A stretch of 64,000 bases of DNA from contig CAVZKL010000017.1 of NCBI GenBank assembly GCA_963775895.1, positions 64,001 through 128,000 on the forward strand. The letters run 5' to 3'. Positions 1 through 64,000 of the stretch are shown here, piece after piece. Position 1 is the first letter of the stretch; the number at the start of each line of letters is the position of its first letter. Below the pieces are notes generated by a model. The model made no database searches and was not told the origin of the DNA. It worked only from the letters and a program-made list of their open reading frames with translations. The position numbers and the translations under genes were made by a program. Source of the stretch: Candidatus Bathyarchaeota archaeon. Its GTDB lineage: Archaea > Thermoproteota > Bathyarchaeia > Bathyarchaeales > Bathycorpusculaceae.

Positions 1-5
1 GCAGA

Positions 6-461
6 TTGTACCCCTCCCGACCTATCGTCGGAATCGGCGCAATAATAATACGTGATGACAGGATTCTGCTTGAGAAGAGAAAGAATGATCCAGGAAGAGG
101 CAAGTGGAGTGTTCCTGGCGGAATAGTGGAAGTCGGAGAAACCTTGGAACAGACCGTCATCAGAGAAGTGAAAGAAGAAACAGGCCTTATCGTCGGTAAC
201 CCAGTCATCATCGACGCTGTAACCCATATCACCCTCGACGAAAATGGAAAGGTGAAATTTCATTTCGTCATAATCGATTATCTGGTAACACTCAAAGGCG
301 GAAAAGCTGAAGCTTCAAGCGATGCTGCGGCACTGGAATGGGTTCCGCTTGATGCAGTTGAAACCAAGGACCTGACGGAAACTTTCCGTGAATTCTTTGT
401 CAAGAATCATGAAAAACTGAAAAAACTCTCTTCAGGTTCTTCAAACTCGTTGCAAATCTGA
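6..461 (+). CDS. NUDIX hydrolase (ADP-ribose pyrophosphatase-like)
   Basis: Nudix box GGIVEVGETLEQTVIREVKEETG. Confidence 0.9.
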   Translation: MYPSRPIVGIGAIIIRDDRILLEKRKNDPGRGKWSVPGGIVEVGETLEQTVIREVKEETGLIVGNPVIIDAVTHITLDENGKVKFHFVIIDYLVTLKGGKAEASSDAAALEWVPLDAVETKDLTETFREFFVKNHEKLKKLSSGSSNSLQI

Positions 462-471
462 GATGCGCCAG

Positions 472-1932
472 TCAGTCTGTATCTGTGAAGAAAAGTCTGG
501 TCTCTCCCATCGTTTTGATGTCCAATGCTTTTACCTTGGCAACTATTGGAAAGTCTCCTACAACTTTTCCAAGCGTGAGGCAGTGATGCGGTGGAAGGTC
601 TCGCGCTATCGACCTTACGGTTTCTGCGTCCACGCGTGCAGCTCTTGAAACGACGTCCAAGTCATGCTCGTTAGTGAAGTTGAAGAGGAAAATGTTGTCT
701 GCCTGACGGTAGATGTTCTCCTTGATAGTGTCAGGCTGGTTCGTTATGAACGTCGTGAAGATTCCGAAGTGACGCATGCGAGTCACGATGTCGTCCCAGT
801 AGGTCTCTCGCAGATAGAGATGTGCTTCTTCGGCGAAGAGGAATGCAGCCTTGAGCTTGCCAGCCGTTAATGTGTCCAGCAGTTTTCCGAGCATGTACTC
901 GACCACTATTTGTCGGTCGATCGTTGACGTGTTCTTGAGGTTGATGATTATGGCCCCTCCTTCCTGCTTCGCTCTCAACAGGACCTCCTCAAGGAGAGTT
1001 GCCTCCGCGATATTGTCTGTGAAGAAGCCACAGTTGACGAGGGCGTGGTAGCGGGAAAAAAGCGCGTCTCGAACGTGTTGGTTGCAGTTCCAGTTGGGTA
1101 TTGTCTCTCCCAACTCGTTCAAGGTGAGCTTGTCTTTTTCTCGAAGTTCTTTCCATATTCGCCTGAATTCGCGTGTTGATGTGCCCGGAAGATGAAGTGC
1201 ATGAACGAGTATGCCTAACAATATATGCAGACTCAATTGTTTCAAGGCTACTTTGAAGTTCTGTGATGGCGTAAGAACGTGTATCTTATCGTAGTTGATG
1301 TTCCTCTTACCGTCAGAAGTCATTCCTAGGCTGAGGTATTCACCGTTAAGATCGAAGACCACGATCGTTGCCTTGTACCCCACGAGATTGGACATTAGAA
1401 GCTTTGAAAGGTGACTCTTGCCTGTCTCTTTTTTTCCAGTGATTATGTTCAGCCTTCCGTCTATAGCTGAGGCGTCAATCGTTAGAAGTGAGGAGTCTTT
1501 TGTGGTGCCAATGGTTATCGGGAGTTTCCCATGGATTTTTGCGAGATTGAGTAACGTTGGAACTGGCAGTTTCTTTATCGTTGATTGCGAGCGGCTGGGC
1601 AACCAGGAACTGCTCGGAGTGAGAGTGTCGTTTTCTACCGTGGCCCGTATTTTGCAGATCAGGAGGCTGGCATCCTGAATGTAAGTGATGTGCGGAGTGA
1701 TTTCTAATGGATCGATGTCCTCGCCTTGAATCAGTTCTCCGCCATCTGGAAGACTTCGAAGCAGCTCCTCTAAGACTCCGGGAATAGTGGCAAACTGAAC
1801 GTCGATCACCTGAACTACCAAACCTCTTCCTGCTTCTGCATCTTCAACGAGCAGGTAGTCTCCTTTCTCGACCGTCTCGTTTGGGAAGCTCAGTATTTGG
1901 ACTATGTTTCCTTCCTTCCGGTACAGTTTCAT
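472..1932 (-). CDS. HerA-like ATPase/helicase (DUF87)
   Basis: N-terminal HAS-barrel-like region, Walker A GKKETGKS, VFDLNGEY, Walker B FAEEAH, RMRHFG and TNQP motifs. Confidence 0.85.
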   Translation of the reverse strand: MKLYRKEGNIVQILSFPNETVEKGDYLLVEDAEAGRGLVVQVIDVQFATIPGVLEELLRSLPDGGELIQGEDIDPLEITPHITYIQDASLLICKIRATVENDTLTPSSSWLPSRSQSTIKKLPVPTLLNLAKIHGKLPITIGTTKDSSLLTIDASAIDGRLNIITGKKETGKSHLSKLLMSNLVGYKATIVVFDLNGEYLSLGMTSDGKRNINYDKIHVLTPSQNFKVALKQLSLHILLGILVHALHLPGTSTREFRRIWKELREKDKLTLNELGETIPNWNCNQHVRDALFSRYHALVNCGFFTDNIAEATLLEEVLLRAKQEGGAIIINLKNTSTIDRQIVVEYMLGKLLDTLTAGKLKAAFLFAEEAHLYLRETYWDDIVTRMRHFGIFTTFITNQPDTIKENIYRQADNIFLFNFTNEHDLDVVSRAARVDAETVRSIARDLPPHHCLTLGKVVGDFPIVAKVKALDIKTMGETRLFFTDTD

Positions 1933-3011
1933 GAATAGCTCTCTCCTTTGCCGAAGGGTCCGAACAAAAGTTTATGCATGTCTGGTCTGTTGACGATTTG
2001 AAGCCCACACTTGCGCGTAATGAAGTGCCGCATAGCGAGAACTTCGTTGGCTGTGAACGTGCAGAAGATATGTGCGAGACGGAGCGTTTCGGGATAACTC
2101 TGTGATACGAGATCGTTTCCCAGAAGCCTCTGTACTGCTTCGATCCTCGAGTCAGATGGAACTTCTTGGTCGATGTCCAATCGGAAAGCACAGCTTCCTT
2201 TGCTTAGCTTGGCAACGTACACCGCTCCGAGAGTGACCATCGGAGGGTTCAACCTCAACCCCACTGTTTCGAGCAAGTAGGGAGGGCGTTGGTCGAGCTT
2301 GAGTTCTGTTATGAGACATCCGTTGACTCTCAGGCTGGTCATTTTTGAGAAAGCCAGTATCGTGTTGCCTCTGTTTCTTCCATCCCTCAAAGTTTCTCTC
2401 AATCGTTGAGTCGGTGTGTCAGGCGTTCCTGAGGTGAGTGAACCGTCGAAAAGAATCAGTCCGTTTTCAAGGGTTCTTGTGAGCATTGATTGTTGCCATC
2501 TTTCGAGAAGAGTCGCAATTCGGGTGGGCATCTGCAGCAGACTAGGTGAACTCTGGCGACTTTGCATGTGCATCGACGGAAAATACGAATTTTCGAGTGC
2601 GTTAAAGACTTCGTTTTTGTTGTCGTCCGTTACGTGAAAGATGAATGGGCCCAGTCTCGTGTAACGGTAGTTTTCTCTCTGTTTCCATACGTTTGCGCCT
2701 CTGATAGCAAGGACTATTCCCGCACTTGTTTCTGCTATTTTCATCGTCGATGTGTCTACTGCGGCAACTATCGTTTCTTCGTGAAGAGGTCTCAGCGATA
2801 TTGGTTCCAGCCTTATTCTCAGCGTTTGCATACGTTCTTCGGGATTCACTTGTTGAAACACTTGTTCGTTCAATTGAAGGGATCGAACATGGTTTTGCAT
2901 CAATGAATGCAGGCTGAGTTCCGTAAACTGCTTTGGAAGCAGCGTGTCCATGGTGGATTGTGGAAAATTATATTTTGGTGTTGTTGCAATAGGGTATTGT
3001 GCAATCACCAA
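1929..3011 (-). CDS. NurA-like nuclease
   Basis: AAVDTS, ILFDGSL and C-terminal YPETLRLAH motifs of the NurA family; 4-nt overlap with the HerA-like gene. Confidence 0.75.
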   Translation of the reverse strand: MVIAQYPIATTPKYNFPQSTMDTLLPKQFTELSLHSLMQNHVRSLQLNEQVFQQVNPEERMQTLRIRLEPISLRPLHEETIVAAVDTSTMKIAETSAGIVLAIRGANVWKQRENYRYTRLGPFIFHVTDDNKNEVFNALENSYFPSMHMQSRQSSPSLLQMPTRIATLLERWQQSMLTRTLENGLILFDGSLTSGTPDTPTQRLRETLRDGRNRGNTILAFSKMTSLRVNGCLITELKLDQRPPYLLETVGLRLNPPMVTLGAVYVAKLSKGSCAFRLDIDQEVPSDSRIEAVQRLLGNDLVSQSYPETLRLAHIFCTFTANEVLAMRHFITRKCGLQIVNRPDMHKLLFGPFGKGESYS

Positions 3012-3051
3012 GATTCACCAATAGTCAATTGTTTAAGGAGGACGTATTTAA

Positions 3052-3080
3052 GTGTTGTGCATGTACAAGATGCACAATAC
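3052..3080. promoter_or_regulatory. Palindromic operator in divergent promoter region
   Basis: GTGTTGTGCAT-N7-ATGCACAATAC (10/11 inverted repeat) immediately after TATA-like TATTTAAG. Confidence 0.5.
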
Positions 3081-3101
3081 AATAAACAATGAGGTAAGCC
3101 C

Positions 3102-3503
3102 TTGACGGAGAAAATATCAAGACCGCCGATCCGCGTAAGAATGAAAATCGGCGATATCGAGTTCGAAATAGAATGCCAAGAAGACCAACTTCAAGCCACT
3201 GTAGACAAGATACTGTCGACGGTAACTGAAAAGCTCAAAGAAACACCACTCATGTTCGAAAGGGCGCCTCAACCAGCAAGAGCGGAGACGTGCAAGGGCG
3301 TAATACAAAAGCTATGGGAAGAAGGCTGGTTTGCAGTCGCTAAAGGTCTCAGCGAAGTGCACGACGAGCTCGCAAGACGAGGTTTCCACTATGACCGCAC
3401 GGCAGTCGCACACGCGTTGATCGACCTAGTCAAGGATGGGGTTCTTACAAGAGAAGGCAAACCTCGACGCTACCAGTATGCACAGAAAAGGCCTCCGAGC
3501 TGA
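3102..3503 (+). CDS. Hypothetical protein, N-terminal beta-hairpin plus C-terminal winged HTH
   Basis: IRVRMKIGDIEFEIEC N-terminus; LSEVHDELARRG...VAHALIDLVKDGVLTREG...YQY resembles wHTH. Confidence 0.7.
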   Translation: MTEKISRPPIRVRMKIGDIEFEIECQEDQLQATVDKILSTVTEKLKETPLMFERAPQPARAETCKGVIQKLWEEGWFAVAKGLSEVHDELARRGFHYDRTAVAHALIDLVKDGVLTREGKPRRYQYAQKRPPS

Positions 3504-3534
3504 GACAATCTCTCCTTCTGAGAACTAGCCGGGT

Positions 3535-4047
3535 TCAGATTCTTGCTTTGGTCCTGATTCTTGGCAGAATCTCTCTCTGCATTTGAACTAGCCCAAAAGT
3601 CGTGATTTTGTACTTCTCGTCAGCGGTCCTCATTGCCATTTCACTCTTGATCAGCTCTCCCAGACGTGTGCTCGTAATCTTTGCATCCTTGCCAAGTTTT
3701 GCTTGCAGTTCTTCCTTGGAAAGTCCAATCGCCTCTGTCCTTCCAAGCTTGTGTCCTACATAACTAGCAAGCAACAGCAGTGCTAACGTCTCATTATCCG
3801 TCAATTTGCTTCTTGGCACGAGCACGTAAGGTCCTTCTTCGGTAAGAGCGATTAACCCGTTGCAGTCTCGAACTAGGTTCTGCAGGTCAACTTCAAGAGC
3901 CAGCTTCTCAGCAATCGCGAATGATGGAAGGAGGTCCTCGAAGAATTTGTTCAAAAGCAGCCAAACCTGTTCCGGAGAGCCTGCGATTGTTTTTTCAAGG
4001 TCTCTGTATCTGATTTGGACGGTCATAGGATCCTGTTCTGGGCTCAA
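3535..4047 (-). CDS. Hypothetical winged-HTH protein
   Basis: LSKEELQAKLG...STRLGELIKSEM...YKITTFG (MarR-like wHTH); operonic overlap. Confidence 0.7.
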   Translation of the reverse strand: MSPEQDPMTVQIRYRDLEKTIAGSPEQVWLLLNKFFEDLLPSFAIAEKLALEVDLQNLVRDCNGLIALTEEGPYVLVPRSKLTDNETLALLLLASYVGHKLGRTEAIGLSKEELQAKLGKDAKITSTRLGELIKSEMAMRTADEKYKITTFGLVQMQREILPRIRTKARI

Positions 4048-4514
4048 CCCATTTTACCTCGGAGCTTGGTCAGAACTTCCTCTTCGATCCATTGCTCCCC
4101 TTGTATCGTGAGTTTGAACTCGGGCTTGTTTGGGTCAGGCTTGAACACTTGGCCCCTTTTTGTCATCTCGTTCAATCGTGCCGGAACCATGCATTTTATT
4201 CCGCTTGATTCCAACAATTTCTGGATCTGCGCCGCGGTACCCTTTTTGTCTTCCGACGCGTAAAGGGTGAGTCCTATGGCCTCATAATGTGTGAGGCTTT
4301 CATGGGCAACTATTACGGGTCCTTCAGTCGTTTGTTCAACTATCCCTTTCAGTTGAACTCCCGAGGGAGTTAAACGACTTGAAACAAGTTCTGAGATCTT
4401 CTCCACAAAGCCCTCTGGAAAGTCTTCGAGTGTCTTAAGAACCTCTGCCGGACTTTCGGCTTCGACCAGTATTTCGCCGAACGGTGTCTTGATGCGCACT
4501 TCGACTCTGTTCAT
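4044..4514 (-). CDS. Hypothetical winged-HTH protein
   Basis: AAQIQKLL...ARLNEMTKRGQV...FKLTIQGEQWI; ATGA-type overlaps with neighbours. Confidence 0.7.
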   Translation of the reverse strand: MNRVEVRIKTPFGEILVEAESPAEVLKTLEDFPEGFVEKISELVSSRLTPSGVQLKGIVEQTTEGPVIVAHESLTHYEAIGLTLYASEDKKGTAAQIQKLLESSGIKCMVPARLNEMTKRGQVFKPDPNKPEFKLTIQGEQWIEEEVLTKLRGKMG

Positions 4515-5017
4515 TCTGCTTCGGCTTCTCCTTTCTGTTTGATCGTTTCCTTCTCAGCGAGGATGTAAACGTATCCCGAGTTGGTCTGCCAGCGTACTAT
4601 CTTCTCTTTCTTTGCCAGATCCAGCAAGATTGCGCCCAATGCGCGCAAAGGCGTTTCCATTCGGTTCGTCTTTAGTGCTTCACTCAGCTCATCGATGGTT
4701 CGAGGACGCCATTTACCCCAGTCGGTGGCAAGAAGGTTGAGCACTGCTTCGTCTCGTTTTTCCGTTCGAGATATCTGAGGGTATTCTTGCGTTGGGGGCT
4801 TCTGCGGGCCAGCTGGTTCAGTTTTGACCGTCAGCGTGGTCACCTTCTTTGGTCTTATCTTTTCAAACGCTTTGTCAATGTTCGGAATTATCTCCGGAAG
4901 TCCCTTAATCGTTTTCATGACTTCTTCGTGGTTTCCGCTTATTTCTATCTCATATTCGCCCATTTTCAAACGGAAGGCAAAACTCTGATGAACACTACTT
5001 GACTGTCTACTTGGCAA
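4511..5017 (-). CDS. Hypothetical winged-HTH protein
   Basis: FRLKMGEYEIEISG N-terminus; PRTIDELSEAL...LLDLAKKEKIVR...YVY; TTG start at 5017 after GGGAG chosen (ORF extends to 5086). Confidence 0.65.
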   Translation of the reverse strand: MPSRQSSSVHQSFAFRLKMGEYEIEISGNHEEVMKTIKGLPEIIPNIDKAFEKIRPKKVTTLTVKTEPAGPQKPPTQEYPQISRTEKRDEAVLNLLATDWGKWRPRTIDELSEALKTNRMETPLRALGAILLDLAKKEKIVRWQTNSGYVYILAEKETIKQKGEAEAE

Positions 5018-5159
5018 CTCCCATTCCCACGATATAGAAAAGTGGTCACTGCTTTTAGGATTTGCGTATCCGTTTTCGCTTGCCACTCTTAACGATTTGA
5101 GTGTGTCTCGGAGTCCTGTTTTTCGCGTTTCTTAGTTCAGAAGAAGCTGTCTTGTTTCT

Positions 5160-5519
5160 CTATGTCACGCTAAACGCTGTGGCCAGTTTCATTAGGGCAT
5201 CAATCGATCCGTCAATTTTGATGTTTCCCTTGAGAAAGGCTGCCACAGGGGAAATTGAACCGTTCAATAGTCCCGCGAGGGTGTCTGTGGACATGTTGAG
5301 AGTCGCGACCGCTTCTTTCGTTTGCAATTGATTCGGGCTTCCCTTTTCAACTGCTTCGATTGTACCGTTCATGGCAAGTTTGGCCCAGTAAGCGACCTGG
5401 ATGTCTGTGAAAACGAGCTTGATGGCTTTGCCCCAACCTTTCGTTTTTTCAGCGTTTTGATCGATTCTCTTGGTGATGTCTTTTATCAGTTCGTCAGCCA
5501 ACTTGTTTTTTTCTGCCAT
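5160..5519 (-). CDS. SCP2 sterol/lipid-binding domain protein
   Basis: ATLNMSTDTLAGLLNGSISPVAAFLKGNIKIDGS signature. Confidence 0.8.
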   Translation of the reverse strand: MAEKNKLADELIKDITKRIDQNAEKTKGWGKAIKLVFTDIQVAYWAKLAMNGTIEAVEKGSPNQLQTKEAVATLNMSTDTLAGLLNGSISPVAAFLKGNIKIDGSIDALMKLATAFSVT

Positions 5520-5694
5520 GTGTCTTCAGCTCTGGTTTGCAGGTCTTTTTGACAGATAACGTGATATTTAATCTTTTCAACGACTAGCGGGGGTATGTCG
5601 GTTTTCGATATATGTTTTGTAAGGGAACATTGTATTAAATATTAAGATACCATACTATCTTTCGCATCGACTTCTACTAGGACAGTGAGAATGC

Positions 5695-6330
5695 TTGGCA
5701 AAGAAGGGGCTCGCAGTCTGGGTTTTCAGTTCTTTAACGTTTTTGTCCGTGGCTCATCTTGTAGAATCTATCTACGTTGTGATCTCTGGGAGTCCAATCA
5801 GACTTCTTGCAATGTACCCATTCATCGGTGACAAGCTGAATACGATATCCCCCATCGCGTATCTCTGGTTGTCCATCCTTGTTAGCCTAGTATGCTGGGG
5901 AATAACCTGTGCCATCGCCTTTCAAAATCCAATGGAACAATTCCTTAACAAAGTGCTCTCAGACGCCAAGAGACAGAGCACCGTGGAATCACAGCTCGTG
6001 GACAGTAAGGCCGAGATATTGGACGCGATGTATGAAACCCTGGAGTCAGGCAGCCAAGCTATCTCCACGGTCAAGGACATGATGTTCAACGTGAGGTCCG
6101 AAGTGAAGCAGCTTCAACCGTTGGCATCAACCGTTGACCTGATACGGCACGAACTGAACGGGTTAGTCGAGGAAGTGGAGAAGCTTGAGGGCAAAATGAA
6201 ATTCACGTACGTGTGTCGCTCGTGCGGGAAGCCCCTGCTTCCTGAATTCAAAATCTGCCCGTACTGCGGTGAAGACTCTCAACTCCTGAGAGCTCCGGCT
6301 CCGCTGGTTTCAGTGGACGAGCGCAAATAG
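5695..6330 (+). CDS. Membrane protein with coiled coil and C-terminal zinc ribbon
   Basis: Two TM segments, heptad region, CRSCG...CPYCG. Confidence 0.7.
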   Translation: MAKKGLAVWVFSSLTFLSVAHLVESIYVVISGSPIRLLAMYPFIGDKLNTISPIAYLWLSILVSLVCWGITCAIAFQNPMEQFLNKVLSDAKRQSTVESQLVDSKAEILDAMYETLESGSQAISTVKDMMFNVRSEVKQLQPLASTVDLIRHELNGLVEEVEKLEGKMKFTYVCRSCGKPLLPEFKICPYCGEDSQLLRAPAPLVSVDERK

Positions 6331-6339
6331 AGCCGTTTT

Positions 6340-8253
6340 CTATTTCGTAACTTCCTTCATTTTTTCCTTCAACACTCTGCTGACGACTGCAGCGTCGGCT
6401 CTGCCTCTCAAACTGTTCATCGCTATGCCCATTAGTGCGCCAAAGCTTCCTTCACCACGTTTCTTGATCAGATCCTTGTTGTCTTCGACGATTCTCTCAA
6501 TTGATTTTTCAAGCGCGTCACGTGAAATGGACTGCAATCCAAGTGCATTGAGAGCTTCTTGAATCGTCCTATCTTCATTCTTTGAGAGCCATTCTACGAC
6601 GTTTGAGAGCGCTTCTTTTGCAAGTTTTCCCTCATCAACAGACTTGAAAATATCACGCAGTTGGTCGTCCGTGATTGTTTCCACGGGCACAGCATCTCGT
6701 TTGAGAGCTTTCAAGGTTTCAGTCAAGAAGGCGGCCACTGTCGTCGGTGAAACGTTACTTCCTTTCACAATAGTTTCAAACAGTTCGCTGTACTCGGAAT
6801 TCAGAACTTGTTTTGCCAGTTTGTCGTTGAGTTTGTACTCCTTCTGTAGTCTCTCCAATCTCCGTTCTGGCAGTTCAGGCAGGTTCGCGTAAACTCTGTC
6901 CAGTTCTTCCTTGGTGATTTCAACTGGAGGAATATCCGTTTCAGGGTACATTCTTGCGGCTCCTGGCCTCGGTCTCATGTACCGCGTGGTTCCGTCAGGA
7001 TTTGGCGCTCTCGTCTCCTGCGGAACCCCTTTCAAGGCTTCGCGTGCTCTTTCGAGCACAGCTTTCAAAGCATCTTCGGTTTTTTCCTTCGCGTCAGCAA
7101 CGAAGACGACAGCATCTTCTGCTCCAGCTCCGACCTGCCTCCTCACATTTTCAATTTCCTGCTCCGTTATGCCATAGGCTGGAAGTTCGTCTGTGTGGAA
7201 CAAACCGCCGACTCTGCCCCAGAACCTAGCTCTGTCAGCCATCTCGGTCCCAAGACGTAGTTGCGGCGCGAGTTCTGTTTTTAGCATAGCTTTGAATCCT
7301 GGCAACTTGACGGCCACAACTTGTTGGTTCTTCTCAAGTGCCTTTTGAATGACTTTGCACGTGGTGCCTATGAACACGTTTGTGACGTTGAAGAACTTGT
7401 CTTCAATCTGTTCTTCTTTGATGTCTCTCTTCTCGAGCTCGTCTCGGATTTTGATGAGGTTCAGCTGGCGTTGTACTTCGTACTCTACGACGAGTGAGAC
7501 GAGTTCCAGTTCTTGCAGTCCTTTTATTTCGATCAGGGCTCCGTTCGGAATTGAAATGTTGATGTCCTGTCTGATTGAGCCGAGACCACGGATGACTTTG
7601 CCCGTTCCTCTGAGTATTCTTCCTATTGCTAGAGCAACTTCCTCGGCTTCTTCAGGCGATTTTATCACTGGTCCCGTTGCCACTTCTATGAGCGGTATCC
7701 CGAGGCGGTCTATGCGGTATTTTATCGTGTTTCCTTCTATTTCGCCAATTTTTCTGGCAGCGTCCTCTTCCAGGCTCGCATGTTGAATGGGAATGATCTT
7801 GTCGGCTACTTTGATTTCTCCGTTCAGAGCAATGGCGCATGTTCTTTGAAAACCGGTAGTGTTCGAGCCATCTATGACGGTCTTTCGCATTACGTGTATT
7901 TCGCTCACGGGCTTAGCATTAATCATCAGCGCGACGGTCAGAACCGTTTCGACTGCCTCCATGTTCAAGGCGTGAGGCGGCTCTTCGTCCATCTCTACGA
8001 GGCAAGCCGTTTCACGGTTTGCTTCGTAAAGGATTTTGACTCCCTTCTGAAACTCGAAGAAGGCCGCTGGATCAACTTGCCCAAGTTCACTTTGGGTCGG
8101 TCTCAATCTGCGCAGGAAAGTTACTTCTGGTTCTTCTTTAAAAAGTGCGGGTTTGCAGTTGCAGAACAGTTTCGTGGCGGTGTTCAATTGCTGATGAATC
8201 TCAAGCCCAACTTTCAGACCGATTTTCTCATAGTCAAATTCCAATGCGGTCAC
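6340..8253 (-). CDS. gatE: Glu-tRNA(Gln) amidotransferase subunit E
   Basis: GLEIHQQL, RKTVIDGSNTTGFQRT, DRLGIPLIEVAT, RPRPGAARMYPETD. Confidence 0.97.
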   Translation of the reverse strand: MTALEFDYEKIGLKVGLEIHQQLNTATKLFCNCKPALFKEEPEVTFLRRLRPTQSELGQVDPAAFFEFQKGVKILYEANRETACLVEMDEEPPHALNMEAVETVLTVALMINAKPVSEIHVMRKTVIDGSNTTGFQRTCAIALNGEIKVADKIIPIQHASLEEDAARKIGEIEGNTIKYRIDRLGIPLIEVATGPVIKSPEEAEEVALAIGRILRGTGKVIRGLGSIRQDINISIPNGALIEIKGLQELELVSLVVEYEVQRQLNLIKIRDELEKRDIKEEQIEDKFFNVTNVFIGTTCKVIQKALEKNQQVVAVKLPGFKAMLKTELAPQLRLGTEMADRARFWGRVGGLFHTDELPAYGITEQEIENVRRQVGAGAEDAVVFVADAKEKTEDALKAVLERAREALKGVPQETRAPNPDGTTRYMRPRPGAARMYPETDIPPVEITKEELDRVYANLPELPERRLERLQKEYKLNDKLAKQVLNSEYSELFETIVKGSNVSPTTVAAFLTETLKALKRDAVPVETITDDQLRDIFKSVDEGKLAKEALSNVVEWLSKNEDRTIQEALNALGLQSISRDALEKSIERIVEDNKDLIKKRGEGSFGALMGIAMNSLRGRADAAVVSRVLKEKMKEVTK

Positions 8254-9596
8254 CTTGCTCTCGTCTATAGCTCATTTTTTCCGGGATGCTTCGAGGTGAG
8301 AATTCGTTAGCTACGTTCGTGGTCAACAGTCGTTTTGCTTCCTCGCTGTCTTTGGTTTGTGCAAGAACCCACATCAGTTTGACAAGTGCTGTTTCTGGAA
8401 GGACGTCCTCTAGAGGGATGATTCCCAGGGCTTGCAAGTCACGTCCGGAATAGTAGACGTTCATGTTTATTCGTCCCCAAATGCACTGAGACGTCATTGC
8501 GACAACGAGCCCTTGTTGAATCGCTTTTTTCAGGGCTTGATGGCAGTATTTGCTTATGTGTCCTAGTCCGGTCCCTTCGAGAATTATGCCTCTGTAGTTC
8601 TTTTCTGTGTAGAAATCTATGACAGATGGGTCCATTCCTGGGAAGAACTTGATTAAAGCGACTTTCTGTTCGAATTTCGGCTTCAGAGCTAGTTTTCTCG
8701 ACGAATCCCGTTTCTGGTAATCATTTGTAAGCATTGATATGCTTCTGTTTTCTATTCTGGCAATTGGCATCGTGTTTACCGATTTGAATGCGTCTCTTCT
8801 GCTTGTGTGGAGTTTTCTCACTTTGGTTCCTCTGTGGATGGCAATGTGATCGTCTGACGTTGTTTCATGCATTGCAACGACGACTTCAGCGAATGGTCCA
8901 TTTGAGGCGGCTAAAACAGCGCCCAAGAGGTTAGTGGCTGCATCTGAGCTCGGTCGGTCTGCCGATCTTTGCGAACCCACGATCACAACTGGTACTGGAA
9001 GGTCTTGCAGTGCAAAGCTGAGAGCTGCAGCCGTGTATCCCATTGTGTCTGTTCCGTGAGCGATGACAACCCCATCGACGCCTTCGGAGATTTGTTTCGC
9101 GACCGCTTGGGCAATCTCGGTCCAATTGTCCTGCGTGATGTTTTCACTGAACAGGCTCAGGAGTATGTGAGTCTCTATGTCCGCGACATCTGCGAGTTCA
9201 GGAACGACGCTGTACAGGTCGCTTGCAGTCAGTGCGGGGCGAACGGCACCTGTTCGGTAGTCGACGCGACTGGCTATCGTCCCTCCTGTGCTGAGTATGG
9301 TCACCTTGGGGAGTCCAGGTTTTTTTTCTAGGAATTGGAGGGGGCGCAAAGGTCGGTTTTGCGCCTTCTCCAATTTTCTCGATTATCGTGTCTGGCGTGA
9401 CCGATATGCCTATGTTGTAGCCGTTTTTGAGTTTGACCACAACGTGAGTCTTGTCGCCGTATTCGGAACGAGGAATCAATATTCCCTCGAAAGTTTCGCC
9501 CTTTTTGGTCACGCGGATCAGGTCGCCAATTTCTGCCTTAGCTTTCTTAATCGCCTCAAGCGCTTCGCCTCGATACCCCGTTTCCTTGTCACTCAT
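8234..9596 (-). CDS. gatD: Glu-tRNA(Gln) amidotransferase subunit D (one frameshift in an A-run near 9320-9330)
   Basis: N-terminal KLKNGYNIG domain in ORF 9198..9596; asparaginase-like STGGTIASRVDYRTG and HGTDT in ORF 8234..9373. Confidence 0.93.
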
Positions 9597-11227
9597 ATTC
9601 GGCTCTCCAATATTTTTGACATGTAAACTCCATCGTAATCGTAACCGAACCGCTTGTAGTACTGTTTAGTGCCAAGGGCACTTATAACTAGAATCTTCTC
9701 AAAACCGTAATCATTCCGGGTTATGCGCTCGGCCTCGTTCAACAAAATGCCACCGTAACCTCTGTGTTGCCAAGCTTTTCGCAGGTGTTTGCCGACAGGA
9801 ACTAGCGTGCCGTAAACATGCAGTTCCCGCACCATTGTGCATGGTTCCGATGCAACTTCCGGCCTGTGGGCTTTGTCTGAGGGAACTCTCAGTCTCAGAT
9901 ACCCTATCAGAATGTCTCGCTCTGTGTTTTCAGCAGAAATGAAGATCTCTTTCCCTTCAGAAGCTTCATACTGTGTTCTTAGGATTTCAATTTCTGCTGG
10001 TTCCGGCCTCGGTGCTCCACTTCTGACCTTGTGACCGACTTCCCGGCAGCGGATGCAGCGGCACTTGGAACCTTCTTTTTCAAGTTTCTTTAGTGCGAGT
10101 TGACGTAGATTACTCTTATCCACTCCTCCTAATATCAGGGGGGCAGGGATGTCTCGTTGAACCCTCATTATTCTAATCCATGGTGGAACAATTTTCTTTA
10201 TTTCAGCAACAAGATTCACCGCTTCCTCGGTCGTGTAGGGCATATATTTGCCTTCCTTAAACCATTCATAGGTCTTCGTGTTTTTGAGAACCAAGCATGG
10301 GTAGATCTTGATCATGTCGGGTTTGAACTTTGAGTCTGTGAAGATCTTTTTGAATATCTTCAGGTCCTTTTCTGGGGTCGTGCCGGGAAGTCCTGGCATC
10401 ATGTGGTAAACGATTTTTAATCCTGAGTCTTTCGTTATTCGTGTGGCTTCAACGACGTCGGATACCGTGTGCTTTCTTCCGACAATACGATAAATTGCGT
10501 CGCTTGGATGTTGCACTCCCATCTCAACACGCGTTACACCCATAGCCAACATGCTGTCTACGTGTGCTTCTTTAGCCCAATCAGGGCGAGTTTCCACGGT
10601 TATTCCGACGTTGTGGATTCTGCTTGATTCAGCGTTCTTCTTTGCCGCTTCCAGACTGAATGATATTTTTCCCGTGATCGCGTCGAGGCATCGTTGTATG
10701 AACCAGCTTTGATAATCTGGAGGCGTTGCCGGGAACGTTCCCCCCATGATTATTAATTCAACCTTGTCCACTTTGTGGCCGATTGCCATCAACTGCTCCA
10801 TACGAGTCTTCACTTGCTTATACGGGTCAAACTGATTTTGCAGACCGCGCATTGCTGCTGGCTCGTGTCCCGTGTAGCTTTGTGGAACGCCTTGTGTTGG
10901 CCCTCCTGGGCAGTAGGCACAGGGTTCATCTTGGGGGCACTCGTACGGCTTGGTCATGGTAGCTATGATTGTCACGCCTGATATTGTACGGGTAGTCTTT
11001 CTGGTCAGGAGTGGGAGCAGTTTGCCTTTGTCGCTGGGCTTGAGCAAGCGGATTATTTCCGAGTTTGAGGTTGTCTTTTCAAGATGGTACTTGGATGCTG
11101 CCCGCGCTTTTGCGCGACTCAAATCTCGACTGGTCGGTGAGGGAATTAGCATCAGGCTTCGAATTATCTCTTCTACTGGCTCTTTCTCGTCCAAGATCGG
11201 GGCCGCCATTGGTTGAACTAGCGTCAC
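9593..11227 (-). CDS. elp3: tRNA U34 acetyltransferase Elp3 (radical SAM plus KAT)
   Basis: CPQDEPCAYCPGG, QSYTGHEPAA, ETRPD, VRELHVYG, QHRGYG. Confidence 0.95.
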   Translation of the reverse strand: MTLVQPMAAPILDEKEPVEEIIRSLMLIPSPTSRDLSRAKARAASKYHLEKTTSNSEIIRLLKPSDKGKLLPLLTRKTTRTISGVTIIATMTKPYECPQDEPCAYCPGGPTQGVPQSYTGHEPAAMRGLQNQFDPYKQVKTRMEQLMAIGHKVDKVELIIMGGTFPATPPDYQSWFIQRCLDAITGKISFSLEAAKKNAESSRIHNVGITVETRPDWAKEAHVDSMLAMGVTRVEMGVQHPSDAIYRIVGRKHTVSDVVEATRITKDSGLKIVYHMMPGLPGTTPEKDLKIFKKIFTDSKFKPDMIKIYPCLVLKNTKTYEWFKEGKYMPYTTEEAVNLVAEIKKIVPPWIRIMRVQRDIPAPLILGGVDKSNLRQLALKKLEKEGSKCRCIRCREVGHKVRSGAPRPEPAEIEILRTQYEASEGKEIFISAENTERDILIGYLRLRVPSDKAHRPEVASEPCTMVRELHVYGTLVPVGKHLRKAWQHRGYGGILLNEAERITRNDYGFEKILVISALGTKQYYKRFGYDYDGVYMSKILESRI

Positions 11228-11249
11228 TCACGTAGATAAATCGCGCTAA

Positions 11250-12830
11250 TCAGTCACGTTGTCTGGAATATGTGATCTTACCGTTGACGATTACCGCGTC
11301 CACGGTGACGTCTCGTATCATGTTTCGCGGAGTTTGGGTCAAGTCTTTTGAAAAGATCGTCAGATCAGCGTACTTGCCTTTTTCAATCGTTCCCTTTTTG
11401 TTTTCATCGAACGACGCGTACGCAGCGTTGATGGTGTACGTTCTCAATGCCTCTTCTAAGGCAAGGCTTTCATTTGATTTATCTTTCCTATCGATTGCAG
11501 CCCAGAGCCCCAACAATGGGTTGATCAGCTCGACAGGACAATCTGAGCCAGAAGCCACAACTATTCCTCGATCAATTAGCGTTTTGAAGGGGTAGGCCCA
11601 TCTTGCCCTTTGAGGCCCGACACGGTCAAGAGTCCAGAAATCTGAGACTACGAAATGAGGTTGCACTGATGCGATGAGACCTAGATGTTTCATCCGCGAG
11701 ATCAATTCAGCGCTTATAATTGAGCAATGTTCGATCCGATGCCTGTGATCTTTTCGCGGCGACTTCTCTAGCGCCTTTTCAATGGCCTGAATAACGTTTT
11801 CTATGGCACGATCACCAATTGCGTGAACCCCTATCTGTAATCCGTTTGAATGTGCCTTCAGAATCAGTTCTTGCAGCCTTTCCTGCGCGTAAAGCATAAT
11901 TCCCCTCGTTTTTGGATCGTCCGTATATCCTTCCTTGAGGGCTGCTGTGCGAGTGCCTAGTGAGCCATCAGCCAGAATCTTGACAAAGCCTACTTTCAGC
12001 ATGTCATTCCCGAATCCTGTGACGAGACCTAGACGCACCATTTCGTCCAACATTTCCACTGGTATGCCAAGGTAGATTCTCAGGGACAGTTTCTCCTCCG
12101 AGAGCATTTTTTGTAGAACACGCACTTCTTCAGCAGAGTTTACAAGCCAGTGAACCTCCGTCAAACCTGATTCCACCGCTTTCTGGCAGGCCAAAAAACA
12201 TGCTTCCTCGTAGGTTTTGCTGCTTGGGTTCGGAACTAGTCTCCAAACGAGACCGGTCGCGTTGCCTCTTAGGATGCCATTAGGCTCTCCTTTGTGCTCG
12301 TCTAAGTCTACGACTCCACCTTTGACTTTGGTGCGTTTGGTTATTCCTGCAAGTTGGAGAGCCCTGCTGTTGGCGACCGATAAGTGTCCGCAGACTCGGT
12401 TGAGAAAGACGGGTTTGTCTGAAACTACAGCGTCGAGGTCCCATCTGGTTGGGTAGCGTCTTTCTGAGAATTTTTCTTCGTCCCATCGTCCACCTAAGAT
12501 CCATTCTTGCTCAGGGTTCTTTTCGGCGTATTCACGAAGGTTGTTCTGCATTTCTTTTATCGATTTTGAGTGCCTTAGATTCGGTTCTTGCAGTGAAAAC
12601 CCGAATTCTTTCATGTGGACGTGACAGTCGACCAGCCCCGGCACGACTGTGTTGTGTTTGCAGTCGATGATTTTTGTGTCTTTGCATCTGAGTTTGAGAA
12701 CTTCTGCTTTGGAACCGACGGCAACTATCTTTTCGCCATGAATTGCGATTGCTTCAGCCCTAGGGTGTTTAGGGTCCAAGGTTATGACATTGGCGTTAAG
12801 AACCAGGATACTAGACTCTGGAACGTTCAT
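11250..12830 (-). CDS. Metal-dependent amidohydrolase (YtcJ-like, Amidohydro_3)
   Basis: PGLVDCHVH, KILADGSLG, HAIGDRA, RIEHC, GSDCP. Confidence 0.9.
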   Translation of the reverse strand: MNVPESSILVLNANVITLDPKHPRAEAIAIHGEKIVAVGSKAEVLKLRCKDTKIIDCKHNTVVPGLVDCHVHMKEFGFSLQEPNLRHSKSIKEMQNNLREYAEKNPEQEWILGGRWDEEKFSERRYPTRWDLDAVVSDKPVFLNRVCGHLSVANSRALQLAGITKRTKVKGGVVDLDEHKGEPNGILRGNATGLVWRLVPNPSSKTYEEACFLACQKAVESGLTEVHWLVNSAEEVRVLQKMLSEEKLSLRIYLGIPVEMLDEMVRLGLVTGFGNDMLKVGFVKILADGSLGTRTAALKEGYTDDPKTRGIMLYAQERLQELILKAHSNGLQIGVHAIGDRAIENVIQAIEKALEKSPRKDHRHRIEHCSIISAELISRMKHLGLIASVQPHFVVSDFWTLDRVGPQRARWAYPFKTLIDRGIVVASGSDCPVELINPLLGLWAAIDRKDKSNESLALEEALRTYTINAAYASFDENKKGTIEKGKYADLTIFSKDLTQTPRNMIRDVTVDAVIVNGKITYSRQRD

Positions 12831-12857
12831 GAATGTTCGGAAACCAGAGTTACAGCC

Positions 12858-13019
12858 TTAAACCCAGTTTTGCCCAGGCTTTCTCTGGAGGATTACCCTC
12901 TTCTCGTAGTTCCGCTTATTTCTGAAACGCGGGCTTGGACTCTTCTTAGGAGTAGCCTGAATCTTGGGAGTCTGAGATCTAACTTTTCCTGCTTTTGAAA
13001 GTGAACCGTGAGTGGGCAT
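12858..13019 (-). CDS. rps30e: 30S ribosomal protein S30e (53 aa, missing from the ORF track)
   Basis: Hand translation [53 protein letters not shown]. Confidence 0.95.
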
Positions 13020-13092
13020 AATTTCGCACCTTTTTCATGTAGAAGCCCACAGCAACTCTTAAACATTTCCGCACAACATTCAGATAGATAAT

Positions 13093-13180
13093 GCGGGGGT
13101 CGCCGAGCATGGTCAAAGGCGTAGGCTTCAGGAGCCTATCCCGCAGGGGTTCGTGGGTTCAAATCCCACCCCCCGCACCA
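13093..13180 (+). tRNA. tRNA-Leu(CAG)
   Basis: GCGGGGG acceptor stem, anticodon arm TAGGC-TTCAGGA-GCCTA, long variable arm, GTTCAAATC T-loop, encoded CCA. Confidence 0.95.
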
Positions 13181-13278
13181 CATGTTGAAAGATGACGGGG
13201 GTCCTGAAATCAACGGTTTATTGATCGGAAGCCAAGGGATCTTTGGGTTTTGCGAAGATCTTGCCACCGTCAGTGTAT

Positions 13279-14938
13279 TCACCGGTACAGTACTTCTATC
13301 CGTCTTCGATGAGAGCGCAGGCTTCGTTGACGTTGTGAGCTATCTTTGTAACGTATTCTTGTTCGTTTTTGAATAGCACTTGGGCAAGGTGGATGTATCG
13401 CAGCGCGCACGCTATTAGAATGCTTTCTTCCCAATAGGGAAGAGTGATATTTTGAAACTGTGTTTTCCAAGCTCCAGAGCCTTTGGGCAGGGTATTCTTG
13501 GGCCTGCGTCTCCGTGACTTAGAATCTGAACGCTGCGAACCAGTGTGAAATAGGCGTCTCCGTTATCTTTGACTTCATAGTCGAAGCAATCGTCGCTACT
13601 GAAGCGAAGCCCATTACCGTTTTGATCTTTGTATTCGAAGAAATCGTTGAGGGCATGCGGAGTGTTCAGTTTTCTCTCGACGAAAACGTCTTTGCAAAGA
13701 TGATGAATCAATCTGCCATTTCTTATACCAGTGTTCACGATGAGCCTTAGGACGTGTCTGGGATATTGGAAATTTGTTTGGACCAGCAGATCCAAGGTGG
13801 AATCGTTAAGACGTGATTTTAACTTGACGGAGTTTTGGGAAAGGGCAACTTTCACTGATGGTATGGTGTGGTATAGGTCTCCCTCTTCAGATTTAAGTTC
13901 GAAGGAAATCTTGCGCAGGAAATTTCCTTTGTATGCTTTTCCTTTCGTTACTGCTTTTTTGGCAATTTGGATATTTTTTAGCTTTTTCTCCGCGTTTGGA
14001 TATACTTCGTCGATCCCAGTGCCGCAGATGAGGTCGTGGAATGTTGCATAGAGTAAATTCTTCCATTCTTCATCATCAGCTTCTTTGTTTAATACTTCTT
14101 TTTCAGCGCTTCTATAGAGTTGCTTGAAACTGATTCTGCTGCTATAATATCCTTTGAAATTACGCGTAATCGGATAACATCTCGCCTGTTATCGTCGGTA
14201 ACTTGCTGTTTTTCTAATTCCCTGAAGAATTCTGAAGGTAAAGCGAATTTAGCTCCTTTAGTTTCATGAACCTGTTGAATGAGTTTTTCATGTGGGACAC
14301 AGAAATCTCCTCCAAAAGGTATGAAAGCAAGGTCTGTTGTAGGCTCTAAGGGCATGTGTAGCTTTCGCTAAACTGTTAAAGTAATACCCGAACAAGCTAT
14401 AACCATGCTTCATCCAGTGGGCAAGAATGGTAGTTCCGTCTGTTCCAGTCCAATAAAATTCTTGGGTAGAGTCAGGTTCATTCATCCCTCTCCAAAAAAC
14501 GTAATATTTTAGGTTTGCTTCTCTCGCTATTTTGGGCATGATTCCCGGATGTCCAAAGCAATCAATCATCCAGGCAACTTGAGGTTTTGTGTTAAATTCT
14601 TTTTTAGCAAAATCATTCATGATTTCATAATTCTTCTTTATTACAAATGGAGAAATAAGATTAAGATCCGGCATCACATATCCTGCGTTAACAACTTCTA
14701 TCCTACCTTCAAGAATCCTATCAGCAACTTGAAGGAATAATTTTGGCCTTTCCATTTTCATCTTCTCAAGATAGAATGCTTGATCAACAACATACTTGAA
14801 ACTCCTATCTTTTTCCATTATTTCCATGACTTTACCCAAGATTTTGTAGACTTTTTTCAAGTATTCCTTTTCTGTGTTAATCCATGCAACATCGTAATGA
14901 AAATGGGGAATTACGAATACTCTCTTCTCTAAATCCAT
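13279..14938 (-). pseudogene. GH38 alpha-mannosidase-like gene, broken into several frames
   Basis: IPHFHYDVAW zinc motif, AWMIDCFGH nucleophile region, TFHDLICGTG (read by hand near 14020-14045), TLVRSV...DAGP; AT-rich; 3' end approximate. Confidence 0.75.
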
Positions 14939-15105
14939 AAAATCAAACCGGTGGACGGAATTTAAGAACTTTGCTGCCTTCGAAGTTGGACTAAGACAAA
15001 GATATTCAGAAGCCCACGCGCGCTAACCCAAGAGCAGTAATGTCAATTGGAAAAAAGGGGGTTTTGCGGGAGATGTTAAGTTCTGCTTCAATATCGCCAG
15101 CTTGA

Positions 15106-15131
15106 CGTGGGTTCAAATCCCACCCCCGCAC
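15106..15131 (+). repeat. Direct repeat of the tRNA-Leu 3' end (att-like site)
   Basis: CGTGGGTTCAAATCCCACCCCCGCAC matches 13152-13178 except for one C in the C-run. Confidence 0.85.
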
Positions 15132-15162
15132 TACAATTTGGGTCCAGCTTAAGTCACGTGCC

Positions 15163-16112
15163 TCATTTCACAGCTTCTTCTGTAATAATCTTTGGAGTTC
15201 TGGTCCATCCGGAATAATGGTGTGTCTTGGAAAGAAATTCTCTTAGAAGAAGGTACATCTCCTTTACGTTGATGGCTATTAGCGATACTAGCGTTAGGAG
15301 CGGGATCAAAGCGTAATAATAAAGCGGCGTCGAAGCTCCACGCTGGACTACCATCTGCAAGAATCCCGCACCTATTCCGTCGATCAGAAGTGGGAAATTG
15401 AGCAAAACGAGGCTGGCCACCAATGATAATCCTGCTCTTTTCAAGTCTAGCTTGTTGTAAAAGGCGAACAAGGGAAGCGAGAGTAAGAAAAACCTCGGGT
15501 CAAAAGCTCCTAGGCCCAGCACGATTCCTGACGGGATCGGTCGGCGAGTCCGACCCAAATAGAACGAGAGCAAGAGAAGAGTCGTGTTTAACACTTTGTC
15601 CTGTCCTTCGGCCCACTGCCAATAGTAGCTCACCGACAATCCCCAGTGCGGGACTGGCGATGGTTGAAGTAGTGCTATGATGATTACGACTGCTATTGCA
15701 AGGGCGCTTCTGTCTTTGAGCAACTCGTAGATCAAGAACGCCATGACGGGTAGAAGAAGCAATTGTATCAAGTCGAATGCTATCAAAGCCTGCTGGTAAT
15801 TCAAGGCTAGCAGGGGAGAGGCAAAATCAAGAATGAGGGCAGATACTTGAAAGGCTCAGGTTGCGGATAGATAGAAGGTCCCCCGTCGTTAACTGCGCCT
15901 TGAGTGTAAACGTTCGACGGATCATGAAGGAACCTCCACGAGGCCGTGTAGTAGGCTGAAAAATCCTTCGCGAGAATTTGATTAGCACAACATCCAGGAT
16001 CCACGATGAAAGTCTCGGGATATGCTTGAATGAAGGTGTACAAGTTGAGGAGGATCGCAACTATTACGATCAAGAGCAGAATTATTTTCTTCCTAGCTTC
16101 CTTCTTCAACAC
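15163..16112 (-). CDS. GT87/DUF2029-like membrane glycosyltransferase (frameshift near 15810)
   Basis: DFSAYYTAS...FKYLPSF motif, multiple TM helices, EGQ motif. Confidence 0.6.
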
Positions 16113-16337
16113 GAAAGCGATCCCACCATTTGCTTGAAAATAATCGTAGCGTATTTAGCGTTATCGACGTACGCCATGAAACCTACGAAGCTATCAAACA
16201 ATATGCTGAGGACACTTTCAAAGAACCGTAATATTCACAATTCCCGTTTCGATACAAAGCCTTTGGCTTGATTCCTATTCAGACACTAGAGCATTAACGA
16301 TCGCCCAACTTGCCGTGCGCGTATGTCACGTGCGAGC

Positions 16338-17342
16338 TCAGAGACCGATGCTGTTGATGACGCTGCCTGAGTTGCCATCGATGACCAGGACTATCTTGTT
16401 CCCTTTGTGGTCGTAACGGGCAAACCATATCGGCGCGTAAAGCAGCTCTGAATCTGCGACGTCCACATCCGTGTGTAACTGCTGGATCATATGGTACTGC
16501 GCGTGCGCCTTCTCGGATTGCAACTGGTCGACGAGCGTCTTTGCCTGATATTTGGCTGCCTCTTCTCCAACGTCACCGTTCAGGATCTTTATACCCTTTG
16601 GGACCTTCGAGACATCAAAGAGTGTTCTGTCGTCGAGGTTGAACTGGTAATTTCTGGGCTGATGCTCAGTCAGAGCCTTGAGCGCTACTATCGGGAAATT
16701 GTAGTTGTTGTTCATCTCGTAGGTTTTCCTCGCGTTAGCCTTGACCAGGACCCATCATGCGAGCCCAGCACCGCTCCCGCAAGAAGAGGCCCTGCGAAAC
16801 CTCCCCACCGCGTCTGCCGCCGAAGCGCCGACCCCATCACGCCAGCGAGAGCGGCGGTGGTGGCGATCTCTCCAGCTTGAACTGCCATGTCACTGGCCAC
16901 GACGGATGTCCTTGCTGAGACAGAAACAATCCAATATGGAACAAAGCTCAGGTTTATCTCTTCGAGCGTTGAACTCTCCTGAAGATGTCTGTGGAGCAGT
17001 CCTCTGTCCATGAGGTCACGGGTCCTCGGCGACGACCTGGTCCTTTTCTGCAAACTTGAGCGGAAGCATCGTCTGTTTCTGTACGCCCCTCCAACCGTCG
17101 TTTCCTAATGTTATACCAGTTCCACAGTACTCACAGGTTATGATCATCTCGCCGAATTTGGGCGTGATAGGTGCGCCACAATTGGGGCACTTCAGCGCCT
17201 TTGCTCCCAAAGGGGCAATGATCGGTGCCGTCGAAGCTGCGGTCTGCTTTGCTTGTGCAGTGGCAAGGTTGGTTCCGCACTTGATGCAGAAGACGGCATC
17301 ATCTGGAAGTTGGGTTCCGCACTTAGGACAGTACAAGTTCAC
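16338..17342 (-). CDS. Zinc-ribbon domain protein (frameshifted into three ORFs)
   Basis: CPKC/CIKC and CPNC/CEYC ribbons, FVPYW, LLYAPIW...VIDGNSG C-terminus. Confidence 0.6.
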
Positions 17343-17662
17343 TGCACCTCATCACGGCAATTTGTCTCTTTCGATAGATACGTGATCGTGCTGACTTTCG
17401 CCAGCTTGTTCTGGAAAACTGTTCTTTTGTGTATGAATCGTCTTGTGGCAATCTGACAACTCAGAAACTTACGTCTGAGGTTTTTTGCACATGGTCTCCT
17501 AAATACTTGTTGGCGCATACGGAATCGAACAGCATCGATCAACCGCCTCTTGTTGACCGTTACCTAACGTTCGTGTTCTCCCTGACGAGGCAAACACAAG
17601 CTTTTATTGTGGCATAGGCTTCCCTTTACGGCAACGTCTTCGACGGCGAAAGTGAAGTTTGC

Positions 17663-18652
17663 TTGGAAAATGCCATAGAGACGAGTGATCTTACGAGGCG
17701 CTTCAACGGACTCGTGGCAGTTGACGCCCTAAACATTGCGGTCGAACAAGGCGAAGTTTTCGGTTTGTTGGGGCCAAACGGTGCAGGCAAGACGACGACT
17801 ATCTCCATGCTCTGCACAATCTTGAAACCCACTTCCGGCACAGCGAGAGTCAACGGTTTTGACATTGTCAAGCAGGACACACAGGTACGCAAGTCGATCG
17901 GCATAGTCTTTCAGGATCCGAGCATCGACGACAGACTTACCGGACGAGAGAATCTTTACATGCACGCCAACCTCTACGGCGTTCCGACGGGGGAGCAGAA
18001 GTCACGCATCGACAGAATTCTGAAGTTGGTTGAGCTTGAAGACAGGGCTGACGATCTTATGCGGACCTACTCGGGCGGGATGAGACGTAGGCTGGAGATC
18101 GCTCGGGGTCTCATTCATTATCCAAAGGTCTTATTCTTAGACGAACCGACAATTGGGCTTGATCCTCAGACAAGGGAGCACATTTGGTCATACATAGAGG
18201 AACTGAGGAAAGCTCACGCCATCACGATCGTTCTGACAACGCACTACATGGAGGAGGCTGACAGACTTTCGGATCGGATAGCCATCATGGACTACGGTAA
18301 AATCGTGGCTTCAGACACGCCCTCTGGGTTGAAAGAAACCCTCGAAGGGGACGTCATAACGGTGAAGACCAAGGAGGCTGACAGGCTTTCTTCGGTACTG
18401 GCTGGGACGCCTGGGATTCTAAAGACCGTGGTCGCTGAAGACAGGGTCGACGTCACTGTTCGAGGCGGAAGGGCTCTTTTGCCCAGAATTGTTGAAACCG
18501 CTGCGAAAAACGGTGTGTTCGTTGAGTCCGTGTCTTTGCGTGAGCCGAACCTAGCGGATGTTTTCTTGCACTATACTGGTCGTGCGATTCGTCCTGAAGG
18601 TGGCGATGAACTACACGGACTGGCAGCCATCAGGAGGAGGCGCATCAAATGA
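17663..18652 (+). CDS. ABC transporter ATP-binding protein (DrrA-like)
   Basis: GPNGAGKT, YSGGM, FLDEPT. Confidence 0.93.
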   Translation: MENAIETSDLTRRFNGLVAVDALNIAVEQGEVFGLLGPNGAGKTTTISMLCTILKPTSGTARVNGFDIVKQDTQVRKSIGIVFQDPSIDDRLTGRENLYMHANLYGVPTGEQKSRIDRILKLVELEDRADDLMRTYSGGMRRRLEIARGLIHYPKVLFLDEPTIGLDPQTREHIWSYIEELRKAHAITIVLTTHYMEEADRLSDRIAIMDYGKIVASDTPSGLKETLEGDVITVKTKEADRLSSVLAGTPGILKTVVAEDRVDVTVRGGRALLPRIVETAAKNGVFVESVSLREPNLADVFLHYTGRAIRPEGGDELHGLAAIRRRRIK

Positions 18653-19410
18653 CCGAACTCAGGGGCGTCTACACGCTTTGGCTGCGTGAAGTCAAACGCT
18701 ATTTGCGAGATAGAGCAAGAATCATCAGCAGCTTCGTACAGCCATTGCTATGGCTGGTCATCTTCGGTAGTGGACTGCGCGTGGTGTCTGGATTACCGCC
18801 TAACCTAACGTATCAACAGTATATTTTTCCTGGGATACTTGGGCAGACGCTCCTTTTCACTTCGATGTTTATGGGCATATCCGTCATATGGGACAGAGAA
18901 TTTGGGTTTCTCAAAGAGATATTGGTGGCACCCATTTCGCGCCTTTCAGTATTCTTGGGGAAGATGTTGGGCGACAGCACAGACGCATTAATCCAAGGAA
19001 CAATCGTTTTCGCGCTGGGTCTGCTGCTGGGAATAGGCTTCGACCCTCGGACTTTTTTGGAGACTTTGCCCGTAATGATTTTGATCACTTTTGGACTCGT
19101 GGGGATAGGGCTAACGGTAGCTAGTTTCATAGAGAGTCTAGAAAGTTTCGGCGTGATCCAAAGTTTCATCAACCTGCCTCTATTCTTCCTGAGTGGTGCG
19201 CTTTTCCCGATCGGAGGAGATGCGCCCAGCTGGCTGCAAATCGTGTCAAGATTCAACCCGTTGACCTACGGCGTGGACGCTCTGAGAACGGTTATCCTAG
19301 GAAGCGCATGGACACCAATTCAACCACTGTCCTTTGACCTCGTGGTAGTATGCGGATTTGACATAATCATGATGATCATCGGAACAATCGCTTTCAGCAG
19401 AAGAAAATAG
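18649..19410 (+). CDS. ABC-2 type permease
   Basis: DREFGFLKEILVAP, FLSGALFP, NPLTYGVDALR; six TM helices. Confidence 0.92.
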   Translation: MTELRGVYTLWLREVKRYLRDRARIISSFVQPLLWLVIFGSGLRVVSGLPPNLTYQQYIFPGILGQTLLFTSMFMGISVIWDREFGFLKEILVAPISRLSVFLGKMLGDSTDALIQGTIVFALGLLLGIGFDPRTFLETLPVMILITFGLVGIGLTVASFIESLESFGVIQSFINLPLFFLSGALFPIGGDAPSWLQIVSRFNPLTYGVDALRTVILGSAWTPIQPLSFDLVVVCGFDIIMMIIGTIAFSRRK

Positions 19411-19693
19411 GCCAAGCCGAACGTGCAGGATCAGGAAACCAAAAGAGTCCAAGTGAACCGAAAGTCGTACCTTGTTTTGATTCTCAGAATACAATGCGCA
19501 TGTTCAGCTGTCAAAAGCCAAAACAGTCGTATACTCAGCAAGATTCTGTTTTGACAAAAAGCGTAAGCCACAGAGATTTGGATATTTCCTTCAAGAGACT
19601 CGCCAATATCCGTATAAGCTAATCTTACAATCAGGAATGGAAAGGGGAAATAGGTTTCACTGTAAAGATTCGCATTGGGAAATAGTGAAGTAA

Positions 19694-22307
19694 ATGAGCG
19701 GTTCAGAGTTCACCCATAAGAAGGATGCTGAAGACAAAGTTGCATGGTACGAATCGGCAACCATGGAAGAACTTACGAGTCTACCCTATGAAACGATCTT
19801 GGACCGACTGAACACTTCACAAACAGGACTTTCATCGCAGGAAGCAGAAAATCGCCTGCGGATCTACGGTCCCAATCTGCTTGCAAAAAGAAAGAGACGT
19901 ACCGGCTTTGTAGAGTTCCTTTACCATCTCAGGAATCCTTTGGTCTTTATACTGCTCTTTGCTGGGCTGATTTCCGGTATACTGGGCGAAGTCCCAGCCG
20001 CAACGATAATCTTCATCATAGTCCTCCTGAGTGTCTTCTTGGATGTTTACCAGGAATCAAAGGCTCAGCAGTCAGCTGAACTTCTGAGAAAGAAAGTTCT
20101 TACCACCGCCACCGTTGTAAGAGATGGAGCAAGAAAGGAAGTCAGCCTCACTGACGTGGTTCCGGGTGACATACTTTATCTCTCTGCTGGGGACGTTGTC
20201 CCAGCTGACTCGAGAATCATCAACTCAAAAGACTTGTACGCAGACCAGTCGGCGCTCACTGGCGAGTCTTTTCCTGTAGAAAAATTCCCAACGCCTCGTT
20301 ACGACAAAGAGTGAATCACTGACCGAAGCTGACAACCTGCTTTTCTTGGGAACCTCTATAGTGAGTGGAACAGGAAATGCCGTAGCGGTAAGGACAGGAA
20401 CCGCGACTGAGTTTGGGAAAATCGCAAAACGACTTGCTGGGAGGGAACCCGAGACAGAGTTTGAACGAGGTCTCAGAAGATTCGGTCTTCTCCTGACGCA
20501 GGTCGCGTTGGTTCTCGTGATATTCGTGTTTTTCATCAACGCGCTCTTCAAACGTGGAGTCTTGGATTCACTTCTTTTCGCTGTGGCTCTGGCAGTCGGG
20601 TTGACGCCTGAACTATTGCCGATGATTATCTCGGTTAATCTTTCGAAAGGTGCACTTGCCATGTCCAAGAAGAATGTGATTGTGAAGCGCTTGGCTTCCA
20701 TCCAGAACTTGGGGAACATGGATGTTTTGTGCACCGACAAAACAGGCACTCTGACAGAGAACAAGATCAACCTCGAGCTGGCCGTGGACGTTGAAGGGAA
20801 GGATTCGGATAAAACGCTTTTTTACGCGTTTCTAAACAGCAACTTCGAGACCGGACTGAGAAACCCTCTTGATGATGCAATACTCAAATACAAACATCTC
20901 GATGTGACTGGCTATGAGAAATTTGATGAGGTGCCGTTTGATTTCAATCGAAGACGAGTTTCAGTTGTCTTCAACTATCAAAAACAACGCATCATGATTA
21001 CCAAAGGAGCGGGTGAAGAGATTATTCGCGTTTGCTCTCATTTCGAACATGAGAACGAAGTGCTCGACCTGACGGTCGAGCAAGAGAAAAAGATAGAGAA
21101 CGACTATCACAAATTGAGTTCACAAGGGTTCAGGGTGCTGGGAGTTGCCTATCGGCTGGTTGAGGAGAAGCCGAATTATTCAATAGTGGATGAGAAAGAA
21201 ATGGTGTTTCTCGGTTTCATTGCGTTCATGGACCCTCCAAAAGAAACTGCCATGGAGTCCCTGCGCCTCTTGAATCAAGCCGGTATTGAACTGAAGATTT
21301 TGACCGGGGACAACGAACTGGTCACGAGAAAGGTATGTCAGCAAATCGGGTTTGAGGTTACAAATGTCGTCCTGGGAGGCGACGTTGCCAAGCTTCAAGA
21401 CAGTGCTCTTGCAAGGATCGTTGAAGAGACGAATGTTTTTGCGAGAGTCAGCCCAGCCCAGAAGGACAGAATTATGAGCGCTTTAAGGCACAACAAGCAC
21501 GTGGTCGGTTTCATTGGAGACGGAATTAATGACGCAACTTCTTTGCGGGCCGCTGATGTGGGAATATCTGTTGAAAACGCGGTCGACGTGGCTAAAGAGT
21601 CAGCAGACATTATTCTGTTACGGAAAGATTTGAAAGTGCTTAATGCCGGAGTGATGGAGGGCCGGAAGACCTTCGGTAACACGATGAAGTACATATTGAT
21701 GGGGATCAGCTCAAATTTCGGGAACATGTTCAGCGCCGCTGGAGCCTCGTTGTTCCTGACTTTCTTGCCGATGCTTCCTACCCAAATTCTTCTGAACAAC
21801 CTCATGTACGATCTCTCCGAATTAGCCATCCCCACCGATAACGTTGATCAAGAGTACATCGAGAAACCCAAGAAACTCGATACCACGTACATCAGAAACT
21901 TCATGCTCTTCTTCGGACCAATCAGCTCCATCTTCGATTTTCTGACATTCTTCATAATGATATACATATTCGGTGGCTACGCCCACTTTGATATGCTTTT
22001 CCAGACGGCGTGGTTCATCGAGTCACTTTGCACGCAAACCCTCGTCATTTTTGTTATCAGAACGAGAAGATCCCCGTTCTTCCGAAGCAGACCGAGTAAG
22101 TCTCTGTTGTTCGCCAGCTTAACTGTCGTCGCCGCAGCTCTGATACTTCCATTTACGCCACTGGTCTCATTGTTTGGGTTCGTAACGCCTCCGCTCGCTT
22201 TCTATGGATTCTTGGCTGCGTTCGTCGTGAGTTACCTGACTATGGTAGAAACACTGAAGGTATGGTTCTACAGACGATATGCTGGCCGCCTAGAACAGTG
22301 TGCCTAG
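19694..22307 (+). CDS. mgtA: Magnesium-translocating P-type ATPase (frameshift near 20310)
   Basis: TGES, AVGLTPELLP, DKTGTLT, GDGINDA, SSNFGNMFS. Confidence 0.9.
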
Positions 22308-22462
22308 TGGTGTGAAGAAGGTCGGCTTTCTCCTGTGGAACAATGATGATCGGTGGGTCAGAGATCGGAGAACTCGAACAAATAACTCTGGAGGCGCTAC
22401 CACCAACGAATTGCACTGCTATATCCAGGGTTCAGTTTGCATTGTTCTTGTTCGCATCGAGA

Positions 22463-22783
22463 CTATTCGGTCCATGAAAAAGCACATTTGCTGCATCTGA
22501 AATGTTCGATGGTTCTCTCTTGCCGAACGCCCGCGTGTTCACCTAGAACATCCGAAAACCAATGGAACGCCACCTTGTTTCCACATTGGGGGCACACGCG
22601 CGAGATTTTCGAATAGCTTTCGGCCGAATCGCTTGATACGTAGATGCCATCGGACCCATTCTCCTGCTTCTTCTTTTCCAGCTGAAGTTCAGGCTTGGCC
22701 CTAACCATGTTCTGGCATTTCGGACACAGAAGTCCTTCTTTCGTAATGATCATGCGGGAACCGCATTTCTCGCAGAATTCCAT
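22463..22783 (-). CDS. TFS/RpoM-like double zinc ribbon protein, atypical hairpin
   Basis: MEFCEKCGSRM..CPKC and CPQCG..RCSKCAFSWTE; lacks QTRSADE. Confidence 0.75.
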   Translation of the reverse strand: MEFCEKCGSRMIITKEGLLCPKCQNMVRAKPELQLEKKKQENGSDGIYVSSDSAESYSKISRVCPQCGNKVAFHWFSDVLGEHAGVRQERTIEHFRCSKCAFSWTE

Positions 22784-22926
22784 GCCGACTCACGTGGGTG
22801 TTCAGTATATAAGACGCAGAAGTCTCTACTATAGCTTTCCAAACAAGCCTATTCAGTCTTCAGTTTTTCAAAAGAGAAGTCTACGTAAAGACAGATGGAA
22901 AAATCGGTTGCGCAAGCGGCTTTTCT

Positions 22927-23448
22927 TTAGGGTACTCTTTCAAAGGCTTTCTTCGATGCGCCACAGATCGGGCAGTTCTCTGGAGCCTCGCGTTCATGAA
23001 CGTGGCCGCAGACTGTGCACACATAGTATTCTGTGGAGCGTTGTGCAATCAAATCGGTGAGGGCTCTCTTGTAGAGATTGGCATGCTCAGCTTCAACGTC
23101 TCGCGCCTGTGAAAAGACCAATTCTGCCTTTTCCTCTCCGTCCTGTTCTGCATCTTGCAGCATTCTGAGATAATGAACGCCGTTAACTGCGTTCTCAGAC
23201 TGGAATGCTGTCTCAAGGTTCGTTTGTGTGTCTGAAACCGATTCAAGAAGGCCGAAGTGTCTCCGCGAATGGACTCCTTCAGCCGCAGCAACAGCTCTGA
23301 AAAGATGAGCTATTTGTGGCAGTTCCTCTTCTTCGGCTTTCTTGGCAAACATCAGAAGCCGTTGATAAGCTTTGGCTTCACCCACGAACGCGTCGTGCAC
23401 GTTATTTGCTGTTCTCTCTTTCATGGGGTCGTTCACCTTATCATTCAA
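22927..23448 (-). CDS. Rubrerythrin
   Basis: AFVGE, AEGVH, EAEH di-iron motifs; C-terminal CTVCG..CPICG. Confidence 0.92.
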   Translation of the reverse strand: MNDKVNDPMKERTANNVHDAFVGEAKAYQRLLMFAKKAEEEELPQIAHLFRAVAAAEGVHSRRHFGLLESVSDTQTNLETAFQSENAVNGVHYLRMLQDAEQDGEEKAELVFSQARDVEAEHANLYKRALTDLIAQRSTEYYVCTVCGHVHEREAPENCPICGASKKAFERVP

Positions 23449-23597
23449 TATCGTTTAATGAGGAATTCTTTAAGTTTTTGCATAAGTCATAACTGCCAGT
23501 TCCGTACGTCTTACGTCGTCGCTTAATGCTTGCGGTAACTGGTGTTTTCCAGTCATGTTGTTAGAAATGGAAAGTCGTTCTGACCGCATTCTTCAAT

Positions 23598-23744
23598 CTA
23601 GTCGTATTTTTTTAGCCTGATCATCTTCCTGTAGTGTCGCAGATCTGAAGCGACTCGTTTGAGAACGTAGAGTTCTTCCATCGTTTTCTGGAAGTTTGTA
23701 AACTCCTCGTATATTCTGTCTACCGCGGTGTCTCTCTGTTCCAT
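23598..23744 (-). CDS. Small helical hypothetical protein (48 aa)
   Basis: Hand translation MEQRDTAVDRIYEEFTNFQKTMEELYVLKRVASDLRHYRKMIRLKKYD. Confidence 0.35.
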   Translation of the reverse strand: MEQRDTAVDRIYEEFTNFQKTMEELYVLKRVASDLRHYRKMIRLKKYD

Positions 23745-23978
23745 TGCTTCTGTCTCCGGGTTCTATGGTGCTGAGGGTGTTCATTGTTAGTTGGCTGACC
23801 ACTCAACCATTTTCCGTCACTGAGGAGAAAGGAGAAGGCTTCGAGAACGGAAAAAAATTCGTATTGGTCTTGTGGTATGCCTTCAACCTCGGCCCTCCAG
23901 CACATCGTAAGACTTAAGAGTCAAGTCTACTATAAAAAGCTTGTTAAACAATAAAACATGTGCTCTTTGCAGCTGATT

Positions 23979-24569
23979 CTAACCTATGGCCAGTATGCCT
24001 TCCAGTATCTTCTTCTCCGGAACGTCCAGCTGTTTGGAAAGCCACATCTTTAACAACGCCGTTTCCTTCGGAAGCGGCCCGCTGTAGGTTATAATCTGGT
24101 TGTCTTTGACTGCGTCAACTTGGAACAGTTTCTCCTGTTCCCGGTACATGAATGACAACGTCTGCGCTTGAGAAGCTATACTTTGGAAGTCTTCCCAGAT
24201 TTTGCACCTCAAAATGACAGGAGGCCCCCGTGTTTCCTTGACTTCCAAATCTTGGGTCCTTGATCTTGACATTGGTGGGGGCGAGATCTGGGCTGGCGTC
24301 TGCAAAGCTTGCTGCGGCGTTGGCAATTGTTCACGAGAAGCTGAAAGATGAGTGATTAGATTAGTTATCTCGTTCTGCAGAGTTGACAGACGTTCTTCAA
24401 CTTTCTCGACCTTCCCACTGAGTTCGCCTGTGTCACCCATCCTCTCGGTTATCGTACCGAGCTCATTAATGAGTCTGTCAAGGTCTTTTTCATGCTCCTT
24501 CAGGACGTTTACGATGAAATCTAACGCTTCGAGTGCTTCGTCCTTCGATGGGATCTTCCTAGACATCAC
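23979..24569 (-). CDS. Hypothetical coiled-coil protein
   Basis: N-terminal heptads, P/Q-rich linker, compact C-terminal domain. Confidence 0.65.
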   Translation of the reverse strand: MMSRKIPSKDEALEALDFIVNVLKEHEKDLDRLINELGTITERMGDTGELSGKVEKVEERLSTLQNEITNLITHLSASREQLPTPQQALQTPAQISPPPMSRSRTQDLEVKETRGPPVILRCKIWEDFQSIASQAQTLSFMYREQEKLFQVDAVKDNQIITYSGPLPKETALLKMWLSKQLDVPEKKILEGILAIG

Positions 24570-24750
24570 TGCATCTCCGCTGTTTCGCTCACCCTATAAC
24601 GTGCGAGCTTTATAAATAAACTTAGCGAATCCTCAAAATGTATCGTTGTGACGCGCTTTCTATCCTTATTGGGAATCATGTGCAACAAATCGTAATGTTT
24701 CGCAGGGGTTCAATGGGAGAGTTAAAATATCAGTCCTCCAAAGACTCTAG

Positions 24751-26191
24751 GTGCTCGGAAGGCCTCTTATGCATGGAATGCTGAATTTTTCGCAAAAGGA
24801 AGAGGTTCTCAAATTCATCTCAGAAAACAACTGTAAGATATTGAACCTCTGCCACATTCCTGAAGAAGGTCGATTGAAAGTTCTGAGTTTTTCCACCGCC
24901 GACAGAGATCGAGTCAAGGAGGTGTTGGAATATGGGGAACGGGTTGATGGGTCAAGCCTGTTCTCCTTCATTGAACCTGGCAGAAGTGACATCTATATCT
25001 CGCCGCGCATCACTCGGGCTTTTGCAGATCCGTTCGCAATCCTGCCAACGTTGAACGTTCTGTGCGATTATCTTGATGAGAATGGAAAGCCGCTGGACAT
25101 CGCGCCGCAGACTGTGCTGGCAAGAGCTGAGACTACGCTGAAGGCTTCAACCAACGTTGCTTTGAAAGCTTTGGCCGAACTCGAATTCTATATAATGGCG
25201 AGGATGCAGACTGAATCACTCTTTCAAGGTCTGCCCGACAAGAACTATCATGAGTGTTCTCCCTTTTCAAAGTTCGAAGAAATTCGAAACGAAATATTAG
25301 CAACACTTGCCGTCATAGGTATCCCCACAAAATACGGACACAGTGAAGTGGGCCGAATAACAACCGCGGATGGAGTAACAATTGAGCAACATGAAATCGA
25401 ATTCATGCCCCAGAAGCTCGCTGACATGGCTGAGACAGTAGCCATCTCGAAGTGGACAATCCGCAATGTCTGTCTTAGGCATGGTGTGTCCGCTTCATTT
25501 ATTCCGAAGATCGATTTGAACCACGCTGGTAACGGAATGCATGTGCACCTCTGCGGCTTCAGACGCAACCGCAACGTCATAGTAGATGCAGGCCGAGAGC
25601 TCAGCAAAGAGGGACTCAGCATGATCGGTGGGATACTAAAATTCGCTCCAAGTCTGGCGGCATTTGGGAACCCCACACCCGTCTCGTATCTCCGCATCGT
25701 CGCCAGAAAAGAGTCACCCATGCACATCTGTTGGAGTGCCCAGAACCGCCTAGCCCTGATACGCATACCCTTGTGGTGGAGATTCAGAAAATCATCCGAA
25801 AGAACAGAATCGTGTCGCGAGACGTTTGAGTACAGGGCTCCGGATGCATTTGCCAATCCAAGCCTCTTGCTTTCAGGGTTGACCCTCGCAGTGAAACTGG
25901 GGACTGGAAAACGCGAATGAATCACTGAGAATTGCTGAAGAATTGCATGCACGTTCACTGCGGGCGGAGGAAAAGAAGTTTCGAATCTTGCCCCAGTCAT
26001 GCAGCGAAGCAGCTCAGTATCTTGCGAAAGACAGGAAGCTCTACGAGGTCGACGGCGTCTTTCCAGAAAGGCTCATCGAAACCGTCATTCACAGACTTGA
26101 CGACTACAAAGATCGAAACCTGTTGAGAGAAATGCTCGAAAAGCCAGAAGAACTGCAAAAAGCGATAACACAATACCTACACTACGGATAA
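24751..26191 (+). CDS. glnA: Glutamine synthetase family protein (frameshift near 25910-25940)
   Basis: DGSS, ELEFY, HSEVG, QHEIEF, GNGMHVH, NRLALIRIP, EYRAPD. Confidence 0.85.
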
Positions 26192-26320
26192 CGTAGAAGT
26201 GAAACTGTAGGCATGCATTCTTGCGCGCGTTGGAAAAGAGAGTTCGATATGTACAAAGCAAAGACATGTCCTGAATGTGAGAGCGGTTTTTGTTTACGAA
26301 ACGGACGAAGGAAATAGACT

Positions 26321-26616
26321 GTGATTGAAGAACAACATCCAGACATTTTTTGGCATCGGTTAGTAAAGTACGCTGTGATCACAATGGTTATTCAAGCAGT
26401 TCTTGGAATGTTGCTTTACTCCACCATGTATGGACGAGGACCTCTGTCCTTGCTTTTTCTGATACCTATGACAAATATCGGCTACTTTGGTTATTGCAGA
26501 ACGCTATTAGCTTCAGGCTATGGCCAGCTGCAATGCTGATCGGAAGCTTTTTCATGTTCTTTTTGATTTTTGTCCTTGGGGAAATCACACATCGGTTGAG
26601 GCGAGCTTTTTCATAA
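26321..26616 (+). CDS. Small membrane protein (frameshifted)
   Basis: Hydrophobic segments continue across two overlapping ORFs. Confidence 0.35.
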
Positions 26617-26759
26617 ACAAAGAAATGAACGAATTATGAGTGAAGTATCTGATGAGGGTCCTACGTGGAAAAAGTAAGTAGTTCTGCGTGGAATATGCTA
26701 GGGGAAGCTGGAATCCAGTGCGCGCGCACGTATATTTCCTTTTATGATATCATGAGAGA

Positions 26760-27308
26760 TCAAATTAGATCTCTTATTTTTTCAAAAATATCCGATGCCA
26801 ATATCTTGTTTCCACAATGATCGCATTTTGTTTGATTTCCAGATTCAGGCAGCCTAACGGACGCACCACATTCCGGACATTTCATAGTCTGCAACACTAG
26901 ACCGCCCTTAACCATATACTCCCTCAAAGAACCAAAGTCCAACACAACCTGAACGTGCTCTCTTCTTCTCTCTCCTTCAATAGTTGCCAATCGGGCTTCT
27001 GAGGCGCTGTTTATCACACTTTGCCATTGTTCAGGATCTTTGACCGAAAAATCAAGTCTCACTGGAAAATCACTAACAAACCCTTTCTTGACATAAACCA
27101 CAAGTTTCTTTCCCAACATTCCTTCGACAGACGTGCTAGAAACTCCATCCAATGGCAAGTCGAGTGTTACGTAAACTCTCTTCGTGAAGATGCCGCTCTC
27201 ATGCTCAAGAATTAGACGCTTGTTGGTTAGAAACAGATTCCCAAAAACGTCCTTGTGTCTGCAAGTTTCAACGATTATCGTGTGCTCATCATGCTCGAGG
27301 TTAGGCAC
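26760..27308 (-). CDS. PH/GRAM-like domain protein with C-terminal zinc ribbon
   Basis: GNLFLTNKRLILE beta motif, terminal PEQWQSVI helix, CPECG..CDHCG; GTG start at 27308 chosen. Confidence 0.65.
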   Translation of the reverse strand: MPNLEHDEHTIIVETCRHKDVFGNLFLTNKRLILEHESGIFTKRVYVTLDLPLDGVSSTSVEGMLGKKLVVYVKKGFVSDFPVRLDFSVKDPEQWQSVINSASEARLATIEGERRREHVQVVLDFGSLREYMVKGGLVLQTMKCPECGASVRLPESGNQTKCDHCGNKILASDIFEKIRDLI

Positions 27309-27321
27309 ATTGAAATCCTCA

Positions 27322-27504
27322 CTATCGTCTACATTCAACGCCGCAGTTTGGACAAGCGGGCTTCTTGAATACAAAGCCCACTCTTGGACAGCATGCTTCG
27401 CAATAAACTCTCTTGCACGATGGACATTGCCAAGCTCGGGGTTTCATAAAGCCTCCAACTTCCCTTCCGCACTTTGCACAAAACCCCCTAGCCAAATGAA
27501 CCAT
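27322..27504 (-). CDS. Small Cys-rich zinc-finger protein (60 aa)
   Basis: CAKC, CPSC, CEACC, CPNC. Confidence 0.6.
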   Translation of the reverse strand: MVHLARGFCAKCGREVGGFMKPRAWQCPSCKRVYCEACCPRVGFVFKKPACPNCGVECRR

Positions 27505-27824
27505 CTCTGTGAAGTTCTGTTTTTCCTTAGCGAGATAAGATTATCGGTTTCCCAACATATTATCGATGGAATTGAACTCATCGAGAGACTCTGAAGCGAA
27601 TCTGTGAGAAAGCGAACCTGAGAGTTCTAAGCTAACGCTGACTTCGACTGCGAAGATGTCCTTGCCTTCTTGCCAATAATCATCACTACTAATATTCCAG
27701 TCGTGAGCAGCGACAGCAGGATAATTGGTGAAAACTCCGGAACAGCCCCATATCTTGTTCAATGATTGCATTATAGCCTTCAAGGTTTGCCACGCGAAAC
27801 TTCAAGTAGAACTCGCCTTGTCGA

Positions 27825-28121
27825 TTATGAATATATGTCGTGCCGACTTGTGGTTGTATTGCCATATTCGGTTATTACGCCTATTAAACTGGCTTCGTTT
27901 CTTGAATAGACGTAGATATTGAAGACTGCAATCTCTGGAATGGTTGAGTTTGGCTTATAGTTCCAGTTTATTCGCCATTCAGCATGGTCACAAATGAAAT
28001 AGTTGGTTGTATAATCCCCAGAGCCTGTAAATCGTGTTACCTCACTCCAAGGGACAGCCCAAGCAAAGTTGGAGCTTAAAAGGAAAAGCATAAGGATAGA
28101 ACAGAGAATACTACTCCTCAA
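27825..28121 (-). CDS. Secreted hypothetical protein (probably truncated or frameshifted)
   Basis: Signal peptide then WSEVTRFTGSG..WRINW beta-rich segment. Confidence 0.5.
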   Translation of the reverse strand: MRSSILCSILMLFLLSSNFAWAVPWSEVTRFTGSGDYTTNYFICDHAEWRINWNYKPNSTIPEIAVFNIYVYSRNEASLIGVITEYGNTTTSRHDIYS

Positions 28122-28953
28122 TTGACATCAGCAATTATATCTATTCTCAAAAACTTTTATGTCTTATCTATTTTCTATTATGATATTTCAGCCAAATGGA
28201 ACATTGCTATAGACAATAAGTAAATAGACTTTGGCAGTTCTGTGCGGAACTACTTCAACCCAGCATTAATCACCGATCTGAAAAAGGAGTGCTGAAAGGC
28301 ATAGCAGAGTTAACTGTTACTTAATTTTTAACGCGTGCACCGAGCCGAGTTTGCAGTTAATATCCTTTGTTCCTATCTGATGAATCCAGCAAGTAACAGG
28401 ATACCCAGAGTGAGGAATAATATCGCAATCAATAGAAGCATTATTGAAATTCCAGTTTGTTTTCTACTTGTGGGAAGCGGCTCTAAATGGATTTGAATAA
28501 GTCACACGCCCACGCATGTACTGCACACTAAAAAACGCCATGACCAGTGCCAAAAATGAGGAAGAAGCCTGCAATCAGATAGTTGTACCATCCCAAGTAG
28601 GCTAGAATTCCCAGGATAATTATTGTTAGGGCAGAGAGAAACCAACTAGCCAATCTGTCGAGTATAGAGCCCATTGGCTTCCCAATTCTACAGGCTATTT
28701 AATGTAATAAGAATGTTTGCCTCTGGCGACTCGAACAGATCCCGCGCACGCTCGTATGAACTCTTCTATTTCCCTCCTTTCTAGCTCTTTTCACTTCCCT
28801 CCTTTTTTCTATTTATTAGGTTAATACCAGGAATTATTTGAGCGCGCGCGTTGAATACTGCCCTATTAGAAAGATTTTTCTATATTCCACAAGAAACACA
28901 AACCGAAAGCTCTATTAACTTTCTTACTCGAGGTTCTTTTCCGAAAGAAACTC

Positions 28954-29031
28954 GGGCGGGTAGATCAGCCTGGTATGATCGCCACGTTGGCATCGTGGAG
29001 GTCCCGGGTTCAAATCCCGGCCCGTCCACCA
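28954..29031 (+). tRNA. tRNA-Ala(GGC)
   Basis: GGGCGGG/CCCGTCC acceptor with G3:U70, anticodon arm CCACG-TTGGCAT-CGTGG, TTCAAAT loop, CCA. Confidence 0.95.
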
Positions 29032-29042
29032 AGAAACTTGTA

Positions 29043-30179
29043 CTACTCTAGAACGAAGATGTTCCTTTTGCGGCTCATTTCTCTAAGTATCTTAGGCCAC
29101 ACGGTGACGCTAACTTCGCCTAAATGTGCCTTTTTGAGTATCGCCATCTGAGTCCGTGATTGTCCTATGCCTCCGCCGATGCTGAGCGGTATCTCGTTTT
29201 TGATTATGGCTTGATGGTACGGGTATCTGAGAAAGTCAAGCTGTCCTGTCATCTTGAGTTGTATTTTGAGCGTCTCGGCGTTAACGCGTATGCCCATCGA
29301 TGACAACTCGTGACGCCGTTTTGTTACAGGGTTCCAGACGAGTATGTCACCGTTTAGTCCGTGCATAGGTTTGCCGTCCCTGGATTTTGTCTCGGTGACC
29401 CAGTCGTCGTAATCAGCGGCTCTCATTTCATGTGGATATCCATCTTTGAGCGTCCAGCCGATTCCGTAGATGAAGATGCCCGGATATTCCTGCAAGATCT
29501 TTGTCTCGCGTTGTTTCCGTGGAAGATTCGGATATTTGTCAAGGATGTCTTCAGCGTGTATAAACGTAAGTTTTTCAGGTAGATCGGGATACTTGTCCGT
29601 CTTGAGTTGTGGAAAGATTTTTTGGACGTGTTTCTCAGCGCCCTTGATGACCTTCCAGATTTTCTTCACAGTTTCAGTGAGGTACGCCAGGTTGCGGTCC
29701 TTCTCCGTTATTGCTTTCTCCCAATCCCATTGGTCTACGTACGCGCTGTGGTCATGGTCTAGAAAGTAGTCTTTTCTTACGGCGCGCATGTCGGTGCACA
29801 GACCTTCGCCTGGTTTCATGCCGAACTGTTTCAAGGCCATGCGCTTCCATTTTGTGGCAGCTTGAACAACCTGGGCATCTACTGGATGCTTGTCATAATC
29901 ATTAGAAATGTGAAATTGGATCGGGGTGCGCGAGCCATCGCGGTCTAGGAGGTCATTGACGCCGCTTTCAACATCGACGATAAGGGGAACTTGGACCATG
30001 ATCAAGTCGAGCTCCTTGCACAGGTACTTCTCGATATAGTTCTTGACGGCGAAAATGGCGATCTGCGTATCCTTCGGGTTTAATATGGACTTGTAGTCTC
30101 TTGGAAGAACCTTCTCGAGTTCATCGTAACTACCGATTCCGGGACCAGCCAAATCGGCTTTCTTTTCTGACATCGTCAT
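29043..30179 (-). CDS. asnA: Aspartate-ammonia ligase (asparagine synthetase A)
   Basis: TKWKRMAL, HSAYVDQWDWEK, RAADYDDW, GLNGDI, ELSSMGIRV, SIGGGIGQSR. Confidence 0.93.
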   Translation of the reverse strand: MTMSEKKADLAGPGIGSYDELEKVLPRDYKSILNPKDTQIAIFAVKNYIEKYLCKELDLIMVQVPLIVDVESGVNDLLDRDGSRTPIQFHISNDYDKHPVDAQVVQAATKWKRMALKQFGMKPGEGLCTDMRAVRKDYFLDHDHSAYVDQWDWEKAITEKDRNLAYLTETVKKIWKVIKGAEKHVQKIFPQLKTDKYPDLPEKLTFIHAEDILDKYPNLPRKQRETKILQEYPGIFIYGIGWTLKDGYPHEMRAADYDDWVTETKSRDGKPMHGLNGDILVWNPVTKRRHELSSMGIRVNAETLKIQLKMTGQLDFLRYPYHQAIIKNEIPLSIGGGIGQSRTQMAILKKAHLGEVSVTVWPKILREMSRKRNIFVLE

Positions 30180-30275
30180 GCTTTATCAGATCTTTTACAC
30201 AACAGCATTGCACGTGCGCTATAAATCTTTGTTGCCTCTGTTCATTCCGTAGGCATGCTTCTCAGAATCTGGTCC

Positions 30276-30488
30276 TTATCTGTCCATAGGCTTCTGCATT
30301 GTCTCTAGACCATGCAACGCTGCGGTAACTAGGAGAAGCAGGAAGAATGAAATGACGACTATCAATATCTTGTACAGAATCGATATTGTTGAGAAAAGCA
30401 GAACATAGGCGTCTATTATCCCAATTACAAGAGTTGCTATACTCGTTGCGTCGATCTTGTTCCTCATCATCTTCTCTGCAGATCTCAC
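30276..30488 (-). CDS. Small two-TM membrane protein
   Basis: Two hydrophobic helices. Confidence 0.45.
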   Translation of the reverse strand: MRSAEKMMRNKIDATSIATLVIGIIDAYVLLFSTISILYKILIVVISFFLLLLVTAALHGLETMQKPMDR

Positions 30489-30934
30489 GAGTCTTCGTAT
30501 GTCTGACAGAAGTATCGAGGGTTGGATAAAAGCAGTTCCTCTTCAGGTTGCTTTTCTGAGCATGTTTTTCAGTAAGATGTTAATGAAACATTAACGTTTT
30601 TCTACCGGTTTCCATGTTTCAGCTCTTTACGGTACACTCGTCTTATTTGACGCCAAATGTAAAACTCCCCCTTTCCCAGATGCTTTTCAGAAACCATTCA
30701 TGTCGGAATTGTTCCGAAATTGCCGACAAAGTTAAGAGCAGAAACAACAAATCCATACCTATGGAGGATGGTAGAAACTTTTTTCCTTTCCCCTTTCCCC
30801 GCAAAAGCGCTCTACCATTCTCCTAAAATGGTCAAGCAATTTCTCGTAACCGAAATATATCTTCCGAGTGTTTCCCATGAAAAACCACTCCATCACAAAG
30901 AGTTGAGAGGCACGATTTCAGAAAGCTGGATCTT

Positions 30935-32548
30935 CTAACATCTCGTGCCGAATGCCCAACTGAACTTCTTCTGCAGGGTTTTGGGATAGATTTTTTCCAC
31001 GGGCAAACCTACCTGTTCTGTCCACGCTACGTAGGCCAAAGGATTGATGTAGGACTTCAGTGAAGTGCTGAGGTTGTATTCTTTTGTCTCTTCGGAAAGT
31101 TTCAAGTCGAACCTGCTTTTCTGCAACCTTTTGACCGTTGTGTCAGTGTTTTTGCCCTGCTCTGTCTTTTCTTTCAATTTCTTTTCAAGTTCATTGACTT
31201 TGTCTTGTTTTTTTGCCAGCCTGTCCTCAAAGTTTGGTGGAATCTTCTTCTTGTGGTTGGCAATCTTGGCTGCTTCCAAGTTCGCCATTTTGGCGCAGAA
31301 CTGCTTCGAATAATCAGGATCTTCTTTCTTTGCGTTGCACTTCTGCAAGAAGTCTTTGACGGTCGTCGTACACTTCCAAGTTCTGAACACCTTCGCTGTG
31401 AGGCCCTCCATCTTCTCAGACAGGAACCGTGAGACTTTCCTCGAGTTTATACCTTCGAAAAGATACCCTTTGCTAGTCTTCGAGAACTCCTGAATGTTCC
31501 TTATCACACTTGCTGGTGCTTCAACGGTCTTGGTCCATCTCACGCAGTCTTTTCCCAAAAAGTCGAAGTTGAGTTTGTTTCCTTCAATACTAACGTGTTC
31601 AGGTCTGAGTGTTATAGCTCCAACGGTGTCTGCTTCGCCGGGGTCCTTTTCGTCTCCCACTCTCATGTTTACTTTCATGATCAGCCAGCTGACGGTTGCT
31701 ATCTTGCGTTTGTCCAATTCATCAGCATCAAGGTTCTTTGTTATGTGAGCCTCGATTTTGGGGATTTCTCTGCCGAGTTTTTCGGCCTTTTTGAACTTTT
31801 CTTCTTCGGCTTTCTGCTTCAAGAACGCGGAGTCAGAGAACCACACGTACTTCTTTTTTCCAGTAAGCTTGTCTTCCCATTTGGCTAGGTACATTTTTTC
31901 AGGTTCCCAAACCCTGCCTTTCCAGTTTCCTGAAGGCATAGGGCTTTCGGGGGAAAGGTTTAGGATTATGTCTTCCTCTCGTGGCCCTTCTTTCCATTTT
32001 CCTCGTTTCGGGTGGTCTCCTCTACCTGCAAAAATGCAGGACGGTTCGGCAGTCCAGTTTGCTATTTCAAGCTTGTTTTCGTCAACGATGGCGTATCCGA
32101 ACTTCTCTCTCAGCCCCTCTCGTATTATCTTTCTCTCAGTCGTGAGCTTTTTCTTCTCTTCTTTGGGCATGTTCAGTTTTTTTTGCTGTTCCTGCGTGAT
32201 GTAGGCCGCCACTTCTGAGAAATCTATCTGCCCGTTGTCGTCGGTCATCCATTCGTTGTGATCTTTGTCTAGACCATTCAAGTGACTTTTCTCGAAGGCA
32301 CGGAGGAATTCCAAGGAAGGATTTTCCGCCTTCAGCGTTGCGAGGAAGTCCTGAATGAAATTCTTGTAAAAGACTCTGTCAGGAGGAGATGTCGGTGACT
32401 GTCTCTTCCTGATCCAGAAAACCGCCATCTGTTCGGTTTTTGGAGACAGTTTTACTGATTGTCCTGGAATCTTGATATGAAAGCCTCTGTAATCATATCG
32501 CGGAACTTGTATTCCGTTGTGGGCGAGGCTTTTCATACGGTATTTCAT
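30935..32548 (-). CDS. top1: DNA topoisomerase IB (eukaryote-like)
   Basis: GRGDHPKRG, MRVGDEK, TVGAITLR, FDFLGKD, TAKVFRT, ANH, catalytic Tyr in SLKSYINP. Confidence 0.93.
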   Translation of the reverse strand: MKYRMKSLAHNGIQVPRYDYRGFHIKIPGQSVKLSPKTEQMAVFWIRKRQSPTSPPDRVFYKNFIQDFLATLKAENPSLEFLRAFEKSHLNGLDKDHNEWMTDDNGQIDFSEVAAYITQEQQKKLNMPKEEKKKLTTERKIIREGLREKFGYAIVDENKLEIANWTAEPSCIFAGRGDHPKRGKWKEGPREEDIILNLSPESPMPSGNWKGRVWEPEKMYLAKWEDKLTGKKKYVWFSDSAFLKQKAEEEKFKKAEKLGREIPKIEAHITKNLDADELDKRKIATVSWLIMKVNMRVGDEKDPGEADTVGAITLRPEHVSIEGNKLNFDFLGKDCVRWTKTVEAPASVIRNIQEFSKTSKGYLFEGINSRKVSRFLSEKMEGLTAKVFRTWKCTTTVKDFLQKCNAKKEDPDYSKQFCAKMANLEAAKIANHKKKIPPNFEDRLAKKQDKVNELEKKLKEKTEQGKNTDTTVKRLQKSRFDLKLSEETKEYNLSTSLKSYINPLAYVAWTEQVGLPVEKIYPKTLQKKFSWAFGTRC

Positions 32549-32611
32549 TGTTTATCTCTCGTCATATACGCTGAAGCTCAATATTTGCGTTTTTTGTGAT
32601 TTTAAAGTTGC

Positions 32612-33011
32612 CTAAAAAACTTGTCCCTCGGACTGTCTCTTTCTCCGAAAATTCCTATGGAGCTGTTCAACCGTCTCATCGTCAATGTAGCCTTTGTGGG
32701 GACGGAAACCGCCCGCGAACGTAGCTGGAATGTGAAGCAGCTCGTGTATGATGGTCTTCTCTTTGTTGTCTTGCGTCTAGTCTGTCATATCGTTCTGATA
32801 TGACCTCTATCACGTATGCTGAGGGAAGGTTGAGGGTTTCCTGCCAGACTTTTCCGAGTCCGTGGATCCTTGCGATCGTGCGCCGGGAGGCGGATCCTTT
32901 GCTTCTAATGCAGAAGACGAACTGCGGGACGATGTGGAAGAAGCCTAGTTTCTCAGCGATTTCGTCGGCTAGTTTCTTGACGTCGGGGGCTTCAGAGTAG
33001 GTTATCGGCAC
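32612..33011 (-). CDS. Putative metallopeptidase (frameshift near 32765)
   Basis: RSKGSASRRTIARIHGL..YVIEVISERY; shifted frame gives TIIHELLHIP. Confidence 0.7.
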
Positions 33012-33059
33012 GGCTATCACCACATACACTGTTTGAAACACTCTTACAGTTGCCGGTAG

Positions 33060-33552
33060 TTATTTCCGTGTTGCACTTGCTGCGGCCAGGAAGACAGCTC
33101 TGACGATTAGCGATATGCCAAGAAGCATTAAAATTAAGGCCCAGAATTCAAACCATCTTGATTGCCCAATCAGCCACGTTTGAACAAGATACGCTGTTCC
33201 AAACCAGAAGACAATGTCTGAAAGGTTTTCAGCTCTTCTGCGCACTGGCGAAATCACCAAAAATCTGATTACCAACATTGCGACTAGAAATACGCCCCAA
33301 ACCAGGCTGAACTGTTCAACTGCCGTGTATACAGCTACGTGTTGCCCTATTATTGACGGCTGTGGTAACATAATGTTGTTGGGCAAATTTCCAACGTTCA
33401 CAAGGGTGAGGTCTTGGAAGAAACTGACTAGTCTTGTCATATAAATTTGGGGTCAATATGAAGATGAACCCGACCAGAACCAAGAAGAAACCAGCGGATA
33501 TTGCGCTCAAAAGTCCTTCTCTGCTTCTACGGGGGAATCCTTCCGAAACCAA
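33060..33552 (-). CDS. Multi-pass membrane protein (frameshifted)
   Basis: TM segments across ORFs 33316..33552 and 33060..33440. Confidence 0.55.
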
Positions 33553-33670
33553 TCAGATTACCTCTCAAGAGCATTCTAGTCGCGAGAGCATATATAACAT
33601 TTCTCAGCCTAAGCATGTTTTAAATACTAAAGGTTCAGAATAAAACAAGCAGCAAACAGAGGTTAAAGAG

Positions 33671-34054
33671 ATGACGCAGTGTCCAAAATGCGGTAATGAA
33701 GTCAGTGAAGAAATGAGCTTTTGTCCGAAATGCGGAGCACCTTTGAAGATGCAGCAGCCTGCGCCTGAGACGAGCCCCAGACAATATCGAAGAGACGAAA
33801 AGTCGGAAAAGGGTGAGAAAGAGGAGAAACATGAAAAGGGTGAGAAAGGCGAGAAACACGGATACGGTTTCATGGGTCCGCTGATCGGTGGTCTGATTTT
33901 GATCTTCTTAGGTGTGTCGTTCTGGCTCGAACTCACCGGCACGCTTGACCCGAGATACGTATGGTCTTTCTTCTTGCTACTGGTCGGCATCGCAATAATC
34001 ATCGCTGCCCTCTACGTCTCCTTAGTCTTGGCCAAGAGGCATCCTCGACCCTAG
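33671..34054 (+). CDS. Zinc-ribbon membrane protein with EKx repeats
   Basis: CPKCG..CPKCG, EKSEKGEKEEKHEKGEKGEKH, two TM helices. Confidence 0.75.
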   Translation: MTQCPKCGNEVSEEMSFCPKCGAPLKMQQPAPETSPRQYRRDEKSEKGEKEEKHEKGEKGEKHGYGFMGPLIGGLILIFLGVSFWLELTGTLDPRYVWSFFLLLVGIAIIIAALYVSLVLAKRHPRP

Positions 34055-35189
34055 ATTGACCATCCAACCAGCAGTCTATGAAGTCGATGTTCCAGAAGCG
34101 TCAGGGTGTTGCGTCGGCCGAAAACTCGAAAATAGTTCTTTCCAGCAGCTTCTATCATGTCTCCCATCGCGTACCTTGGAAACAAGCATGAAGAAACTAT
34201 TAGTTCTCCCCATTCTCCACGCTTGAGCTCGTGCAGCATTTTGGTTCCTTTTCCAGTTGCCACTTCAAAGAAGTAGGTGTCATAGTTAGGAGTGACGTAG
34301 GGCAAGTCGTCAAGCTGTTGGCAGAAAACGCCCTCAGTTGCGCTATAAATCTCGACGATTGGAACCCGTCCGAAGTATTTTCTGAGCAACGGCCCGTACT
34401 TGTACTGTATCTTGCGCACACTGGTGCAGAAAAGCGCCCGAACGTTCCAGATGTCTTTCGGTTTCTTTTTATGTTTGCGCTCGACGTACTTGGCGAAGAA
34501 CAGAATCACGGGCGTCACGCCCATGGCGGCGGTCACGTTCTTGTCTAGCGCTTGTTGATATGCGAGTTCGAATCTCTTCTCCCAATCGGGCTTTCTAACG
34601 CCTGCTCCCAGAGCGTCTATTTCCTCTTGTCTAGGAATGAGTCCGATCTGGTCGAGTGCGGGATTGAGTCGTGCATAGGTGCCTGAACTGTACCCGTACG
34701 TCATGGTCTGTCCGTTTACAACTACCGAGTGGACGTTCGATGGAAAATTGAGGTTGAGGACCCTTCCCGTGAATAAGTCATAGTTCCCGGTTCTGAGCGC
34801 ATGATTTATCAAGCCCCTTGCCCCGCACAGTCAGGATCTGCTCAATATGCTTCTTCGTGACTGGCAGAACTTTCGCGGGACCTGTTGACCCCCTAGTCAT
34901 TACCCAGCACAACAATGGCTCAGGAAGAATCGATTTGTAATCGCCTTTCATGATGTCCTCGAAGTATGGGTTAAGATCTCGGAAGTCCACCGTTGCAAAG
35001 TGTTTCCTGAAATCCTCAACGTCTCGTACTTCCGACGCATGGCGATTCTGTCCGTAACGTGTTTTGCCGTATTCTTTCAGAAGCGCAGATAAGACTTCCT
35101 CCTGACTTTGCTGCGGGTCTTTCCAAAGATTTGTACCAAGGCTGGACTAACGGTCGAAAGATGCTGTCGAAGGTGTTTCCTGCAAACAT
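34051..35189 (-). CDS. GH3-family acyl-adenylating enzyme (frameshifted into three ORFs)
   Basis: TRGSTG..K P-loop, EIYSATEG, YFFE, RYAMGD. Confidence 0.75.
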
Positions 35190-35370
35190 TTTGTCCAGTG
35201 TTCTAGTTGGTTTTAGCCGTTTTATGTGTTTCTTATTTATAAGCTGCGTTGCCGTTGCACGCCAAAATTGCAGTTGCACTTTTGAAAACGTTATTAAGAT
35301 GTTTCTTCTGGCAGAATTGAAGCTGGATAGAAAAAGAGGTTTAGAGCGCTGCTTTTTTGACCTGCGTTCT

Positions 35371-35734
35371 TTACACGTATTTTTTGTCCTTGTAACAATA
35401 CCATCTCTGGTATTGTTGAATGTAAGTCAAAGGTCCTCCGCATGTAGGACAAATGGGTTGCTGCGTTTGGGCCTGCTGAGGTTGACGCTACTGCTTGGGG
35501 TCCGAAAGTTTGCGCGGTTGATGGCTTTAGAAGAACGTAGTCTCCCGCGGCTTGGATTTGTTCCCATGGAACTTCCTTGTCTTGACCCTTCTCTGTTTCG
35601 ACGATTAGGGTCATGCCCACTTTTCCAACCGTAAATGCGATATCCTTGATTGTCCCAGCACCATTTCCCTCGCTGTCAATCACCTGCATACCTATGAGTC
35701 GGTCTTTTGTCAACGCCTTTTCTTGTTTGGACAT
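35371..35734 (-). CDS. PRC-barrel protein with C-terminal CxxC motif (frameshift near 35470)
   Basis: LIGMQVIDSEG..GTIKDI..VPWEQIQAAGDYVLL; shifted frame reads QPICPTCGGPLTYIQQYQRWYCYKDKKYV*. Confidence 0.7.
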
Positions 35735-35991
35735 TTTTCTCTTCACCTTCACACAGATTTCAGTTAGACCAACGATTAATAAGCTTTCAGACCTCCAGAT
35801 TCACTTCAACTGAGATGGCTGTTGGCTGGCGCGCCTTTTCGACCCGTGAACGCCAAAGCCAGGTTATGTTGAATGGTCGGCGATTGCAGAGACCGGTTTT
35901 GCCTGTTGCTGGCCACCGAGTTGAACCGTCTTAAAGCTTTATTAACATTAAGAGAAAATAATAGACACTGTAAATCAGCAAACCATGTGAG

Positions 35992-36498
35992 ATGAGAAAA
36001 ATGTCAACAGGAAGCAGTTCACAGTTCGACATAAACCATTGGCTCTTACGCCTCGTTGCATTCATAATCGACAGCATAATAATCGGCATCGTAGCATGCA
36101 TCATATACTTCATCGTAACTCTGTCCATCATCTTGGGCGGCGGTTTGTGGTTCTTGTGGGGGCCATTCCTACTGCTTGGCTTTCTCTTAGGCGTACTTGA
36201 ACTCATTTACTTCATGTTTATGGAAGCTTCATATGGTGCAACGCTGGGGAAGAGAATCTTGGGATTACAGGTGCAAATGGTAAACGGTAGCAAAGTGACG
36301 TTTGAAAAAGCATTCATCCGTAACATAAGCAAGATACATGGGCTTTTCCTCCTACTGGACTGGATATTGGGAGTCGTTACCGCTGGGCACGACCAACGCC
36401 AGAAGTACTCTGATCGTATTGCAGGAACAACAGTTGTTCAACTGAAACAGCCTCTTGCAACAACTAGTCCACCTCCTCCACCGCCTCCACCGACATAG
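35992..36498 (+). CDS. RDD family membrane protein
   Basis: RLVAFIID, GATLGKRILGL, QKYSDRIAGT; poly-Pro tail. Confidence 0.88.
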   Translation: MRKMSTGSSSQFDINHWLLRLVAFIIDSIIIGIVACIIYFIVTLSIILGGGLWFLWGPFLLLGFLLGVLELIYFMFMEASYGATLGKRILGLQVQMVNGSKVTFEKAFIRNISKIHGLFLLLDWILGVVTAGHDQRQKYSDRIAGTTVVQLKQPLATTSPPPPPPPPT

Positions 36499-36777
36499 CA
36501 ACGGTAATTTGGAGATTGAACCTCAGTCTTTCCCTTTTTTTGATATCCTTTTCGCGATGAAAGTCATATTCTTGGATTAAAGGCCACTAACCATTGGGTT
36601 TTCGAACCCAACGTCGTCCTCAATATTCAGTGTCTTCGGCTATTGTCACAAGAATTTGTGGGGACAGCCAGCTGAGACGCTTTTGTCCTTTTAAAATGGG
36701 TGGATAATTGTGCGCGTTGATCTTGTGAAATATAATGTTTAAATACGTTCCATCTCTAGTTCTATCGGAAAATAGAA

Positions 36778-38197
36778 ATGTCATCTGAAAACGTTCATCT
36801 CTTCAACACTCTTGCGCGATCCAAAGAAAGATTCATCGCAATAGAACACGGGCACGTGAAAATGTACACCTGCGGGCCCACAGTCTATGACTATAGTCAC
36901 ATAGGAAATATGCGGGCCTTCATTTTCGAGGATCTGCTCAAGAGATGGTTAGAATACAGAGGATTCAAGGTCACGCACGTAATGAACCTGACGGATGTTG
37001 ACGATCGAACTATTAAAGCCGCCAGAATCCAAGGCATCCCCATCAAACAACATGCGGAACGCTTCATACAAGTGTTCTTCGAAGATGTAACGACATTGGG
37101 AATTGAGAGAGCAGACATCTATCCGAAGGCAACAGACCACATTCCCGAAATGGTTGTACTCGTCAAGAAGCTTATCGATAAGGGATATGCATATCGAAGT
37201 GAGGATGGCTCAATATATTTCAGCATTTCAAAATTCAAAGACTACGGCAAACTCGCCAGAATCCAAGTCAGTGAACTCAAGGCTGGCGCCAGAGTGAAAG
37301 TCGACGATTATGAGAAGGAGGAAGCCTCTGACTTCGTACTGTGGAAAGCATGGGATCCGGAGGATGGCGATGTTTTCTGGAACACGGAAATCGGCAAAGG
37401 CAGACCGGGCTGGCATATAGAGTGTTCGGCAATGTCGATGAAGTATTTGGGAGAAACGTTTGATATTCACTGCGGCGGGGTGGACAACTTGTTTCCTCAT
37501 CATGAGAACGAGATCGCTCAGAGCGAGGCGGCTACTGGAAAGAAGTTCGTGAATTACTGGCTCCACAACGAGCATTTGCTGGTTGAGGGCAAGAAGATGG
37601 CGAAGAGGCTCGGTAACTATTTCACGGTGAGGGACCTAACCGCGAAAGGCTACGATCCTATCGCAATACGTTACCTTATGATATCTACGCACTATCGACA
37701 GCAGTTGAACTTCACTTTCGAAGGGTTAGATGCGGCTGGGAAAACGCTTGATCGTTTGAGAAATTTCATGAATCGCTTGATGGAAGCTGATGGAAAAGCA
37801 AGTGGCCATGCGCTCCAGCAGCTCGTAGAGACTGTGCGGACAGGCTTTGAAGAAGCGATGGACGACGACTTGAACATAAGTGTCGCTCTAGCCCATCTGT
37901 TTGACTTTGTTCGGGACGTGAACAACCTGTTGGACAAAGGTCTATTAGGCAGGGAAGAGGCAAAGGAAATTTGGTACGATGATGCTTAGGTTTGACAAGG
38001 TTCTGGGCGTGATCGGTGAAGTCGAGAAAGGCCAGGAGCTGTCTGACGAGGCGCAGCAGCTCATTCGCAAACGTGAAGAGGCGCGAAAGGCCAAGGACTG
38101 GAAAACCGCTGATCAGATACGAGAGCAGCTCAAGGCCATGGGCATCGTGATCGAGGATACGGCGCAAGGTGTCAAATGGAAAAAGGAAAACCGCTGA
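36778..38197 (+). CDS. cysS: Cysteine-tRNA ligase (frameshift near 37970)
   Basis: CGPTVY, HIGN, PGWHIEC, FPHHENE, KMAKR, WKTADQIR. Confidence 0.95.
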
Positions 38198-38244
38198 TCC
38201 TGTAGGGTATTTGAAGGATGATTTCTTGAGGAAGTCAGGATCGC

Positions 38245-38793
38245 ATGAACCCTGCTGAAATCTTGATGTTGAAAATGATGCAGCTGCTAAGAGCCTTGAA
38301 TGTCACTAGCGTCTTTCGAATTGGGTTGTCATCGTACAGGTTCACGGATTACTTCAAGGGTATGGAAAAAGTTGGAGCTGTGAGAGAAATATTCGGCGAA
38401 AAGACAGAGGAAGTTCTGCACAACCTGATGGTCGAGTTCACTTTCATCGGTGGTTACATGTTTGTAAACAACGCTAACGGTCATTTAATGATTAGCTCAC
38501 GGTACCTCAACAGGGGAGATAGAATCGATATATACTTGGACCTTATACACGAACTCGTCCACGTGAAGCAGCTTATGGAAGGAAAGGAGCTGTTCGATGT
38601 CCATTACGGTTATGCCGAAAGGCCGACCGAGATCGAGGCTTACCGTGCAGCGGTGCTTGAGGCAAAGAGACTCGGGTTGAGTGAGGACAGGATTTGCCAG
38701 TACCTAAAGACCGAATGGATGAACGTCGAAGATTTTAGGAGACTGGCAAAGTCAATGAACGTAAATTGTGAACACTGGCTAATGGCAATGTAG
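38245..38793 (+). CDS. Hypothetical HExxH metalloprotein
   Basis: LIHELVHVKQ...PTEIEAY. Confidence 0.65.
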   Translation: MNPAEILMLKMMQLLRALNVTSVFRIGLSSYRFTDYFKGMEKVGAVREIFGEKTEEVLHNLMVEFTFIGGYMFVNNANGHLMISSRYLNRGDRIDIYLDLIHELVHVKQLMEGKELFDVHYGYAERPTEIEAYRAAVLEAKRLGLSEDRICQYLKTEWMNVEDFRRLAKSMNVNCEHWLMAM

Positions 38794-38816
38794 ATTTATC
38801 ATTTTAAGACCAAATT

Positions 38817-39621
38817 TCACAGTTGACTTTTGCCCAGGCTGTTCCAATCGTCGGTGCCGTATTTCTCAAGGCAAAGTTTGTCTGAAACCTCTATCTCGAG
38901 ACTCGTCAGCTTTCCAGGTGCAAGTCGGATATCCAGCGCCCGGTTGAACCCTTCGATCAGCGCCTCGGTGACTTCCGCGACTGTTGTTCTTTCCGTAATT
39001 CCTCGTCTAGCGACGTGATTCTTGTTCTTGGCAACGTCAACGACTTGTCTTAATCGTAGTTGCCCAAGGGACGCGGAGAAAAGTGAACATTTTCGTCAAG
39101 TTGACCTTCAGGAGAAGTGTGCCGTGCTGCAGGACGACTCCTTTCTTGTGGGCTTGAGCGCTGCCAGAAATCTTCTTTCCATTAATGGTGAGGTTTGGGC
39201 AGGTCTTCTCGTTGCCTCGGTTGAAATCTGCTTTTACGCCCAGTGTCCGAACGGCTTCGACCAACCCCGAGTAAATCTTGTTGTAGACTTCGTTGATGTC
39301 CTCAGTTCCTAGATCGTCTTTCTCGGCGACTACGCTATAGGTGATTTCATCGACTGCGTCATGATAAACGGCTCCTCCGCCGGTTATTCTCCTAACAACG
39401 TCAACGCCATGCGCTTTGCAGTTCTCTAAGTGGACCTCTTTTTCAACTTCTTGAAATCTTCCAATTGACACGGCGGAAGGGTTCCATCGGTAGAATCTTA
39501 TCGTGTTTGGAGCAAGGCCTCTCATCCTCGCCTGCAGGATTGATTCGTCAATTGCCATGTTTTCGAAGGCGTTGCGAGTCTCGATTTCGAGCAAGCGCCA
39601 AGTTGTCAAAGTGTTAACCAC
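38817..39621 (-). CDS. Lipoate-protein ligase A family (C-terminal frameshifts)
   Basis: NMAIDE, RRITGGGAVYHD, KKISGSAQ, LQHGTLL. Confidence 0.88.
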
Positions 39622-39662
39622 GGAAGGAAAATCAGATTGCTCTTAAGTATATTGCGATTCCT

Positions 39663-39714
39663 GGTTCTGTCAAGTCTCCGTCGGAAAAGGGTTCATGTAA
39701 AAATTCGTCGGATA
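39663..39714 (+). repeat. Left terminal inverted repeat
   Basis: GGTTCTGTCAAGTCTCCGTCGGA-N10-TGTAAAAATTCGTCGGATA. Confidence 0.9.
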
Positions 39715-39738
39715 CAAGCCGTTTGAAGCCATTCATGA

Positions 39739-39975
39739 TCAATCTCTGAACTTATTAAGTTTAATGTAGATGTACGCCGCAAGTCCGAAACCAGCAATCA
39801 TTAGAGCCAAGCCGAAGAGAAATCCGAAAGTATCAAATGGAATCGCGTAGTAAACTGAGTCGTACATTATCTTGCGGTTAGCCAGCCAATCTTCATAGAA
39901 CATGAGCATAAACAGCAAGCCGACAACTATGAGAATGATGGCGAGCACAACTCGTTTTCTACCTTTCTCATTCAC
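39739..39975 (-). CDS. Small two-TM membrane protein (transposon cargo)
   Basis: Two hydrophobic helices; lies inside the TIRs. Confidence 0.6.
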   Translation of the reverse strand: MNEKGRKRVVLAIILIVVGLLFMLMFYEDWLANRKIMYDSVYYAIPFDTFGFLFGLALMIAGFGLAAYIYIKLNKFRD

Positions 39976-39978
39976 TTA

Positions 39979-40224
39979 TTAACCCTCATCAAGTCCAAAC
40001 ATTCGTTTAACTGCTTTCCGAATGTCGGGTACACATACGAGAAAGAACATTATGATTAATGTTATGACTACTATAGCGGCTAAACTGTTGAAAAACTGAA
40101 TGAACCAATTAGTGCTACTGTAATACGCTTTCACAGCAAAATCGTACATTATCGCTGTGACAAATATCAGGAGGGCAATGAACAAAGAAACTTTGAACAA
40201 CGCTAGAAACTCAGCTTTCTTCAT
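39979..40224 (-). CDS. Small two-TM membrane protein (transposon cargo)
   Basis: Two hydrophobic helices; 3-nt gap to the next gene. Confidence 0.6.
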   Translation of the reverse strand: MKKAEFLALFKVSLFIALLIFVTAIMYDFAVKAYYSSTNWFIQFFNSLAAIVVITLIIMFFLVCVPDIRKAVKRMFGLDEG

Positions 40225-40414
40225 ATCACTCTTTTAGCACGTTATTGTGGCGACCCCTATCTAGTTTTCTGTATTTTTCTTCTGGCGACATGAGACTTGC
40301 CTTATCAAAGAAAACACACGAAGTACCAGAAGAGACAAGCTAGAAGAAAAGTAACAGGAACTCGTCATTAGGGCAGTAGAAAAATGGGGGATACAGGTAC
40401 GAATGTTCGAGGCA

Positions 40415-40669
40415 CTAGTACCTGTATCTTCTCTTTTTGGATTCTTTGTAGACCCAAAGAATTATCGCCGTAGCCACGAGAATATAGCCATCCGTAGTAA
40501 GCGATTGGTTTGCATTGAAACTTCGTATACCGATTCCTATGTACACAAGAGTCATGCCGAAGAACAGCAATAGCGCTAGGAAAGTCTTTGGGTTCTGCAG
40601 GTTTATACTCAGTCGTGTCATTCTCTTACTTCGTTCTATTCCTAGAAAATGACTCTTCCATTCATCCAC
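40415..40669 (-). CDS. Small two-TM membrane protein (transposon cargo)
   Basis: Two hydrophobic helices, basic C-terminal tail. Confidence 0.55.
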   Translation of the reverse strand: MDEWKSHFLGIERSKRMTRLSINLQNPKTFLALLLFFGMTLVYIGIGIRSFNANQSLTTDGYILVATAIILWVYKESKKRRYRY

Positions 40670-40806
40670 TCTAACTGCGCATAAGTTTAAATGCTAAGGT
40701 TAGCATTGTCCTTATTGGCATTAGTAGTTCAGAGTGGCGATGATATGAGCCATTCTCCAATTCTCATTCTGCTCTTTGACTATTTAAACACAGCAAAAAG
40801 TGGATT

Positions 40807-41954
40807 TTACAGGTCTTTTTGGGTCGCATTTTGAATTTTGGTCGAATTTTGAATCAGTGTTAACCATTTATTTTTTCCTTCTACCTTGATTCCGCAAGCT
40901 TCACTAGGCGTGTTACCTTCGAGTCCTTCATGAGCCCTAATGTAATTGTGAAAAATCTGATAACCTGTGAGAATCGGCGTATCATTCTTCTTGAGCCCAC
41001 GCATAGTTTTTTCTCTGTCTCTGATTTCACCATTCAACCTTTCCATTTTGTTGTTGTTTCTGTCTCCTCTAATCGTGATATGTCGTATGTGTTCGGTTCT
41101 TGGATAAGCTAAGGTTCGCCATTCTTTTTTGTACGCATCATGATATGTTGGTAAGCCGTCGGTTATCAGAGTCATGGGTTTCTTTCCCATCAATTGTCTC
41201 GCTCATCTTGAACAGTCTTCTTGCATCATGCTGGTGTTTGGTTTCTGCAACTTCCTGAGCAATCCAGAAACGAGTCTCATCATCCATCAAGGCGAAAAGA
41301 TATTTCAGGTCTCCCTTGATTTTCACGTATAATTCGTCTGCTCTCCAAGTGTCGCTTACGTTTGGAACAATTCTCTCGACGTAGTTTTTGCATCAGAGAG
41401 ACGTATTTGTTAATCCAATTATAGACGGTTTGGTGTGAGACTTCAACGCCTAGCAGTTTGAGAGATTTCATCGTGTTTCTTAATGATTCTCCGCTAAAAT
41501 AGAGTTGCATGGCAGAGGTGATGGCTTGAGGATTATGTTTCATCTTTTCAAAGCCTATGTTGAATGTGAAATAGTGCTTGCAGTCTTGGCAATAGAATTT
41601 CTGAATCTCACCACGCTTGTTCTTTCTTACTCCGTCTTTAACGATGTTTGATGAACCACAAAAGATGCATTCTGTCAAATTGTCTATGGGCTCGATTTTT
41701 CTGACTGATCTCTCTGAGTGAGACTGAAAACTCTACTGCAAAAATGTGCTTACACTTTACGTGACGATAAACGTGGTCTGGACATTCGCAGAACCATTCA
41801 TCTGAGACTTTGAAGACCTTGTATTTACCATGATTTGACTGAGATTTAACCGTGTAGGTGTTTGAGTCGATTCTTTTGATTTGGTTTGGTTGTTGTGCGA
41901 TTTCTTTTCCGCATTGTTCTCGCGTTCTTGGGATGTTGTCATTTCTATCGCCAT
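40807..41954 (-). CDS. IS6-family-like DDE transposase with N-terminal SWIM finger and zinc ribbon (several frameshifts)
   Basis: CECPDH..CKH (SWIM), CIFCGS..CQDC, VSHQTVYNW HTH, WRADE, YLFALMD, LITDG, NNKMERLNG. Confidence 0.85.
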
Positions 41955-41986
41955 ATAACCGTATATACAGCATAGTATTTATGCTT

Positions 41987-42024
41987 TACGGTTTAACAGT
42001 AAACCTTAAATACGGTAAACAGTA
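41987..42024. promoter_or_regulatory. Direct-repeat operator between divergent transposase and RHH genes
   Basis: TACGGTTTAACAGTA (41987) and TACGGTAAACAGTA (42011) flank TATA-like CTTAAATA. Confidence 0.5.
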
Positions 42025-42045
42025 TCTAGAATGATAGGTGATCGA

Positions 42046-42201
42046 ATGCCAAAGAAATGGACTCTTCTAATAGATGACGAATTGGATGAGAGATTCAGAA
42101 AAGCCGTGTTTGAGACAAAAGGAATGCACAAGGGCAATTTGACCGAAGCAATGGAAGAGGCGATGAGATGCTGGATAGAGCAACAAAAGAAGAAAAAATG
42201 A
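42046..42201 (+). CDS. Ribbon-helix-helix protein (51 aa, missing from the ORF track)
   Basis: Hand translation MPKKWTLLIDDELDERFRKAVFETKGMHKGNLTEAMEEAMRCWIEQQKKKK; AGGTGA RBS. Confidence 0.75.
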   Translation: MPKKWTLLIDDELDERFRKAVFETKGMHKGNLTEAMEEAMRCWIEQQKKKK

Positions 42202-42611
42202 AAAAGCGTGAAAAAGAGGCGGAAGAGCTTCTTACGGAGATAGATAGTCTCCGTAAAGATATAATGACAGAATTGGAAAGGGAAAAGGCATCACGATGGG
42301 CTAGTTCAAAAGATAAGAGCCGTCTGAAACGTTTTCGAGAATTATACACAATAAGCTTGATGCTCCTTGACCAGCGCATAAGAGACGAACTTTTCCTTGG
42401 CAAGTTGAAAGTGCAAGTGGATAACTTAAACGAAATGTTGCAGAAAATTGCTGAAAAAGTTGATGTTGACCTCTCCAGCCTAAAAACTGAGGTCGAAACA
42501 TTGCATAAGACCATACAAGAGCCCATGTTCGCCGAAGTTGCTCAATTCGTAAAATTCGTGAAAAGTAATATCGAACAATCTAAAAAAGCAGGAGAACAAT
42601 ATGTCGAGTGA
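42198..42611 (+). CDS. Hypothetical coiled-coil protein (transposon cargo)
   Basis: ATGA overlap with the RHH gene; charged helical sequence. Confidence 0.6.
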   Translation: MKKREKEAEELLTEIDSLRKDIMTELEREKASRWASSKDKSRLKRFRELYTISLMLLDQRIRDELFLGKLKVQVDNLNEMLQKIAEKVDVDLSSLKTEVETLHKTIQEPMFAEVAQFVKFVKSNIEQSKKAGEQYVE

Positions 42612-42873
42612 CATGCTTGGAGAGATTATCAATACTCTCCAAGAGCTTAGGCGAATGCATCAGTTGAATTTTGAGCTTCTTGAAGAATTAAATGTAGCTT
42701 GTGCCTATCTTCTAGAAAACCATGCAAGCCTACCTAACCAAGAGAAGCTTGCGTCTCTTCTCTCGAAAGCTATGACACTTCTCAAAGAAATCAACACTGA
42801 ACCCCTATCCGACGAATTTTTACAGCGAAAGAAATCCGACAAAGACTTTACAGAACCCGATTCCTCATCTTGA
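42601..42873 (+). CDS. Hypothetical helical protein reading through the right TIR
   Basis: Overlaps the upstream gene; C-terminal LSDEFLQRKKSDKDFTEP is TIR-encoded. Confidence 0.55.
   Translation: MSSDMLGEIINTLQELRRMHQLNFELLEELNVACAYLLENHASLPNQEKLASLLSKAMTLLKEINTEPLSDEFLQRKKSDKDFTEPDSSS
42806..42857 (-). repeat. Right terminal inverted repeat
   Basis: Reverse complement GGTTCTGTAAAGTCTTTGTCGGA-N10-TGTAAAAATTCGTCGGATA. Confidence 0.9.
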
Positions 42874-43030
42874 GCATTTTCAACACGGCAAAAGACAAGT
42901 TTTGAGGCGTGTCATCGGCGCTTATTTAGTAAGAAAATCTGAGGATCAAGGATTTTGATAGGCAGACAGGGCCACTTTAATAATCTTTCAGCGTTATGAC
43001 AAACGATAACGGCACGGGTGCGTAGAAAAC

Positions 43031-43423
43031 ATGCTAGCAGATTTCATTGTTGTCATGGATCGAGAACTGGTCAACATGATTCTTGAGGGTGCCAGAAGGC
43101 TTTACCCAAGGGAGTCCTTCCTGCTTCTCCGAGGAAAGAAAAGCAAGAACACGATCAAAATAACGGACCTGCTGGTTCCTCCACTCGCAAACTATGGCCG
43201 TGGTTTTGCTGAAGTCCAACTTCACAGGTTGCCGATGGATTTTTCAATCGTCGGAACAGTGCATTCTCACCCTTCTGGAAATCTTAATCCCTCAAGCATG
43301 GATCTTAACCATCTGATCGGACGCATTCTTATGATCATGGCATATCCATTTGCCGATGAGAGTAACATTGCCGTTTACAGTCGCAGCGGAGAAAAGGTGC
43401 AGCTTCAGGTAACTGAGACCTGA
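43031..43423 (+). CDS. JAMM/MPN+ metalloprotease
   Basis: PRES...HSHPSGNLNPSSMD. Confidence 0.88.
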   Translation: MLADFIVVMDRELVNMILEGARRLYPRESFLLLRGKKSKNTIKITDLLVPPLANYGRGFAEVQLHRLPMDFSIVGTVHSHPSGNLNPSSMDLNHLIGRILMIMAYPFADESNIAVYSRSGEKVQLQVTET

Positions 43424-43476
43424 GAAGCAATTGTGGAAGATGCGGGCACAAACGTGATAATCATGGGGCTGAAGCT

Positions 43477-44588
43477 TTGCCGACAAGGGTCATAATGCTC
43501 GTTGACTTGGACTACTTCTACGCCCAGAGTGAGGAGCTCAGAAATCCTTCTCTGAAAAACAAGCCAGTCGTTGTTTGTGTCTTCTCAGGACGCACCGAAG
43601 AAAGCGGTGCTGTTAGCACCGCGAATTACATCGCACGTGGTTATGGAGTCAGGTCCGGTATGCCAATCTACTTGGCGAAGAAGAAGCTCGAGAGCGTCAA
43701 TGCCGCATTCCTGCCTGTTGACGAGAAACTTTACACGGAGACATCCGACAAAGTGATGCAGGTGCTGAGAGTCTACGCTGATGAATTTGAGCAAGTGGGT
43801 ATTGATGAGGCCTATCTTGACGTCACGAAACGGGTGCAAGCGGAGTTTTCAAAACGCCAAAAATCTCGCTAACACGATAAAGAGTGAGCTGCGCAATCAA
43901 CTAGGGCTGACTTGTTCCATCGGGGTGGGGCCGAACAAACTTGTCGCAAAGATCGCAGCAGACGAAAAGAAGCCTGACGGATTGACAATCGTGGAACCGG
44001 ATAGAGTCAAGAGGGTTCTTAGAACCTCTTCCTGCAAATCGTCTTCTCGGCGTGGGCGTGAAAACTGCGAAAAAAATGGCGGCTATGAACATCTGTACGA
44101 TTGGCGATCTTGCAAAGTATGATGTTCAGAGACTGATTTCCACGTTTGGCAGGACTCTCGGGACGTACTTTCACAACGCCTCCATTGGAGTTGACAATGA
44201 GCCTGTAAAAGAGAGAGGTGAGGCAGGGTCACTGAGTAGAATTGCCACTCTCATGCAAAACACCAGCGACTCGAGCGTTGTCCTTGAGAAGGCCAACGAA
44301 CTCTGTGTCGACCTGTATGCAAGTATCGCTGAGCAGAAACTGACGTTCAAATCGGTCAGCATAATCTTGATTGCCAAAGACCTGAGTGTCTACAGTCGAT
44401 CCAGAACACTTGAGAGCTCATCGAACAGCTTGGAAATGATGGAGAAAGTTGCCGGAGAGCTTTTTGAAGCGTTCCTGAGCGAAAACCCCATTGAACTTCG
44501 AAGGGTCGGGGTGAAGCTTTCAGGTCTTTCGGGCATTGGAAAGGGTCAGAAGCAGATTACTGGCTTTTTCGGTTCTCCACAAGACTAG
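43477..44588 (+). CDS. dinB: Y-family DNA polymerase IV (two frameshifts)
   Basis: VDLDYFYAQ, STANYIAR, GIDEAYLD, SIGVGPNKLVAKIA, RRVGV. Confidence 0.92.
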
Positions 44589-44657
44589 CTCGCTTACGGC
44601 AGTGTGCTTCTGGAGAAGCCTTATCTTTCTAAGAATTCACGTTGCTATTGAACCAGT

Positions 44658-45260
44658 ATGACCTCTAGAGCTGAAAAGAAAAAGTCCGATAGGTTGCCTC
44701 CAGGGCAGTCTCCTATAAAGGAACTTTTGAGATGGGGAAAAGATCACCCCGGGATCGCCCGTTCTAACCCCAAGATAGATCTGAAGACCTACACGCTGGA
44801 AATAGGCGGAGAAGTAGAAAGACCAGTCAGACTCAACTGGGAGGAAGTTCTGAGACTTCCAAAAGTGGAGTCGGTGAGTGACTTCCACTGCGTGGAAGGA
44901 TGGAGCGTGCTTGACTGCAGGTGGAAAGGCGTTCAGTTCAAAAGGATAGTCGAACTGGTGAAGCCGAAGGAAAGAGCAAAGTTCGTGACTTTCCATTGTG
45001 CAGACGGGTACACAACTTCATTTACGTTGGATGAACTTTCTGGGGACAACGTTCTTTTGGCCTATGGGCTAAACGGTGAACCCTTGGAAGAGGGATATGG
45101 ATTTCCGTTGAGACTCGTCGTTCCAGACAAATACGCGTACAAGAGTGCCTTGTGGGTCGTGAAAATACGGTTCACAGTTGAAAAAGAGCTTGGGTTCTGG
45201 GAAAGACGAGGCTACAGCGACAAAGCAGATGTTTGGACTAGCGATCGCTTTTCAACGTGA
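44658..45260 (+). CDS. Sulfite oxidase-like molybdopterin oxidoreductase
   Basis: RLPPGQ, DFHCVEGWS, GFPLRLVVP, YKSALW, GFWERRGY. Confidence 0.88.
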   Translation: MTSRAEKKKSDRLPPGQSPIKELLRWGKDHPGIARSNPKIDLKTYTLEIGGEVERPVRLNWEEVLRLPKVESVSDFHCVEGWSVLDCRWKGVQFKRIVELVKPKERAKFVTFHCADGYTTSFTLDELSGDNVLLAYGLNGEPLEEGYGFPLRLVVPDKYAYKSALWVVKIRFTVEKELGFWERRGYSDKADVWTSDRFST

Positions 45261-45340
45261 GCTAGAGTCTGGTTTCATTGGGTGACTGACAGAAAGGTTA
45301 TTCTACTTTCAAGGACAAACACGCTAACCAAGTCTACCAG

Positions 45341-46270
45341 GTGGGTTTATTGTCGGATCCAGTTCAGACAGCAGTCAAACAGATAAGACGCCTCGAGATT
45401 CAAGGTGCGAGAAACGTGGCCATTGCCGCTATCAAGTCGATAGAAGCTCTTGCGTCGCGAACCGAAGCCTCCAACAAGAAGGATTTTCTGAGAGAACTGA
45501 TCAAATCCAAGGATGCCCTTTTTGCTTCCAGAGCGACGGAGCCTCTCATGCGAAACGCCCTGAGACTGATCATAAATCGGGTTGACAGGAGTGAAGAAAA
45601 GAATGTCAATAAACTCGCAGAGATCGTGTATCAGGCTTCGAAACAGTTTCTCGGGGATCTTGAAAACTCCAGCAAGAGAATTGCTGAAATAGGCTCGAAG
45701 AGGATCAAAAGCAACTCTGTTGTCTTGACACACTGCCACTCTTCGACGGTTACCGACCTTTTGAAGAGGGCCAAGTTTGAAGGCAAGGTTTTTAAGGTCA
45801 TTTGTACGGAAACGAGACCTGTCCTTCAAGGGCAGATTACTGCGAAAGAAATGCTGGAGATGGGGGTAGAAACAACGTTCATCGTGGATTCTGCCGCGCG
45901 GTTCTTCATGAATGACGTTGACCTTGTTCTCGTTGGCGCCGATGCGATAACGTCCGAAGGAAACGTGATCAACAAAATCGGGACGAGCATGGTTGCTTTG
46001 ATAGCCCATGAGGCTAGGACGCCTTTCTACGTCGTCAGTGAGCTGTTGAAGTTTGATCCTGCAACCGTTTCGGGTGACTACGAGAAGATTGAAGAGAGAA
46101 GTCCTAATGAAATATGGAAGAATGCTCCGAAGGAATTGATAATTAGAAACCCGGCGTTTGACGTAACTCGTAGAGACTTCATTCACGGCATAATCTGTGA
46201 AGACGGAATGATATCCCCGCACTCGATAACGGAAGTAATGCACAGAAAATACCCGTGGGTCTTTGAATAA
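45341..46270 (+). CDS. Ribose-1,5-bisphosphate isomerase (eIF-2B family)
   Basis: IQGA, THCHSS, ETRP, GADAI, NKIGT, NPAFDVT; adjacent to AMP phosphorylase. Confidence 0.85.
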   Translation: MGLLSDPVQTAVKQIRRLEIQGARNVAIAAIKSIEALASRTEASNKKDFLRELIKSKDALFASRATEPLMRNALRLIINRVDRSEEKNVNKLAEIVYQASKQFLGDLENSSKRIAEIGSKRIKSNSVVLTHCHSSTVTDLLKRAKFEGKVFKVICTETRPVLQGQITAKEMLEMGVETTFIVDSAARFFMNDVDLVLVGADAITSEGNVINKIGTSMVALIAHEARTPFYVVSELLKFDPATVSGDYEKIEERSPNEIWKNAPKELIIRNPAFDVTRRDFIHGIICEDGMISPHSITEVMHRKYPWVFE

Positions 46271-46336
46271 AGAGTCTTAGGTCTTTTCAAAGCCTTTAAT
46301 TCCGATCAATTATACTATCTGCGAGGTTGAATACTT

Positions 46337-47881
46337 ATGAACCTGAGAGCTAGGCTCCTGAACATTCAAGCCGGAGGAAAAAACATTGCCATACTTGATG
46401 ACGCCGACGCAAGCTCACTCGGTGTTCATTCATCGGATCGTGTGAAGATAAACTACAAAGACAAGTGTGCTGTCGCCATCCTCAACGTTGCCGCCAATTT
46501 TCCAAGTCATTCAATTGGACTCTACGAGGAAACCTCGCGAAAACTGGGGATGACCGCTGAAGACGCCGTTGAGGTCGAAGCGGCCACGCCTCCAGAGTCA
46601 ATCAGTTACATACAAGCGAAAATAAGGAATGAACGGCTGCGCGAAAATGAAATAATGTCCGTGATCAGGGATGTCGTGGAGCGTCATCTCAGCGATATCG
46701 AACTTTCTTCGTTTCTTACTGCCCTGTACATTCACGGGTTGAGTATGGATGAGATCGAAGCTCTGTCGATAGCGATGGTGAAAACTGGGAGCTCGTTATC
46801 ACTTGGCAAGAAGCCTATACTTGACAAGCATAGTATTGGCGGGATACCTGGAGACAAAACCTCAATTCTCGTGGTACCTATAATAGCCGCCGCTGGCTTC
46901 ACGATCCCGAAAACTTCTTCCAGAGCAGTGACGTCGCCTGCAGGAACGGCTGACCGGGTTGAATCATTGTGTCCAGTCAACCTTTCCCTCGAAGAAATAC
47001 GACCCGTCGTAGAAAAAACGAACGGTTGCTTAGTTTGGGGTGGAGCGCTCGATCTGGCTCCTGCGGATGATCTTTTCATTCAGATCGAGTACCCATTGGC
47101 GATAGATCCGATGCTTCTTCCCTCAATAATGAGCAAGAAGAAGGCAATCGGCGCCACGCACGTCGTGCTAGATATCCCCACGGGCAGAGGTGCCAAGATT
47201 AAGACGATAGGCGAGGCTGGTGCACTTGCCGCGGATTTTATTGACCTGGGCAAACGATTAGGCATGAACGTGCAATGCGGGGTCACTTTCGGAGAGCAGC
47301 CGCTTGGCAACGCGGTAGGTCCAGCATTGGAAGCAAAAGAGGCGTTGTCGACCATAATGGGAAATGGTCCAGTTGACGTGCGCGAGAAGGCGATCAGTCT
47401 TGCAGGAATTCTTCTGGAGATGGTTGGGAAAGAGAACGGAAAGCAAATCGCTGAAGAACTATTGAAGTCGGGAAAGGCCGAGAAGAAACTGAGAGAGATC
47501 ATTGAAGCTCAAGGCGGGAACCCCGGGGTGAAACCTGAAGATCTGGCAATCGGCAAGGAGCGGGCTTCAGTGGAGGCCGATGATGACGGACTAGTTCTGT
47601 ATATCAGCAATGAAGACATCGCGAAGATTGCGAAACAGGCCGGAGCTCCGAAGGACAAGGGTGCAGGATTGTTGCTCAGGGCAAAGCTTGGGGATCGTGT
47701 CAAGAAAGGTCAGATTATTCTGGACATATTTGCCGAGAGGAGCACCAAACTCGAATCTGCACTGATGCTCGCAAACAAACTCAAACCACTGGGCCTCAGC
47801 AAAAAGCCCGAGGACAGAATGTTGATGGAAAGAATTCCAACAGTAGCTGTACACAAGAAGACTTTCATACTGGAAAGATGA
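46337..47881 (+). CDS. AMP phosphorylase
   Basis: N-terminal double-psi extension, DKHSIGGIPGDK, KTSSRAVTSPAGTAD, GAPKDKGAG. Confidence 0.92.
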   Translation: MNLRARLLNIQAGGKNIAILDDADASSLGVHSSDRVKINYKDKCAVAILNVAANFPSHSIGLYEETSRKLGMTAEDAVEVEAATPPESISYIQAKIRNERLRENEIMSVIRDVVERHLSDIELSSFLTALYIHGLSMDEIEALSIAMVKTGSSLSLGKKPILDKHSIGGIPGDKTSILVVPIIAAAGFTIPKTSSRAVTSPAGTADRVESLCPVNLSLEEIRPVVEKTNGCLVWGGALDLAPADDLFIQIEYPLAIDPMLLPSIMSKKKAIGATHVVLDIPTGRGAKIKTIGEAGALAADFIDLGKRLGMNVQCGVTFGEQPLGNAVGPALEAKEALSTIMGNGPVDVREKAISLAGILLEMVGKENGKQIAEELLKSGKAEKKLREIIEAQGGNPGVKPEDLAIGKERASVEADDDGLVLYISNEDIAKIAKQAGAPKDKGAGLLLRAKLGDRVKKGQIILDIFAERSTKLESALMLANKLKPLGLSKKPEDRMLMERIPTVAVHKKTFILER

Positions 47882-47891
47882 TTGAAGGACT

Positions 47892-48371
47892 TTGGTTTTC
47901 ACTCCATATCTACAAAGCGATAAGGCTGTCAGGTTTGACATGATATTTATGCGAAAGCAAGAAACCAGCGACGAAAACGGTCTGGAGCAACAGTTCAAGG
48001 TACGCATCGTGTGGCTTGTCGCAAGTGGGGACGTCGAGAAAGCGCTGGAGCTGCTTGCAAAGCATTTCGAGGTTAGTGTTCCTAAACTGAAGATTGGTCT
48101 TCCCAAACGTCATAGACTGAAGACACTTGGCTGCTACATCCCAGAGAATGAGACAATATATCTGCTCAATGGTGAGACACTGACGAATCCATCCGTTATC
48201 CTACACGAGTTTTACCATCACCTACGAACGTCAATCGACAAGAAGCACAGAGGAACGGAGAAATACGCGAACAGATTTGCCAAAGAATTCATTGCAGCCT
48301 ATCAAGCCTTCGGTACTTCTATTCTTGGGAAAGCCAAACCGCCTTCAGGCAATCAAATAGAGAAAGATTGA
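47892..48371 (+). CDS. Hypothetical HExxH protein
   Basis: VILHEFYHHL...EKYANRFA. Confidence 0.6.
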   Translation: MVFTPYLQSDKAVRFDMIFMRKQETSDENGLEQQFKVRIVWLVASGDVEKALELLAKHFEVSVPKLKIGLPKRHRLKTLGCYIPENETIYLLNGETLTNPSVILHEFYHHLRTSIDKKHRGTEKYANRFAKEFIAAYQAFGTSILGKAKPPSGNQIEKD

Positions 48372-48452
48372 ATTCTCGGAAAACGTTCTGAAGAATCGTA
48401 GCTCACTTTAAATATCAGAGTTGTGATTAGACGTAGCGAGAGGATATTATCC

Positions 48453-48893
48453 ATGGGTTCTAAGTCCCCTAAAGGCGAATTCGGTGCAAGAGCCCTCGTC
48501 GAAAAGAGAAAGAGGTTCCGCTGGAGCAGCATGTACTACAAGCGTCGAATGTTGAGGCTCGACGTCAAAGCGGACCCGCTTGAGGGAGCACCCATGGGAC
48601 GTGGAATCGTGCTGGAGAAGGTCGGCGTGGAGAGCAAGCAGCCTAACAGCGCGATTCGCAAGTGTGTAAGGACTCAGCTTATCAAGAATGGACGTTTGAT
48701 CACGGCTTTTCTTCCTGGAGACGGTGCGTTGAACGTCGTCGACGAACACGATGAAGTGCTCGTTGAAGGAATAGGAGGTTCACGTGGAAGAAGTATGGGC
48801 GACATTCCAGGAGTTCGCTGGAAGGTCATCACAGTTAACGGGGTTTCTTTGAACGAACTCGTCTACGGGCGGAAACAGAAACCGGCTCGGTGA
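48453..48893 (+). CDS. rps12: 30S ribosomal protein S12
   Basis: [22 protein letters not shown]. Confidence 0.97.
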
Positions 48894-49492
48894 GTTTTTT
48901 GAGTCAGAAGCAAGAAGAGAAGCAGGCGAGAGAAATAAAGCTCTTCGGGAAATGGAGTTTCAAAGGTATTGCGGTTCTTGATCCGGGGCTTCAAAGGTAC
49001 ATTTCGCTCAAGCCAGTGGTGATTCCTCACAGTATGGGAAGGCATGAGCACAAACGTTTTCGCAAAGCGAGTGTCAACATCGTGGAGCGCTTGGCAAACA
49101 ACATAATGCGTCCTGGAAAAAACGCTGGCAAGAAGGCTAAAGTAACAAACATGGTTAAGCACGCCCTTGAAATAATCAACTTGCGCACGGGCAAAAACCC
49201 GGTTGAAGTTTTGGTCAAAGCCGTAGAGAATTCTGCTCCGTGTGAAGACACAACAAGGATCAGCTACGGTGGAATAGTCTACCACCTTTCAGTGGATGTT
49301 GCCCCGCAGAGAAGAGTTGACTTGGCATTGAGACATATTACAGACGGAGCTCGACAGGCTTCTTCGAACAACCCACGTTCCATCGATGAATGTCTGGCGG
49401 ACGAATTGATCTTGGCAGGAAACAAAGACGTGAAGAGTTTTGCAGTTGCAAAGCGCAACGAAATTGAAAGGGTAGCTCAAGCATCGCGGTAG
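48890..49492 (+). CDS. rps7: 30S ribosomal protein S7
   Basis: [28 protein letters not shown]. Confidence 0.97.
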
Positions 49493-49510
49493 CAGCTTTT
49501 GCAAATCGTT

Positions 49511-50686
49511 CTATTTCAGATGGATTTCTACGACATCGCCGTCTTTAAGATGAAAGGTTGTGCCAACTCTTTGTGGGCTGAAGACGAGACGTTTGGACCA
49601 CACCTTGGCAAAGTTGAAATTCTCTTTGAAATCACTATGGATTGCTTTGGCCAAATCGTAGATCGTGGCTCCCTTCTTGAGGATGAAAGGCTTCTCTGAA
49701 AATTCTCTTTCATTAGGTTCTTTCGTGTAAATTCGCATTATCTCCAATGTTCTGAAAAGGTTCTCGCCGAGTTCGTTGAGACCTTCGCCCGTTATCGTTG
49801 AGACTGGAATTATCGGAAGTCGGTCGCTGAGGTAAGCTTTCAACAGTTTTAGGTTTCCTTCGGCTCCTTCCAGGTCGATTTTGTTGCCCACTATTATTGT
49901 GGGTTTGAAAACCATCGTTTCAAAAACTGCTTCCTCCACATCGCTTAACGTTGCTTCACCGTAGATCTTTACAAAAGCGTCCGTGACGTTGTAGCCTTTT
50001 AGCAGTGTTTCAACTTCTCTGAAGGTGCAGTCGATTAGTCTTCCTAGGACCACGATTCGCAAGCCTGCGCCCATGTACTTTCTATCAATATCAACTCTTG
50101 ATTTCGGTTTGCTCGTCGAAATCCGCGCTTTGTTCATCTCATCCAATATTCTGGTCAACTGTTTGATCGGATCTCGTGACAGGTCGATCACGATAATCAG
50201 TCCGTCAGCATTTCGAGCGATGGCTAACGTCTTGAGCCCCCAAGCCTTTCCGTTCGCGGCGCCTTCCATCAGAGCCGGAGCCTCGATTATCTGGAATTGC
50301 AGATCCTCAAAATCCATGACTCCTGGAACGGGTTGCCTCGTGGCGTACGGGGTGGCTGAGATCTCAACTTTTGCGTTGGTAACTGAACTCAACAAACTGC
50401 TCTTCCCTGCTTTCGTCAGACTCAACAATACTACTTGCGCTGCACCCTCCTTTTCCAAGAAGATCTTGGGTCCGCTCTTTCCAGTCCTTTTCTTCTTTTT
50501 CTCTTCGATTTCCCTCTTGAGAGCAGCCATCTGCTTCTTGACCTGTGCACAGGTTTTGGCTGTGCCCTTGTGTTTGGGCACTAGGCTGAGAAATTCTTCC
50601 ATGCGCTGGATTCTTTCTCTTGGGTTTTTTGTCTCTTCGACTTCCGCCCATTTCTTCCTAGCGTCAGGGGGCAAATTAGCAGGCAT
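49511..50686 (-). CDS. DRG/OBG-family GTP-binding protein with TGS domain
   Basis: MPANLP, PKHKGT, AGKSS, NKID, IYTKEP, LKDGDVVEIH. Confidence 0.88.
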   Translation of the reverse strand: MPANLPPDARKKWAEVEETKNPRERIQRMEEFLSLVPKHKGTAKTCAQVKKQMAALKREIEEKKKKRTGKSGPKIFLEKEGAAQVVLLSLTKAGKSSLLSSVTNAKVEISATPYATRQPVPGVMDFEDLQFQIIEAPALMEGAANGKAWGLKTLAIARNADGLIIVIDLSRDPIKQLTRILDEMNKARISTSKPKSRVDIDRKYMGAGLRIVVLGRLIDCTFREVETLLKGYNVTDAFVKIYGEATLSDVEEAVFETMVFKPTIIVGNKIDLEGAEGNLKLLKAYLSDRLPIIPVSTITGEGLNELGENLFRTLEIMRIYTKEPNEREFSEKPFILKKGATIYDLAKAIHSDFKENFNFAKVWSKRLVFSPQRVGTTFHLKDGDVVEIHLK

Positions 50687-50919
50687 AAATTGAACGCGTC
50701 CAACTGATATTTCCCAAGGCCAAGTTTAATATTTGTTCCGATTTCGACGTTTGCATCGCACCTTTTCCGTTGTAGAACTGGCTGATCGAGTTAGTCATGA
50801 TTCCTGTGTGCGTTATCTGATCCTTCATGGGACCTTGGACCTACGGTTCAAGAAGAAAGTTGCGGTGAGTCTTCACCGGTTGTGCGCAGGCGCGAAGTCA
50901 TCTACCGTCTTTTACATTC

Positions 50920-51354
50920 TTAGGCTAATTGGCCGGGAGTGAAGGGAAGGAAGAAGCCGAACAGCAAACCCAGTATGACCAATAGTATGATGAAAATGAT
51001 TGCGGCTAGTATGGCTATTGCCAAGGCTCCTAGCCAGCGTGTCTTGAAGGTTGCCTTGTACACGCCGATCCAAGCTATGAATGCCAGTATGAAACCTGCG
51101 ATATAGCCTGAAGAACCCAGTAGTCCACCTAAGAGGAAGTCCACTGCCAAGAGTACTATGACGTAGACTATGGGGCCCAAGAGCGTGGCCGCCATCGCTT
51201 CTCCGAAAGTAGCTTTTCCTCTAGTCACCAACTTGCCTCCGATGTACGCTGGTATTGAAACTAGAATCCAGATGACTATCAAGGCTACGATTATTTCAAG
51301 CAAAGTTAGTATCGTGGTTCCGCTTGGAAATAGGGTTGAGAGAATCGAAATCAT
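50920..51354 (-). CDS. Four-TM membrane protein
   Basis: Hydrophobic throughout. Confidence 0.65.
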   Translation of the reverse strand: MISILSTLFPSGTTILTLLEIIVALIVIWILVSIPAYIGGKLVTRGKATFGEAMAATLLGPIVYVIVLLAVDFLLGGLLGSSGYIAGFILAFIAWIGVYKATFKTRWLGALAIAILAAIIFIILLVILGLLFGFFLPFTPGQLA

Positions 51355-51404
51355 TGACTGTATTTTTGTCGTTGTCTTCTTATAAGACCTTTCCTTAGCG
51401 CGCG

Positions 51405-52094
51405 CTAGGCTAGAAGAACAGCTATTATGCCTGTTAGAAAGATGCCGTCGAACGTGCCTGCCCCGCCTATGCTTGCGACAGGTGCACCGAGTTTGGGAAT
51501 ACGGTTAAGATTAGACAGATCGGCACCTATGAGTGTTCCTAGCACACCTGAAACGTAGGCAATCACTCTTGGTGCGGCTGGAAGAAGAAGGTAAGCTGAG
51601 AGAGCAGCGACTAGGGGTGGAATGAAGATTGGCGTACTGATGCCTACTCCCTTCACTGGTCGCGCAACGAGGTGGGTCACAAATGCGACGACGGCAACCC
51701 CCAGTAAGGCGTACAATATGACCGAGGGCACTTTCCACAACAGATAGGCTGAAACAACAGTGGGTACCAACGCTCCTCCAACGTTGACGGCTACCATCGT
51801 TGTTGTCTCACCGTACTCCACGTTTGGAATTCGATAGGCAATGCCAAAGAAACTCACAAACTCCTCCCTCATCACTGGGATCTTTGTTTTCAGCTTCAAA
51901 ATTGGGATGTTAATCCAGCTTCCAACGAAAGTGCCAACCAGAATCAAGGCAGTGATGATTGGACTAAATCCAACATCCTCGAAGGCCGCTCCGATGACTC
52001 CTACAAAAATCAGGCCTATCACTATGACAAGAATAATTACCAAGACTGCGAACACCAAAGCATTGTGAGGAAAATAGACGGTTTTCCTGCTCAT
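51405..52094 (-). CDS. DUF1614 family membrane protein
   Basis: GSWINIP, AVNVGGALVP, GTLIGADL, SIGGAGTFDGIFLTG. Confidence 0.85.
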   Translation of the reverse strand: MSRKTVYFPHNALVFAVLVIILVIVIGLIFVGVIGAAFEDVGFSPIITALILVGTFVGSWINIPILKLKTKIPVMREEFVSFFGIAYRIPNVEYGETTTMVAVNVGGALVPTVVSAYLLWKVPSVILYALLGVAVVAFVTHLVARPVKGVGISTPIFIPPLVAALSAYLLLPAAPRVIAYVSGVLGTLIGADLSNLNRIPKLGAPVASIGGAGTFDGIFLTGIIAVLLA

Positions 52095-52199
52095 AACCCG
52101 GTGGCCTTGCCTTTCACTTCTCAAGACCAAATTCTTGTTCTCGTGTATTAATATAGCGCTCTTAGCGCGCGCCAAGGTTAAATACAGTATTCCACGATT

Positions 52200-52716
52200 T
52201 TGATCGTGAGGCTTATGACCCAGAAAGCAAGTGGCGAAAAGTATCTTGAACCGTTGGTAGCAGTTGCTATTGTCCTTTTGGCCATCTTTTTGCTTATACG
52301 GTCACTGTTTCTTTTCGACTTTTTTGTTATAATCGATGAAGACTCATTAATCGCTGCAGAAGCCACAATTCTAGGGTTCTTCGGGTTAGTGGTTGCCTAT
52401 TTTCTTGGACGACGCGCCCACAGAGCTGGAAGACAGTTAGGAAGTTCTGTTTATTTCGTTGCAGGGTTCCTTATTGATCTCTTGTCCTATGGCATAATTG
52501 AGCGGTATCTGGAAACTTGTCCTTTCTTTTTTTGTTATTGACACTTGGAGTATAATAGCGATTCCGCTTGTGCTTTTTGGCATCATCATCGCACCTATAA
52601 TCGTAGGAAGAGTTTGGAAACACAAGAGGAATGACTACTGGAACGGCGTGTTACTCGGTTTCGCAGTCTTATCAATCATAGCATTCGTCCGCGCGTTGCA
52701 ATTTAGGCATGGTTGA
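52200..52716 (+). CDS. Membrane protein (frameshifted)
   Basis: TM segments across two overlapping ORFs. Confidence 0.45.
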
Positions 52717-52829
52717 AGTCGTTTTTCTGTAACTGGGCGAGAAGAACGTGCGCGCGCTTCTAGTATTTGGTTATGGCAAATGTCTAATTCAATGCTGAAT
52801 AATACGCATATGGGAGAGGAGAGAGAGAA

Positions 52830-55072
52830 ATGAAGAGCGAAGCGATTTTTGGTTGCTTGATTGCTGCGTTGTTGGTCTTGGTGTTTTTCATAAACATGGG
52901 GGTTTCTTCCGCTCTGTTGGAGCAAAAGAACGGCTGGAGTTTCAGTACTTCAACGCGTGACACGAGTCCGCGCGCATTGGTTGGCAGTGACACAGGGTAT
53001 AGTCTGACAGCAGGTGAGAGTCTGAATGTTTCATGGAGTAGTACGTCTTCAGGGCTGGGTGTGACGATCTCGATGAGGTTTTACTTGCTCAATAGTTCCC
53101 AAATAAGTGGTTGGAGGTGGGTGGTGACACCGCTTGCTCAATTTGAGGAAACAAATTCAGGCTATCTCATAAAACTAGACAACTGGGGCACGACTGTTAC
53201 TTGCCTGATAAACTCGACTGACACATACTACGTCATATTCGTATGTAATGGAGTCTACAACCCTATGGAGTTGCCACCTGAAATATACGTCGACTCCTAT
53301 GCCGCTTACGCATCATTGCCCCCGTCAGTCAACGTAACACCTGGCTCCGTCGCCATGGATTTGGGACAATCGCAGTTGTTCACTTCAAACGTTTCTGACG
53401 GCACGTCTCCTTACTCTTACCAATGGTATCTGTCCACCGCCATTTTAGGCAACACGATTGTTAACCCTGGGTTTGAGACTGGCAACTTCACCGGGTGGAG
53501 CCAAGAGGGAATCAACAACGCAACTATAAGAAACGATGAACATCATTCTGGAAGCTACTCTTGTACGTCAACATACAATGGGTCGCCATATTACTTGTAC
53601 CTGCCGTTTAAGATAACGCAGAGGTTGCCCACCGTCCTATCGGACTTCATTACTAGTGTTAGTTGCTGGATCAAGTATGGTGTTTCCTCGATAGATTGGC
53701 TCAGAGTGAATTACACGGATGGGTCCGTTTCAAGCATAGGCTTGGGGGCGTCTAGCGATTGGACTCATGTGACTCTGAATCTTGCGGCAAACAAAACCGT
53801 GGATTCATTGATACTGGAAAGGAACGCCTCAAGTGGCTATATAATCTGGATTGATGACGTTGAGTTCAGTGTGAATGGTGGTCCAGTTTCAGGCGCCACA
53901 GGTTCCACTTGGACTTTCACGCCACGTTCTTTGGGATCCTACACAGTCTACGTCCAAGTTACGGATAATGCTGGTTTCAGCGCAAATTCTAATTTCGCAA
54001 ACGTCACTGTCAATCCTGTCCCATCTGTCGCCATTTCGCCTAGCTCTGTCGTTATGGATGTTGGTCAGTCTCAACTGTTCAATTCAACCGTCTCCGACGG
54101 CTTATCTCCGTATTCGTATCAATGGTACCTGAATGATACTCCGGTCTCAGGAGCTACCAACCCGACTTGGACTTTTACTCCTTCTTCTTCCGGCTCTTAC
54201 AACATCTACCTGAACGTGACTGACACTGTTGGATTCACGGCAGAATCTAACATCGCCTACATCACTGTTAATCCTCTGGTCTCCGTCAGTGTTTCGCCCG
54301 CTTCTGTCGTTATGGATGTTGGTCAGTCTCAACTGTTCAATTCAACCGTCTCCGGTGGTACGTCGCCCTACTCTTATCAATGGGTGCTCGGGACAGAAAA
54401 CCCGTCGTTGTTAGTCCTCGCGCCTGGCGCCACAAACGCGACGTGGGCCTTCACTCCATCATCTGCAGGTTCTTACACGGTTTCTGTGCTAGTCAATGAC
54501 AGCGTCGGGATGCAGTGACCGTCCAACACTGTGGCTGTTGCTGTGCACGTTGATGATGTTGCCGTCACCAATATTACGTCTTCCAAAACTGTGGTTGGAC
54601 AAGGCTACAGCCTAAACATGACCGTTACAGCGGCAGACTTTGGTGACTGCGCAGAAACGTTCAATGTCACAGTTTACGCCAACAAAACTTCTATTGCATC
54701 ACAGAATGTTGCCCTGTCAAGCGGAAACTCCACGACCATCATGTTTACATGGAGCACAACGGGCTTTACTTACGGCAACTACACCATTAGCGCCACTGCA
54801 GGACCAGTTCCGGGCGAAACCGACACAGCCAACAACAACTACACCTGCCTTATTCCTGTTCATGTGGGCGTTCCGGGCGACGTGTCCAGCACGATTCCAG
54901 GAGTGTACGATGGAGTAGATAACGTGAAGGACATCGCCTACATGGTTGCACTCTTGAACACCAAGACCAGGCTCGCCAAACTGGAACCCCAACGCGGACG
55001 TGAACAACGACGGCGTAGTCAACATGAAGCGACATAGCCATAGCCGTAGCCTACTTCAACCAACACGAATAG
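52830..55072 (+). CDS. Secreted surface protein with Ig/PKD-like repeats, CBM-like insert, CARDB-like and dockerin-like C-terminus (frameshifted)
   Basis: Signal peptide, three SV..D.GQSQLF..YSYQW repeats, NPGFETG, DVAVTN..GETDTANN, GDV..DGV..KDIA and DVNNDGVVNMK. Confidence 0.75.
54045..54354 (+). repeat. Identical 52-bp copies within Ig repeats (54045-54096 and 54303-54354)
   Basis: TCTGTCGTTATGGATGTTGGTCAGTCTCAACTGTTCAATTCAACCGTCTCCG twice, period 258 bp. Confidence 0.85.
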
Positions 55073-55170
55073 ACTCACGCGCGTGCCCGAAAGTTTTAAT
55101 CATCGAACGCACATTGCTAATATAGAGAAACGTCCGCGTTTTCCAGGGAACAACCATTAGTTTCAGGAGA

Positions 55171-56558
55171 TTGGAGTTGGTGAAGAGAACTGTTTTTGAG
55201 GTAATGCTTGTTTTCCTCGTTGCAAGAGCACGTTTGTATTGGCGTCCAAAATTCAGCCCGTCAGGTCGAATGGGACGACCATCATGGTACCAGACGTCAA
55301 CACTTCAGACCCACCATTTCCGGGAGTGGGAGTCAAGGTTAATATTCACCAATGGTTCAGTTCAATATGTAACTACTTGGACTACTTCTATGTGATCCAC
55401 GGGTGGGTTAGTGCCAATTGGAGCAGCTTCACAACGGCTGCCCAGAATGCGTTCCTGGACCTTCACAGAGCAACTTCACCCTAGCGACCAATGCCACCCA
55501 CTTCCTAAACCCATCTATGACCCAATTCACGTACTATAATAGCACCGCAGACGAAATGCTAGCCTATTTTGGTTCCAGTTTCAACCTGACGACCTTGCTC
55601 TGGGCGCCTACTCATTCACCGGCACGTGGAACCTGGCGGCAGCTGCCAACCCGCCCAACTACACCGCCGTCCAGGCCCAAAACACGATCACACTCATCGT
55701 TAAAGTCCGAAACGATCGTTTCCTGTTCACCCAACCCTGTCTCCAATCGGCTATCCCGTAACCTGCACCGCAACCGTTACTGGTTCCAACCCGACGGGGA
55801 GCGGTCACTTGGAGCACGAGCAGCACAACGGGCGCATTCACTTCTCCCAACGTGCACCCTGCTCAAACGGAACCTGTTCGACCACGTACAGCCGACAACT
55901 ACACTGGCCACGAAACGATCACGGCAAGCTACAGCGGAGACTCAAACAACGCGCCGAGCAGCGGCAGCACGATCCTGACGGTTTTCGAAAACGTTACGGT
56001 GGGCACAAACATGACCGTTTACCCGACAAACGGCCTTGGCCTGACTTTCGCCAACGTCACCGTCGCAGGCGTTGTCATCGCAGAACGAAACACCCACGGT
56101 TCCCGCGCCCCCATTGAACAACACGGTGGGACAATACTACGACGTGAGGGTGACGGCGGGCTACTCTGGCAACGTAACGGTCAGCCTAGCCTTTGACGGT
56201 TCAAACATGACTCAGCAGCAGAAAGAGCAGCCTGAAAATGATGCAGTACACGCCATTGGTTGCCGACATGTCCGGTCCGACCCCGGGCGTTTCTGACGGC
56301 GTCGTGAACATGAGAGACATAGCTTACATAGTAGCACACTTCAAACGACGCCCAACAGCACCAACTGGGATCCGACGCTGCGACATCTACGGACCAACTG
56401 GAGTCCCGGACGGCGTCGTGAACATGCGCGACATAGCCTTCGCGGTCGCATGCTTTGGCCAGACTTCCAGTTGGGTAAACATCACTGCGTACGTCGACAC
56501 CGCAAACAACATCATCTACGGACAGACCACCCACTTCTCATTCATAGGCATACACTAG
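55171..56558 (+). CDS. Second secreted Ig-like/dockerin-like protein (multiple frameshifts)
   Basis: ITASYSGDSNN Big-like motif, two DGVVNMRDIA repeats, NIIYGQTTHFS C-terminus. Confidence 0.6.
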
Positions 56559-56758
56559 CTAAGAAATACGATGAGCGCAGAATAGGAGAAACGTGTGTCG
56601 GCTATTACCGAAGACCCAAAAAGATTTTCCGCGTATGGTTCCTAAACGCCAAACGAACGTTCAGCCGATCATGATAAACTTAAAATAACTGATTGAACAG
56701 TTGTGTAACCGAATTCACCAATATTTAGAGGAAATCAGAAAGAATTGGAGGAGAAGAA

Positions 56759-58063
56759 ATGAGCAAAAGCGGAAAACCACACCTTAACCTGGTGATTATG
56801 GGACACGTAGATCACGGAAAATCAACAACCACAGGACACTTACTGTACCTTGCAGGGGCAGTCGACGAAAGAGATGTCAAAAAGTTCGAAGAAGAAGCCA
56901 AAAAAGCAGGAAAAGAAAGCTTCAAATTCGCATGGGTTCTGGACAATCTGAAAGAAGAAAGAGAACGAGGAGTAACAATTGACCTTCGATTCCTCAAATT
57001 TGAAACCAAGAAATTCTACTTCACGGTCATCGACGCGCCAGGACACAGAGACTTCGTCAAGAACATGATTACGGGTGCCAGCCAAGCCGACGGTGCTGTC
57101 CTGTTCTGCTCAGCCAGAAGAGGCGAATTCGAAGCAGGAATCGGTCCGGGTGGACAGACCAGAGAACATGCATTCTTGGCTTTCACTCTAGGTGTTCGAC
57201 AGTTGGTCGTTGCCGTAAACAAGATGGACGACATTTCAGTAAACTACAGTCAAGAACGATACAATGAGATCAAGAACGAAGTCAGCAGAATGCTCAAGAT
57301 GGTCGGCTTCAAAGTTGAGAAGATTCCGTTCGTTCCAACTTCGGGTTGGACAGGAGAAAACCTCGTCGCAAAAACCGACAAGATGCCATGGTACAATGGA
57401 CCAACTTTGATTGAGGCACTCGACACTTTTGAAGTTCCTTCGAAACCCACAAACAAGCCTTTGCGAGTTCCGATTCAAGACGTATACAGCATAACCGGAG
57501 TCGGCACAGTTCCAGTCGGCAGAGTCGAGACTGGGATAATCAAAGAAAACGACATCGTTGTATTCATGCCATCCAACAAACAAGGCGAAGTCAAATCACT
57601 AGAAATGCACCACGAGAGAATCCCGAAAGCAGAACCAGGCGATAACATAGGCTTCAACATCCGAGGCGTCGCCAAGACGGACATCAAACGTGGAGACGTT
57701 GCCGGACACACGACTAATCCGCCCACGATTGCAAAAGAATTCATCGGACAAATAATAGTGATCTATCACCCGACGGCAGTGGCTGCGGGATACACACCAG
57801 TATTGCACTACCACACGGGGCAAATCGCATGCAAGTTCACGGAACTCATAAGAAAGATTGACCCGCGTTCGGGACAAGTCGTGGAAGAAAAACCCACATT
57901 CCTAAAGACAGGAGACGCCGCCGTGGTGAGAATGGAACCTTTGCACCCAATATCAATCGAAACATTCTCCGAGTTCGAAGAACTCGGGCGCTTCGCAGTC
58001 AGAGACATGGGTACCACCGTGGCAGCTGGCATCGTCAAAGAGATCACCAAGAAAGGGCCGTAA
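56759..58063 (+). CDS. tuf: Translation elongation factor EF-1alpha
   Basis: [31 protein letters not shown]. Confidence 0.98.
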
Positions 58064-58067
58064 AAAT

Positions 58068-58088
58068 CTCCTTTTCCATCTTTTTTAT
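58068..58088 (+). terminator. Pyrimidine/T-rich archaeal terminator after tuf
   Basis: CTCCTTTTCCATCTTTTTT right after the stop codon. Confidence 0.5.
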
Positions 58089-58164
58089 AGAATCCTTCAC
58101 GTTTTCGAAGCGACGTTTCCGCAAGTCTACAAACTGCAGAGAAAGTCAAAACCAAAACTGTGTT

Positions 58165-58725
58165 TCACGGTAGTGTTGCAAGTATCAAGTAGTGGTAGGG
58201 TCCCATTTCTCTTGCCTCTTCCACTTTGAAACCTGCCTTGTCCAACAAACCCGCTGCTTGTGTTTCACTAAACCTGATGCTCATCGGGGGACCGAATTGC
58301 ATCGGTTCCTTTTTCCAGTCAACATCGGCGAGTAGGCCTCTGGGTTTTAGCATTTTTCTCGCGTTCTGTAATACTTTTAGTGGGTTTTGAAAGTCGTGTA
58401 GCACGATGCCGAAGAAAACAAAGTCAGCACAGGCTTCCCCGAAAACGATTTCCTCTGCTGCGCCAACTTCCGTCACCAAATTGGTCAATTGTTCTGAGTC
58501 GGCCTTCTTGCGAACAATTGCAATGGCTTCTTCATCAATGTCTAATGCGTACACTCGACCCTTCTTGCCTACGATTCTAGCCGCTGGAATGGAGAAAAAG
58601 CCTTCTCCGCAACCCAGATCGATGAAGGTTGAACCACTTTTCAACCCCAATTCAGCCAGTATTTCCTCTGGATTCTGCCACTTCCGTCTTTCTCTTTCGT
58701 TGCCATAGAACGTGCGATTGTGCAT
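58165..58725 (-). CDS. Class I SAM-dependent methyltransferase
   Basis: IDLGCGEG, VYALDID, VLHDF, DWKK. Confidence 0.88.
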   Translation of the reverse strand: MHNRTFYGNERERRKWQNPEEILAELGLKSGSTFIDLGCGEGFFSIPAARIVGKKGRVYALDIDEEAIAIVRKKADSEQLTNLVTEVGAAEEIVFGEACADFVFFGIVLHDFQNPLKVLQNARKMLKPRGLLADVDWKKEPMQFGPPMSIRFSETQAAGLLDKAGFKVEEAREMGPYHYLILATLP

Positions 58726-58839
58726 TTCAAGCGCGCCTCGCAAGAGTCCGAGTAGAATCTGCACCTTTTCTATATAACTATGTTTCATCGGAAGAATTAA
58801 TAACGAATCAAACAAAATAGGAACCGTTGAGGAATCACT

Positions 58840-59334
58840 TTGGAACGGAAACTCAAGGTCGGAGACAAAGCAAAGAGTTTCGCCCTGCTAGATCAGTCCG
58901 AAAAAGAATTCACACTTGCAAAGGCTAAGGGCAAACGCGTGCTGCTTTCATTTCATCCCTTAGCGTGGACATCTGTCTGTTCGGAGCAAATGAAATCTCT
59001 GGAGAAGAATAAATCAGCTTTCGACTCACTGAACACCGTAGCAGTCGGATTGAGTGTCGACACGGTGCCTTCAAAAAAGGCATGGGCAGACAGTTTAGGG
59101 ATCAAGAGTACTCGGCTTCTTTCAGATTTCTGGCCACACGGCAAAGTTGCGAGAGCATATGGACTATTCCGAAAAGATGCTGGAACCTCGGGACGAGCCA
59201 ACGTAATCGTCGACGAAAACGGAATAGTGCGTCTCTTCAAGGTTTACCCCTTGGGTAAGCTTCCAGATATTCAGGAAATACTGGATTTCTTAACTGAAAT
59301 GCCTAAAATCGCCGGGAAAAGACAACACAAATAA
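58840..59334 (+). CDS. Peroxiredoxin (AhpE/BCP-like, 1-Cys)
   Basis: FHPLAWTSVC, LLSDFWPHG. Confidence 0.88.
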   Translation: MERKLKVGDKAKSFALLDQSEKEFTLAKAKGKRVLLSFHPLAWTSVCSEQMKSLEKNKSAFDSLNTVAVGLSVDTVPSKKAWADSLGIKSTRLLSDFWPHGKVARAYGLFRKDAGTSGRANVIVDENGIVRLFKVYPLGKLPDIQEILDFLTEMPKIAGKRQHK

Positions 59335-59335
59335 G

Positions 59336-60436
59336 GTGAAGCAAACGATGGACAAGAAGTCATTGGCTCTTCTGATAGAAATGCTAGAATCTTTCGGGCC
59401 CGCAGGGTTCGAAGTTGAAACGGCAACGATCGTCAAGAAAGCTGTCAAGTCTTACGCTGATGAAGTCAAGACTGACAAGCTAGGCAACGTGATATTCACT
59501 CACAAGGGAACATCTGAGCAACCTCGCGTACTGCTCGCTGGTCACATTGACGAAGTCGGATTCGTCATATCGGGAATAGACGAAAGAACAGGTTTTCTCT
59601 CGTTCAACCCGCTAGGAGGATGGTGGGATCAGGTACTTCTATCGCAACGAGTCGTCGTGCGAACCGAAAAAGGCGATCTTCACGGCGTGATAGCTGCTAA
59701 ACCACCGCACTTGTTGCCGCCTGACGAACAGAAGAAAGTCGTTGAGAAAAAAACGATGTTCATCGACATCGGTGCAACGAGCAGGAAAGAATCCGAAGCC
59801 ATGGGCGTCAGAATAGGAGACCCAGTGGTGCCCTTCTCAATATTCACGACTATTCGCGATGGAAAACTCGGAATGGGCAAAGCCTTTGATGATCGCATCG
59901 GCGCATTCATAGCGATGGAAGTTGTTCGAAAGCTCTCGGAAACAAAGACAAAACATCCGAACACCGTCTATGGCGCCGCGACCGTACAGGAAGAAGTTGG
60001 CGCTCGAGGCGCAGCAACAGTTTCTCACGTAGTAGATCCGGACGTTGCGATAGTGTTGGAGGTTGATATCGCAGGCGACGTTCCAGGAGTTCAGCCTCAA
60101 GATGCTCCCACAAAAATAGGAAAGGGTCCATCGATATTGACCTTTGATACCTCTATGATTCCAAATCAAGCCCTAAAACAGTTCGTAATCGACACAGCTA
60201 AGAAATCGAAGATTCCGTATCAGCTCTCAATTTTGGCAGCCGGTGGAACGGACGCCATGAGGATCCATATAAGTCGAGCGGGATGCCCCAGCATAGTCAT
60301 TGGCGTGCCAACACGACACATCCACTCTCATGTGGGAATACTGAGCTTCGAAGACGTTGACAACACTATCAAACTCACGCTTGAACTGGTGAAACGATTC
60401 GATCAAAAAACTGTCAGCGAATTCACAGCTTTTTGA
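59336..60436 (+). CDS. M42 (TET) aminopeptidase
   Basis: GHIDEVG, KAFDDR, QEEVGARG, GGTDA, RHIHS. Confidence 0.93.
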   Translation: MKQTMDKKSLALLIEMLESFGPAGFEVETATIVKKAVKSYADEVKTDKLGNVIFTHKGTSEQPRVLLAGHIDEVGFVISGIDERTGFLSFNPLGGWWDQVLLSQRVVVRTEKGDLHGVIAAKPPHLLPPDEQKKVVEKKTMFIDIGATSRKESEAMGVRIGDPVVPFSIFTTIRDGKLGMGKAFDDRIGAFIAMEVVRKLSETKTKHPNTVYGAATVQEEVGARGAATVSHVVDPDVAIVLEVDIAGDVPGVQPQDAPTKIGKGPSILTFDTSMIPNQALKQFVIDTAKKSKIPYQLSILAAGGTDAMRIHISRAGCPSIVIGVPTRHIHSHVGILSFEDVDNTIKLTLELVKRFDQKTVSEFTAF

Positions 60437-60542
60437 ATACGAAACCTCAACATTATCCTATCCATTTCTTCACGCGCGTGCAAGTAACTCAGCAAACCCA
60501 AATAAGACGGACTGATTGACGTTATTTCCGTGAGTTGAGCAG

Positions 60543-61253
60543 ATGGCTGGAACTGAGAGTTTGCTTCCCTACTTACGCGAAAAGAAAGGTTCTGGACAAG
60601 AGCAACCGACCATAATTGTTGATAGCCGTGAGGCAAGTTCCGCACCCAAAATAGTTAAAGGTCTCAGGGAGCGAGGCGTTAGCATACGTACTGAAATGTT
60701 GGAGAAGGGCGATTACGTTTTGTCGGATGTTTGTGCCGTAGAGAGGAAGACTGTGCAGGATTTTGTGTACACTCTTACTCGCCGTTTTCTATTTGAACAG
60801 CTCTTCCGATTGAAAGAAGTCTATCCCAGATCATTGATACTGCTCGAGGGTTACCTGCCGATAATCTACAAGTACAGTAGAATTCAGCCCGCATCGGTTT
60901 GGGGCGCGATGTTCAACCTGGCTAGAAATGGCATTGCCATGGTGAACACCACGTCTTACAAGGAAACTGTCGATTTTCTCTACGTAGCAGCACGTCAAGA
61001 GCAGATCGTTGAAAAAAGAACGCCCACGGTTCATCCATTCAAGAAAGTGGATACCTTGGCTGACGCTCAACTGTATTTCGTCGCAAGCCTTCCTAACGTG
61101 GGAAGAGAAAAAGCATCAGCAATCCTCAAATGCTACCAAACGCCACTGAATGCCATGATAAACGTGAACGACTGGCCTGAGACCGTTCATGGGCTCGGAC
61201 CGAAAATAAGTGCCAAGGCGAAGGATGTCTTGAATACGCCTTTCAGTGAGTGA
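60543..61253 (+). CDS. xpf: XPF/ERCC4 structure-specific endonuclease (short form)
   Basis: VDSRE, GDY..VERKT..DF, HhH2 motifs PNVG and HGLG. Confidence 0.85.
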   Translation: MAGTESLLPYLREKKGSGQEQPTIIVDSREASSAPKIVKGLRERGVSIRTEMLEKGDYVLSDVCAVERKTVQDFVYTLTRRFLFEQLFRLKEVYPRSLILLEGYLPIIYKYSRIQPASVWGAMFNLARNGIAMVNTTSYKETVDFLYVAARQEQIVEKRTPTVHPFKKVDTLADAQLYFVASLPNVGREKASAILKCYQTPLNAMINVNDWPETVHGLGPKISAKAKDVLNTPFSE

Positions 61254-61617
61254 GACAAGAATGGATGTCGATATCAATCCCACGAAAAAGGTCACCGTTT
61301 TAGGACTGGACAATCGTTCGAAAGACAACATTGCATGGTGTGCAGCAAGTTACGGTGCAAACAGGCTTTACTGGATAGACGGGTACTTACTGTGTTTGGA
61401 AGTCTACGAAAAATCCTTTGAGGAAGAGCTTAAGAAAAAAGAATTTCCGATCAGCCAAGTTTGCTACGTGAAATTTCCGAAGTACGAGAAACTCTACGAG
61501 ATCGACAAGAGCTTTCAGATTCCCGTGGTCAACGTGTCCGACATGAAGCTGTTCCAGAACATACTGAAAGCGATACTCGAAAGCGAAAAAACAGGGACAG
61601 CTTCCCCAAGAATCTGA
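61246..61617 (+). CDS. Hypothetical protein
   Basis: Overlaps the xpf stop; protein-like composition. Confidence 0.6.
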   Translation: MSETRMDVDINPTKKVTVLGLDNRSKDNIAWCAASYGANRLYWIDGYLLCLEVYEKSFEEELKKKEFPISQVCYVKFPKYEKLYEIDKSFQIPVVNVSDMKLFQNILKAILESEKTGTASPRI

Positions 61618-61623
61618 CGAAGC

Positions 61624-62233
61624 CTAATTCGCATGCCGAGCTTCTTCTGTGATTTTATAGCCCAGCTTGAACGCCCTGATATTCGTGTCCACGTGCTTTT
61701 CTGGAACGAGTTCTTTGACCGCCAGTACAAGACTTTCGGTTTTCACTGGCAACAACTTGGTTCCAGCCAGAGCACCCAACAACACGACATTCTGCGTGAG
61801 ATTGCTACCAGCCTTCTTAGCCAATTGTGAAGCGTCAACCAAAACGATCTTCTTGCGTGAAGGAACGAATCTTCTGAACGATTTCCTCCACGCTTGGATA
61901 TTTCAACTTCTTAGAAGCCAACTCCGCAGGCGGAATTCTCTCGGTGTTCATCAGCACGATCGTTTTTTCACTGGCATACTTCACGTTTCGCAGCGTTTCC
62001 AGACGCTCGAAACCCAACAATATGTTTGCTTGACCTTCTAGCACGGTCGGCGCTAGGACGTTTTCACCAATTCTCACCGTTGAAACTACACTGCCGCCTC
62101 TCTGAGCCATTCCGTGGATCTCGCTGACTCTCACGTTCAATCCATCCTTTACAGCGGCAATTCCCAAGGCTTCAGCCGCTAATAGCGTGCCCTGTCCACC
62201 TACTCCTGCCAAAACAATGTTGAACTCCTTCAT
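61624..62233 (-). CDS. iorB: Indolepyruvate:ferredoxin oxidoreductase beta subunit (frameshift near 61845)
   Basis: GVGGQG, SEIHGMAQRGGSV, NVVLLGAL. Confidence 0.9.
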
Positions 62234-64000
62234 TCAGCACAGCTTCCTTCTATGGCTTTGTAGGGGCAAATGGAGATACAGAGTCCACATCCTGCGCAGG
62301 TGTTCTCATCGATGGCTACCTTGTCGTCTTCTAGGACTATTGCTGGGCAGCCCAGCAGTTTGACGCAGGCCATACAGTTCGTGCATTTATCGGTGATCCT
62401 TGCCTGAATTACCTTTATGCCGTGATGTCTTTTCTCTCTTAGATTCATCAGTGTGCATGGCGATCTGAAAACTACGACGGATGGTCCGGGTTGCTGCAGG
62501 GCTTCTTTTAGAACTGCCGTGGCTTCTTTTGTCTTGAAAGGATCCACGACTCTTACGTACTTCACGCCGCAACCTTCGGCCACTTTCTCAATGAGGACCT
62601 TTTCCGTTGGTGCTTGCATGCCAGTCACACCCGTGCCAGGGTGCGGTTGATGTCCAGTCATCGCAGTTGCCTGATTATCGAGAACAGCCACCACAACCTT
62701 GCTTTGATTGTAGACGGCGTTTATCAGCCCAGGAATTGCAGCGTGAAAGAAAGTTGAGTCTCCAAGGGTTGCGATCGTCTGTCTCCCCGTTGCTCTGCTT
62801 ATTCCTTGGGCTGTGCCGACGCTCGCTCCCATGCAGATCATGATGTCTCCAACGTTCAATGGCGGTGAAATCCCTAAGGCATAGCATCCGATGTCATCGG
62901 GGTAAACTGCTTTGTCACCCCCAACCTTCTTGATGACAAAGTAGGATGCCCGGTGAGGACAGCCTGCGCAGAGCACCGGCGGTCTGGATGGCAGGTCTCT
63001 GGTGGCTTCAACGTATCTTTCTTTAATCTTCTGGAAATCTATCGGCACTTTCTTGCTCGTTATCCTAGAGAGTCCGACCGCGACCAAACGTGTCGAAAGC
63101 TCTCCTTCTCTCGGGAAAAACTGCAGATTCATTTTGCCAAATATTTGGACTTTCGGTGCATGATCCTTGGCTACCGCCTTGATCTGCATCTCCAAGTAAG
63201 GTTCGAGCTCCTCAACGATCACAACCTTACCATGGCCTCGTAAGAAATCTGCAATCTTTCTTTCAGGAAGCGGGTGCGTCATACCCAATTTCAAAAAGTC
63301 AGCATCCAAACGCAGTAGATTCGCGGCTTCAACCGCGTAGTTGAAGGCTGAACTCGAAGATATTATGCCAATTTCTCCGTGGTTCCCAACCACCGTGTTG
63401 TAAGGTGACGTTTCGCTGAGTTCCTTGGCTTCCGCGACTTTCTTGAGAAGAACTTCATGTTTCGGTCTCGAGAAAGCCGGAACCATGATTAGGCGTTTCA
63501 TGTCTCGAATGAACTCGCCTTTCAGTTTCGGTTTCAACACTCTTCCATATTCAACGGGTCCTCGAGTATGGTTGACCCGGGTTGTTGTTCTCAGAAGAAC
63601 TGGCAACTCGAGCTTCTCAGAGATCTCGATAGCTGAGACGGTCATTTCCTTGGCTTCTTGAGGATTGGACGGTTCTAAGCATGGAAGATTTGAAAACAAT
63701 GCGTAGAAGCGGTTGTCCTGCTCGTTTTGCGAACTGTAGCATTCGGGGTCGTCTGCCGTGACAATTACGTAGCCCCCCCTCACACCCACGTAAGCAAGGG
63801 TCATAACCATGTCCGCAGCCACGTTCAATCCAACATGTTTCATCGCTGTCAGAGCTCTAACTCCACAATTAGCAGCGCCTGCGGCGACCTGGACAGCGAC
63901 CATTTCATTGACAGAATATTCCATGTACAAACCAGCGTCGCCTGCAATCTCTGATATCGAGTCGCCAATCTCGGATGCAGGTGTCCCTGGGTACGTGGTT
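62230..64000 (-). CDS. iorA: Indolepyruvate:ferredoxin oxidoreductase alpha subunit (5' end beyond the window)
   Basis: YPGTP at the window edge, MKHVGLNVAAD, SQNEQD, LCAGCPH, GDSTFFH, C-terminal ferredoxin Cys motifs. Confidence 0.93.
   Translation of the reverse strand, partial: TTYPGTPASEIGDSISEIAGDAGLYMEYSVNEMVAVQVAAGAANCGVRALTAMKHVGLNVAADMVMTLAYVGVRGGYVIVTADDPECYSSQNEQDNRFYALFSNLPCLEPSNPQEAKEMTVSAIEISEKLELPVLLRTTTRVNHTRGPVEYGRVLKPKLKGEFIRDMKRLIMVPAFSRPKHEVLLKKVAEAKELSETSPYNTVVGNHGEIGIISSSSAFNYAVEAANLLRLDADFLKLGMTHPLPERKIADFLRGHGKVVIVEELEPYLEMQIKAVAKDHAPKVQIFGKMNLQFFPREGELSTRLVAVGLSRITSKKVPIDFQKIKERYVEATRDLPSRPPVLCAGCPHRASYFVIKKVGGDKAVYPDDIGCYALGISPPLNVGDIMICMGASVGTAQGISRATGRQTIATLGDSTFFHAAIPGLINAVYNQSKVVVAVLDNQATAMTGHQPHPGTGVTGMQAPTEKVLIEKVAEGCGVKYVRVVDPFKTKEATAVLKEALQQPGPSVVVFRSPCTLMNLREKRHHGIKVIQARITDKCTNCMACVKLLGCPAIVLEDDKVAIDENTCAGCGLCISICPYKAIEGSCAE

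What the first reader, a model, noticed from the sequence alone, without database searches (positions are those of the whole stretch)
39655..42865. Complete IS6-like cargo transposon with bipartite TIRs, 8-bp TSD and SWIM-finger transposase
Seen: a 3195-bp unit bounded by 52-bp inverted ends. Each end has an outer 23-bp box (20/23 identical, starting GGTTCTGT), a 10-bp variable spacer and an identical inner 19-bp box TGTAAAAATTCGTCGGATA; both boxes share a TGT-N8/9-GTCGGA core. The unit is flanked by a perfect CGATTCCT duplication. A single central transposase carries extra SWIM and zinc-ribbon domains, with passenger genes on both sides. Known: classical IS6 members are about 0.8 kb, have short GG-starting IRs and 8-bp TSDs, and carry no cargo. 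Inference: a little-described archaeal unit-transposon family derived from IS6 that ferries small genes; the intact TSD and identical inner boxes suggest recent insertion.
Basis: partly seen in the sequence, partly recalled or inferred. Interest (0 to 1): 0.82.

Follow-up and report, generated by a model that had tools for sequence, protein, structure and literature searches.

The report
Archaeal cargo transposon with end-recognition code
This is a real 3.2-kb jumping gene from a large, apparently undescribed archaeal branch of IS6-like transposons that carry extra genes, tend to land just upstream of promoters, and have end sequences that can be predicted from a few amino acids of their own transposase.

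Summary
Confirmed: a 3,195-bp unit with two-box ends and an 8-bp duplication. The exact empty site occurs in contigs of three independent studies.

It belongs to a large archaeal family: 156 distinct elements with ends and duplications, 2.1-8.1 kb when the transposase is full length, usually with a small divergent gene and changing cargo, often restriction-modification. Insertions cluster at a fixed distance upstream of BRE/TATA-like motifs: 35 of 110 target loci against about 2 expected. This copy sits 2-3 bp off that register. The scan had already noted the family and the promoter habit on other DNA.

New here: each end box has two sub-motifs that co-vary, one with helix-turn-helix residues and one with zinc-ribbon residues. 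Arg112 goes with G in 58 of 58 elements, and no other residue does (0 of 81). This survives phylogenetic independent-pair tests, cross-domain controls are null, and the helix rule partly extends to classical bacterial IS6 elements.

This copy's transposase has at least three frameshifts, probably assembly errors. Ten literature searches found no description; ISfinder was not searchable. Verdict: new variant of the IS6 kind.

The parts
39655..39662 (.). target-site duplication CGATTCCT, left copy
   Evidence: single copy at the empty site
39663..39685 (+). outer box of the end downstream of the transposase: GGTTC tip, motif 1 TGTCAA, motif 2 CGTCGGA
39696..39714 (+). inner box: motif 1 TGTAAA, 4-bp gap, motif 2 CGTCGGAT; 28 bp from the outer TG, the family's commonest spacing
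39739..39975 (-). cargo ORF, 78 aa, hydrophobic (likely membrane); unique among 156 elements
39979..40224 (-). cargo ORF, 81 aa, hydrophobic; unique among 156 elements
40415..40669 (-). cargo ORF, 84 aa, hydrophobic; homologues in 2 other elements
40807..41973 (-). transposase (SWIM - zinc ribbon - HTH - DDE) in 4 pieces, extra bases near 41708, 41390, 41197; start codon uncertain (41973 in frame, or 41954/41942 with one more shift); intact homologues mostly 355-400 aa, 79-92% identical piecewise
41728..41808 (-). SWIM zinc finger (CxC...CxH)
   Evidence: E 0.0016; residues nearly invariant; model residues 1-78 align to ZSWIM8 at Z 6.8
41565..41669 (-). zinc ribbon carrying the residues that co-vary with motif 2 (V98, D100, K112, Y121 here)
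41418..41438 (-). start of the HTH recognition helix, whose residues co-vary with motif 1 (S166, H167, Q168, N172 here)
41975..42013 (.). imperfect palindrome in the gap between the divergent genes; candidate back-to-back promoter/operator (inferred)
   Evidence: I19
42031..42201 (+). 56-aa ribbon-helix-helix-like gene divergent from the transposase; likely regulator (inferred)
   Evidence: RHH_6, E 0.0014, under the cut-off; homologues in 17 elements including this one
42168..42611 (+). 147-aa helical ORF; homologue in 1 other element
42601..42873 (+). 90-aa ORF that reads through the end and stops in the flank; family present in 24 elements; function unassigned
42806..42824 (-). inner box of the end upstream of the transposase
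42835..42857 (-). outer box of the end upstream of the transposase
42858..42865 (.). target-site duplication, right copy
39638..39654 (-). host BRE/TATA-like motif (CAA...CTTAAG) upstream of the lipoate-ligase gene (start 39621), left intact by the insertion; score 8.0 at offset +2; CTTAAG conserved in G005 and G006

Best explanation
A single-transposase DDE cargo transposon of an archaeal IS6-related family. SHOWN: it inserted as one unit, making an 8-bp duplication, and the family has two-box ends, variable cargo and a divergent small gene. INFERRED (about 0.8): each end carries two binding boxes, and each box is read by two domains. The HTH recognition helix reads motif 1 (TGTxxx, the classical IS6 end). 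The zinc-ribbon beta-sheet reads motif 2 (CGxxxxT), an add-on. Changing one residue goes with changing one base in all boxes, so many semi-private transposase/end pairs exist (39 five-position codes among 156 elements). The inner boxes lie whole helical turns away (about 28, 37 or 48 bp), as expected if they must sit on one face of the DNA. INFERRED (about 0.75): the transpososome chooses targets immediately upstream of the BRE/TATA core promoter. This spares the host gene and recreates the target, giving stacks of different elements. SPECULATIVE (about 0.4): the N-terminal SWIM finger, the only unassigned domain, is the tether to TBP/TFB. The chemistry is presumably IS6-like replicative cointegrate formation (from family knowledge, untested). 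This copy's frameshifts are more likely assembly errors (about 0.65) than real decay.
For: Unit and empty site. Family: 105 of 170 loci gave an 8-bp TSD plus TIR of at least 15/22, against 7 in a reversed-flank control; 68 of 122 further copies passed at least 17/22, against 0 in control. Inner box at 290 of 312 ends; spacings 26-29 (183), 36-39 (93), 47-49 (11), 69 (3). Code: corrected mutual information over all well-filled columns of 139 intact transposases put residues 166/168/172 on motif 1 and 98/100/112/121 on motif 2. Tables: R112-G 58/58 and 0/81; T121-T 29/29; R/K/H121-G 28/29; K/R/H100-C 30/32; Q168-A/C 54/55; R168-G 18/19; N172-A 73/73; M/R172-C 29/29. Trained on 89, tested on 50: 35, 44, 46 and 48 correct at four positions, against 13, 32, 12 and 22 for the nearest catalytic-domain neighbour; each was the best column of all. 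Independent pairs on a tree without the two domains: 15.9/17, 10.7/11, 11/11, 9.6/10, 10/12, 12.2/13 same direction; three cross-domain controls p 0.25-1. The model (pLDDT 92) puts these residues on the ribbon's three strands and at the start of the recognition helix. The window's own residues, left out of the tables, fit its boxes. Classical IS6 elements: R172 with C at the left end 12/12, other residues with A 2/2. Promoters: a matrix built only from 35 G000 tRNA upstream regions scores 6 or more at offsets -1/0 in 28 and 29 of 131 sites, against a mean of 1.2 elsewhere; 35 of 110 distinct loci against 2.1, max 7. 25 of 155 elements abut another end; in 16 of 23 one-sided cases the promoter motif is on the free side, in 0 on the stacked side.
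Against: No binding or transposition assay exists. Three positions were poorly predicted out of sample: motif-1 pos 5 37/50 (majority 38), motif-2 pos 6 28/50 (rank 4), pos 7 24/50 (majority 24). Columns were chosen on all 139 rows, test rows included (the pattern was first seen on set A alone), and groupings such as R/K/H were made after seeing the tables. On a tree from the two domains alone, few pairs remain for the ribbon (R112 3/3, T121 about 2/2; not significant), and R168 weakens to p 0.06 on the whole-protein tree. In classical IS6, the residue-168 rule held in only 7 of 10. 75 of 110 loci miss the strict promoter score. This copy's motif is at offset +2, not -1/0. An outward ORF within 26-70 bp was only modestly commoner on the promoter side (24 vs 14 of 63). 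Three frameshifts in 1.1 kb exceed the genome-wide rate of about 0.2 per kb.
Confidence: 0.78

Rival explanations
1. The residue-base link is shared ancestry: ends, zinc ribbon and HTH are inherited as a block while the catalytic domain recombines, so any lineage marker would predict the ends.
For: On the ZR+HTH-only tree few independent changes remain for the ribbon residues. Many state changes on the catalytic-domain tree (19-52) suggest recombination.
Against: Block inheritance predicts cross-domain correlation, which is absent (Q168 vs motif 2: 21/34/37/47). The nearest neighbour by the same domain minus those residues predicts worse (26, 37, 19, 27 of 50, against 35, 44, 46, 48). The signal sits on specific residues with the expected chemistry (Arg/Lys/His opposite G; established knowledge) and partly recurs in bacterial IS6 elements about 25-30% identical.
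Confidence: 0.12
2. Promoter proximity comes from selection or DNA accessibility (AT-rich intergenic DNA): insertions are random, and only harmless ones survive.
For: Only about a third of loci reach the strict score. There is no orientation bias (43 vs 56), unlike TnGBS. Surviving insertions are a selected sample.
Against: The peak is two bases wide (25 and 23 at offsets -1 and 0; 0 and 1 at -2 and +1), though sites further upstream would be just as harmless. The same 8 bases are re-used by different elements, and the same promoters in different genomes (11 shared loci).
Confidence: 0.17
3. The target signal is direct sequence recognition of an AT-rich motif (CAAnnYTTAWA) by the transposase itself, with no role for TBP/TFB.
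For: The site logo is strong at +2/+3 (A 0.82, 0.88) and +7..+9 (sites pre-selected by score). This copy keeps CAA at +1..+3 while its TATA is shifted.
Against: The motif matches a matrix learnt from host tRNA promoters and is needed on one side only, which suits an asymmetric protein tether. This is not decisive.
Confidence: 0.35
4. This particular copy is a dead relic with real frameshifts.
For: 3 shifts in 1.1 kb against about 0.2 per kb genome-wide. No read or contig at 99% or more identity spans them.
Against: Neighbouring host genes are broken alike: lplA 3 indels, dinB 2-3 frame changes, cysS split. 33 of 166 compared entries (some genes counted more than once, the transposase three times) are shifted, including genes that look essential. 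Catalytic residues and boxes are intact.
Confidence: 0.35

Closest known systems
IS6/IS26 family (IS26, IS257, IS1216, IS6100, IS240; PMC7986276 and PMC6807381, passages read)
   Same: DDE_Tnp_IS240 domain; best NCBIfam model is IS6 (107-124 bits, cut-off 125); the first 8 bases here equal those of the published TIR consensus GGTTCTGTTGCAAA; GG tip, G7, 8-bp TSD; same HTH helix, and partly the same residue-base rule.
   Different: 2.1-8.1 kb rather than about 0.8 kb; 370-385 aa with SWIM and zinc ribbon; two-box ends with a second motif; internal cargo and a divergent small gene; the E-DH---K signature His is absent; promoter-linked sites.
Long clostridial IS6 clades (ISCpe7 group; ISTet2 group) and ISDsp3
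   Same: N-terminal zinc finger(s); ISCpe7-type proteins are the best plasmid hits (about 32% over 63%); ISDsp3 is the one listed IS6 element with a passenger gene.
   Different: 1.2-1.8 kb, ends rarely start GG, no SWIM mentioned in either review (0 occurrences), no variable cargo.
TnGBS/ISLre2 and ISKra4 (p-MULT 3/4; PMC3942029, passages and section 12 read)
   Same: DDE elements, some with cargo, that insert at a fixed distance upstream of promoters.
   Different: Mutator-type transposase, sigma-A promoters, 15-17 bp from the -35 box, mostly oriented. For archaea the paper reports only an AT-rich duplicated motif for ISH6.
Yeast Ty3 targeting via TFIIIB (PDB 7q5b title; otherwise recalled)
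   Same: Integration positioned by a TBP/TFIIB-type complex would be the analogue of the tether model.
   Different: Retrotransposon integrase, Pol III genes; the tether here is unproven.
Heimdallarchaeia aloposons (seen only as cited in PMC11529989)
   Same: Archaeal transposons with cargo genes.
   Different: Recalled as 11-15 kb with a giant protein and ParA/ParB; not compared by sequence here.

Membership tests
IS6/IS26 | DDE transposase with HTH before an RNase H-like catalytic domain | tested here: met
   D199, D258, E297 invariant in 139 of 139; PF13610 over the cut-off in 5 of 5; integrase-core fold Z about 15
IS6/IS26 | NCBIfam IS6 model NF033587 over its cut-off | tested here: inconclusive
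   best model for 5 of 5 homologues but 107-124 bits against a cut-off of 125
IS6/IS26 | TIR begins GG, G at position 7, cTGT motif | tested here: met
   GG 303 of 312 ends, G7 310 of 312, GGTTCTGT 177 of 312 (a G start at one end was a selection filter)
IS6/IS26 | 8-bp target duplication | tested here: met
   149 of 156 have 8 bp and 7 have 9 bp; lengths 5-10 were scanned, only 8-9
IS6/IS26 | about 0.8 kb, one ORF of 213-254 aa filling the element, short single TIR | tested here: not met
   151 elements with a full-length transposase region span 2129-8093 bp, median 3442; inner box at 290 of 312 ends
IS6/IS26 in the strict sense of Harmer and Hall | signature His in E-DH---K / E-SH---R | tested here: not met
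   Asn in 134 of 139, His in 3
IS6/IS26 | transposition by cointegrate formation | not testable with these tools
   two identical copies in G350 lack matching flanking repeats, which fits a rearrangement between copies but proves nothing
p-MULT 3 (TnGBS/ISLre2) | Mutator-type transposase | tested here: not met
   IS256/ISLre2 models score 15-20 bits against cut-offs of 150-200
p-MULT 3 (TnGBS/ISLre2) | insertion at a fixed distance upstream of promoters | tested here: met
   (an archaeal-type motif; an analogy, not membership)
ISfinder named groups (ISA1214, ISC1217 and other ISNCY) | sequence match to catalogued elements | not testable with these tools
   ISfinder not available; Filee 2007 not held; one paper mentions ISA1214, seen as a listing only

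The most novel reading that the evidence does not exclude
A widespread archaeal transposon family that docks on the TBP-TFB core promoter, as Ty3 does on TFIIIB, and stacks defence cargo there. Its transposase reads its ends with a modular two-domain, roughly one-residue-one-base code. That gives dozens of mutually orthogonal transposase/end pairs, and the HTH half of the code also explains the end sequences of classical IS6/IS26 elements.
Probability: 0.5. Interest if true: 0.88.

Novelty: new variant of a known kind. Interest (0 to 1): 0.8.

Why it matters
A 2019 survey (PMC6563490, passage) states that transposons carrying passenger genes had not been detected in archaea. This family is abundant (156 distinct elements from a limited sample) and moves restriction-modification and other defence-like genes. 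Fixed-distance insertion at BRE/TATA would be an archaeal counterpart of promoter-guided integration in yeast and Firmicutes, and a natural way to map promoters in uncultured archaea. The residue-base table turns the open question of how IS6-family transposases recognise their ends into single-substitution predictions. No solved relative was found by sequence. It also points to a zinc-ribbon beta-sheet as a sequence-specific DNA reader.

Tried and rejected
Other copies or MITEs in G000: none.

Multi-copy spread: no two of the 156 delimited elements were at least 90% identical over 60% of their length. One identical pair in G350 lay outside that set because it has no matching duplications.

Neighbours avoiding the same code: 2 of 20 tandem junctions share a code against 7% of random pairs, so no avoidance is shown (5 junctions without an inner box were dropped).

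Internal relic ends: 27 of 156 against 12 shuffled, weak.

Orientation bias to the promoter: none.

Complex prediction of SWIM (1-86) with TFB core and TBP of G000: no answer, score 0.00; no evidence either way.

First structure model from 29 close sequences was poor (pLDDT 58) and was replaced. No PDB relative by sequence. Atlas look-up of the 90-aa read-through ORF: best 0.85, hypothetical.

A SWIM-less relative in G000 (L266) showed no clear ends, so the test 'no SWIM, no promoter targeting' could not be run.

No sequencing run held more than 0.12 of the stretch, so the frameshifts could not be checked against source reads.

4 of 18 classical IS6 loci gave no TIR pair in the fetched range, including the probable IS26 and ISCpe7.

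Literature searches that found no description of this family, its promoter habit or the code. Most subscription papers, all supplements and ISfinder were not seen.
Full report
OBSERVATION. The unit is exactly as described: 39663-42857, CGATTCCT on both sides, outer boxes 20/23, inner boxes 19/19, 10-bp spacer. It is AT-richer than its flanks and single in G000. Public contigs from 3 of 4 laid runs (3 studies) join 39654 to 42858 with 8 letters fitting either side, which is the exact empty site. G006 and G005 of the same genus also lack it. The host is most likely a Bathyarchaeia archaeon, inferred from named homologues. The element lies between the divergent lipoate-ligase and JAB-domain genes.

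TRANSPOSASE. It is on the minus strand in four pieces, with extra bases near 41708, 41390 and 41197. A search with the last piece among longer proteins gave 3518 hits, the best mostly 355-400 aa; a profile found 700 clusters at 50% identity with E up to 1e-30. The domain order is SWIM, zinc ribbon, HTH, DDE. A model from 150 sequences has pLDDT 92 and an integrase-type core (Z about 15). The frameshifts are probably assembly errors: lplA has 3 indels against relatives' contigs, dinB 2-3 and cysS 1, and 33 of 166 compared entries are shifted (with some genes counted more than once). But the genome-wide rate is only about 0.2 per kb, and no source reads were available, so I put this at 0.65.

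FAMILY. I scanned 170 transposase loci from genome, metagenome and viral collections (each capped at the best 80) for a flanking duplication plus inverted ends. 105 passed at 15/22 or better, against 7 controls, and 100 (97 distinct) passed the stricter filter. A second set of 122 copies from class- and phylum-wide searches gave 68 against 0 controls. Merged with the window: 156 distinct elements, 149 with 8-bp and 7 with 9-bp duplications. The 151 with a full transposase region span 2129-8093 bp; no bare IS-sized form appeared. Named hosts are mostly Bathyarchaeia, also Nitrososphaeria, Methanoperedens and Asgard archaea; a few contigs in bacterial-labelled bins may be misbinned. 140 of 156 have a small ORF divergent from the transposase, drawn from several unrelated families. 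Their RHH or AbrB look is my reading of the sequences: at E 1e-5 only 1 of 8 representatives had a Pfam hit, a zinc ribbon; the window's own hits RHH_6 at E 0.0014. Cargo varies. Of 90 ORFs scanned (a chosen subset), the recurrent named ones are restriction-modification parts (Eco57I-type in a 15-element cluster, N6/N4 methylases, HsdS, GmrSD, HNH, BsaWI, CfrBI, EcoRI methylase), plus DprA, KwaB, an AbiEii-type ATPase and proteases; most have no family. The window's cargo is three small hydrophobic ORFs and two helical ORFs, one reading out through the end.

ENDS AND CODE. An inner box follows the outer one at 290 of 312 ends, at spacings near 28, 37 or 48 bp (in set A 183 of 192 against 6 shuffled). 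Each box has motif 1 (TGTxxx) and motif 2 (CGxxxxT). The variable bases are 93% alike between the two ends of an element and 60% between elements. In 139 intact transposases (of 155), corrected mutual information assigns motif 1 to HTH residues 166, 168, 172 and motif 2 to ribbon residues 98, 100, 112, 121 (numbering of the L036 fragment, P0003 minus one). The tables are nearly deterministic: R112-G 58/58 and 0/81, T121-T 29/29, R/K/H121-G 28/29, K/R/H100-C 30/32, Q168-A/C 54/55, R168-G 18/19, N172-A 73/73, M/R172-C 29/29. Learnt on 89 elements and applied to 50 others (median 68% catalytic-domain identity to the nearest training row), four positions gave 35, 44, 46 and 48 correct, each the best column. 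The nearest catalytic-domain neighbour gave 13, 32, 12 and 22, and the majority base 26, 37, 9 and 16. Three positions did not beat or barely beat the baseline. Independent pairs on a tree without the two domains agree almost always (for example 15.9 of 17, 11 of 11, 12.2 of 13), and cross-domain controls are null. A tree of the two domains alone leaves too few ribbon pairs to test. Caveats: column choice used all rows, and residue groupings were made after the fact. In the model these residues lie on the ribbon's three strands (99, 101, 113, 122 in P0003) and at the start of the recognition helix; I could not inspect side-chain orientation. The window's residues (V98, D100, K112, Y121, Q168, N172) predict TGT(A/C)AA and CGTCGGA, which is what its boxes read. 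In 14 of 18 classical IS6 loci with a TIR pair, R172 went with C at the left end in 12 of 12 (right end 11 of 12) and other residues with A in 2 of 2; the 168 rule held in 7 of 10, and E168 went with C in 4 of 4. These lack the ribbon, and their end-to-end identity fades soon after base 14-17. Tandem neighbours do not avoid sharing a code.

TARGETS. Reconstructed empty sites showed CAA..YTTAWA on one flank (seen before I looked up earlier notes on promoters). A matrix built only from 35 tRNA upstream regions of G000 scores 6 or more at offsets -1 and 0 in 28 and 29 of 131 sites, against a mean of 1.2 at offsets 20-189. Counting one element per locus gives 35 of 110 against 2.1. This puts the TATA-like box 6-7 bases past the duplication, with the BRE-like bases abutting it. 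There is no orientation bias. 25 of 155 elements abut another end at the same 8 bases, with the motif on the free side (16 of 23 against 0). Different elements hit the same promoter in different genomes (11 shared loci). Gene starts 26-70 bp out are only modestly enriched (24 vs 14 of 63). The window's own motif scores 8.0 at offset +2, is conserved in G005 and G006, and precedes the lipoate-ligase start by 34 bp, so it follows the habit loosely.

MECHANISM. Shown: unit insertion, 8-bp duplication, family anatomy, the statistical code and the site bias. Inferred: direct two-domain reading of four boxes (0.8); active promoter-relative targeting rather than selection (0.75-0.8); the divergent gene as autoregulator. 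Speculative: a SWIM-TBP/TFB tether (0.4), against direct readout of the AT-rich motif (0.35). Cointegrate chemistry is assumed from IS6 (PMC7986276, passages) and untested.

KNOWN SYSTEMS. It works like IS6 at the tip: same domain, GGTTCTGT equal to the first 8 bases of the published consensus (PMC6807381, passage), 8-bp duplication. It fails the size, single-ORF and signature-His criteria and sits just under the NCBIfam cut-off, so I call it IS6-related rather than a member in the strict sense. The IS6 reviews list one passenger-carrying member and zinc fingers only in clostridial clades; SWIM occurs 0 times. PMC6563490 (passages) says passenger-carrying transposons were not detected in archaea. 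PMC11529989 (passages) cites aloposons and has 0 occurrences of IS6. PMC13343696 (passages) has no SWIM or passenger mention. Promoter targeting has a bacterial precedent in TnGBS/ISLre2 (PMC3942029, section 12). Ten searches found no description (listed under Tried and rejected). ISfinder, Filee 2007, subscription papers and supplements were not seen, and element tables in supplements could list members.

EARLIER SCAN NOTES. Twelve notes on other genomes describe the family, eight of them the TATA habit. They are unchecked repeats, not support. Two word searches found none on the residue-base code, and none was near this locus.

VERDICT. Real, a new variant of the IS6 kind; interest 0.8, mainly for the testable recognition code and promoter-linked insertion.

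Noticed in passing
window 36778-38197, 38900-39621, 43477-44588: cysS, lplA and dinB are split by frameshifts, and 33 of 166 compared G000 entries are shifted: the assembly carries indel errors, so 'broken gene' findings in this genome need caution.
   Followed up: yes
L266:5111-8824 (G000:C13): A second, SWIM-less IS6-like transposase (327 aa) directly behind what reads like a methylase plus specificity-subunit pair (my reading; not scanned); no ends found.
   Followed up: partly
window 42601-42873: A conserved ORF family (24 elements) reads out through the transposon end and takes its stop codon from the target; four such families, 40 cases.
   Followed up: partly
L292:5242-9268 and L293 (G350:C1): Two identical 4.0-kb copies in one complete genome, without matching flanking repeats at either copy.
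   Followed up: partly
run X2, table 5c: A contig joins a right end to a left end across 8 bases: a tandem junction or a circle junction, not told apart.
   Followed up: no
L033, L034, L035 (G001, G002, G008): The lplA-JAB gap holds about 2-2.5 kb of other DNA in these same-genus genomes, without a match to this transposase.
   Followed up: no
L233, L235, L236, L237, L240; L269, L272, L274, L275, L277, L280: Two promoter hot spots hit repeatedly by different elements in different genomes, each with a palindromic operator-like sequence downstream of the TATA motif.
   Followed up: partly
L196, L205 (viral contigs): Family members with ends and duplications also sit on contigs classed as viral (L205 with a truncated transposase), a possible route between cells.
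   Followed up: no
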